From positions 2,145,622 through 2,177,621 of the forward strand of contig CP113000.1 of the NCBI GenBank assembly GCA_026625185.1: 32,000 bases of DNA, given 5' to 3'. Source of the stretch: Thermodesulfobacteriota bacterium. GTDB taxonomy: Bacteria; Desulfobacterota; WTBG01; JAGOGO01. A program made the translations under genes and the position numbers. Under the pieces are notes generated by a model. The model did no database searches, was not told the DNA's origin, and worked only from the letters and a program-made list of their open reading frames with translations. The stretch's first letter is position 1; the number at the start of each line of letters is the position of its first letter. Shown here one piece after another: positions 1-32,000 of this stretch.

Positions 1-20
1 GAAGGAGAACTTTCCTTTAT

Positions 21-153
21 TCTCTCCCCCGAAGGGGTGACAAGAAAAAAATTACCTCTCCACTGGCGGGGAGAAAGAAAACATTTTCCTCTCCCCAAGT
101 GAAGAGAAAAAATACTCCCCTCTCACTAAGGGGAGAGGCCAAGGGTGAGGGGT
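21..153. repeat. Tandem array of about 4 degenerate 28-37 nt units. Each unit is a short C-run/G-run hairpin (CTCTCCCC-N3-6-GGGGAGA-like) followed by an A-rich spacer.
   Basis: Read directly: tctctcccccgaaggggtga-caagaaaaaaattac / ctctccactggcggggaga-aagaaaacattttc / ctctccccaagtgaagaga-aaaaatact / cccctctcactaaggggagaggccaagggtgagggg. The same arm motifs (CCCCTC, CTCTCCCC, GGGGAGAG, GGTGAGGGG) recur at 7 or more other loci in the window. Confidence 0.7.
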
Positions 154-549
154 ATGAAACGCAGGAATATCGACCGATGCAGAAATTTGCGGAAGCAACA
201 GACGGAAGCGGAAAAGAAGCTTTGGTCAATAGTTCGGAATCGTCAAATTGGTGGAATAAAATTCAGACGCCAGTTTTCGATAGGGAGGTATATAGTAGAT
301 TTTTATTGTCCTGCATATCTGGTTGGTATTGAGGCGGATGGGGATCAACATTGTGAAGATAAGGTTAGTAAAAGCGATGAAATCAGGACAAAATAATTAA
401 AAGAACGTGGTTTTGAAATAATAAGATTTAATGATCGCGAACTATTGAACAACATTGAAGGAGTGTGTGAAGTTATTAGGAAGGTTTTAGAAAGAAGAAG
501 AGATAAAGCACCTCACCTCAATCCTCTCCCCTCTGGGGAGAGGAGGTAA
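154..549 (+). pseudogene. DUF559 / Vsr-like endonuclease-domain protein interrupted by an in-frame TAA at 394-396
   Basis: From ATG 154 the frame reads MKRRNIDRCRNLRKQQTEAEKKLWSIVRNRQIGGIKFRRQFSIGRYIVDFYCPAYLVGIEADGDQH...DEIRTK-TAA-LKERGFEIIRFNDRELLNNIEGVCEVIRKVLERRRDKAPHLNPLPSGERR-TAA(547-549). Both halves match the recalled DUF559 pattern (LR..QT.aEk.LW..lRnrql.G.kFrRQ..iG.yivDF.c......iE.DG..H, then D..R...L...G..v.RF.n.ev......v...i). The two halves are in one frame, separated only by the stop. Confidence 0.7.
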
Positions 550-610
550 TATGAGAAAATAAAGGAGAGGGGGTAATACATGAAAAGTTCTCCCCAGAGG
601 GGCGAGGAAA
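511..610. repeat. Two copies of the C-run/G-run hairpin element. One is a perfect 9-bp stem (523-531 CCTCTCCCC / 535-543 GGGGAGAGG, loop TCT).
   Basis: The stem complementarity was checked base by base. The second, imperfect copy is ttctcccc-aga-ggggcgagg at about 588-606. The 3' end of the DUF559 frame reads through the first hairpin (PLPSGERR). Confidence 0.75.
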
Positions 611-644
611 TAAGAAAAGAAACATTTAACATCAGAAAAAACTT

Positions 645-1664
645 ATGAATATTCCAAATGGTAGTATCCTCCGGAAAATTTTAGTCGTACTCCTTGCGCT
701 CATCATTACGAGTCCCCTGGGTTGTAAAACGACCGATCAGAGGGTACAGGCGGATGACAACTTTAAAAATTTTTTTAAACAATCGCCGATAAATGTCGCT
801 AAGAAAAAGAATTTTGATTATCCTCAAGACCGGGAAGCGCTCAAAGCGCTTCCGGATATGACTGCGCAGGATCATGAAAGGCTGGGAGACAGCTACTTCA
901 GCCAGGAAAATTATCCGATGGCTTGTGTCCACTATGACAAATCCCTTAAACTTAATCCCGACAACACCCGGGTTCATTATAAAAAAGGGGTGCTTTTTCT
1001 GGCAGGCGGGTTATATGACAGCGCTCTGGCTGAATTTCAGGAAGTTTTAAAAAAAGAGCCTGAGAATGCTTTAGCCTATGAAGGAATGGGGCAGGTGTTT
1101 TTTCAGAAAGGGAGCTCTTCGGAAGCTGAGAAACATTTTCTGCAAGCAATCAGCATAGACATGAACCTGTGGAGAACCCACGACTTTCTCGGTATTATCT
1201 ATGACTTTAAAAAGAACCACGCAATGGCTGTTCAGGAGTATAACGCCGCTATCGCGCTCAAACCTCAATATGGGCCCCTATATAACAACCTGGGTATGTC
1301 CTACTTAATGGCCGGAGACTTTGAACGGGCAATCAATACATTCAATAAAGCTTTGCAGATGAAGTTTACCGAAAAAAGGGTTTACAATAACCTGGGCTTG
1401 GCGTTATGCCGGGCAGGCCGCTATTCGGAAGCTCTCAAGGCTTTTCGGACCGGGGGAGGTGATGAAGCTCAGGCTTACAATAACCTGGGATGTTTTTATT
1501 TGTGGGATGGAGAATCGGAGGCAGCAATGAACGCCTTTGAGAAAGCGATGGGAGCCCGGCCGTCCTATTATAATAAAGCCGGCGAAAACTTAAGAAGAGC
1601 GCAGACGGCAAAACAAAGCGAACCGCTCCCTGATTTAAAGAACAATCCGAGCCCTCTTAATTGA
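645..1664 (+). CDS. TPR-repeat protein with an N-terminal signal peptide (possible lipoprotein, ...ITSPLGC)
   Basis: A 339-aa ORF with a hydrophobic N-terminus ending in a Cys. It carries repeated 34-aa TPR signatures (A..YekALklnP.n..a....G.......g....A...f..Al). Confidence 0.75.
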   Translation: MNIPNGSILRKILVVLLALIITSPLGCKTTDQRVQADDNFKNFFKQSPINVAKKKNFDYPQDREALKALPDMTAQDHERLGDSYFSQENYPMACVHYDKSLKLNPDNTRVHYKKGVLFLAGGLYDSALAEFQEVLKKEPENALAYEGMGQVFFQKGSSSEAEKHFLQAISIDMNLWRTHDFLGIIYDFKKNHAMAVQEYNAAIALKPQYGPLYNNLGMSYLMAGDFERAINTFNKALQMKFTEKRVYNNLGLALCRAGRYSEALKAFRTGGGDEAQAYNNLGCFYLWDGESEAAMNAFEKAMGARPSYYNKAGENLRRAQTAKQSEPLPDLKNNPSPLN

Positions 1665-1729
1665 TACCCCGGAAAACCTTACCCTCAGTAGTTATTAAGT
1701 AGTTTTCTCGGAAGCAATTTTATGGTAAG

Positions 1730-1768
1730 ATTGAGGCCTTTAAAAAATTATTTTTTAAAGGCCTCAAT
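1730..1768. terminator. Perfect 18-bp stem / 3-nt loop hairpin, a likely bidirectional intrinsic terminator
   Basis: attgaggcctttaaaaaa-tta-ttttttaaaggcctcaat is perfectly complementary. It has T-runs on both strands and lies 66 nt after the TPR gene stop. Confidence 0.8.
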
Positions 1769-1854
1769 TTATCAAGAAGGCAGGTTAAAGTACTTTTGTG
1801 ATTTCACGCCTCATAGAATAATGATCACAGTTTGCAGGTTTCCTTGATTGAGAG

Positions 1855-3093
1855 TTGAGTGTGAACGGGGTTACAGTAACTACCAGTCGGCGCGCTTTGG
1901 CAGTTTCTCCATCGGTATGGGGAGTTGTAACCATCTGGGTAATATTTCGTGCCTGGACGAGCCTGTGGGCGGCATTGGTCTCTACGTTGCGGCCGCTGAC
2001 GGCGCTTGAACAGTCAGTAGCCTTGTGGCCTCCCAGTGCTCCGTGGGGGTGGTGGCTTCAGCGAGCGCTGCTGGCTCCCTGGGAGCGTTGGGATGGTGCC
2101 TGGTATTTGCGGATCATCACCGAAGGGTATCAATGTGGTAACGGCACTGATGCCTTTCATCCGCTTTATCCCGGGCTGGCATGGCCGCTGACTCGATTGG
2201 GGATTGATCCGCTTCTATCGCTGATGATCGTGGGAAGCCTGGCAACTTTGGCTTTTCTTCTCCTTTTTGAGCGGATGGCTGGATTAGATTCTACGCCTGC
2301 TCAGGCGCAAACCGCTTCTCACTTATTACTGTTTTTCCCGGTGGCTTTCATCTTATTTGCTCCTTATAATGAAGGATTATTTCTCTTGCTGTCGGCGCTA
2401 ACGTTATTATGGGCCAGACAACACCGATGGTGGCGGGCCGGAATTGCCGGAGCGCTGGCGGTATTGACGCGCCCGCAGGGGCTTTTTCTGGTCTTCCCGT
2501 TTGCCTGGGAGTTGTGGGAGGCGCATGAGCGTGATGTGCGCCTTGCCCTGCGGGATTGGCGCTGTTGCTCGGCATTGGGGTTAATTCCGATAGGAATGGG
2601 ACTGTGGGTGTTGTACCGGGCGCTCGTGGTAGGAGGCGCCCAATTGAATTTCAATTCGCCGTATGTTTTGGTGTACTCGATGTTGATTTCTCCGAGCGCG
2701 GGGAAGGTTGGGGCCTCCCATGTCGTCACCTGGCCATGGAATGCGCTGCAATTGGCTCTGGTGCATTTATGGGTTAAGCCTGATTGGGACCTGGCGGTGA
2801 ATGTAATGTTAAGCGCAGCTTTTGTCGGACTGGTGCTGGTAGCCTGGCCGCGTTTGCGCGCATCCTATCGTGTATATGTGCTGGTGATGCTGCTGGTCAG
2901 TTTTAGCTACCATACGGGAACTGGACATCCCTATATGGGGCTGCCACGTCATTTATTCCTGGCCTTCCCGGTTTTCATCGGCCTGGGGAAGATTGGATGG
3001 TGTTCCCGATGTCGTTTATTATGGACCGGGGGCGGCTTTGCAGGCAGTTGCTTTCTGATATTACTTTATGTCTTAAAAGCCTGGGTACCGTGA
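1855..3093 (+). CDS. Polytopic membrane glycosyltransferase, GT-C-like (PIG-V / mannosyltransferase-2 / DUF2029-like)
   Basis: A 412-aa ORF that is very hydrophobic and Trp-rich, with about 10 predicted TM stretches. The periplasmic-loop motif APWERWDGAWYLRIITEGY resembles the W.rWDa.wY..Ia..GY signature of PIG-V-type bacterial mannosyltransferases. The start is non-ATG (TTG 1855 or GTG 1861). The gene is GC-rich relative to its flanks. Confidence 0.55.
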   Translation: MSVNGVTVTTSRRALAVSPSVWGVVTIWVIFRAWTSLWAALVSTLRPLTALEQSVALWPPSAPWGWWLQRALLAPWERWDGAWYLRIITEGYQCGNGTDAFHPLYPGLAWPLTRLGIDPLLSLMIVGSLATLAFLLLFERMAGLDSTPAQAQTASHLLLFFPVAFILFAPYNEGLFLLLSALTLLWARQHRWWRAGIAGALAVLTRPQGLFLVFPFAWELWEAHERDVRLALRDWRCCSALGLIPIGMGLWVLYRALVVGGAQLNFNSPYVLVYSMLISPSAGKVGASHVVTWPWNALQLALVHLWVKPDWDLAVNVMLSAAFVGLVLVAWPRLRASYRVYVLVMLLVSFSYHTGTGHPYMGLPRHLFLAFPVFIGLGKIGWCSRCRLLWTGGGFAGSCFLILLYVLKAWVP

Positions 3094-3094
3094 T

Positions 3095-3907
3095 TTGAAG
3101 TATCTGTTTACACCGAGGGAAAGCTCTCGAAGGGGTGATGGTGTGAGCATTTTACCTAGCGTGGTTGCCGATAACGAGCGCGAAGCGGGCGCAAACGTGC
3201 AAGATTTACAGGTGCTTATTGTAATTCCAGCCTATAATGAGCAAGGGAAAGTGGGTTTGGTTGTTCAAAAGGTTTTAGCCTATGTTACGGATACGGTGCT
3301 GGTGGTGGATGATTGTTCTACGGATCAGACCGCTGTGGAAGCTCAGACTATGGGCGCATTGGTTATCCGCCATGAGCATAATCTTGGGGTCGGCGGCGCA
3401 ATCCGTACCGGCATTGATTATGCGTTAGCGCACGACTTTCAGGTTGTGGCTGTCCTTTCGGGCGATAATCAGCATGACCCCGCAGAATTGCCGGGTTTGT
3501 TGCGCCCCATTCTTGTAGACGGTTATGATTTCGTCCAGGGGTCACGGCGTTTTCAGGGCTTGCAGTCGTCCAACATCAGCTGGTTTCGTCGGTTTTTTAC
3601 CTGGGTTTACGCGGTCACATTTCACTGGTTGACTGGTTTTGCTTGCACGGATGCGACCAACGGCGGGCGGGCATTTCGCACCCGGATTTTTGCGGATGGC
3701 AGGATAAATTTATGGCAAGAGTGGCTGAATTCGTATGAGTTAGAGCCCTACTTATTTTATAAAGTTGTGCGTGAGGGATACAAAGTCACCGAAGCGCCGA
3801 TGAAAGTTATCTATCACACGAGGGGCACAACCAAGATGAAACCGGTGCGCGATTGGTGGCGGATCTTGCGCCCCATGGTTTATCTGACTTTGGGATTGAA
3901 AAACTAA
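3095..3907 (+). CDS. GT2-family glycosyltransferase (polyprenyl-phosphate sugar synthase type, Dpm1/ArnC-like)
   Basis: Motifs are VLIVIPAYNEQGKV, VVDDCSTDQT and the DxD-like SGDNQHDP. Length is about 250-270 aa. The start is uncertain: TTG 3095 sits 1 nt after the upstream stop, with an in-frame GTG alternative at 3143. Confidence 0.75.
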   Translation: MKYLFTPRESSRRGDGVSILPSVVADNEREAGANVQDLQVLIVIPAYNEQGKVGLVVQKVLAYVTDTVLVVDDCSTDQTAVEAQTMGALVIRHEHNLGVGGAIRTGIDYALAHDFQVVAVLSGDNQHDPAELPGLLRPILVDGYDFVQGSRRFQGLQSSNISWFRRFFTWVYAVTFHWLTGFACTDATNGGRAFRTRIFADGRINLWQEWLNSYELEPYLFYKVVREGYKVTEAPMKVIYHTRGTTKMKPVRDWWRILRPMVYLTLGLKN

Positions 3908-3924
3908 GCTGAGGGAGGGCTACT

Positions 3925-4884
3925 ATGGGTCACGATCTAAAAGGTCAAAGGGTATTGGTAACCGGAGGGGCCGGCTTCGTCGGCTCGAACCTGGTTCGCC
4001 GGCTGGTGGCCGAGGGCGCCGAGATCACAATTTTAGACGATTTTTTTACCGGGCGCATGGAAAACTTGCGTGACATTGATACCGCGGACTATCGGTTGGT
4101 GCGGGGCAGTGTCACTGATAGTGGCCTGGTGCGGCAGTTGGTCTCTCAGGTGGAGTGGGTTTTTCACCTGGCGGCGCGGAATATCATTGCGTCCACGCGG
4201 AATCCATACGAGGACTTTCAAACCAACATCGGCGGCACACTTAATATTTTGTTGGCAGCGCGTGATTTTCATCCGCAACGGGTGCTCTATACCTCTTCGG
4301 TTTCAGTCTACGGCAACCCACGATATTTGCCAATCAACGAAGACGACTGCATCAGTTTGTTGACGCCGTATGCTGTCAGCAAATTCAGCGGTGAAGGCTA
4401 TTGCCAGGCGTTTTATGAAAGCTATGGCCTGCCGGTGGTGGTCGTGCGGTATTCTAATGTATACGGGCCCTGGCAAGATCCGCAAAATCCGTATTGCGGG
4501 GTCGTGGCAAAGTTTATGGGAAAGGCACAAAAGGGGCTGCTGCTGGAGATTCATGGCGATGGGGAGCAGACCCGCGATTTTACGTTTATGGAGGATGCAG
4601 TTGAAGCTACTATACTGGCGGCGGTATCCCCAAAGTCTGCGGGGGAAGTCTTCAATATCGGCACCGGGGTGGAGGCTAACGTGAATACGTTAGCCCGGCT
4701 CGTGTCGGATCTATACGGATTGGAGCTGAAGCCGGTATATATTGACCGGCGAGATATAGACAATATCCGGCGCCGCGTGGTGAACATAGAGAAGGTCCGG
4801 CGTATATTGCGCTGGGTGCCGCGCGTGACCTTGGCTGAGGGACTCTTACGCACCAAGCAGTGGTTGCAGGCGGTAGGACCTTAG
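3925..4884 (+). CDS. NAD-dependent epimerase/dehydratase (extended SDR; UDP-sugar 4-epimerase or UDP-GlcA decarboxylase-like)
   Basis: It has the Rossmann motif VLVTGGAGFVGSNL and the catalytic Y..SK (TPYAVSKFSGE). The ORF is 319 aa. An SD (gagggagggc) precedes the ATG. Confidence 0.85.
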   Translation: MGHDLKGQRVLVTGGAGFVGSNLVRRLVAEGAEITILDDFFTGRMENLRDIDTADYRLVRGSVTDSGLVRQLVSQVEWVFHLAARNIIASTRNPYEDFQTNIGGTLNILLAARDFHPQRVLYTSSVSVYGNPRYLPINEDDCISLLTPYAVSKFSGEGYCQAFYESYGLPVVVVRYSNVYGPWQDPQNPYCGVVAKFMGKAQKGLLLEIHGDGEQTRDFTFMEDAVEATILAAVSPKSAGEVFNIGTGVEANVNTLARLVSDLYGLELKPVYIDRRDIDNIRRRVVNIEKVRRILRWVPRVTLAEGLLRTKQWLQAVGP

Positions 4885-5178
4885 AGTGAAATGATCACCA
4901 GCCGTGGGCTTCAAGTGAACTCTACGGAAGTTGCTCCCATAGGGACTATTGCGATGATTAGAGGCGGATGACTGAAAGCAGGAGAATTATTAAATGGTTT
5001 TCAGGGAAGCGATTTTATGATATTAAGAGAACATGCGTATGGGTTGGGAGAATCACAGGAACTACCGGATAATGCAATGTCCGCTTTCTTTGGTCGTGCA
5101 CTATAGAAAAGGTACTTGGCAATAAGAAAAAAATTTGGGTATTCAAGCAGGTGATAAAATGGGACAGACGAAATTCTG

Positions 5179-5192
5179 TTGACATTTGTCAA
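5179..5192. promoter_or_regulatory. Perfect palindrome TTGACA-TT-TGTCAA about 63 nt upstream of the ABC binding-protein gene. It is a candidate operator and/or -35 element.
   Basis: ttgacatttgtcaa is its own reverse complement, checked by hand. It lies in an AT-rich leader. Confidence 0.35.
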
Positions 5193-5254
5193 AATATAAC
5201 ATCGTTTGTTAAATTTTTACAGGTTACCGTAAAGAATGCGTAAGGGCCAATCAG

Positions 5255-6904
5255 ATGAAAAATATTTTTTTGGTTTTTGGTTTGTTGTGTTCTATTTTTT
5301 TTGTAAGTTGCGAAGAGCGTTCAAAAGCGCCTGACCAGGGCAAAAAAGAAGCTCAAACGGATAGGGTTGCTCCTCCTGCCTATGGAGATACCATCATTGA
5401 AGGCTCGATTGGCGATGCCAGTAACCTTATCGCCATGCTTGCTTCAGATAGCGCTTCGTTTGATATCGCGGGTCTTTGTTACAATGGTCTGGTCAAGTAT
5501 GATAAAGATCTCAATCTGGTGGGGGATCTGGCCGAGTCATGGGATATCTCTGCGGACAACCTCACCATCTCCTTCCACCTGCGAAAAGGGGTGAAATGGC
5601 AGGATGGGGTAGAATGTACTGCTCATGATGTCATGTTTGGTTATCAGACGATCATCAGCCCCAATACGCCTACCGCTTATGCCGGAGATTTTCAGGAGGT
5701 AGCTAAGGCTGAGGTGATTGACAAGTACACATTCAGGGTAACTTACAAAAAACCTTTTGCCCCTGGTTTAGCCTCCTGGGGTTCCGTGGTGGTTTTGCCG
5801 AAACATATTTTGGAAGGGCAAGACATCACCAAATCTTCGTTAACTAGGGCCCCGATGGGCAATGGCCCTTACAAGCTTAAGGAATGGAAAACCGGGGAAA
5901 AGATTGAGCTGGTCTCCAATCATGATTATTTTGAGGGGCGCCCTTATGTTGATGGGTTTGTTTATAAAATAATTCCGGATACGGCGACGATGTTTCTGGA
6001 ATTGCAGGCCGGTAATATTGACTTTATGGGGCTTTCACCGCTCCAATACCTGCGCCAGACAAAAACAAAAACGTTTCAGGAAAATTTTCGAAAATATAAA
6101 TATTTGTCCTTTACCTATACCTATATGGGTTTTAACCTTTTAAACCCCTTGTTTCAAGACAAGCGGGTTCGTCAGGCGATTTCGTATGCAATTAATAAAA
6201 ATGAAATTCTTGAAGGGGTACTTCTCGGTTTGGGTGAGGTAGCAACCGGTCCGTATAAGCCGGGCACCTGGCAGTATAACCCGGAGGTAAAAGCCTTTCC
6301 TTTTGATCCTGAAAAAGCAAAGGCCTTATTGAAGGAAACAGGATGGGCTGATGCTGATGGGGATGGAATTTTAGAAAAAAACGGCAAGCGTTTTGAATTT
6401 ACGGTCATTCTTAATCAGGGAAACAACGAGCGCCGGAAGACGGGGGAAATTATTCAACGCCGGCTCACGGAAGTCGGGATCAAAATAAAAATACGAACGC
6501 TTGAATGGGCTGCCTTTATTAATGAATACATTGACAAGAAAAATTTTGAAGCTACTATCCTGGGCTGGACTATCGGACAGGATCCCGATGTTTTTGACAT
6601 CTGGCATTCGAGCAAAACTCATTTTAAAGAGCTGAACTTTATATCGTATAAAAACGAAGAAGTAGACCGCCTGATCATGGAGGGCCGCCACACCTTTGAT
6701 CGTGAAAAACGAAAGCAGGCCTACTACCGCATTCAAGAAATATTAGCAGAAGATCAGCCCTATGTGTTTCTTTATGTTCCTTATGCTCTCCCCATTATCC
6801 ATATGCGATTCCGGGGCATTGAGCCTGCAGCGGCAGGGATAACGTATAATTTTACCAAATGGTATGTTACGAAAGCAGAGCAGAAGTATACGATTCAACC
6901 GTGA
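5255..6904 (+). CDS. ABC transporter substrate-binding protein, family 5 (peptide/nickel, OppA/DppA-like), probable lipoprotein
   Basis: A 549-aa ORF with a signal peptide ending FFVSC. Family-5 SBP-like blocks are present (GLVKYD.DLNLVGDLAESW, LRKGVKWQDG, GPYKLKEW..GEKIEL..N..YF). Four cognate ABC genes follow it. Confidence 0.85.
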   Translation: MKNIFLVFGLLCSIFFVSCEERSKAPDQGKKEAQTDRVAPPAYGDTIIEGSIGDASNLIAMLASDSASFDIAGLCYNGLVKYDKDLNLVGDLAESWDISADNLTISFHLRKGVKWQDGVECTAHDVMFGYQTIISPNTPTAYAGDFQEVAKAEVIDKYTFRVTYKKPFAPGLASWGSVVVLPKHILEGQDITKSSLTRAPMGNGPYKLKEWKTGEKIELVSNHDYFEGRPYVDGFVYKIIPDTATMFLELQAGNIDFMGLSPLQYLRQTKTKTFQENFRKYKYLSFTYTYMGFNLLNPLFQDKRVRQAISYAINKNEILEGVLLGLGEVATGPYKPGTWQYNPEVKAFPFDPEKAKALLKETGWADADGDGILEKNGKRFEFTVILNQGNNERRKTGEIIQRRLTEVGIKIKIRTLEWAAFINEYIDKKNFEATILGWTIGQDPDVFDIWHSSKTHFKELNFISYKNEEVDRLIMEGRHTFDREKRKQAYYRIQEILAEDQPYVFLYVPYALPIIHMRFRGIEPAAAGITYNFTKWYVTKAEQKYTIQP

Positions 6905-6920
6905 TGTCTTTGAAAAAAAT

Positions 6921-7030
6921 ATCTCTCCTCTTTGCCTCCTCTCCCCACCGGGGAGATGATTGAGGTGAGGGGTAAAATAAAAAGAATTCCCCTCACCCTG
7001 TCCCTCTCACCCGAATGGGGGCGAGGGGAA
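6921..7030. repeat. Two hairpin-repeat copies in the gap between the binding-protein and permease genes
   Basis: The first is cctcctctcccc-accg-gggagatgattgaggtgagggg. The second is ttcccctc(6987-6994)...gaggggaa(7023-7030), enclosing accctgtccctctcacccgaatggggg. Confidence 0.7.
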
Positions 7031-7161
7031 AAGGCGAAAAATTAAGGAAGATCGGCCCCCTCAGTCCTCCTTGCTCGTAAGAGGTAACGTGTTACAGTTT
7101 GTGCTTTACGTTTTAGGTTTTACGCTTAACATGGGGTTTGCACAGTGAGAACAAAATCATA

Positions 7162-8136
7162 ATGGCAACGTACATCCTGAAAAGACTTTTCGGAATGATC
7201 CCGCTTTTATTCGGGATCACGATTGTTTCCTTTTTAGTCATTCATCTTGCGCCCGGTTCACCCGTGACCATTCAGACCGACCTCAATCCCAAAATGACGG
7301 CTGAGGCCCGCGAGCGGCTTCTTAAGTTTTACGGGTTGGACAAACCCCTTCATGTCCAGTACTATAACTGGGTGAAACACCTGGTCACGTTTGATCTGGG
7401 TCGTTCCTTTGCCACGGATAACCGTCCGGTCATTGATAAAATCAAGGAACGTCTTCCCATCACTATTTTCATAAATGTGCTTTCCTTATTTTTAATTCTT
7501 ATGATTGCTATTCCCCTGGGGATATTATCCGCAGTTTACCAGAACTCTCTTTTTGATCGTTCCACCACCGTCTTTGTGTTTATCGGATTTGCAATTCCTA
7601 CGTTCTGGCTGGCTTTGCTTTTGATGATTCTTTTTGGCATTCAGCTCGACTGGCTTCCCATTTCCGGGCTTAAATCTGTGAACTATGAGTATCTCTCCGC
7701 CTTTAATCAACTGAAAGACCGGGCGGCGCATTTGCTTATGCCGGTGCTTCTTTCCGCTTTTGGCGGATTAGCCGGATTTTCAAGGTATTCACGATCGAAT
7801 ATGCTGGAAATTATCCGCCAGGATTACATTACCACCGCGCGGGCGAAAGGGCTTTCGGAATCACAGGTGATCTACAAGCACGCTCTCCGGAACGCTTTTT
7901 TGCCGATCGTTACTATCCTGGGACTTTCAATTCCCGCTCTTATTGGGGGAAGTGTTATCTTTGAGTCGATCTTTGCCATTCCGGGACTGGGTCAGTTGTT
8001 TTACAATGCGGTCATGGGGCGAGATTACTCCTTGGTCATGGGGGAGCTGGTTATCGGAGCGCTTTTGACTATGCTCGGCAATCTTTTGGCGGATATTTCT
8101 TATGCTTTAGTTGATCCACGGATCAGAATAAAATGA
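7162..8136 (+). CDS. ABC transporter permease (OppB/DppB-like)
   Basis: The N-terminus from ATG 7162 is the typical [34 protein letters not shown]. The EAA-like loop [19 protein letters not shown] is present. The ORF-track start at 7138 is a non-ATG extension. Confidence 0.85.
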
Positions 8137-8258
8137 TTAGCTAACTAAATTTGGAACAAAATAAAACAGCAATTCAGTGAGATTTTAGTTTTTTTTAGAG
8201 GGTGAGGATATTAAATCCGAAACTTTTCTCCCTTTGTTAAGAGCATAAACGTTTAGTA

Positions 8259-8339
8259 TTCTCTCCCCATTCGGGGCGAGGGGAATTATAAGAAATAAAA
8301 TGAACTCCCCCTTATCCCCTCTTTGGAAAAGAGGGGGAT
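8259..8339. repeat. Two hairpin-repeat copies in the gap between the two permease genes
   Basis: The first is ttctctcccc-attc-ggggcgagggga. The second is atcccctctt-tgga-aagagggggat (8314-8339), a 10-bp stem with one bulged G. Confidence 0.7.
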
Positions 8340-8384
8340 GAATAGCTAAAAAAAAATTTAAATCTAAAAAGTGTAACCGCAAAC

Positions 8385-9254
8385 GTGAAACCGGAAACAA
8401 TAAAAAATGGCGCCCCCGAAACTCCCTGGCGGCTTTTCTGGAAAGGGTTTAAGAAAAATAAGCTGGCAGTGAGCGGGACTATTATTATTGCGGGGCTTTT
8501 TATCATCGCTATCTTTGCTCCGGTTATTGCTCCGTATGACCAGGATGCCATCATGGTCAAAGAAATTCTGCAGCCTCCGTCACAAAAACATCTTATGGGG
8601 ACTGATGAACTTGGCCGTGATGTCTTAACCCGCATCATGTGGGGATCGCGTGTCTCCTTGCTGGTCGGATTTTTGGCGGTGGGTATTTCAGTGGCGATCG
8701 GGGTGCTTTTAGGATCATTAGCCGGCTACTATGGCAGGTTAGTAGATGCCATTATCATGCGCTTTGTTGATGTGATGCTCTGCTTTCCCACCTTTTTCCT
8801 TATCTTGGCAGTTATCGCATTCTGGGAGCCGAGCATCTGGAAGATTATGTTGGTGATTGGTCTTACGAGTTGGATGGGTGTGGCCCGTCTGGTGCGTGCG
8901 GAATTTTTATCTTTAAAAGAAAGAGATTTTTTCCAGGCCGCGCGAGCTTTGGGAGGAAAAGACCTTCGAATTATTTTTCGGCATATCCTTCCTAACAGTT
9001 TAGCCCCGGTATTGGTTAGTGCTACCTTAGGCGTGGCGGGGGCCATATTGACTGAAGCTGCTCTCAGCTTTTTGGGTATCGGCATTCAGCCTCCTGATCC
9101 GAGTTGGGGTAATATGCTCACCGCCGGAAAGGATAATATTGAGATTGCGTGGTGGCTTTCTTTTTTCCCGGGGTTTGCCATTTTTATCACGGTTATGGGG
9201 TATAATATGCTGGGTGAAGGGATAAGAGACGCGATTGATCCTCGGCTAAGGTAG
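8385..9254 (+). CDS. ABC transporter permease (OppC/DppC-like)
   Basis: Motifs are TPWRLFWKGFKKNKLAV, HLMGTDELGRDVLTR and an EAA loop AARALGGKDLRIIFRHILPN. The start is GTG. Confidence 0.85.
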   Translation: MKPETIKNGAPETPWRLFWKGFKKNKLAVSGTIIIAGLFIIAIFAPVIAPYDQDAIMVKEILQPPSQKHLMGTDELGRDVLTRIMWGSRVSLLVGFLAVGISVAIGVLLGSLAGYYGRLVDAIIMRFVDVMLCFPTFFLILAVIAFWEPSIWKIMLVIGLTSWMGVARLVRAEFLSLKERDFFQAARALGGKDLRIIFRHILPNSLAPVLVSATLGVAGAILTEAALSFLGIGIQPPDPSWGNMLTAGKDNIEIAWWLSFFPGFAIFITVMGYNMLGEGIRDAIDPRLR

Positions 9255-9350
9255 TGTGCCCGGGTTAAGTGTTTGCGGGCCGGTGCGCACACATGGCGTT
9301 TTTGGTCTCGGAATTATGAAACCTATGAACAACAGACATTCAAGAATCAC

Positions 9351-10328
9351 ATGGACAACAACCTGCTTCTTACTATCAAAAACCTGAAGACCTATTTTTA
9401 CACTGACTACGGGGTTGTCAAGGCGGTAGACGGGATTAATCTTCATGTAGGAGAGAAGGAAACGCTTGGAATTGTGGGAGAGTCCGGATCCGGCAAAAGT
9501 GTCACCGGCCTTTCTTTGCTTCGTTTGATCCCTTCTCCACCCGGAAAAATTGTTGAAGGAGACATTATTTTTCAGGGGCACAATCTCCTTTTATTAAGCG
9601 AAAAAGAGATGAGGAAGATTCGTGGCAACAAAATCTCGATGATCTTCCAGGAGCCCATGACATCGCTTAACCCCGTTTTCACGATCGGCAATCAGATCGC
9701 CGAGGCGATAACCCTCCACCAGGGGTCAAAAAGAAAAGAAGCGTACGAGAAAACGATTGAAGTGCTTCGTATGGTAGGAATACCTGGGCCCGAGGAGCGC
9801 GTTAAGCATTATCCCCACCAGATGAGCGGCGGCATGCGGCAGCGTGTGATGATTGCGATGGCAATCTCCTGTGAACCGGCTCTTCTTATTGCCGATGAGC
9901 CCACGACGGCGCTTGATGTTACCATTCAGGCCCAGATTTTAGATCTGCTTCGGAATTTAAAACAAACCTTGAATATGGCAATGATTCTGGTCAGCCATGA
10001 CTTGGGAGTGATTGCGGAGACGGCGGATCGGATTGCGGTTATGTATGGAGGTTCTATCTTGGAATATGGACCGGCAGCAGAAATTTTTCGTCATTCACTC
10101 AATCCCTATACCCGTGGGCTTTTAAAGTCACTTCCATATTACCAAAAGCGAAAATCACGCTTTAAAACCATACCAGGACAGGTTCCTGACCCTCTCAACC
10201 TCCCTGCCGGCTGTAAATTTCATCCGCGTTGTGATATGGTCATAGATAAATGCCGAAAAGTAGAGCCTGAATTTGAGGAAGTAATTCATGGTCATTGGTC
10301 AAAGTGCCATCGAAGTCGGGATTTATAG
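9351..10328 (+). CDS. ABC transporter ATP-binding protein (OppD/DppD-like)
   Basis: It has Walker A GESGSGKS, signature MSGGMRQR and Walker [13 protein letters not shown]. The Opp C-terminal Cys motif GCKFHPRC...KC is present. ATG 9351 ([12 protein letters not shown]) is preferred over the upstream ORF-track start. Confidence 0.9.
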
Positions 10329-10397
10329 GCAACAGGAAGATAGAGGGGTGATGCTGGTGTCGCCCGGCAGGTTTTTTTACGGATAACGTTTTGAATT

Positions 10398-11360
10398 ATG
10401 AATAATCTTCTCGAAGCAATTAATATAAAAAAATACTTTCCCCCTCAGGGGGGACTCATAACACCGAGGGGTAAATCAGTCAAAGCAGTTGATGGAGTGA
10501 GTTTTACTCTGGGCCGGGAAGAGACCCTGGGCTTAGTGGGCGAAAGCGGATGCGGTAAAACAACCTTGGGAAGGGTGATTCTTCGCCTCATAGAACCAAC
10601 GGAAGGATTACTTTTGTTTGAGGAAAAAAATGTTTTCTCCCTAAGCAAGAAAGAAATTCGGAGCCTCCGCAAGGATATGCAGATTATTTTTCAGGATCCT
10701 TTCGGTTCACTGAACCCCCGGATGAAGGCGGGGAGCATTATTGAAGAGCCGCTTAAGATTCATCAGCAGCTGAGTAAACAAGAAAGACAACAACAGGTCA
10801 GTAACCTCCTCGAAATGGTTGGACTTCGGGCCCAAGACGCGGAACGGTATCCTCATGAGTTTAGCGGTGGGCAACGCCAGCGGATAGGAATAGCGAGAGC
10901 AATAAGCTTGCATCCAAAATTAATTGTAGCGGATGAGCCGGTTTCCGCGCTCGATGTTTCCATCCAGGGCCAGATAATTAATCTCCTTATTGACCTGAGG
11001 GAAAAGTTTCACTTAACCTACCTCTTTATCTCTCATGACCTTCATCTGGTCAATCATTTTAGCGACCGGATAGCAGTAATGTACCTTGGTAGGATTGTGG
11101 AGATGTCTGCTTGTGAGACGCTTTATAACAAACCACTCCACCCTTATACGAAAGCTCTTTTTGCGGCAGTTCCCATACCGGACCCAGAAACTAAAAAAAT
11201 TCGTCTTACGGTATCAGGAGATGTGCCTGACCCATCCAAACCACCCACAGGGTGCCATTTTCACCCCCGGTGTCCATACGTAATGCCGATTTGTAAAGGG
11301 AATTATCCCCTTTTAGAGATGAAAGAGTCGGGACATTTGGCAGCATGTCATTTATATTGA
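10398..11360 (+). CDS. ABC transporter ATP-binding protein (OppF/DppF-like)
   Basis: It has Walker A GESGCGKTT, signature FSGGQRQR and Walker B LIVADEPVSALD, plus the C-terminal GCHFHPRCPYVMPIC motif. Confidence 0.9.
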   Translation: MNNLLEAINIKKYFPPQGGLITPRGKSVKAVDGVSFTLGREETLGLVGESGCGKTTLGRVILRLIEPTEGLLLFEEKNVFSLSKKEIRSLRKDMQIIFQDPFGSLNPRMKAGSIIEEPLKIHQQLSKQERQQQVSNLLEMVGLRAQDAERYPHEFSGGQRQRIGIARAISLHPKLIVADEPVSALDVSIQGQIINLLIDLREKFHLTYLFISHDLHLVNHFSDRIAVMYLGRIVEMSACETLYNKPLHPYTKALFAAVPIPDPETKKIRLTVSGDVPDPSKPPTGCHFHPRCPYVMPICKGNYPLLEMKESGHLAACHLY

Positions 11361-11364
11361 GGAC

Positions 11365-11409
11365 TCCTTCACCCTCACCCTGACCCTCTCCCTCAAGGGA
11401 CAGGGAATT
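11365..11409. repeat. Hairpin-repeat copy immediately after the last ABC gene
   Basis: tccttcaccctcaccctgaccctctccct-caa-gggacagggaa. The arms ccctctccc / gggacaggg have one central mismatch. Confidence 0.6.
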
Positions 11410-11423
11410 TTGGGTTGATTCTC

Positions 11424-11567
11424 TTTCTTAAGAGACTGTGCCACAAGTAAGCTATGCGCACTTCGACATGCTCAGTGCACGATCTTTGTTTGGTCGTTGA
11501 GCTTGTCGGAACGACCTCTTTTGGGCCGGTCTAAAGGATATGGCTAATATGAAACAGTCTCTAAGGG
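11424..11567. mobile_element. About 140-bp MITE-like insert bounded by 12-13 bp inverted repeats (CTTAAGAGACTGT ... ACAGTCTCTAAG)
   Basis: The left arm is 11427-11439 and the right arm is 11554-11565. The 8-bp core GAGACTGT/ACAGTCTC is perfect, and there is one 1-nt indel in the outer part. The interior carries GC-rich segments (gcgcacttcgacatgctcagtgcacg and the hairpin below) unlike the AT-rich surroundings. Confidence 0.35.
11492..11522 (+). terminator. Candidate intrinsic terminator for the ABC operon (7-bp stem, 11-nt loop, T-tract)
   Basis: ggtcgtt-gagcttgtcgg-aacgacc is followed by tctttt. It lies inside the MITE-like insert. Confidence 0.4.
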
Positions 11568-11600
11568 AGAAGGGAAATTTAAAGTGGATTTTGAAACGTT

Positions 11601-11641
11601 ACCTCATCTACCCTGCGGGGAGAGGACTAAGGAGAGGGGGC
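11601..11641. repeat. Degenerate hairpin-repeat copy
   Basis: acctcatctaccctgcggggagaggactaaggagagggggc contains the family arm motifs GGGGAGAGG and GAGAGGGGG, but the pairing is only weak. Confidence 0.5.
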
Positions 11642-11697
11642 ATTATGTCATCATATTGCTCTGATTAATAGTAAAAAATTGTAAGGAGGTTTAATTT

Positions 11698-11883
11698 ATG
11701 TCTGAAACTTTACCCCAAGGCGAACATATAAGGAAAGCGGTTAAATGGATTTCGGCAAACCTGAAAGAAGATCCGGAACAATCGCTTAAAAAACTTATCA
11801 ACGAAGCCATCCTTCGTTTTGATCTTTCTCCTGGTGATTCTGAATTTTTAATCAACTTTTATCGGGAGGAGAAAAAAGGCTAA
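11698..11883 (+). CDS. Small (61-aa) hypothetical cytoplasmic protein
   Basis: A strong SD (AAGGAGG) lies 8 nt before the ATG. The ORF stands alone in an intergenic island and no overlapping ORF explains it. The product is helical and charged (MSETLPQGEHIRKAVKWISANLKEDPEQSLKKLINEAILRFDLSPGDSEFLINFYREEKKG). I do not recognise a family. Confidence 0.5.
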   Translation: MSETLPQGEHIRKAVKWISANLKEDPEQSLKKLINEAILRFDLSPGDSEFLINFYREEKKG

Positions 11884-11933
11884 TACCAAGTCGCCTTCAT
11901 TTGCATATCTTTGTTGTCTCCTCGGCATACTCT

Positions 11934-11980
11934 CCCCTCACCCATCCCTCTCCCCAGCGGGGAGAGGGATGGGTGAGGGG
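11934..11980. repeat. Best-preserved copy of the hairpin element: a perfect 22-bp stem with a 3-nt loop
   Basis: CCCCTCACCCATCCCTCTCCCC-agc-GGGGAGAGGGATGGGTGAGGGG, verified base by base. It sits between the convergent small ORF and dsrP. No U-tract follows on either strand. Confidence 0.9.
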
Positions 11981-12043
11981 GCCTGGGCCGATTCCTAGTT
12001 GCCGCCTCGATCTGCTTTTGAATGCAACTTGTTATGAAGTCGG

Positions 12044-13201
12044 CTAACTCCCGACCTCTTCTTTTATCGAGACCGCAATTTTATAAAGCACGGTAAGGAT
12101 CGAAAAACCTATCGCCCAGATCCCGAGAGTGATCAATACTTCCGGCGCCGTGGGGGTATATTCGGTTATTTCTTCCAAGGGTGAGGGAATAAACCCGGTA
12201 ACGACTAAGCCAAGTCCCTTTTCAATCCACAGTGAAACAAATACCGCCACACAAGCCAGGGCCAGGGTCTTCTCGTTTTTCCGGGTGTTCGGATTAATCA
12301 AAAGAAAGGTCGCGCCTACTGCCAGGATCACAAAAGACCACATCCAGGGGACGAGTTTAGTATGACCGTGAAGACCGAAAAACAGATATTGAAAGTGGCT
12401 CATGTGTTCGGGTATTTGGCTGTAAAATGCGGTGAAAAGCTCCATGAGAACAAAAAAGATACTGATGAGCATCGCATAGGTAACAATCTTAGCTAAGGTC
12501 TGGAAGGCTTCTTTCCCGGGATCAAACTTGGAAAATTTTCTTACGATAAAGCCTAAAAGGATAAGCAGCGCGGGACCGGAAGCAAAGGCTGACGCTAAAA
12601 AACGAGGCGCCATAATCGCGGTGAGCCAGAACCCTCTTCCGGGAAGCCCGGCGTAAATAAAGGCAGTGACGGTATGGATGCTAACCGCCCAGGGAATAGA
12701 AAGATAGATAAGAGGTTTAACCCATTTGGGAGGAGGTACATCCGCCCGTTCCGCTGCAAGCACCGTCCAGCCGATCACGATGTTCAACACTAAATAACCA
12801 TTGAGCACGACCATATCCCAGAACAGGATCGAACTTGGAGTAGGGTAGAGTAAAACATTAAAAGCGCGGTCAGGTCGTCCCAGGTCAGCGATGATGAACG
12901 ATAAACACATCGTGACTGAAGCTACCGCGAGGAATTCACCTAAGATGGTTATCCTTCCAAAGAGCTTATAATGATGGAGATAGTAAGGCAAGACCACCAT
13001 AACCGCGGATGCGGCAACCCCTACCAAAAAAGTAAATTGGGCAATGTAGAGCCCCCAGGATACATCGCGGCTCATGCCGGTTATGCCCAAACCAAAGCTT
13101 AATTGTTTTAAATAACAAAAAAAGCCGACAACAATAATGCCGCCTAAAAGAGATAGTAAAGCCCAATATTTTTTACTTCCGGTTAGTGCTTTTTCTAACA
13201 T
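12044..13201 (-). CDS. dsrP: DsrP, NrfD/PsrC-family integral membrane quinone-interacting subunit
   Basis: The product is about 385 aa with about 10 TM helices (NrfD-like). It is the last gene of a dsrMKJOP-ordered cluster. ATG 13201 (MLEKALTGSKKYW) is preceded by GAGGAG, and the ORF-track N-terminal extension to 13354 overlaps dsrO. Confidence 0.85.
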   Translation of the reverse strand: MLEKALTGSKKYWALLSLLGGIIVVGFFCYLKQLSFGLGITGMSRDVSWGLYIAQFTFLVGVAASAVMVVLPYYLHHYKLFGRITILGEFLAVASVTMCLSFIIADLGRPDRAFNVLLYPTPSSILFWDMVVLNGYLVLNIVIGWTVLAAERADVPPPKWVKPLIYLSIPWAVSIHTVTAFIYAGLPGRGFWLTAIMAPRFLASAFASGPALLILLGFIVRKFSKFDPGKEAFQTLAKIVTYAMLISIFFVLMELFTAFYSQIPEHMSHFQYLFFGLHGHTKLVPWMWSFVILAVGATFLLINPNTRKNEKTLALACVAVFVSLWIEKGLGLVVTGFIPSPLEEITEYTPTAPEVLITLGIWAIGFSILTVLYKIAVSIKEEVGS

Positions 13202-13208
13202 AGTCTCC

Positions 13209-13988
13209 TCACGCGATATAATAAATTTGAGGCATTGTCCCCAGCTGTGGTTTTCGTCGGATGGTATGATGAGCACGGAGAAGCCCCCGCAATTCAGAGT
13301 TTGCGTCTTCCAGATCACCAAAAACCAAAGCCTTTTCTTTGCACGCTTCAACACAAGCAGGGATAAGACCTTTAGCGAGCCTTTCGCTGCAAAAATTACA
13401 TTTTTCTACCACCCCTCTCTCCCGGGTGGGGAATTCTTTATTGATTTCCTTGATGAAGGGTCGGGGGTCCCTCCAGTTCAAGCTTCTTGAACCGTAGGGG
13501 CATCCGGCCATGCAGAAACGACAACCAATGCACCGGTGATAATCCATCATGACAATTCCATCCTCACGCTTCCAGGTAGCTTTGGTGGGACAAACTCTCA
13601 CACACGGCGGATTATCGCAGTGGTTACAGAGCGTAATAAACTGACTTCCCTTCAGAGTCTGATCAATGTATTCCTGCATATACACGGTTTCATCGCCCGG
13701 AAACGCTTTTTCATAAGGTTCTTTCCAGATCCACTTCACCTCATCTTTAGGATTCCCCAAATCAGGGACATTATGGACCTGATGACACGCTTTGAGACAG
13801 TCTTGGCAGTCCTCTTTGCATTTTTTCATGTCAATAATCATGGCCCAGCGTTTTCCGGTTAGGGCGTCCGGACTAGGCAAGATTTTTGGTTCTTCATTGA
13901 CGGCCAAAGCTTTTTGGAGGGGCTTAGAGCCTATTCCTAAAAGAGAAATTCCGGCAACTTTTAAAAACGTTCGTTTACTGTTATCCAT
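13209..13988 (-). CDS. dsrO: DsrO, periplasmic 4x[4Fe-4S] ferredoxin-like subunit with a Tat-type signal
   Basis: The signal is MDNSKRTFLKVAGISLLGIG (KR variant of the RR motif). Cys clusters are CNHCDNPPCVRVCP, CIGCRFCMAGCPYG and CNFCSERL...ACVEAC. Its ATG overlaps the dsrJ stop (TAATG). Confidence 0.85.
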   Translation of the reverse strand: MDNSKRTFLKVAGISLLGIGSKPLQKALAVNEEPKILPSPDALTGKRWAMIIDMKKCKEDCQDCLKACHQVHNVPDLGNPKDEVKWIWKEPYEKAFPGDETVYMQEYIDQTLKGSQFITLCNHCDNPPCVRVCPTKATWKREDGIVMMDYHRCIGCRFCMAGCPYGSRSLNWRDPRPFIKEINKEFPTRERGVVEKCNFCSERLAKGLIPACVEACKEKALVFGDLEDANSELRGLLRAHHTIRRKPQLGTMPQIYYIA

Positions 13989-14371
13989 TAACTTTTCTCC
14001 TCAGGGATAATATGGCAGTTCCAGCAAGTTGGTGTTACGCCAACATAGTTATGGCACTGGTCACAGAATTGCTGTTTATTTGAGTGGCAGTTAAGACAGG
14101 TCTTGGTAAGACTCATCGTATAATTTTTTCCGTCGCTGCCTTTATAGGAATACATCTTTTCTCTCACCACCCTGTCTCTCCACTGGATAAGAAGTTTCAT
14201 GTGCGAGTCTCTCATATAGGGAGTAGCCTCGACACACTGCTTTTCCTTGGTAATGATTTTTGGCTCCGGCTTGGTGGCCGCCTTTCCGGTAAACGCATCA
14301 TACCAGAGGGGAAAGGTTATCAGGCAGAGAAAAACAATAAGTCCGGTTATGATCTTGCCCGTGTCATACAT
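13988..14371 (-). CDS. dsrJ: DsrJ, membrane-anchored periplasmic triheme cytochrome c
   Basis: There are three CxxCH motifs (CLNCH, CDQCH, CWNCH) and a single N-terminal TM helix. ATG 14371 (MYDTGKI) has GGAGG 9 nt upstream, and the ORF-track start at 14404 would overlap dsrK. Confidence 0.85.
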   Translation of the reverse strand: MYDTGKIITGLIVFLCLITFPLWYDAFTGKAATKPEPKIITKEKQCVEATPYMRDSHMKLLIQWRDRVVREKMYSYKGSDGKNYTMSLTKTCLNCHSNKQQFCDQCHNYVGVTPTCWNCHIIPEEKS

Positions 14372-14375
14372 GCGA

Positions 14376-15989
14376 TTATTCCTCCAGTTCTTTAAGCGGT
14401 TCACCCCGCAAATCAGTTTCTCTTTCTTTTTCCCCCTTCAACACTAAAGCATTCGCAACCATTTCGTGTATTCCCGTGACCTGGACCCCGGGAGCCCAAT
14501 AATCACAAAGGGGGACGAGCGTGGCACGGTCAATGGCGCACATGCACGCAAGGCGATTTACCCCATGTTTCTCCTGCACATACTTGACGGCATTGCCTCG
14601 CGGCAGTCCGCCCCGAAGCCGCATTTCCATATTCTCATCATTACCTAAACCAGCACCTCCGGCACAACAGAACGTTTTCTCTTTAATAGTATTTTCCGGC
14701 ATATCATAAAACTCCTTGCAGACATTTCTGATGACATACCGGGGTTCTTCAAAAATCCCCATCGCCCGGGCCGGGTTACAGGAATCATGGAAGGTAACTT
14801 TTAATTTGTCATTTCGGCTAGGGTCGAGTTTTAATTTGTTGTGTTTAATGAGGTCGGCAGTAAATTCCATGATGTGGACCATCTTGGTGGACTTGGCATT
14901 TTCAAATTTGGTTCCGGTGATGGGCGAGACCGGTTCTTGAAGAAAGTCAGCCGGTCCATTCATGGTGTCCATGTATTGATGAATTACCCGCCACATATGA
15001 CCGCATTCTCCGCCCAGGATCCATTTTACTCCCAGCCGCTTAGCTTCAGCGTAAATCTTGGCGTTGAGTCGCTTGATCATCTCGTGAGAGGTAAAAAGCC
15101 CGAAGTTTCCTCCTTCCGAAGCGTAGGTGCTCCAGGTATAGTTAAGCCCAAGTTCGTGGAAAAGAATGAGGTAGCCCATACAAGTAAAGGTTCCGGGATC
15201 GGCAAAATAATCACCCGAAGGAGTGACAAACAAAATATCGGCACCCTTTTTGTTGAGGGGTATTTCCACCCGAACCCCGGTGATGTCTTCAATGTCATCG
15301 GCAAAAAATTCGAGGGTATCTTTTAGGGTATGGGGATAGACACCAAGATGATTTCCGGTCATAAAACACTTTGCCGCCGGTTCGAGAGCCCAGTTAATTC
15401 CTAAACCGAGAAGGTAAAGAAGCTCTCGTCCGATCATGGTGATTTCCGCGGTGTCAATTCCATAGGGGCAAAAGACGGAACAGCGCCGGCATTCGGTGCA
15501 CTGATAGAAATAATAGAACCATTCTTTAATGACGGTGGGAGTTAATTCTCGCCCCCCCGCGAGTTTACCCAAAACCTTTCCCGCAGCAGTGAACTCTTTA
15601 CGGTAAATTGACCGGAGGAGTTCCGCTCTTAAGACCGGCATATTTTTTGGGTCGCCGGAGCCAAGAAAGAAATGGCACTTGTCTGCGCAGGCTCCGCACC
15701 GGACGCAAATGTCCATAAAAACTTTAAAAGACCGGTATTTGCTTAAGCGCTCCGCAATGCCATTTACAACGATTTCTTTCCAGTTTTCCGGCAGCTTCCA
15801 GTCTTCCTCCATAGGCGACCACTCCCTCGGAAAAGGCAACTCAAGAATTTTGTGGTTTTTAGAAGCGGCCGGATAATTATACGTGCCGGGTTTAAAATTT
15901 ACCGGCGTATCCATCCAGCCTTTTCGGGGCGGCTGATAATCAATTTTTAAAAGCTCTTCTGGTTTTGGAACACCATCTAATTCAGACAT
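14376..15989 (-). CDS. dsrK: DsrK, HdrD-like catalytic subunit (2 x [4Fe-4S] plus CCG domains)
   Basis: Motifs are CVRCGACADKCHFF, CTECRRCSVFCPYGID and the CCG-domain cysteines (FHDSCNPAR, CCAGGAG). The product is 537 aa. Confidence 0.9.
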   Translation of the reverse strand: MSELDGVPKPEELLKIDYQPPRKGWMDTPVNFKPGTYNYPAASKNHKILELPFPREWSPMEEDWKLPENWKEIVVNGIAERLSKYRSFKVFMDICVRCGACADKCHFFLGSGDPKNMPVLRAELLRSIYRKEFTAAGKVLGKLAGGRELTPTVIKEWFYYFYQCTECRRCSVFCPYGIDTAEITMIGRELLYLLGLGINWALEPAAKCFMTGNHLGVYPHTLKDTLEFFADDIEDITGVRVEIPLNKKGADILFVTPSGDYFADPGTFTCMGYLILFHELGLNYTWSTYASEGGNFGLFTSHEMIKRLNAKIYAEAKRLGVKWILGGECGHMWRVIHQYMDTMNGPADFLQEPVSPITGTKFENAKSTKMVHIMEFTADLIKHNKLKLDPSRNDKLKVTFHDSCNPARAMGIFEEPRYVIRNVCKEFYDMPENTIKEKTFCCAGGAGLGNDENMEMRLRGGLPRGNAVKYVQEKHGVNRLACMCAIDRATLVPLCDYWAPGVQVTGIHEMVANALVLKGEKERETDLRGEPLKELEE

Positions 15990-15992
15990 TTT

Positions 15993-17012
15993 TTACTCCT
16001 TATCCACCGGGATTTCCGCGGCTTTCATCTTTTCCCTAAATTCATCCTCATATTCCTCGTAAGTATGAACTTTTACGGGATAATTCCAGGGGTTGATGTG
16101 TCTTTTGGACCGGTTGTTATTAGCCAAATTTCTGGTTGGACTTAAGAAGACTCCGCCCAGATGCATCAACTTGCTGAACGGAAAATAGGCAATGAGAAGG
16201 CAAACAAAAAAGAGATGGACATAAAATAGAACGCCGATCCCTTCCGGAAGTGCGGGACGAAAGCTAATGAGGCTTAATGCTAATTCCTTTACCTTGATGA
16301 GGTCAACTTTATAAATGTGGCGCATGAACATCCCCGATCCGATGATGCAAAAGAGAAGAAAAAGCGGGAAATAATCAGCCGGAAGGGAAACATAACGAAT
16401 TTTAGGAACCAAGACGCGTCGAAGAAAAAGATGGGTTATTGCCGCCACAATAAGAGCATCAGTTAAATAAAGCGCGGGAACACCAATTTCAAAAAGATTA
16501 TCTAATTTGTCAATGAATTGTATTGCAAAGGGCACCGGCTCGGTAAAAAATCTAAGGTGACGGGTGAGAATGATAAAAAATGACCAGTGAAATGTTAACC
16601 CAGCCAGCCATAGCCACTTTGCCGACCAATGAATTAACTTGGGCCCTTCATTGAGCTCAGTATTTGTGTTCCGAAAAAGTGAGCGAAAAAGAAGCACTTC
16701 CAGTGCCAGTCTTTTGATGACATCGAGCGTAGTAAAAGGGCTTTCCAGGCGGTTGGCTTTTATCCAGTCGAGAGATTTTTCCTGTCCGCAGACCGTGGTG
16801 ATCCGGAACGGAACCGGAGATTTTGCCCAGCTTAGGATGCGATAAAGAAAACCCATTAAAAATATCGCTAATGCAAGGTAGGGTATAAAAATCCCAAAAA
16901 CATTCTCCAAATGAGTATAGCTGACGACTCCTAACACTAACAATAAAAGGAACAAAATAATAATAAACGGTAACATGATGCTCATAATAAAGGTCATTTT
17001 AATGTGCCTCAC
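15993..17012 (-). CDS. dsrM: DsrM, NarI-like dihaem b membrane subunit
   Basis: The product is about 335 aa with 5-6 TM helices and a NarI/HdrE-like layout, and it sits directly upstream of dsrK. The start is either GTG 17012 (GTGA overlap with the upstream gene) or ATG 16997 (GAGG 9 nt upstream). Confidence 0.8.
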   Translation of the reverse strand: MRHIKMTFIMSIMLPFIIILFLLLLVLGVVSYTHLENVFGIFIPYLALAIFLMGFLYRILSWAKSPVPFRITTVCGQEKSLDWIKANRLESPFTTLDVIKRLALEVLLFRSLFRNTNTELNEGPKLIHWSAKWLWLAGLTFHWSFFIILTRHLRFFTEPVPFAIQFIDKLDNLFEIGVPALYLTDALIVAAITHLFLRRVLVPKIRYVSLPADYFPLFLLFCIIGSGMFMRHIYKVDLIKVKELALSLISFRPALPEGIGVLFYVHLFFVCLLIAYFPFSKLMHLGGVFLSPTRNLANNNRSKRHINPWNYPVKVHTYEEYEDEFREKMKAAEIPVDKE

Positions 17013-17551
17013 TTTTTATATGATTTACTTTTAGTTTTTTCTTCTGGTGTTTTGGGTATACGGTTTAATCTTCTTACCAGACCGGAATACCTGTTTTTTA
17101 CCTCATTGGCCCTCAGTTCAAATACTTTTTCACGACATTCCACATAACGATTGAAAGCCGCCAAGGCGAGTTCATCAATTTTAGACTCAAAGGTCAAAAA
17201 CTCATCGAACAATTCTTTTTCTTTAAACTCTTTTTTTAATTCATCTCTAATCACCTTTTTGAGCATAAAGATGAAGGAAAGCGCCTGGGCAGGGGTGAAT
17301 TCTTGGACCGCTCGAATATGGATAATGCGATCCAAAAAGGAGGAAATTTGTTTATGATTACCTTCCTTAATAAGTCCATCAAACAAATCCTCTATTCCCT
17401 TAAAAATAGTTGCGCCAACCGGATTTGCAAAAGGATCATTTTCATTCTTTAAAAATGTGGCGGTTTCTTCCGGATAGGTTCGCAGAACAAGGTGAAACCA
17501 TTTTTTTACCAGAGCTGGTTTGTGTTGGGATAAAATTTCCTCGAATTTCAT
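17009..17551 (-). CDS. RsbRD_N-like domain protein (function unknown), first gene of the dsr operon
   Basis: A 180-aa soluble helical protein. Blocks LVKKWFHLVLRTYPEETATFLKNENDPFANPVG and RIIHIRAVQEFTPAQALSFIF match my recollection of the RsbRD N-terminal domain family. Its stop overlaps the dsrM start. Confidence 0.55.
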   Translation of the reverse strand: MKFEEILSQHKPALVKKWFHLVLRTYPEETATFLKNENDPFANPVGATIFKGIEDLFDGLIKEGNHKQISSFLDRIIHIRAVQEFTPAQALSFIFMLKKVIRDELKKEFKEKELFDEFLTFESKIDELALAAFNRYVECREKVFELRANEVKNRYSGLVRRLNRIPKTPEEKTKSKSYKK

Positions 17552-18066
17552 TGCTCATGTTCCTTGGCCGTAATGTAAAAAACGGAGAAAACGAAAAAAC
17601 CCCCTTACATTTTTTTAAAAAAAAGATTAATCAATTCGGCACTATATGCCATGAATTTTAGCATTAAAAAATGATTATTGTCAGTTGATACTCTGTTTTT
17701 TGTCAGAAACGGTAGCCTTTTCTGTAAATGATTATTAATTTTTATCCCGTTAGAAAGGCCCCGCTTGTCCTAAGTATCAAACAGGGCTAGAGAAACGCGA
17801 GGTAAAATTAAAGATGGCTACGCTTTTTCACAAGGGAGGTAAATCCATGAGAAAATTTTCTAAGGGGATTTTCCTTGCGTCTTATATATTTACCGGACAA
17901 GAGATTAAAAAGAAACATAATAAAATTTTTAGACTATTTATTGGTTACTGATTTTATGACAATTATCATTAAAAAAGAGGTGTTGTAAATTGTGTTTTTC
18001 TTCCCCCCTCTTCATCAAAAATTATGGTCATTAGGTTATGGTCTTTACTTCATTCACTTCCTTTGG

Positions 18067-18097
18067 CTATACATTTAATGTATAGGCCTTATACATT
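18067..18097. promoter_or_regulatory. Candidate enhancer (UAS): perfect palindrome CTATACATT-T-AATGTATAG plus a third TATACATT half-site
   Basis: The palindrome spans 18067-18085 and was verified. The extra half-site is at 18090-18097. The palindrome centre lies about 118 bp upstream of the -24 GG of the sigma-54 promoter. Confidence 0.5.
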
Positions 18098-18162
18098 GAT
18101 TGGATAGTAAACCTCCTTTCTCCCCTTTCCATTGATAAGGTTTATCCTATAAAAATTAGATT

Positions 18163-18175
18163 AATCAATCGGTTA
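18163..18175 (+). promoter_or_regulatory. IHF-consensus site (WATCAANNNNTTR) between the palindrome and the sigma-54 promoter
   Basis: AATCAA-TCGG-TTA matches every position of the E. coli IHF consensus. The flanks are AT-rich. Confidence 0.5.
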
Positions 18176-18192
18176 TCAAAATTTAAAACATC

Positions 18193-18208
18193 TGGCACGG
18201 GCATTGCG
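18193..18208 (+). promoter_or_regulatory. Sigma-54 (RpoN) -24/-12 promoter
   Basis: TGGCAC-GGGCA-TTGC-G has GG at 18194-95 and GC at 18206-07, which is exactly GG-N10-GC. It matches the consensus TGGCAC-N5-TTGCW in all core positions. It lies 72 nt upstream of the 18280 ATG. Confidence 0.8.
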
Positions 18209-18279
18209 TTTCTCAGTCGTTGGATATTTCAGATTAAGAAGAATTATCCGAAACTTTCCGGACGAAAGAGGGTGAAAAA

Positions 18280-18858
18280 ATGTCGGGGTTAATAAAAATG
18301 AAAATTAAAATGGCGTTTATTCTCTGCTTGGCCGCAGGCACCCTCACTGGCTGTGCTCTATTATTACCGATAATACCACCAACTTGGCCAATATTACTTA
18401 GTCGTGCTATAGACGAAACGACCAGAAAAGATGTTTTTCAGTCACCGGCTGCTAAAGCTCTGGAACCTTCTGAGCGGTCCGTAATGGAGCAACCCGACTT
18501 GAACCTGTGGCTGTGGCCTTATCGTACCACCGTCCGACTTGAGGATGCGGACTGCAAGTCCGATGATAAGTGGTACCAGATGTCGCCGTCTGAAACTGAA
18601 AGTGCTCGTATCGAAGTCGCTCCGGGGGAGCATCGCTTCTTCTTCGATGGTGGGTCATACCGGGGGCGGTGTTACTTCATGCTCTCGATGCTGCAGGGAC
18701 ATGTCTACAAGGTAAAAGGGTTAATCAAGGAGGAATTTTTAGACGGCATACCCGTAACCGAATGTTGGGATTGTCGGCATTGCGGCTGTCCTCTCGAAGT
18801 GATAGATACCGCCCCCGATGGTAACCGCTTGACGGCCAAGGTTTATTGTGGCGGATAG
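18280..18858 (+). CDS. Hypothetical lipoprotein with a Cys-rich C-terminus
   Basis: The lipobox is canonical (LAAGTLTG-C). An SD (agagggtga) precedes the ATG. The ORF is 192 aa. The C-terminal segment is ECWDCRHCGCPLEV...VYCGG. Sampled 60-nt lines at 18481 and 18601 are about 60% GC, above the window norm. No family was recognised with confidence. Confidence 0.6.
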   Translation: MSGLIKMKIKMAFILCLAAGTLTGCALLLPIIPPTWPILLSRAIDETTRKDVFQSPAAKALEPSERSVMEQPDLNLWLWPYRTTVRLEDADCKSDDKWYQMSPSETESARIEVAPGEHRFFFDGGSYRGRCYFMLSMLQGHVYKVKGLIKEEFLDGIPVTECWDCRHCGCPLEVIDTAPDGNRLTAKVYCGG

Positions 18859-18971
18859 TATTAAAGGCTCGATGGTAGTGGTTTTATCGAACGGAAGGAA
18901 CCTGAATCAATGCTGAGTTTCAATGAAAGTAGTTACCATCACAGGTTAATGTTAATAAAAGGAGAATCAAA

Positions 18972-19745
18972 ATGATTCGTGGATTGACTTTGACGCTTGT
19001 ATTTCTGTTGATATGCGGTTGTGCCTGTCTCATATCAAACACTCCTTATGTGGTCGAACTTAAGGTGCTACCCCAAGTCAAATTTTCATCTCAGCATCCT
19101 CCAAACGTTCGTGTGCGTCCTGCAAGTTCAGAGGAAGCTAAAATTATTACGCAGCTCCCGGGCAAAAGGGGATCTAAATTATTATCCTAGACCGATTTGG
19201 TTCTCAGTTTGTCCCTGGTTACTGTCACATCCTATGGTTTGTTGCCTTTGATTGGGGTTCTGGAATACCAGGGAAGAAATGAAACTGGGATTAAGAGAGC
19301 CTTTGAAGAATTCCCATCCCGATTGCGGGAGGCTATTGAACAACGCTTCTCCGTTTCTTCATCAGGGGAATCATCGGACCTTCTGGAGGTCGTTTACGTT
19401 GCCGGCCTTTCTGACTTTTGGGCCCCATTACTTTGCGGACCACATTCTGCACAAAGGCAAAACGAAAACTGTTTTGTAATGCACGCTCAGGTAACGCTCC
19501 AGTCCCAAGGAGAAGAAGTGTTCCGGGATATCATACACATTGACCCTCGGGCCTACAATGCTGATGTTTGGAGGCCCACCCCTAACGAATCCCCGTTTGG
19601 AATACTTAACTATGCCAATGAGGTTATTCCTAAAATGATTGAGACCCGCCTTCCGGGACTACCGTGGAATTCAAAGGAACTGAAAGAAAGGGATGAACTT
19701 CCTGACGGAAAAACATCCGGAGGGAGTAATGGAGAAAGCTTATAA
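18972..19745 (+). pseudogene. Hypothetical lipoprotein-like gene split by an in-frame TAG (19188-19190). The ORF track shows it as 72-aa and 182-aa pieces.
   Basis: ORFs 18972-19190 and 19197-19745 are in the same frame (both coordinates are 0 mod 3). The sequence reads ...LPGKRGSKLLS-TAG-TDLVLSLSLVTVTSYGLLPLIG.... The second piece would need a TTG start with no SD. The first piece has AAGGAGA as SD and a signal/lipobox-like N-terminus (LLICGC). Confidence 0.5.
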
Positions 19746-19972
19746 TGATTCTGAGGGTAAGGTGTCTGATGTTAAGGTGCAATGGGGAAACCAATACGAG
19801 GGGGGGGAGTTCACCCCCATACGACCAGGTGTGGTGTGACGCTTGGATTAAAAATGAGAATACGGGAACGGAGAGGTCAAGCGCTGACAAGGAGCGAGAA
19901 ATACTTTATCCTTCTACTCAATAAATTTGTGATCCCTATTAATACGGAATTAAGATAACTGCGGACTAAGAA

Positions 19973-21466
19973 CTAACTGATTCCCCGAGGAAGGAGAATG
20001 GTGAAGGTGGTTCCTTTTTCAAATTCGCTTTCTACGGTGATAGTGCCAAGGTGGGCTTCAATAATCGCTTTTACTAAAGGAAGGCCAAGTCCGCTCCCTA
20101 CTACTTTACGGGTATATTCGGTGCGGATGCGGAAAAATTTGTCAAATATATTAGGCAAGTCAACTTTGGAAATCCCTACACCGGTATCGGTTACCTTTAT
20201 TTCAACGAATTCACCTCGATTTTGAGCATTAATAATAACCTTCCCGTCTTCTTGATTATATTTTACGGCATTGGTTAACAAATTAGTAAAAATTGTTTCC
20301 ATGCCTTGACGATCAGCATGGATCGTGCATAACTGCGGATCACACGTTACCTCAAAATGAAGTTTTTTCTTTCCTGCCTCCGGGGTCATTAGTTCGACAG
20401 CACTTTGAATAATTTCCGGAAGAAAGATTTTCTCTGTTTGTTGGATGAGGCCTCCGGCTTCAATGCGGGAAAGGTCGAGCAAATTATTGATCATCAGGAG
20501 TAAGCCGTCAAGCCGGTCGAGGATCCTACTTAATATTTCCTGCTGCTTTTCGTTGATTTCTCCTACCAGTCTATCAGTGATAAGAGAGGTTGATTGTCGA
20601 ATAGAGCTCAAGGGAGAGCGGAGCTCGTGGGAGACCATTTCCACGAAATCCGATTTCATCTGGTCGAGCTTTTTAAACCAGGTTACATCGTTAAAGATCG
20701 TGACCGAACCGAGAACTTCACCATCTTCGTTTCGAACGGGGGCAGCATGGGCGACAAAAAAGACATTAGGTGGACTTCCCCAGCTCAGTTCTCGGGTCAT
20801 TCCCTGAGGAGGATTGGCGCCTTCCATGCTGAGCACACCTTCGACTATTTGGGTGAGCTCATTACTTTTGGTCCAGTCGAAAATATGTTTACCCAGCGGG
20901 GGATCTTTTCCCAACCCGAACAAACGGGTGGCGGCCGGGTTATGAAGAACAATAGTGCCATGTTTGTCAGTGACCAGGACTCCATCAGCCATTTGATTGA
21001 TGATAGTGAAGGTCCGGGTTTTTTCATAAGCAATATCTTTAAGGCTTCTTTCCCGTTCGCGCCGAAGGAGTTCAGCTTCGTGCTCCAGTTTTAACTTATC
21101 CTCTGCCCTACGAACAACGATCCGCAGTTGATCCGGAGTGAAGGGTTTGGAGATAAAATCATAGGCACCGTTTTTCATTGCCTCCACGGCGTTATCAATG
21201 GTGGCATATCCGGTAATGACGATCACGATAAGCTTGGGATATTCTTCACGGATTTTTTTTAACACTTCCATTCCCCTGATCCCGGGCATCATGAGGTCAA
21301 GCAGGATGATCTGAAAATCACCCATTTTAATTAACTCCAACCCCACCTCACCATTCTCGGCGGTTTCAACCTTCCACCCTTCTTTGGTGAGAATCCGTTG
21401 GGAGCCATCCCGGATGATCTTTTCGTCATCTACTACTAAGATATGCACGACTTCATGGTGATTCAT
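19973..21466 (-). CDS. Hybrid sensor histidine kinase: N-terminal receiver, PAS-like domain, HisKA and HATPase_c
   Basis: The REC domain is HILVVDDEKIIRDG...ILLDLMMPGIRGMEVL...KPF. The H-box is MVSHELRSPLSSI. The N/G boxes are LLTNAVKYN, DTGVGIS and GSGLGLPLVKAIIEAH. The product is 497 aa. Confidence 0.9.
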   Translation of the reverse strand: MNHHEVVHILVVDDEKIIRDGSQRILTKEGWKVETAENGEVGLELIKMGDFQIILLDLMMPGIRGMEVLKKIREEYPKLIVIVITGYATIDNAVEAMKNGAYDFISKPFTPDQLRIVVRRAEDKLKLEHEAELLRRERERSLKDIAYEKTRTFTIINQMADGVLVTDKHGTIVLHNPAATRLFGLGKDPPLGKHIFDWTKSNELTQIVEGVLSMEGANPPQGMTRELSWGSPPNVFFVAHAAPVRNEDGEVLGSVTIFNDVTWFKKLDQMKSDFVEMVSHELRSPLSSIRQSTSLITDRLVGEINEKQQEILSRILDRLDGLLLMINNLLDLSRIEAGGLIQQTEKIFLPEIIQSAVELMTPEAGKKKLHFEVTCDPQLCTIHADRQGMETIFTNLLTNAVKYNQEDGKVIINAQNRGEFVEIKVTDTGVGISKVDLPNIFDKFFRIRTEYTRKVVGSGLGLPLVKAIIEAHLGTITVESEFEKGTTFTILLPRGIS

Positions 21467-21481
21467 AAGAAAAGCAATTTC

Positions 21482-21862
21482 CTATTTCTTTAATAAACGT
21501 TCTACTAAGCGAACTAGCTCTTTTGGTTCTACCGGCTTGTCTACATAATCATCAGCTTCAGTCTCCATCCCCATCCGATGGGTGTAAGTAGTAGTGGAAA
21601 TTTTTGAGGCCACCGCAGTCAAAAGTAAAATGGGTATGTTCTGGCATACCTGATCAGCTTTCAACTCTTTGCATACCTCATAACCATTTTTATCCGGCAT
21701 CATCACATCCAGAATAATGGCATCGGGCTTTTCTTTTTTTGCTTTTTCGAGTCCTTCTATTCCACCGTAAGCCGGAATGACAACATGATTTTTCTTTTCC
21801 AGTGAGACGGTTACCGATTCTACCAGATCAGGATCATCATCAACAACTAATATCCTTGCCAT
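21482..21862 (-). CDS. Single-domain (CheY-like) response regulator
   Basis: MARILVVDDDPDLVE...AIILDVMMPDKNGYEVC...LLLTA...DDYVDKPV. The product is 126 aa with no output domain. The SD is AAGGAGG. Confidence 0.9.
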   Translation of the reverse strand: MARILVVDDDPDLVESVTVSLEKKNHVVIPAYGGIEGLEKAKKEKPDAIILDVMMPDKNGYEVCKELKADQVCQNIPILLLTAVASKISTTTYTHRMGMETEADDYVDKPVEPKELVRLVERLLKK

Positions 21863-22029
21863 GGAGTACCTCCTTGCTTTAAAGGTTATGTTTTTTCTTT
21901 TTAATTGGTTTAGTTTCTCTATTTTCTCTGGTTTATTTCGTTCGTTTTTTAAAAAAATTTATTAACTAATCAACAAGATAAACGAGAACAACCAAACAAA
22001 AAAATAAACCAAATAAACACGCTCTCCTT

Positions 22030-22956
22030 TTATTCAACCTTAGGCCGGGGCAAAAGTCCAGCCTCCTGGGTAATGCCGGGAACCATTTCCTCCCACTCAA
22101 TCGCCATGATATGAACTCCGTGCACCCCTTTTATTTCTCTCAACTGCTGGATGGTTTCCACTGATATTTTTATTCCTTCATCGGCCTGTTTTTCTTTGGG
22201 TACCCCCTTTAATCGGGCTATCAAGTTATCGGGGACATCCATGCCGGGAACCATCTTTTTCATGTAGTTCGCCATACCCAAAGATTTCATGGGGGTTACT
22301 CCTCCTAAGATATGGACTTTTTCATGGAGCCCACGATCTCTTACCAGTTGCATCCACTGCTTAAAACGATCCAGGTTATAGATACATTGGGTCTGGATAA
22401 ACTGAGCTCCGGCCGCGACCTTTTTTGCCAGCCGAACAACCCGAAATTCGAAGGGGTCGGCAAATGGATTCGCCGCAGCGCCGATAAAAAATCGAGGCTT
22501 CCCTTTAATGTCATCACCCCCCAAAAATTTTCCTTCATCGCGCATCTGCTTCACGGTTTGGATTAAATGGATGGAATCAAGGTCGTAGACATTTTTTGCT
22601 TTGCCATGGTCTCCAAATTTCTGATGGTCGCCTGAAAGGCAGAGGATGTTATTGATTCCTAAGGCAGCCGCCCCTAAGATATCGCTTTGGATAGCGATCC
22701 GGTTACGGTCCCGGGTTACCATCTGTAAAACCGGATTGATACCCATCTGCTTTAGTATAACACATGAAGAAAAACTTGACATCCGTACTACCGAAGTCTG
22801 GTTATCGGTGACATTGATCGCATCCACGGAATCTTTGATCAGCGCCCCCTTTTTTTGGATGACCTCAGGATCTGCTCCTCGGGGAGGACCGCATTCTGAG
22901 GTTACGGCAAAGTCTCCCCGCGATAAAATTTTTTCTAAACGACTGTCGGACGTCAT
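22030..22956 (-). CDS. metF: Methylenetetrahydrofolate reductase, acetogen/sulfate-reducer type MetF
   Basis: MTHFR-family blocks are present (AVTSECGPPRG, DAINVTDN, QMVTRDRNR, GINNILCLSGD, FFIGAAANPF, GAQFIQTQ). ATG 22956 overlaps the metV stop (ATGA). The ORF-track start at 23013 is an upstream extension. Confidence 0.85.
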   Translation of the reverse strand: MTSDSRLEKILSRGDFAVTSECGPPRGADPEVIQKKGALIKDSVDAINVTDNQTSVVRMSSFSSCVILKQMGINPVLQMVTRDRNRIAIQSDILGAAALGINNILCLSGDHQKFGDHGKAKNVYDLDSIHLIQTVKQMRDEGKFLGGDDIKGKPRFFIGAAANPFADPFEFRVVRLAKKVAAGAQFIQTQCIYNLDRFKQWMQLVRDRGLHEKVHILGGVTPMKSLGMANYMKKMVPGMDVPDNLIARLKGVPKEKQADEGIKISVETIQQLREIKGVHGVHIMAIEWEEMVPGITQEAGLLPRPKVE

Positions 22957-23621
22957 AGCGTTAAATCCTCCCTGATAATTTTCCGAGGTCCCCCATCCCG
23001 ACCGGTAGACCAATCATTAATGGGAATAATAATTTCTAATTGATCTAACTTCCCCAGCTCTTTAAGCCGGTCATAGATGAGCTGCCACCCACAGTCAACC
23101 TCCGGGTTTACTTCGCACTTTCCTTTTGAAGAACCTCCACACGGGCCATTCAAAAGACTCTTGGCGCAACGACTAATAGGACAAATTCCACCGGTAATAT
23201 GGAGTTTACAATCACCGCACGCTTGACACCGCTCGGTCCATACTCCTTGCGTTTCGGTAACGCCGATGAAATTGGTGTCTATCCCCGGGTACATGGGGAT
23301 CTTCCTAAATTTTTCCGCCATAAACTGCACTCCCGCACCGCAGGCAATTGAGACAACTGCCTCATATTCATCCACAAAACTGCGGATCGTTTCGAGGTAT
23401 TCCGGGTCGCACTGCCGTTCTAAGGTTACTTCTTTAATTTCGATGGGTTTGCCGTCCGTTTCTCTCGCCAGGGAAAGAGCAGCGGAAAGAATTCCCACCT
23501 CCTTTTCTCCCCCGGCAGAACAGACCGTTACGCAGCCTCGACATCCGGCGACAATTATTTTTGAACAGTTCTCAATCATGGCCAGAATGTTTTTAATGGG
23601 TTTACCCTTGCCGATAATCAT
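22953..23621 (-). CDS. metV: MetV (MTHFR C-terminal-domain-like Cys-rich small subunit)
   Basis: A 222-aa product with the Cys-rich segment CQACGDCKLHITGGICPISRCAKSLLNGPCGGS..GKCEV. Its position directly upstream of metF, with ATGA coupling, matches the hdrCBA-mvhD-metVF arrangement described in Moorella thermoacetica. Confidence 0.75.
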   Translation of the reverse strand: MIIGKGKPIKNILAMIENCSKIIVAGCRGCVTVCSAGGEKEVGILSAALSLARETDGKPIEIKEVTLERQCDPEYLETIRSFVDEYEAVVSIACGAGVQFMAEKFRKIPMYPGIDTNFIGVTETQGVWTERCQACGDCKLHITGGICPISRCAKSLLNGPCGGSSKGKCEVNPEVDCGWQLIYDRLKELGKLDQLEIIIPINDWSTGRDGGPRKIIREDLTL

Positions 23622-23745
23622 AATAATGCCTCCTCAAAAATCGTTTAATACCAAACGCTTTCATATGTATATCTTTGTTGTCTCCTCATCATACTCCTCG
23701 ATGTACTAATACCAACGCATTAAACCTTATTACACCTGATGGTTT

Positions 23746-23790
23746 CTCCCCTCACTTTATCCCTATCGGGGAGAGGGGAAGGTGAGGGGG
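23746..23790. repeat. Hairpin-repeat copy inside the operon, between mvhD and metV
   Basis: The outer arms are CCCCTCAC (23748-55) / GTGAGGGG (23782-89). The inner part is tccc-tatc-gggga. Confidence 0.7.
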
Positions 23791-23806
23791 ACTCATGTCA
23801 AAAAGT

Positions 23807-24274
23807 TTAAACAACACATTCTTTTTTCTCCGGTGTTGCAGAGTACTCTAATGCGGCTGATGCAACACGTTTTATTGGGTTTGGGCCGAGTTTTTTAATT
23901 CTTTCAGTCATTTCCTTGGCGATTTCAACAAACCGGGGGCCTTGCGCTGCGGACATATTGTACATTTCAAGCCGTTCCCCTCCGATTCCAATTTCATCTA
24001 AAATCTTTTTGGTAAATTCAACCCTTTTTCGGGCCCGGAGATTTCCGGTAAGATAATGGCAGTCTCCTTCCATACATCCGGCTACATACACTCCGTCGGC
24101 TCCGCGCTGGAAGGACTTTAAAAGGTAAAGCACATCAACTTTTCCCGTACAAGGAACCTGAATAATTTTTATGTTTGGTGGATAAGAGAGTCTCATGGAA
24201 CCTGCCAGGTCCGCAGCTGAATACGCTCAGTATTTGCAGCAGAAGGCTAAGATCTCCGGTTGAAATTCGCTCAT
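23807..24274 (-). CDS. mvhD: MvhD/FlpD-like [2Fe-2S] electron-transfer subunit containing an in-frame UGA (codon 16, 24229-24227), a probable selenocysteine
   Basis: From ATG 24274 (ATGA overlap with the hdrA stop) the frame reads MSEFQPEILAFCCKY-TGA-AYSAADLAGSMRLSYPPNIKIIQVPCTGKVDVLYLLKSFQRGADGVYVAGCMEGDCHY. This is the MvhD N-terminal pattern (iaFcC.wC.Y..AD.AG...YP.n.riirv.CsGrvd), with the TGA at the position of the conserved Cys. A hairpin GGACC-UGGCA-GG(U)UCC lies at 24212-24197. Confidence 0.75.
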
Positions 24275-27200
24275 GCAACATTCTCCTTAAACAGCGCGCT
24301 TGATTTAGTAATAATCTGTTCATCCTTAAAATGCTGCAGTTGGATTGCCTTGCCCGGACATTCAGCCGCACAGGAGCCACAGCCCTGACATAGGGCCACA
24401 TCAATCTGCGCTACTCCCTGCTCATTGATAAAGGGCACCTTATAGGGACAAACGCGAACACAGGTAAGGCACGCCGCACATTTTTTTTCCTCGACCTGAG
24501 CCACGATTCCACTTACCATAATCGTATCATGAGCGAGAATGGTGCAGGCCCGCGAAACCGCAGCCTTGGCCTGAGAAAGGCTTTCATCTAATGGTTTAGG
24601 CGAATGCGCCAGACCACACAAAAATATTCCTTCAGTAGCAAAATCAACCGGTCTCAATTTCATATGAGCTTCAAGGAAGAAATTTTCCTGCGTGCGCTGT
24701 AACTTCATTAAAGTAGCGAGTTCTTCATTGTCCCGGGGGATAATGCCGCTGCTTAAGATAAGCAGATCGGAATTGATAACGATGGTCTCTCTTAAAGAAG
24801 GATCAAAGACTGAAACCCGAAGGCTTTCTTTTTCGAGACTTGTCTCGGGCTTATTGTCTAAGTCATACCGGATAAAGATTACTCCTGCTTTCCGGGCTTT
24901 TGTGTAGTAGTCCTCCAGAAAACCATAGGTGCGAATATCACGGTAGATAATATAGATATGCGCATTCGGATTTATTTCTTTAATTTTAAGAGCATTTTTA
25001 ATCGCACTGCTGCAACAAATTCGGCTACAATAAGGTCGCTCAGGGATTCGCGAACCCACACATTGAATCATTACTATTTCTTGGAGGTCTTTAGGGTCAA
25101 TCTCTTTATGAACAATCCTCCCTTCGAGTTCGTGTTGAGTCATAATGCGCTCGTCGTGACCATAAAAGTATTCTTTCGGCTTATATTCTTCTCCACCGGT
25201 AGCAATTATCGTTACCCCGTGTTCTATCTTACGGTAAGCCATTCCAGGGCCGGACATAATACCGGTTTTAAAATTTCCCTTAAAACCACCGGCATCCACA
25301 ATCACCCCATTCAGGATTATCTGTATAAGAGGGTGATTGTGTACCTTTTCGATCAGAGAATGCATAAACTCCTGAACATTATTCCCATGGATGGTGTAGT
25401 AGAGGTCACGGAGGTTTCCTCCCAATTGTTTTTCTTTTTCCACCAGAACAACTTCAAATCCTTGATCGGCCAACCCTAATGCTGCGGTCATTCCCGCAGC
25501 ACCACCTCCAACCACGAGCGCTCTTTTATTAATTTTCAGTTCTTGTTCATGCAATGGTTCCGTTAAGCTGGCTTTGGCGATGGCCATCCGTACCAGGTTT
25601 TTGGCTTTTTCGGTAGCTTCCTTCTTTTTGTCCATATGCACCCACGAGCACTGATCCCTGATATTCGCCATTTCAAAAAGGTATTTATTAAGCCCCGCGT
25701 CCCGTATCGTTTCTTGAAAGAGGGGTTCATGCGTCCGGGGTGAACAGGAGGCAACCACCACCCGGTTAAGTTGCTTTTCTTGGATAACTTCTCTGATTTT
25801 GGCTTGGTTGTCCTGTGAACAGGTATAAAGGTTTTCCTCCACATACACGATATGGGGAAGGGTTTTTGCGTATTCCTTCACTGAGGGGACATCCACGATA
25901 CCACCAATATTGATTCCGCAATGGCAGATAAAAACTCCAATTCGTGGTTCTTCGCCGGCAATACTTTGTTCAGGGGGTAACTCCTTTATAGTTACTAATT
26001 CACCCCGGGCACTAGAGATAATCTCCGAGGCAAAGGCAGCCGCTCCACTTGCCTGGGAGACGGTTTCGGGGATATCTTTGGGCGACTGGAAAGTGCCGCA
26101 AACATAAACCCCCGGTCGTGACGTCTCCATGGGACTTAAAGAAGCAGTTTGGCAGAAGCTATACGGAGTGAGTTTGATGCCGAGCGTTTGTGCCAAGTTT
26201 CGCGATTTTTCTGAAGCACTCATGCCAAGAGAAAGCACGACCAGCTCAAACTCCTCTTCAACTATTTTTCCGCCTTCATCAACATAGGCAATCAGAAGGT
26301 TTTTAGATTTAGGACGTTCTATGATCTTTGATATCTGGCACCTAATAAAACGGACGCCGTAATCATCACGGGCTCTTTCATAGTACTGGTCGAACCCTTT
26401 GCCATGCGCCCTAATGTCCATATAGAAAATGGTGGGTCTAACTTCAGGGTCGTGCTCGCGGGCAATAATGGCTTCTTTGGTGGCATACATGCAGCATACC
26501 GAAGAACAATAACCTTTGTTGATAGAAGGGTCCCGGGAGCCGACACACTGTATCCAGGCAATACGCTTCGGCTCAGCATGATCTGAAGGACGACAGATAT
26601 GTCCCTGAAAAGGGCCAGAGGCCGAGAGAATCCTTTCAAACTCTAGACTGGTGAGTACATTCTGATACCGGCCATAACCATACTCACCTCTCACCTCTGG
26701 ATTTGTGAGTTGATAACCCGGAGCGAGAATAATAGAACCAACCTGGATATCGAGTTTCTGGTCTGTCTGGGAAAAATCAATGGCTTTCGCAGGGCAGAGC
26801 TTCTCACACGCGCGGCATTTCCCCTTTTGAAAATAAATACACATATCCTTGTCTATAACAGGAATGTTTGGTATCGCCTGAAGATAAGGTACATAGATCG
26901 CTTTTCGCGTCCCCATACCTTGCTCAAATTCACTGAGGGTTTTCTGGGGACACTTCTCTTGGCACGTGCCACATCCGGTGCATAATGATTCATTGACATA
27001 CCGAGCATGTTTTAATATCTTCGCACTCATATTGCCTGGTTCACCCTGAATGTCTAACAGTTCGGAATAGGTGAGAAGTTCGATATTTGGATGTCGTCCG
27101 CATTCCACAAGCTTAGGTGATAAGATGCACATAGCGCAATCATTGGTGGGAAATGTCTTATCCAGTTGGGCCATTCTCCCCCCAATGGCCGGACTTTCTT

Positions 27201-27333
27201 CAACCATATAGACCTTAAATCCACTGTTGGCTAAATCGAGTGAAGCTTGGATACTACCCACACCACCCCCTACCAGGAGTACTGCACCGACCGGGGTTTT
27301 TTGATTTTGCTGCGTTACTATTTGTTGCTTCAT
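24271..27333 (-). CDS. hdrA: Large HdrA-like flavoprotein (about 1020 aa) with two FAD/NAD Rossmann modules
   Basis: aa numbering follows the 1024-aa ORF-track translation from GTG 27345. It has GGGVGS (aa 26-31) followed by LDKTFPTNDCAMCILSPK, and an inserted 2x[4Fe-4S] ferredoxin (CTGCGTCQEKCP, CRACEKLCP). CVGSRD...YCSSVCC is at aa 267-285. The HdrA N-domain-like VFICHCGINIGG is at aa 471. A second GGGAAG is at aa 613-618 and a second CVGSRIPERPYCSRICC at aa 762-778. The C-terminal ferredoxin is CAACLTCVRVCP and CQGCGSCAAECP. The start is ATG 27333 or GTG 27345. Confidence 0.85.
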   Translation of the reverse strand: MKQQIVTQQNQKTPVGAVLLVGGGVGSIQASLDLANSGFKVYMVEESPAIGGRMAQLDKTFPTNDCAMCILSPKLVECGRHPNIELLTYSELLDIQGEPGNMSAKILKHARYVNESLCTGCGTCQEKCPQKTLSEFEQGMGTRKAIYVPYLQAIPNIPVIDKDMCIYFQKGKCRACEKLCPAKAIDFSQTDQKLDIQVGSIILAPGYQLTNPEVRGEYGYGRYQNVLTSLEFERILSASGPFQGHICRPSDHAEPKRIAWIQCVGSRDPSINKGYCSSVCCMYATKEAIIAREHDPEVRPTIFYMDIRAHGKGFDQYYERARDDYGVRFIRCQISKIIERPKSKNLLIAYVDEGGKIVEEEFELVVLSLGMSASEKSRNLAQTLGIKLTPYSFCQTASLSPMETSRPGVYVCGTFQSPKDIPETVSQASGAAAFASEIISSARGELVTIKELPPEQSIAGEEPRIGVFICHCGINIGGIVDVPSVKEYAKTLPHIVYVEENLYTCSQDNQAKIREVIQEKQLNRVVVASCSPRTHEPLFQETIRDAGLNKYLFEMANIRDQCSWVHMDKKKEATEKAKNLVRMAIAKASLTEPLHEQELKINKRALVVGGGAAGMTAALGLADQGFEVVLVEKEKQLGGNLRDLYYTIHGNNVQEFMHSLIEKVHNHPLIQIILNGVIVDAGGFKGNFKTGIMSGPGMAYRKIEHGVTIIATGGEEYKPKEYFYGHDERIMTQHELEGRIVHKEIDPKDLQEIVMIQCVGSRIPERPYCSRICCSSAIKNALKIKEINPNAHIYIIYRDIRTYGFLEDYYTKARKAGVIFIRYDLDNKPETSLEKESLRVSVFDPSLRETIVINSDLLILSSGIIPRDNEELATLMKLQRTQENFFLEAHMKLRPVDFATEGIFLCGLAHSPKPLDESLSQAKAAVSRACTILAHDTIMVSGIVAQVEEKKCAACLTCVRVCPYKVPFINEQGVAQIDVALCQGCGSCAAECPGKAIQLQHFKDEQIITKSSALFKENVA

Positions 27334-27396
27334 TCCTCTTAACACTTTTTTTAAGGTTTAAACTTTTAAAAACCTTGAAACCCGACAATGAACCCG

Positions 27397-28251
27397 TCAC
27401 ATTAGTTGCTTTGCTTTCAATAAAGGCCGAGGATCCGTGAGATGACGGCGAAACCATCTTTGCGTACCTTTAAGACCCAAGGCTAATCCCAAAAGTTCAG
27501 TAAAATAAAAAACCGGAAGGTTATAGGTAATCCCCTTAGCCTTTCCAATTTCTTCCTGACGAGTATCCAGATTAGCCAGGCAGAGCGGGCAGGCAGTGAC
27601 AATGCAGTCAGCTTCTGCTTCTCGCGCCATATCGAGAATCCGGCCAATCAATCTCCGAACAATATCAAGGTTGGTTAATAGTAAACTACCGCCGCAGCAT
27701 TCGGTCTTATACGGCCAAAAAATACTCTCTCCTCCCATTAAAGAGATTAAATTATCCAGAGCTTGAGGATCTTCCCAATTCTTGGCATCAGTAATCTGGG
27801 GAGGCCGGACGATAAGGCAGCCATAATAACTCACTACCTTTAAGTTTGAAAGGGGGCGTTTGACCTGGTCTTTTATTATCTCGATTAAATCTTCTCGGGA
27901 GAAAAACTCTAGGAGGTGTAGAACTTTGATCTCTCCCCTAAACGGGGTAGAAGCATCTATTTCTTTAGATTCTTTGGTGAGAGCTTTTTCTGCGGCTTTG
28001 AGACGGCTAAAACAGGCTGCGCAAGGAGTAACTAGATCGTGTTTGAGCTTTTCAGCTAATAATAAATTTCTTGCCGGAAGGCTGACAGAAAGAAACTCAT
28101 TAATACAATGGGCAGCGCTTGCTCCGCAACAGGTCCAGCCGGGTAATTCTTCGAGTTTGATGCCGAGAAAAGAAGAAACTACATCAATTGATTCACCGTA
28201 TTCTCGAGCTGTTCCTTCCAGGGAGCAGCCAGGAAAGAAAGAAGCTTTCAT
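27397..28251 (-). CDS. hdrB: HdrB-like subunit (two CCG domains)
   Basis: MKASFFPGCSLEGTA...WTCCGAS in the first CCG domain and VSYYGCLIVRP...TECCGGS...TACPLC in the second. The product is 284 aa. Its ATG overlaps the hdrC stop. Confidence 0.85.
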   Translation of the reverse strand: MKASFFPGCSLEGTAREYGESIDVVSSFLGIKLEELPGWTCCGASAAHCINEFLSVSLPARNLLLAEKLKHDLVTPCAACFSRLKAAEKALTKESKEIDASTPFRGEIKVLHLLEFFSREDLIEIIKDQVKRPLSNLKVVSYYGCLIVRPPQITDAKNWEDPQALDNLISLMGGESIFWPYKTECCGGSLLLTNLDIVRRLIGRILDMAREAEADCIVTACPLCLANLDTRQEEIGKAKGITYNLPVFYFTELLGLALGLKGTQRWFRRHLTDPRPLLKAKQLM

Positions 28252-28850
28252 GATTTCTTATGTTCCTTGGCCTGGTCAAAAAGTTTACGTAATTCTTCTA
28301 CCCCTTTTTTTGAGGGGGGCAATAATTTTAACTTGCCCCGGAGAAACATTTTTATTCCTAACCGCAGGTCATTTTTCCATTCTCCGCTCTTGATCGTATC
28401 ACTAATACCACCGCTTTGTCGGAGAAAATTGGTCAGCAGAGATAGCTCATGAATGCGGCCGAACTTTTTTATGGTATTGAGGAATGTTCTATGAAAAATA
28501 GGAACCTTTGGCTCTTTTGCCTCGGTTCCGCTCTCAACCTGGATTTGTCTTAGGACATCCATCACTTTGGCAATATCAATCTCGTTCGGGCAGCGGGTGG
28601 TACAGGTTTCACAGGAAGCGCAGATCCAGATGGTCCGGGAAGACAAAGCTTTCTCCCTTTGTAGTAACAAGACTGACCTTATGACCTGATGGGGAAGAAG
28701 GTCCATGACAAAAGCTACCGGGCAACCTGCCGAGCACTTGCAACATTGATAACAGCTGAAGATTGCTTCTCCTAATGCTTCAACGACCAGATCTCGAAAT
28801 CGGGTATCTCGGTTTACGGTAACGGGTAAAGAAATCAGCTTGGTTTCCAT
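28248..28850 (-). CDS. hdrC: HdrC-like subunit (2 x [4Fe-4S] ferredoxin)
   Basis: Cys motifs are CYQCCKCSAGCPV and CASCETCTTRCPNEID. The product is 200 aa. Confidence 0.85.
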   Translation of the reverse strand: METKLISLPVTVNRDTRFRDLVVEALGEAIFSCYQCCKCSAGCPVAFVMDLLPHQVIRSVLLLQREKALSSRTIWICASCETCTTRCPNEIDIAKVMDVLRQIQVESGTEAKEPKVPIFHRTFLNTIKKFGRIHELSLLTNFLRQSGGISDTIKSGEWKNDLRLGIKMFLRGKLKLLPPSKKGVEELRKLFDQAKEHKKS

Positions 28851-28867
28851 TCTTACGTCCTTTTAAA

Positions 28868-28948
28868 CACGGCTTCGTAAAAAGTGCATCTGCGCGGCTT
28901 GAATCTGAAGCTTTTTACGGTGCCGTCTTTCAACTTTTTACGGCTTCA
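28868..28948 (-). promoter_or_regulatory. Structured intercistronic segment with one CGTAAAAAG and two CTTTTTACG copies, giving mutually exclusive hairpins
   Basis: On the plus strand, cgtaaaaag is at 28876-84, and ctttttacg is at 28911-19 and 28934-42. gaagc (28907-11) pairs with gcttc (28943-47). The segment lies between the MTHFR-paralogue stop (28949) and the hdrC start (28850). Confidence 0.4.
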
Positions 28949-29821
28949 TTAACTTTCTACCTGGTCCAAAACCGGTGCAAGTTTTTCCTCCTCACCAATG
29001 GCCACCAGCAATACACCTCGACAGAGGTGTTTCAGCTTTTGGATGGTTTCCGCGGCGATAGCAATCCCTTCTTTGATCTTGTCCGGGGCTTTCCCCATGC
29101 GGTCAATTATTTCTTCCGGAATCACCACACCCTCAATATGGCGGGACATAAACCGGGCCATTCCCACTGATTTGAGGACAATGACCTGGGGAAAGACCGG
29201 GACTTTAAAAGGAGATACTTTTTTCAAGAAATTTTCAAAAAGGTTCAAATCATACAAAGGAGGGGTAAAAAAATAATTTGCACCGGCTTTGATTTTTTTT
29301 TCCATTCCGAGAATTTCCAATTCCAGCGCTCCTCTTTGTAATCCCGCATTTACTTCTGATCCCACGCAAAAAATAGGGATTCCTGAGAGTTCATTGCCGA
29401 TCAAGTCGGTCCCTTTCTGGAATTTCTTGATAGCCTCTAATAAAGCAATTTCATCGAGGTCATGTACCGGCTTCGCCTCAATGTGGTCACCACTGGTAAT
29501 TTCATCTCCCTTACTGATCAAAAGATTTTTTAAACCCAAAGAAAAAGCGCTGAGAAGATCGGCTTGGAGCGCCAGACGGTTACGATCGCGGCAATGGAAA
29601 TTTACGATGGGTTCTAACCCTTTTTGTTTTAAGAGAACCGAAGCACCAAGTGAACCCATCCTCATTATAGCTCCGCTTAGTTCCGGCACTAACACCGCAT
29701 GGACTCTTCCTTTAAGGGAGTCGGCGGATCGCACGAGTTGAGCGGTGTCGATCCCCTTGGGTGGTTCTAACTGGGCGATGATTAAAAACTGGTTGGAATC
29801 TAACAGGCTTTCAAAATGCAT
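28949..29821 (-). CDS. Second, divergent MTHFR-family (MetF-like) protein
   Basis: It is collinear with metF at 22030-22956: QLEPPKG vs SECGPPRG, FHCRDRNR vs MVTRDRNR, LKNLLISKGD vs INNILCLSGD, VHDLD vs VYDLD, and AGANYFFTPPLYD vs AGAQFIQTQCIYN. ATG 29821 (MHFESLL) has GGAAGGAG upstream. Confidence 0.75.
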   Translation of the reverse strand: MHFESLLDSNQFLIIAQLEPPKGIDTAQLVRSADSLKGRVHAVLVPELSGAIMRMGSLGASVLLKQKGLEPIVNFHCRDRNRLALQADLLSAFSLGLKNLLISKGDEITSGDHIEAKPVHDLDEIALLEAIKKFQKGTDLIGNELSGIPIFCVGSEVNAGLQRGALELEILGMEKKIKAGANYFFTPPLYDLNLFENFLKKVSPFKVPVFPQVIVLKSVGMARFMSRHIEGVVIPEEIIDRMGKAPDKIKEGIAIAAETIQKLKHLCRGVLLVAIGEEEKLAPVLDQVES

Positions 29822-29857
29822 AATAGCTCCTTCCCTTTGTGTGGGACGCATTACCAA

Positions 29858-30244
29858 TCAACGCGTCACGGGCCTCTCGATGGCATTTTGTACTGCTAAT
29901 AATAACTCTTCCGTACCAAAGGATTTTACGTGGTAGTAAAAAGGTTTCTGACGAAGGATACGGACTTCGAGATCAGGCGTGTTGTGGGTGGACGTAATGA
30001 TAATCGGCAAACCAGGCTCAAGTTCTTTTATAATTGCAACGGCTACATCCCAGGCCATGTCTTTCACGTCTACGTCAAAGACCAAAACGGAAATATGTTC
30101 TTTTTGAATGGTGCGAATAGATTCTAAGGCTTGGTCGGTTGTATTCGTGATCAACCCATCCTTTCGTAAGATCAAGTAGATTTTTTTCGCTAGTTTTTTG
30201 TCAGGCTCAACAATAAGAATTTTTTTTCTTTCCATTCCATCCAT
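29858..30244 (-). CDS. Orphan receiver-domain protein with an atypical acidic pocket; first gene of the operon
   Basis: KKILIVEPDKKL has E-P-D where D-D is usual. A phospho-acceptor-like VLVFDVDV, IIITSTH (conserved T/S) and YHVKSF (conserved K) are present. The product is about 128 aa with no output domain. Confidence 0.65.
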   Translation of the reverse strand: MDGMERKKILIVEPDKKLAKKIYLILRKDGLITNTTDQALESIRTIQKEHISVLVFDVDVKDMAWDVAVAIIKELEPGLPIIITSTHNTPDLEVRILRQKPFYYHVKSFGTEELLLAVQNAIERPVTR

Positions 30245-30553
30245 CACACGTGACGATTACTGGCAAATTTGAGGGTTGTAATTTTTTTCAGCTGGAGTTT
30301 TTAATAAGAAGTAAACCAAAAATCATACCAACACCTAAGATAAGTATAAAAACTGGTGATGGAGAAATAAAGTTAATAGATTAAGTATGTTAAACGGAAA
30401 AAAAGAAAAATAAAAAGAAGAAGGGATCACTATTTTATTTGGGATAAGGGTAAAATAGCCACACGAAATTGTAAGTATCAATTAATATATTGAAATAATT
30501 GCAAATAATAAAAACAGGGAGAATAGTAACAATGGGGAAAAATTACCCAGGAT

Positions 30554-31918
30554 TTACCCTAATTCATATTTTTTTATTTTAGCATAGAGAGTCTTTCGGT
30601 CAATACCGAGTAAGGATGCAGCATTTCCCTTATGGCCTTTGGTTTCGTTAAGCACCATCATGATGTGGTGTTTTTCTATCGCTTCGAGATGATAATCATT
30701 CTGGGAGATAGGCAAAAATCTGGGAGTTCGTTTGGCTTTTATCCCGGGAAAGTTTCGGGGGAATAAGGTAGCTCCATCCTCCAAAATAAGTGCTCTTTCA
30801 ATAGCGTTTTCCAGTTCGCGAGCATTACCCGGCCAGTCATAATACATCAAAAGCTGGATCGTCTCAGGTGCGACCTGAGTAACCGGAATCTTCCGTTTTT
30901 TATTATACTTTTGCAAGAAATGGTTTACTAACAAAGGGATATCTTCTTTTCTTTCCCTTAACGGGGGAATATGGATGGGAAAAACATTGAGGCGATAATA
31001 AAGGTCCTCACGAAAAGTTTTTCGGGCAATGGCCTGTTTGAGGTCCTGATTGGTAGCAGCAATGATCCGGACATCTACTCTGAGGGTTTTTTCGCTTCCC
31101 ACGGGTTTCACTTCTTTCTCTTGTATCACCCGGAGTAGTTTCGCTTGGGTATCAAGGCTAAGATTTCCAATTTCATCAAAAAAAAATGTCCCGCCGTTTG
31201 CTAACTCAAAACTGCCATATTTGGTCTGAATCGCGCCGGTGAAAGAGCCTTTGACATGGCCGAAAAGTTCGCTTTCCAATAAAGTTTCAACGAGGGCGGA
31301 ACAGTCCACGGTGATGAATTCCTTGTCTTGCCTTAAACTATACGTATGGACTGCTCGAGCAATAAGTTCTTTACCGGTGCCGCTTTCACCGGTAACTAAG
31401 ACGGTACTGTCGGTGGGAGCAGTCCTCCGGACCAGTTCATAGATGTTCCTCATCACTTCACTCTGACCAACAATTACGTCCGCTTCATTTTTTGCTTTTA
31501 ATTGCCGGCGGAGTTGAAGATTTTCAGTTAGAAGGCTTTTTCTTTCTAATGCGCGGTTAATGGCTACCCGGAGGACATTAGGAGTAAAAGGCTTGGTGAT
31601 GTAATCATAAGCGCCCAGTTTTATTGCCTTTACGGCAGAATCAATTGAGGGGTACCCGGTTACGATTAAAATCGTTATTGCTGAATCCATTTCTTTGAGG
31701 CGTCTCAGCGTCTCAATGCCGCCGATGCCCGGCATTTTTATGTCGAGCAGGACAATATCGAAAGATTCACGGTCAAACTTTTCAATTGCTTCCTCTCCCG
31801 AAGAAGCAGTTTGGACTTCATACCCTTCTTTGGTTAAAATGCGGGAAAGGCTGTCCTGCATGATCTTTTCGTCATCAACAACCAGGACTTGAATAGTATC
31901 TTCTGAATTTTGTTTCAC
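30554..31918 (-). CDS. Sigma-54-dependent response regulator (NtrC/AtoC class): REC, AAA+ and Fis-type HTH
   Basis: The REC domain is VLVVDDEKIM...VLLDIKMPGIGG...KPF. The AAA+ domain has GESGTGKE, ESELFGHVKGSFTGA (a GAFTGA-loop variant), GGTFFFDEIG and RIIAATN. The HTH is AASLLGIDRKTLYAKIKKY. Confidence 0.9.
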   Translation of the reverse strand: MKQNSEDTIQVLVVDDEKIMQDSLSRILTKEGYEVQTASSGEEAIEKFDRESFDIVLLDIKMPGIGGIETLRRLKEMDSAITILIVTGYPSIDSAVKAIKLGAYDYITKPFTPNVLRVAINRALERKSLLTENLQLRRQLKAKNEADVIVGQSEVMRNIYELVRRTAPTDSTVLVTGESGTGKELIARAVHTYSLRQDKEFITVDCSALVETLLESELFGHVKGSFTGAIQTKYGSFELANGGTFFFDEIGNLSLDTQAKLLRVIQEKEVKPVGSEKTLRVDVRIIAATNQDLKQAIARKTFREDLYYRLNVFPIHIPPLRERKEDIPLLVNHFLQKYNKKRKIPVTQVAPETIQLLMYYDWPGNARELENAIERALILEDGATLFPRNFPGIKAKRTPRFLPISQNDYHLEAIEKHHIMMVLNETKGHKGNAASLLGIDRKTLYAKIKKYELG

Positions 31919-31923
31919 AGCGC

Positions 31924-32000
31924 TTATTCCTGAAATTTTTCGAACGCAATGGGAAGGATTATTTTAAAGGTAGCTCCTTTTCCTGATGCGCTCTCAACCT
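31924..32000 (-). CDS. 3' end of a sensor histidine kinase gene, truncated by the window edge
   Basis: The reverse strand reads VESASGKGATFKIILPIAFEKFQE-stop, which is the typical end of HATPase_c (G-x-G-[ST]-x-F-x-[ILF]-x-LP). The stop lies 5 nt before the regulator ATG. Confidence 0.6.
   Translation of the reverse strand, partial: VESASGKGATFKIILPIAFEKFQE

Follow-up and report, generated by a model that had tools for sequence, protein, structure and literature searches.

The window, by which we mean the whole stretch of 32,000 nucleotides analyzed here, harbors on its plus strand a predicted sigma-54 promoter with upstream sites, a leader and three genes, and on its minus strand a gene for a sigma-54 regulator. 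In order of position, these features are as follows:

18067 to 18085, plus strand: dyad 1, CTATACATT-T-AATGTATAG, a perfect palindrome with the core CTATACA-N5-TGTATAG, centered at about -143
18089 to 18107, plus strand: dyad 2, the imperfect TTATACA-TTGAT-TGGATAG, with two mismatches to the dyad core, centered at about -121
18108 to 18162, plus strand: pyrimidine-rich spacer from the dyads to the IHF box, diverged in sequence and fixed in length
18163 to 18175, plus strand: predicted IHF-type bending site AATCAATCGGTTA, a full match to WATCAANNNNTTR, centered at about -50
18193 to 18207, plus strand: predicted sigma-54 -24/-12 element, TGGCACG-GGCA-TTGC, its GG falling at -25/-24 and its GC at -13/-12
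18218 to 18221, plus strand: predicted transcription start, 11 to 14 nt 3' of the C in the -12 GC
18220 to 18279, plus strand: 5' leader, conserved and about 60 nt long, in which a stem-loop may form at 18220-18251 and GAGGGTG serves as the ribosome-binding site before ATG 18280
18280 to 18858, plus strand: gene 1, a predicted 192-residue lipoprotein with a signal peptide, the lipobox LTGC and a cysteine-rich C-terminal part
18972 to 19190, plus strand: gene 2, a predicted 72-residue lipoprotein (…FLLICGC…)
19197 to 19745, plus strand: gene 3, encoding 165 to 182 residues depending on the start codon, of no known family
30554 to 31918, minus strand: NtrC-type enhancer-binding protein (EBP) with REC, AAA+ (GSFTGA) and HTH_8 domains and a complete Sigma54_activat domain

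The gene starting at ATG 18280 had been described in the initial annotation as an uncharacterized lipoprotein, and its sequence bears out this prediction: its lipobox reads MKIKMAFILCLAAGTLTG followed by the cysteine, which is retained in most family members having an N-terminus, and Pfam and NCBIfam searches, permissive thresholds included, yielded no match for the 192-, 72- and 182-residue products or for the other lipoproteins driven by the same promoter module. It corresponds to OS130_10285 of ORM2a, annotated there as the C-terminal 92 residues only, and our reading corrects this annotation from 92 to 192 residues. The family is tiny: it has 4 homologs in a set of 5.8 billion proteins, and in a set of 1.84 billion it has 15 cluster representatives. 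A usable AlphaFold model (pLDDT 77) depicts a beta-sandwich, for which Foldseek against the PDB returned no hit at E <= 0.001 and only TM-scores below 0.25. The signal peptide encoded by gene 2 is 78% identical to that of a 131-residue protein at another locus (L019); the 113-nt gap before gene 2 revealed neither a -24/-12 element nor a terminator, and gene 2 is probably co-transcribed with gene 1. Since the gene after gene 3 is convergent, gene 3 is the probable end of the transcription unit. In the leader, 41 of 60 positions are invariant across three orthologs, and a similar leader is found 3' of the modules preceding unrelated genes in L019. RNAalifold detected no compensatory changes in the leader stem at 18220-18251, which we do not claim as a structure, and an Rfam search of the whole window returned no family.

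Within the intergenic region ahead of gene 1, on the same strand, TGGCACGGGCATTGC occupies 18193-18207 (18208 with the G that follows) with exact GG-N10-GC spacing, its -12 GC lying 72 nt before ATG 18280. The window has a single exact TGGCAC-N5-TTGC, at this very site, against 0.04 expected, and any match at all turned up in 4 of 100 shuffles. Sigma-54 promoters usually start transcription 11 to 14 nt past the C of their -12 GC, and the start listed above is predicted on this basis. Sigma-54 promoters for the hdr/metF cluster or beside the EBP gene were also considered and rejected, the best candidate, TGGTATGATTTTTGG, having no -12 GC. Upstream, CTATACA-N5-TGTATAG with up to three mismatches is matched twice in the window (0.68 expected), and the two matches are adjacent to each other, their centers 22 bp apart, or two helical turns. 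Judging from sequence, the dyads at -143 and -121 would represent a dyad-symmetric upstream activator sequence (UAS), at a distance from the -24 element in the range of about 80-150 bp. This UAS had been proposed to comprise a perfect palindrome plus a third half-site; the palindrome holds, but the supposed half-site, TATACATT at 18090-18097, is the left half of the second, imperfect dyad. The lone match to WATCAANNNNTTR in the window (2.27 expected, so that the consensus by itself is unremarkable) falls inside the interval of about 85 bp from the dyads to the -24 element, with the A/T-rich tract ATAAAAATTAGATT directly upstream of AATCAATCGGTTA. Dyad 1, the 18090-18097 motif, the IHF box and the -24/-12 element are thus each present where the initial annotation had placed them. 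Within the window, a perfect palindrome with 9-nt arms is no rarity. Because such palindromes and the IHF consensus are commonplace on their own, the case for a promoter is built on the combination of elements, on their geometry and, above all, on conservation.

To this end, loci identical to the window (L001-L005) were excluded from the conservation evidence. A check of relatives for the palindrome and the -24/-12 element, suggested at the outset, showed that two diverged orthologous loci, encoding proteins about 50% identical, keep CTATACA-N5-TGTATAG, the IHF box and the -24/-12 element (L006, L009), with substitutions in the IHF box confined to N positions. In L009, CTATACAAATTTTGTATAG is again a perfect palindrome, its inner bases altered symmetrically, and is accompanied by AATCAATGAGTTA and TGGCACGCCAATTGC; the upstream neighbor gene is a different one, indicating that the promoter elements travel with the lipoprotein gene. 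L006 carries CTATACATAAATTGTATAG, dyad 2 and AATCAATTGGTTA. In this ortholog, CTGCAC replaces TGGCAC, breaking the near-invariant GG, and the lipobox cysteine is replaced by tryptophan; given the latter, together with the broken GG, the L006 gene may be decaying. In a more distant, GC-rich relative from the lipoprotein family, aGGCACG-N4-aTGCa is found 130 nt ahead of the start codon.

The module recurs, with the same spacing, at three further promoters of ORM2a, an uncultured benzene-fermenting member of the Desulfobacterota that holds at least four near-identical copies, and at one promoter in a relative. The copy in L008/L010 precedes a gene for a 448-residue lipoprotein, and those in L019 precede a 467-residue lipoprotein array (5830-5970), a lipid-biosynthesis operon (17964-18104) and a B12-rSAM/hydrolase/ceramidase operon (approximately 2531-2670, with the right half-site only). 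Every copy is oriented toward a downstream gene. Comparison of eight copies revealed a sharp division between what is kept and what is free to change, as evidenced by: 1) the dyad 1 core is invariant in seven copies and its right half, TGTATA, in all eight, and the five inner bases vary, with symmetric changes in L009 and L019b that preserve a perfect 19-nt palindrome; 2) in the IHF box, T3, C4, A5, T11, T12 and A13 (TCA…TTA) are invariant in all eight, and N4 takes seven forms (TCGG, TTGG, TGAG, TAAG, TTAG, AGGA and ATTG); 3) in the -24/-12 element, GCAC and ATTGC are invariant in all copies and TGG in all except L006, with three of the four spacer bases varying and the fourth being A throughout. 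Invariant positions therefore coincide with those specified by the consensus, and the N positions vary. The geometry is similarly rigid, as a fixed helical phase of the dyad relative to the promoter would require. In 8/8 copies, 19 nt separate the end of the IHF box from GCAC, and in 8/8 the dyad is 106-107 nt from TGGCAC, despite a spacer that shares only 23 of 52 aligned positions with L009 (18108-18159) and is about 44% identical between subfamilies. Seven copies stand directly before a gene, with 47-73 nt from the -12 GC to the start codon; the remaining one, L019c, has only a 17-codon relic ORF downstream, at 71 nt. Dyad 2 persists in L006, where 18 of 19 positions match, and in L008/L010 as CCATACATGGTTTGAATAG, and is partial in L009, L019b and L019c, where chiefly its right half, TGAAYA, is seen. 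Its poor preservation in half of the copies, like the single half-site of the rSAM copy, counts against the promoter reading.

A module profile run over about 190 kb of DNA found no copies elsewhere, and among 185,579 species-representative genomes, a set that does not include the ORM2a lineage, neither a composite dyad and -24/-12 pattern nor a protein-pattern scan gave a match, so that the regulon could not be traced to a wider range of taxa. All copies come from one narrow lineage, and part of their similarity therefore reflects recent duplication rather than independent constraint.

These data make it very likely that we are dealing with a genuine sigma-54 promoter that has sites for an activator and for DNA bending by IHF; the original proposal of such a promoter, with a palindromic UAS and an IHF site, before lipoprotein genes thus finds support in conservation, recurrence and spacing. 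We are also confident, on the strength of the motifs and their arrangement, in reading 18067-18207 as an activator-dependent promoter that represents one copy of a repeated regulon module. We surmise that sigma-54 RNA polymerase would be held as a closed complex on TGGCACG-N4-TTGC, with an NtrC-type EBP bound to the strong dyad and to the weaker one downstream; as both dyads would face the same side of the helix, assembly of an active oligomer would be favored. IHF, by binding AATCAATCGGTTA, would bend the DNA such that the activator contacts the polymerase, and ATP hydrolysis by the activator would then drive formation of the open complex. Transcription starting near 18219 would proceed through the leader into the gene for the 192-residue lipoprotein and probably the two small genes after it.

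As for the activator, the initial annotation had put forward the regulator encoded at 30554-31918, and one may postulate that this protein, once phosphorylated by a neighboring kinase, binds the CTATACA-N5-TGTATAG dyads. It is a complete EBP within the same window, the 18193 promoter is the only exact sigma-54 match there, and neither the gap beside the regulator nor the intergenic gaps of the hdr/metF cluster behind it contain a -24/-12 element, leaving it with no evident local target; the earlier statement that the 306-bp gap next to this regulator has no sigma-54 promoter was borne out on re-inspection. However, the regulator is located 12.3 kb from the promoter with ten unrelated genes between, is directly preceded by its own PAS histidine kinase, and has an equally plausible kinase-EBP pair about 4 kb beyond. 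No dyad occurs near either regulator or in the 10-kb extensions on each side of the window, three of the four ORM2a copies are about 1,100 locus tags away (OS130_04775/04785 vs. OS130_10285) and lack an EBP gene in the surrounding 20-30 kb, and the ORM2a genome encodes more EBPs, OS130_01675 being one example in its annotation of further sigma-54-dependent regulators. More generally, no EBP gene adjoins any copy of the module, whether in the window and 10 kb on each side or in the roughly 30 kb around the other copies. We therefore consider this assignment unlikely: the window EBP is not linked specifically to the 18193 promoter, proximity at 12 kb being all that had connected the two. With respect to its identity, it scored 419.2 bits against NCBIfam TIGR02915, for which the cut-off is 502.6, and its designation as PrsR, AtoC, ZraR, NtrC or another equivalog was rejected, every score being below the cut-off. 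Its complete Sigma54_activat domain with GSFTGA, a second complete NtrC-type EBP gene near the window and the further regulators in the ORM2a annotation do suggest, indirectly, that the genome uses sigma-54.

The activator-dependent promoter has also to be weighed against the view that the repeated 165-bp unit is a selfish or passively duplicated repeat, be it MITE-like or made of duplicated lipoprotein gene heads, in which the regulatory likeness has no function. The module is indeed multi-copy and confined to one lineage; flanks, leader and even signal-peptide codons are common to the copies, L019c (identical in L020) adjoins transposase fragments ahead of its relic ORF, and a related strain carries an IS where the lipoprotein array would be. 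Nevertheless, we find this view very improbable: neither terminal inverted repeats nor target-site duplications are evident, the orientation relative to the downstream gene is the same in every copy, and conservation is focused on the consensus bases of three protein-binding motifs separated by spacers that have diverged in sequence and are exact in length, with the inner bases of dyad 1 changing symmetrically so as to preserve the palindrome. Duplication can account for the origin of the copies but not for this pattern of constraint. Finally, that the palindrome is an operator of the divergent RsbRD_N-dsrMKJOP operon (from 17551 leftwards) or a repressor site, with a coincidental sigma-54-like sequence, is scarcely credible, for although the dsr operon diverges from the same 728-bp intergenic region, which has sigma-70-like promoters on the minus strand at 17655-17684 and 17962-17989, the dyad is separated by 516 bp from the start codon of RsbRD_N vs. 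107 nt from the -24 element, is absent from all other dsr loci, and in L009, L008, L010 and L019 is paired with a sigma-54 element with no dsr gene nearby, remaining constantly tied to -24/-12.

Known sigma-54 systems offer several parallels to the promoter proposed here. Among the Desulfobacterota, the orp1/orp2 operons of D. vulgaris Hildenborough depend on sigma-54, the EBP OrpR (DVU2106) and IHF (PMC3897727; PMC8359166); in their promoters, the palindromic site for the EBP is at -131/-88, that for IHF at -42/-43 and the sigma-54 box at -13/-11 (PMC3897727), and promoter activity is 10-12-fold lower without IHF (PMC3897727; PMC8359166). Our predicted module, with its dyads (-143/-121), IHF site (-50) and promoter (-24/-12), shares this phylum and three-part layout, but the dyad sequence and the target genes are unlike those of orp, the orp activator is encoded within its locus whereas no activator gene is adjacent here, and the two divergent orp promoters use common sites whereas the module is unidirectional and repeated at dispersed loci. 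The text of the D. vulgaris sigma-54 regulome paper has no TATACA-type motif.

NtrC enhancers of the glnAp2 type consist of two adjacent dyads, at about -140 and -108, separated by some two to three turns of the helix. Here too, two neighboring dyads lie upstream of -24/-12 at about the same distances, and the pairing of a strong with a weaker site would fit cooperative assembly of an oligomer. In contrast, the NtrC site is TGCACCA-N3-TGGTGCA vs. CTATACA-N5-TGTATAG here, glnAp2 needs no IHF whereas an IHF box is conserved in the module, and the targets of the module are unconnected with nitrogen assimilation. IHF-assisted sigma-54 promoters are classically represented by Pu/XylR and nifH/NifA, which likewise have a WATCAANNNNTTR-type IHF site between the UAS and -24/-12 and strict helical phasing but differ in their activators and UAS motifs (TGT-N10-ACA for NifA) and in having activators encoded near or with the targets. 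A further parallel comes from the PEP-CTERM-box regulon, governed by PrsK/PrsR, the family TIGR02915 being named 'PEP-CTERM-box response regulator transcription factor'. In that system, a dedicated sigma-54 activator is thought to govern lineage-specific paralogous exported proteins that have a sorting signal in common and a conserved DNA box upstream, and the arrangement here would be alike in these respects; the targets, however, are not PEP-CTERM proteins but lipoproteins that bear an N-terminal lipobox, and the resemblance is one of logic and not of membership. The mechanism is thus a textbook one, and the module adds no mechanistic novelty to sigma-54 biology; it is the regulon marked out by the module that is previously undescribed.

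A more speculative reading, which we regard as rather doubtful, is that promoter, leader and signal-peptide codons form a portable expression head that has been recombined before different lipoprotein bodies. Several findings fit it: 1) the position behind the ceramidase gene, with the same module, is taken by a gene of the 192-residue family in L009 vs. a 467-residue gene in L019; 2) unrelated mature proteins share the leader and an MSGLIK…CLAA signal peptide; 3) an IS replaces the lipoprotein array in a related strain; 4) relic and decaying copies exist. If this reading is true, the ORM2 lineage would possess a variable, sigma-54-gated repertoire of surface lipoproteins co-regulated with remodeling of membrane lipids, which could matter for its obligate syntrophy with methanogens.

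We know of no work on gene regulation in ORM2a, an uncultured organism and the key benzene fermenter in a methanogenic consortium with a long history of study; the main text and part of the supplements of the ORM2a proteomics paper do not mention sigma-54, promoters or the module-driven genes. Annotations of neighboring genes are the sole basis for an envelope-remodeling role. For this organism, the module provides a concrete regulon of at least four promoters with one recognizable operator, CTATACA-N5-TGTATAG, and its strictly conserved spacings of 107 nt and 19 nt illustrate cleanly, in a natural setting, how looping-dependent activation constrains geometry. By linking orphan lipoproteins with lipid-modifying and lipid-biosynthesis operons, it points to a coordinated envelope response, and the regulon so defined would most likely respond to one signal by remodeling the cell envelope.

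The perfect palindrome, the full IHF consensus match, the GG-N10-GC element and the ATG that the initial annotation placed in front of an uncharacterised lipoprotein gene are all present in the window, and can be set out as follows, with positions in brackets counted from a predicted start at ~18219.

18067-18085, plus strand: dyad 1, a perfect 19-nt palindrome CTATACATT-T-AATGTATAG (centre -143)
18089-18107, plus strand: dyad 2, imperfect, TTATACA-TTGAT-TGGATAG, its centre 22 bp from that of dyad 1 (centre -121)
18090-18097, plus strand: second occurrence of TATACATT, the left part of dyad 2
18163-18175, plus strand: IHF box AATCAATCGGTTA, matching the consensus WATCAANNNNTTR in full (centre -50)
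18193-18207, plus strand: sigma-54 -24/-12 element TGGCACGGGCATTGC, GG and GC 10 bases apart (GG -25/-24, GC -13/-12)
18280, plus strand: start codon ATG of the lipoprotein gene, preceded by a GAGGGTG ribosome-binding site

The repeat at 18090-18097, described earlier as a third half-site, does exist, but a dyad-core search assigns it to the second dyad. The 32-kb window has a single exact TGGCAC-N5-TTGC vs. 0.04 expected from shuffles; since the IHF consensus by itself is unremarkable (1 match vs. 2.3 expected) and palindromes with 9-nt arms are not rare in the window, the case relies on the combination of elements and on comparative evidence. Judged by sequence, the stretch would qualify on every count as a sigma-54 promoter, an enhancer for an enhancer-binding protein (EBP) and an IHF site. 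Immediately 5' of dyad 1 lies a direct repeat, TTATGGTC, at 18022-18029 and 18036-18043 (14 bp apart), partly retained in a paralogous copy in the relatives L008/L010 (TTATGCTC…TTGTGGCC) and missing from the L009/L019 subfamily; it may be an additional protein site or a chance feature.

The best-supported reading is DNA looping, with binding and start site predicted: sigma-54 holoenzyme would be held in a closed complex at 18193-18207, an EBP oligomer would nucleate on the strong dyad, aided by the weaker dyad two helical turns off, and the bend made by IHF would join the two. The orp promoters of Desulfovibrio vulgaris, dissected by experiment, place IHF at -42/-43 between an EBP site at -131/-88 and a sigma-54 box at -13/-11, with promoter activity 10-12-fold lower without IHF (PMC3897727). 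The window promoter shares this geometry, with dyads at -143/-121, IHF at -50 and GC at -13/-12. Classical NtrC, XylR and NifA systems have a matching arrangement, and by analogy the window promoter would work like the orp, glnAp2 and Pu promoters. The PEP-CTERM-box regulon resembles the window system in logic, but the EBP encoded in the window falls outside that family (419 bits vs. a cut-off of 502.6).

The family of the 192-aa lipoprotein is very small: a search of 5.8 billion proteins gave 4 relatives, and one of 1.84 billion gave 15 cluster representatives. Five contigs identical to the window are uninformative; the informative loci are two diverged orthologs, L006 and L009, listed here with the module copies found ahead of other genes.

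Module copies in orthologous and other loci
L006 (51% protein identity): dyad 1 CTATACATAAATTGTATAG, dyad 2 nearly unaltered; IHF box AATCAATTGGTTA; -24/-12 element CTGCACGGCCATTGC
L009 (52% protein identity): dyad 1 CTATACAAATTTTGTATAG, a perfect palindrome with symmetric inner-base changes; IHF box AATCAATGAGTTA; -24/-12 element TGGCACGCCAATTGC
L008/L010, before a 448-aa lipoprotein gene: dyad 1 as in the window; second dyad CCATACATGGTTTGAATAG; IHF box with 1 mismatch; TGGCACGCCAATTGC
L019a, ~2531-2670, ahead of a B12-radical-SAM/alpha-beta-hydrolase/ceramidase operon: right half-site TGTATAA only; IHF box with 1 mismatch; exact TGGCACGGTCATTGC
L019b, 5830-5970, behind a ceramidase gene: full module, then a lipoprotein gene array (467, 228, 466, 131 and 444 aa)
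L019c, 17964-18104: full module, then a 17-codon relic ORF and an operon ~480 nt downstream

In the three-way alignment of window, L006 and L009, the dyad arms (14/14) and most of the IHF core (11/13) are invariant; none of the 5 inner dyad bases is, and the flanks vary too. The -24/-12 elements differ mainly in the spacer, except for CTG in place of TGG in L006. Loss of palindrome and -24/-12 element from relatives had been named as evidence against the promoter; L009 keeps both, and L006 keeps the dyad arms, its broken GG (CTGCAC, L006 147-161) being the sole contrary item among the ortholog comparisons. Because the lipobox Cys of the L006 gene (235-759) is also changed, to Trp, this copy may be decaying. 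Upstream of the L009 gene, the place of the dsr operon is taken by a gene for a ceramidase-family membrane protein; therefore, the elements go with the lipoprotein gene and not with dsr. The reading frame of the 192-aa gene ends after 138 codons in L009 (2022-2438) and in a further locus, L011 (3-263), with loss of the cysteine-rich C-terminus, so that the L006, L009 and L011 sequences all carry apparent signs of decay.

The same arrangement also precedes genes unrelated to the 192-aa gene. L019 is from an ORM2a-type genome, as it includes OS130_04775 together with an acyltransferase identical to WAC08503.1 of ORM2a. The dyad lies 106-107 nt from TGGCAC and the IHF box exactly 19 nt from GCAC in each of the eight copies, with spacers only ~44% identical across subfamilies; a looping mechanism predicts such fixed distances even where the sequence drifts. 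A module profile search of all retrieved DNA matched the known copies and nothing else. The motif aGGCACG-N4-aTGCa also occurs in a distant, GC-rich relative of the lipoprotein, 130 nt 5' of the start codon. The ~60-nt leader after the promoter (18220-18279) is unusually well conserved, being invariant at 41/60 positions in the three orthologs, whose proteins are ~50% identical, and similar leaders follow modules ahead of unrelated genes (L019 5971-6034 and 18105-18176). A stem is predicted at 18220-18251, with no compensatory changes; the leader may serve stability or translation control, or reflect plain co-duplication.

The candidate activator put forward initially, the NtrC-type regulator at 30554-31918 (minus strand), is complete (REC, AAA+ with a GSFTGA loop, HTH_8), scores under all NCBIfam equivalog cut-offs and lies 12 kb from the promoter. 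Extending the view past the window showed that it follows its own PAS kinase in a kinase/regulator gene pair; an IS and another kinase/EBP pair come next. No dyad was found around either regulator or in 10-kb extensions on either side. Since the other three module copies lie ~1,100 locus tags away, a distance of 12 kb to just one of the four promoters is a weak argument, and no EBP gene was found in the 20-30 kb around those copies. We consider it unlikely that this regulator activates the window promoter. Our search agrees that the 306-bp gap beside it holds no -24/-12 element. In L015 (1-10000), which extends the window rightward, the PAS histidine kinase gene precedes the regulator, and further on come the IS with an rve integrase, the second pair and a Fer2/Pyr_redox/molybdopterin fusion protein of 1265 aa; a near-consensus TGGCAGGATCATTGC (L015 7492-7506) precedes the first kinase gene by 575 nt.

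The minus strand to the left of the promoter carries an RsbRD_N-domain gene and dsrMKJOP (12044-17551). The former (180 aa, 17009-17551) is directly upstream of dsrM, overlaps it and apparently heads the operon. To the right, on the plus strand, are three small genes (192, 72 and 165-182 aa), which we infer to be co-transcribed, convergent with a long minus-strand string: REC-PAS histidine kinase, single-domain response regulator, metF/metV, mvhD, hdrA-like, hdrB, hdrC, second MTHFR, response regulator and the NtrC-type regulator. Matching by exact sequence assigns the window to OR/DGG-B, a methanogenic consortium that degrades benzene; gene order and proteins agree with Desulfobacterota ORM2a (CP113000.1; GTDB BSN033; UBA8473), in which dsrM is OS130_10275 and the lipoprotein gene OS130_10285. 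The GenBank annotation of the latter (WAC06638.1) covers only the C-terminal 92 aa of the 192-aa ORF (18280-18858); the full ORF has the ribosome-binding site, signal peptide and lipobox, is predicted by other gene callers and is conserved in relatives. The dsr/lipoprotein intergenic region also contains a 34-codon ORF, MRKFSKGIFLASYIFTGQEIKKKHNKIFRLFIGY (17847-17951, plus strand), with a strong AAGGGAGG ribosome-binding site, called by one public gene caller only. Two very long perfect hairpins at gene ends, 11934-11980 (22-nt arms, CCCCTCACCCATCCCTCTCCCC…, between convergent genes beside dsrP) and 1730-1768 (19-nt arms), both intergenic, are probably terminators.

Nearly all proteins behind the module have a signal peptide and, after it, a lipobox-like G/A/S-Cys; Pfam and NCBIfam searches assigned none of the lipoproteins to a family. 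The 192-aa protein is modelled as a beta-sandwich (pLDDT 77) that has conserved cysteines and for which no PDB neighbour was found. Leader and signal peptide are common to mature proteins that are otherwise unrelated, and the slot behind the ceramidase gene, orthologous in L009 and L019, is occupied by different genes. In a related strain (L020 1600-3200 vs. L019 5776-11830), a DDE_3/HTH IS element replaces the array in this slot, so the ORM2 population varies in its lipoprotein loci. The relative L010 (2200-4451) has five more small lipoprotein genes in a row (264, 164, 173 and 164 aa among them), with the 164/173/164-aa set mutually paralogous and one member showing a faint BamE-like match (E = 0.19).

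The L019c operon encodes a PlsC-like acyltransferase, PEP-utilising enzyme, methyltransferase, lipid kinase, CDP-diglyceride-synthase-like protein, reductase, rSAM-SPASM protein and CDP-alcohol phosphatidyltransferase. The L019c module with its 17-codon remnant ORF, MFRLKKGCHINMVSSSF (module copy at L019 17964-18220, L020 9381-9640), has transposase-like fragments upstream and sits ~480 nt ahead of this 10-gene lipid-biosynthesis operon, which it may still drive. Module-driven lipoproteins together with lipid-modifying and lipid-biosynthesis operons suggest an envelope-remodelling regulon. The mechanism is textbook and will not surprise specialists; the novelty lies in the operator sequence, the regulon and the organism, and the system should be of use in ORM2a research and as a clean natural case of spacing constraint. 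A less likely but more interesting possibility is that the module acts as a portable expression head that serves a changing set of lipoproteins.

Follow-up and report, generated by a model that had tools for sequence, protein, structure and literature searches.

Positions 23807-24274 of the minus strand in the window, the 32,000-nt stretch of DNA that was analysed as a whole, very probably encode a full-length, 155-residue MvhD/FlpD [2Fe-2S] protein in which the UGA at codon 16 is decoded as selenocysteine (Sec). The DNA comes from an uncultured bacterium of the Thermodesulfobacteriota. The Sec reading, which had been proposed in a preliminary description of the same DNA, is supported by the continuity of the reading frame, by a match to the FlpD family that runs across the TGA, by a column in which relatives have either TGA or a Cys codon, and by a hairpin that is linked to the TGA.

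Reading frame and start of mvhD

The sole mvhD entry in the list of open reading frames (ORFs) is a 129-aa ORF that begins at Met27 (Table 1). Read from the ATG at 24274-24272, the same frame gives MSEFQPEILAFCCKY-TGA-AYSAADLAGSMRLSYPP..., with no other stop upstream of the 129-aa ORF, and residues 15-28 form the tryptic peptide Y-U-AYSAADLAGSMR. When the sequence was re-read, the preliminary coordinates of the 129-aa ORF, the upstream frame, the ATG and the TGA all proved correct, and the gene is indeed mis-annotated as truncated, as had been supposed, in that ORF callers drop its first 26 residues. The overlap of the start codon with the stop of the 1024-aa hdrA-like ORF as ATGA was also seen as described, at 24274-24271. 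The same ATGA junction is found in relatives, and this overlap of the hdrA stop with the mvhD start suggests that the two genes are translationally coupled. The Shine-Dalgarno context AAGGAG-N8-ATG is kept in four of the close relatives (L004-L007).

Table 1. Positions of mvhD, its putative recoding elements and the neighbouring features in the window
Feature	Position	Strand	Remarks
MTHFR-like gene	28949-29857	minus	Pfam E 1.1e-24; second, more divergent copy upstream of hdrC
hdrC	28248-28850	minus	Pfam Fer4_8/Fer4_17
hdrB	27397-28251	minus	two CCG domains
hdrA-like flavoprotein gene	24271-27345	minus	1024 aa; predicted MvhD partner; Pfam; PDB HdrA E 7.8e-213
Shine-Dalgarno AAGGAG	24283-24288	minus	8 nt before ATG 24274-24272
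True start codon ATG	24272-24274	minus	overlaps hdrA TGA stop (24271-24273) as ATGA
Full mvhD (FlpD family) CDS	23807-24274	minus	155 codons + TAA 23809-23807; U at codon 16
In-frame UGA, predicted Sec codon	24227-24229	minus	residue 16; motif C13-K-Y-U16 = CxxU
Extended predicted SECIS fold, lower stems included	24186-24228	minus	-12.8 kcal/mol
Invariant 17-nt putative SECIS core GCGGACCUGGCAGGUUC	24198-24214	minus	begins 12 nt past UGA
Apical hairpin GGACC-UGGCA-GGUUC	24212-24198	minus	15-29 nt 3' of UGA
Apical stem	24212-24207 paired with 24203-24198	minus	loop GGC 24206-24204
129-aa ORF as listed	23807-24196	minus	sole mvhD entry in ORF list
Internal Met27 codon	24194-24196	minus	taken as start by ORF callers
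Palindromic motif site, mvhD-metV spacer	23622-23806		contains 11-nt inverted repeat 23748-23758 / 23779-23789
metV	22953-23621	minus	Pfam DUF5981 (MTHFR C-terminal) E 2.3e-39
metF	22030-23013	minus	Pfam MTHFR E 1.6e-41
dsrMKJOP-like gene set	12044-17551	minus
Palindromic motif, other sites	87-139, 522-544, 6937-7027, 11384-11393, 11617-11626, 11946-11968

Match to the FlpD family across the UGA

With Cys put in at codon 16, the 155-residue product matched the FlpD/MvhD family of Pfam (PF02662) with an E-value of 1.4e-51 and a score of 174.1 bits, against a gathering cutoff of 22.3. Profile positions 1-123 of 123 lie on residues 8-130 of MvhD, and because the profile is aligned from its position 1, the FlpD domain begins upstream of the TGA; the conceptual product had been expected to align with FlpD, and it does so end to end across the TGA. 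VhuD/MvhD chains in the PDB gave matches with E-values of 4.6e-49 to 8.5e-39, whose spans begin at residues 1-5 and end at residues 131-138. The best of them is chain K of 9SFI, VhuD of the Methanococcus maripaludis Hdr-Vhu-Fwd complex (E 4.6e-49), in which codon 16 of mvhD aligns with X14, the first non-standard residue of the chain (AFVCYQ-X-GYGAADLAG), and the second non-standard residue stands at the position of Cys67 of MvhD. In an alignment with homologues, the cysteine set of the [2Fe-2S] site shows no variation at C42, C67 and C72, and its N-terminal part consists of C12, C13 and the UGA at position 16. Around the UGA column, 20 full-length homologues show the motif AFCC-x-Y-C-[AS]-Y-x-AADLAG.

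A genome scan with one genome per species (GTDB representatives) gave the 80 closest species loci (L008-L087), which come mostly from metagenome-assembled genomes (MAGs) of Thermodesulfobacteriota, Desulfobacterales and Syntrophales, the best being a Thermodesulfobacteriota MAG (DATEXU01, L008) at 95% identity. The codon at the UGA column is TGA in 32 of these 80 loci, TGC in 31 and TGT in 17, and TAA, TAG and codons for other amino acids were found in none. The claim that the UGA occupies a conserved Cys column is thus upheld both by the full-length homologues (Cys in 20/20) and by the genome loci without TGA (Cys in 48/48). Such alternation of TGA with Cys only is the classical signature of a Sec/Cys pair.

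Known selenoproteins of the family

The family precedent to which the preliminary description appealed is real, and is found in M. maripaludis VhuD, Desulfobacterium autotrophicum, Desulfococcus multivorans and BamF. In a 2026 review, MvhD/VhuD (PF02662) is among the selenoproteins with experimental verification, with the motif CxxU and two Sec, and Sec-mvhD genes are noted to cluster in Deltaproteobacteria. M. maripaludis VhuD has the same full-length domain as the protein of the window, the same C-x-x-U motif, an HdrA partner and a [2Fe-2S] relay role. It differs in being archaeal and in carrying the second non-standard residue where the window protein has Cys67. Moreover, the archaeal SECIS lies in the 3' UTR, according to PMC13188914, whereas the element of the window mvhD lies inside the coding sequence. 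VhuD links Hdr to a [NiFeSe] hydrogenase or Fdh, but the window mvhD adjoins metV/metF, without hydrogenase genes.

Bacterial examples are closer in kind. Published descriptions give mvhD1, 2, 3 and 5 of D. autotrophicum HRM2, whose genome has selABCD and 31 selenoproteins, as Sec genes, and D. multivorans dmul_C28840/50 as an mvhD annotated with UGA and SECIS, in a genome with selA, selB and selD. By these descriptions, the mvhD genes of both species are likewise bacterial, have a UGA and a SECIS, and lie directly downstream of hdrA/hdrL-type genes. In a cryo-EM study of the class II benzoyl-CoA reductase of Geobacter metallireducens, the MvhD homologue BamF carries Sec19, which by its position and motif would share the column of U16. 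Compared with the MvhD of the window, BamF has extra domains and over 100 additional residues, and it is part of the benzoyl-CoA reductase complex.

A hairpin linked to the UGA

The 17-mer GCGGACCTGGCAGGTTC is present in all 36 distinct TGA-type genes and in none of the 47 distinct Cys-type genes. The Cys-type genes serve as a natural control, as they encode the same downstream peptide, A-D-L-A-G-S-M-R-L. From +5 to +9, the codons GCG (Ala), GAC (Asp), CTG (Leu), GCA (Ala) and GGT (Gly) are each used in 36/36 TGA-type genes, compared with 28/47, 22/47, 24/47, 10/47 and 12/47 Cys-type genes, respectively, so that the codon entropy is 0 bits in the former and 1.0-2.1 bits in the latter. Given the codon frequencies of the Cys-type genes, about 0.8% of sequences would be expected to show all five codons together. 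The two groups vary to the same extent at the flanking codons (-10 to -1, +1 to +4 and +12 to +29). Among the fetched loci, 1.2 Mb in all, the 15-nt core occurs 40 times, every time at exactly +18 from an mvhD TGA. The invariance of the 17-mer does not reflect recent ancestry, because the TGA-type genes lie on several deep branches of a neighbour-joining tree, interleaved with Cys-type clades, and their pairwise protein identity goes down to 58%, with a median of 70%.

The core folds into a hairpin of six pairs, which, counted from the U of the UGA, are G18-C32, G19-U31, A20-U30, C21-G29, C22-G28 and U23-A27, with the loop G24-G25-C26. This 6-bp apical hairpin is the only structure returned by RNAalifold for 33 sequences, and all six pairs are kept in 33/33 of them; the helix is invariant and so shows no compensatory changes. 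The candidate SECIS of the preliminary description stands in its position, 15-29 nt 3' of the UGA, and its strict linkage to the TGA gives it much stronger support, but the term 'bulged' was slightly off, since a G-U wobble pair forms there and no bulge is needed.

The 15-mer hairpin has a folding energy of -4.5 kcal/mol (z -1.93). The extended fold, assessed over 50-71 nt past the UGA, is no better than shuffled sequences (z -0.55 and -0.31), and the TGA-type sequences fold less stably than the GC-richer Cys-type ones. For these two reasons, the minimum free energy (MFE) was dropped as evidence and the constraint on synonymous sites was preferred. The lower stems differ between subfamilies and show no convincing covariation, and hence it is the apical hairpin alone that is well supported. 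An outer helix (columns 4-9 with 45-50) was considered and rejected, as it is confined to the subfamily that has Gly at +1 and is omitted by RNAalifold; its covariation is weak, with 2 pairs and 10 cells, and 10-30 of 500 shuffles reach the same. A search of Rfam at the gathering threshold and at E<=10 matched no family.

The bSECISearch consensus model of Zhang and Gladyshev (2005), as summarised in PMC13188914, describes a bacterial SECIS (bSECIS) as having a loop of 3-9 nt, an upper stem of 4-16 bp, an MFE of -7.5 kcal/mol or lower, a spacing of 16-37 nt from the UGA, and a G at the first or second position of the loop, whose pattern is N1-G-[G|U]-N-N2 with N1 paired to N2. As predicted from the sequence, the mvhD hairpin agrees with all four published constraints: it has a GGC loop with 6 bp, or a UGGCA loop with 5 bp; the loop reads U-G-G-C-A with a U-A pair; the spacing is 19-20 nt (with UGA as 1-3, the loop starts at 23/24); and the MFE of the 50-nt element is -12.8 kcal/mol, at a z of only -0.31 against shuffles. 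The element thus shares loop size, stem length, loop G pattern, spacing and MFE with the bSECIS consensus. Unlike bSECIS elements in general, it is unusually invariant in sequence across the whole gene family.

The UGA could also be read through without Sec, either by suppression with a near-cognate tRNA(Cys/Trp) or by a generic, SelB-free hairpin read-through. The shortness of the hairpin would fit such a process, as would the fact that no gene for the Sec machinery (selA, selB, selD or tRNA-Sec) was found in the window or in 32 related TGA-type loci, the flanks of which are so short that their silence is uninformative. Against it, the UGA column alternates with Cys only, the motif and position equal those of the experimentally verified Sec site of VhuD, and the loop sequence and spacing of the hairpin fit the SelB-type bSECIS model. 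In addition, related Desulfobacterales carry selABCD together with annotated Sec-mvhD genes. Read-through without Sec is accordingly held to be very improbable, and decoding as Sec is preferred.

Translation upstream of the UGA

If instead the UGA were a real stop, the 15 codons before it would not belong to the gene, which would either give a 129-aa product starting at Met27 or be a pseudogene in decay. Gene callers do give 129 aa for mvhD and for all of its close relatives: in a protein search that covered 5.8 billion proteins, the relatives at 86-100% identity are all called as about 129 aa and cover only 83% of the query, and those at 65-79% identity are 140-171 aa long. There is also a weak AGG 6 nt upstream of the ATG at 24196. 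The earlier remark that this ATG is without a good Shine-Dalgarno sequence is nevertheless borne out, since the strong AAGGAG and the ATGA coupling are found at 24274 and not at 24196. The truncated product would be missing the first strand of FlpD together with its C12/C13/C16 cluster, and in the full-length Cys-type homologues Met27 lies inside the protein and is nearly invariant (GSMRL).

The DNA of the relatives speaks against a stop in the same way. All of the '129-aa' relatives L001-L007 have the same in-frame TGA, preceded by 15 conserved codons in which most of the differences are synonymous (CCG/CCA, GCC/GCT, AAA/AAG, TGC/TGT); a genuine short N-terminus, sought among the orthologues, was found in none, the '129-aa' relatives being TGA-type genes with an intact, conserved upstream frame. 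Across the TGA-type genes, which reach down to 58% identity as stated above, the amino acids at codons -10 to -1 are kept and the synonymous codons are mixed (Pro CCG/CCT/CCC/CCA, Ala GCA/GCT/GCC/GCG, Phe TTT/TTC, Cys TGC/TGT), and therefore the upstream codons are translated. Synonymous variation is seen on both sides of the UGA in the 36 distinct TGA-type sequences, and in these 36 distinct genes the stop is always TGA and never TAA or TAG. The recurrence of the TGA together with the upstream frame in 36 distinct relatives is far beyond chance. A true stop at this codon is even less probable than read-through without Sec, and the full-length, Sec-containing product remains the preferred reading.

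An error of sequencing or assembly in a TGC or TGT Cys codon has a negligible probability: an assembly artefact does occur nearby, where a poly-A run in the hdrA of L001 differs in length by 2 nt, but the site of the TGA is not a homopolymer, TGA stands at it in 32 other genomes, and this explanation is effectively ruled out because the identical mvhD sequence, with the same TGA and flanks, was assembled three times independently, in two JGI metagenomes and in one NCBI assembly. A genome-wide reassignment of TGA was likewise rejected, as TGA otherwise acts as a normal stop in the window, where it ends 11 of the 26 ORFs, hdrA included.

Gene neighbourhood

On the minus strand, the cluster has the order hdrC-hdrB-hdrA-mvhD-metV-metF, and the order is the same in relatives. 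An HdrABC-MvhD-MetVF complex has been described in Moorella (PMC5736913, PMC6085437). The cluster of the window has the same gene composition and order as the Moorella type, and the Moorellaceae MvhD homologues P0060 and P0092 are 66-67% identical to the window MvhD over the full length. The MvhD proteins of Firmicutes differ in having Cys at the UGA position and in being without the hairpin, and an extra MTHFR-like gene, located upstream of hdrC, sets the cluster of the window apart from that of Moorella.

At the CxxU site of HdrA, which is occupied by Sec197 in methanogens, the HdrA-like protein carries Cys instead (NDCAMC), and MvhD is therefore the only selenoprotein candidate in the operon. 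When compared with archaeal HdrA (654 aa), residues 32-394, 465-637 and 873-1021 of the HdrA-like protein correspond to residues 156-514, 2-174 and 501-652, respectively; judged from this alignment, the predicted protein is a duplicated or permuted double-flavin HdrA, and it is reminiscent of the two-FAD BamE of Geobacter. In L001, a poly-A run of hdrA (L001:300-312, about 24480-24495 of the window) differs in length, A6 versus A8, and splits the hdrA call of L001 in two. The split was considered as a second recoding site and rejected because of this 2-nt difference in poly-A length, which is probably a homopolymer assembly artefact.

A scan of the window for other genes interrupted by TGA returned only junctions of adjacent genes and off-frame noise, which leaves MvhD as the sole selenoprotein candidate of the window and gives no second gene to corroborate the use of Sec. 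One such junction involves a 129-aa ORF at 29858-30247, which ends in a TGA directly in frame with the MTHFR-like gene at 28949-29857, and it is read as two adjacent genes and not as a Sec site.

Two further features of the window were noted. A G/C-rich palindromic motif, CCCTCTCCCC / GGGGAGAGGG, has 14 matches at no more than one mismatch, compared with 2.5 expected; none of 100 shuffles reaches 14 matches, and the sites lie mostly outside the listed ORFs. One site is the mvhD-metV spacer, which is 185 nt long in the window and 43 nt in L005, and this difference in length suggests a small REP- or MITE-like insertion. The dsrMKJOP-like gene set comprises genes for an RsbRD_N protein, a Nitrate_red_gam protein (DsrM-like), a 537-aa Fer4 protein (DsrK-like), a small protein of 127-138 aa, a Fer4_11 protein (DsrO-like) and a 436-aa ORF that is DsrP-like by position only. 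By their predicted products, these genes are consistent with a sulfate- or sulfite-reducing Thermodesulfobacteriota host and point to a dissimilatory sulfur metabolism.

Proposed role of Sec16

From the established bacterial Sec pathway, SelB carrying Sec-tRNA(Sec) would be expected to bind the hairpin through its G-rich apical loop (U-GGC-A) and to deliver Sec at the UGA, so that release factor 2 would not terminate translation there. By analogy with homologues, MvhD may dock on the adjacent HdrA-like flavoprotein, and its [2Fe-2S] cluster may relay single electrons in a flavin-based electron-bifurcating complex of the HdrABC-MvhD-MetVF type (methylene-tetrahydrofolate reductase). Sec16, located in the CxxU motif beside the cluster, would take the place of a redox-active Cys, and a selenenylsulfide may arise between it and a Cys nearby. 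Judged from where it lies and from the motif, Sec16 is most likely redox-active and adjacent to the [2Fe-2S] relay from which the HdrA flavin receives electrons.

Implications

The selenoprotein family, the Sec site and the bacterial lineage are known already, and what is new is only this mis-annotated member; because the family, the position of Sec and the bacterial precedent are all published, current understanding is unchanged. The main value of the finding concerns annotation quality. The mvhD of the window and all of its close relatives stand in the databases as 129-aa proteins with a truncated N-terminus that lack three of the conserved redox-active Cys/Sec residues, and such truncated calls mislead the modelling, expression or counting of selenoproteins in these uncultured, sulfate-reducer-like bacteria. 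Annotations of mvhD could be repaired with the pattern TGA-N12-GCGGACCTGGCAGGTTC as a nucleotide marker. Moreover, the comparison of Sec-type and Cys-type genes is an unusually clean natural control for the synonymous-site constraint that a SECIS element imposes.

The family-wide invariant SECIS core that is strictly linked to the TGA may be new. At least four Sec/Cys switches are placed on the neighbour-joining tree, with Sec as the root state under midpoint rooting; a tree of this kind from a 129-residue protein is weak evidence for repeated replacement of Sec by Cys, and among the mvhD loci of the 80 genomes it hints at such replacements. A broader proposal, which we hold tentatively and regard as somewhat likelier to fail than to hold, is that the Sec-mvhD genes of Thermodesulfobacteriota share an invariant 17-nt SECIS core down to 58% identity, and that Sec would be ancestral, with at least four independent Sec-to-Cys replacements. 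If this is true, the invariant core would imply an unusually sequence-specific recognition of the SECIS by SelB in Thermodesulfobacteriota. The finding at mvhD points to a selenium requirement of the Hdr-MvhD-MetVF module in this lineage, and, if the broader proposal holds, the methylene-tetrahydrofolate reductase/Hdr step of the Wood-Ljungdahl pathway would be selenium-dependent in a large share of these anaerobes, 32 of the 80 closest species genomes.
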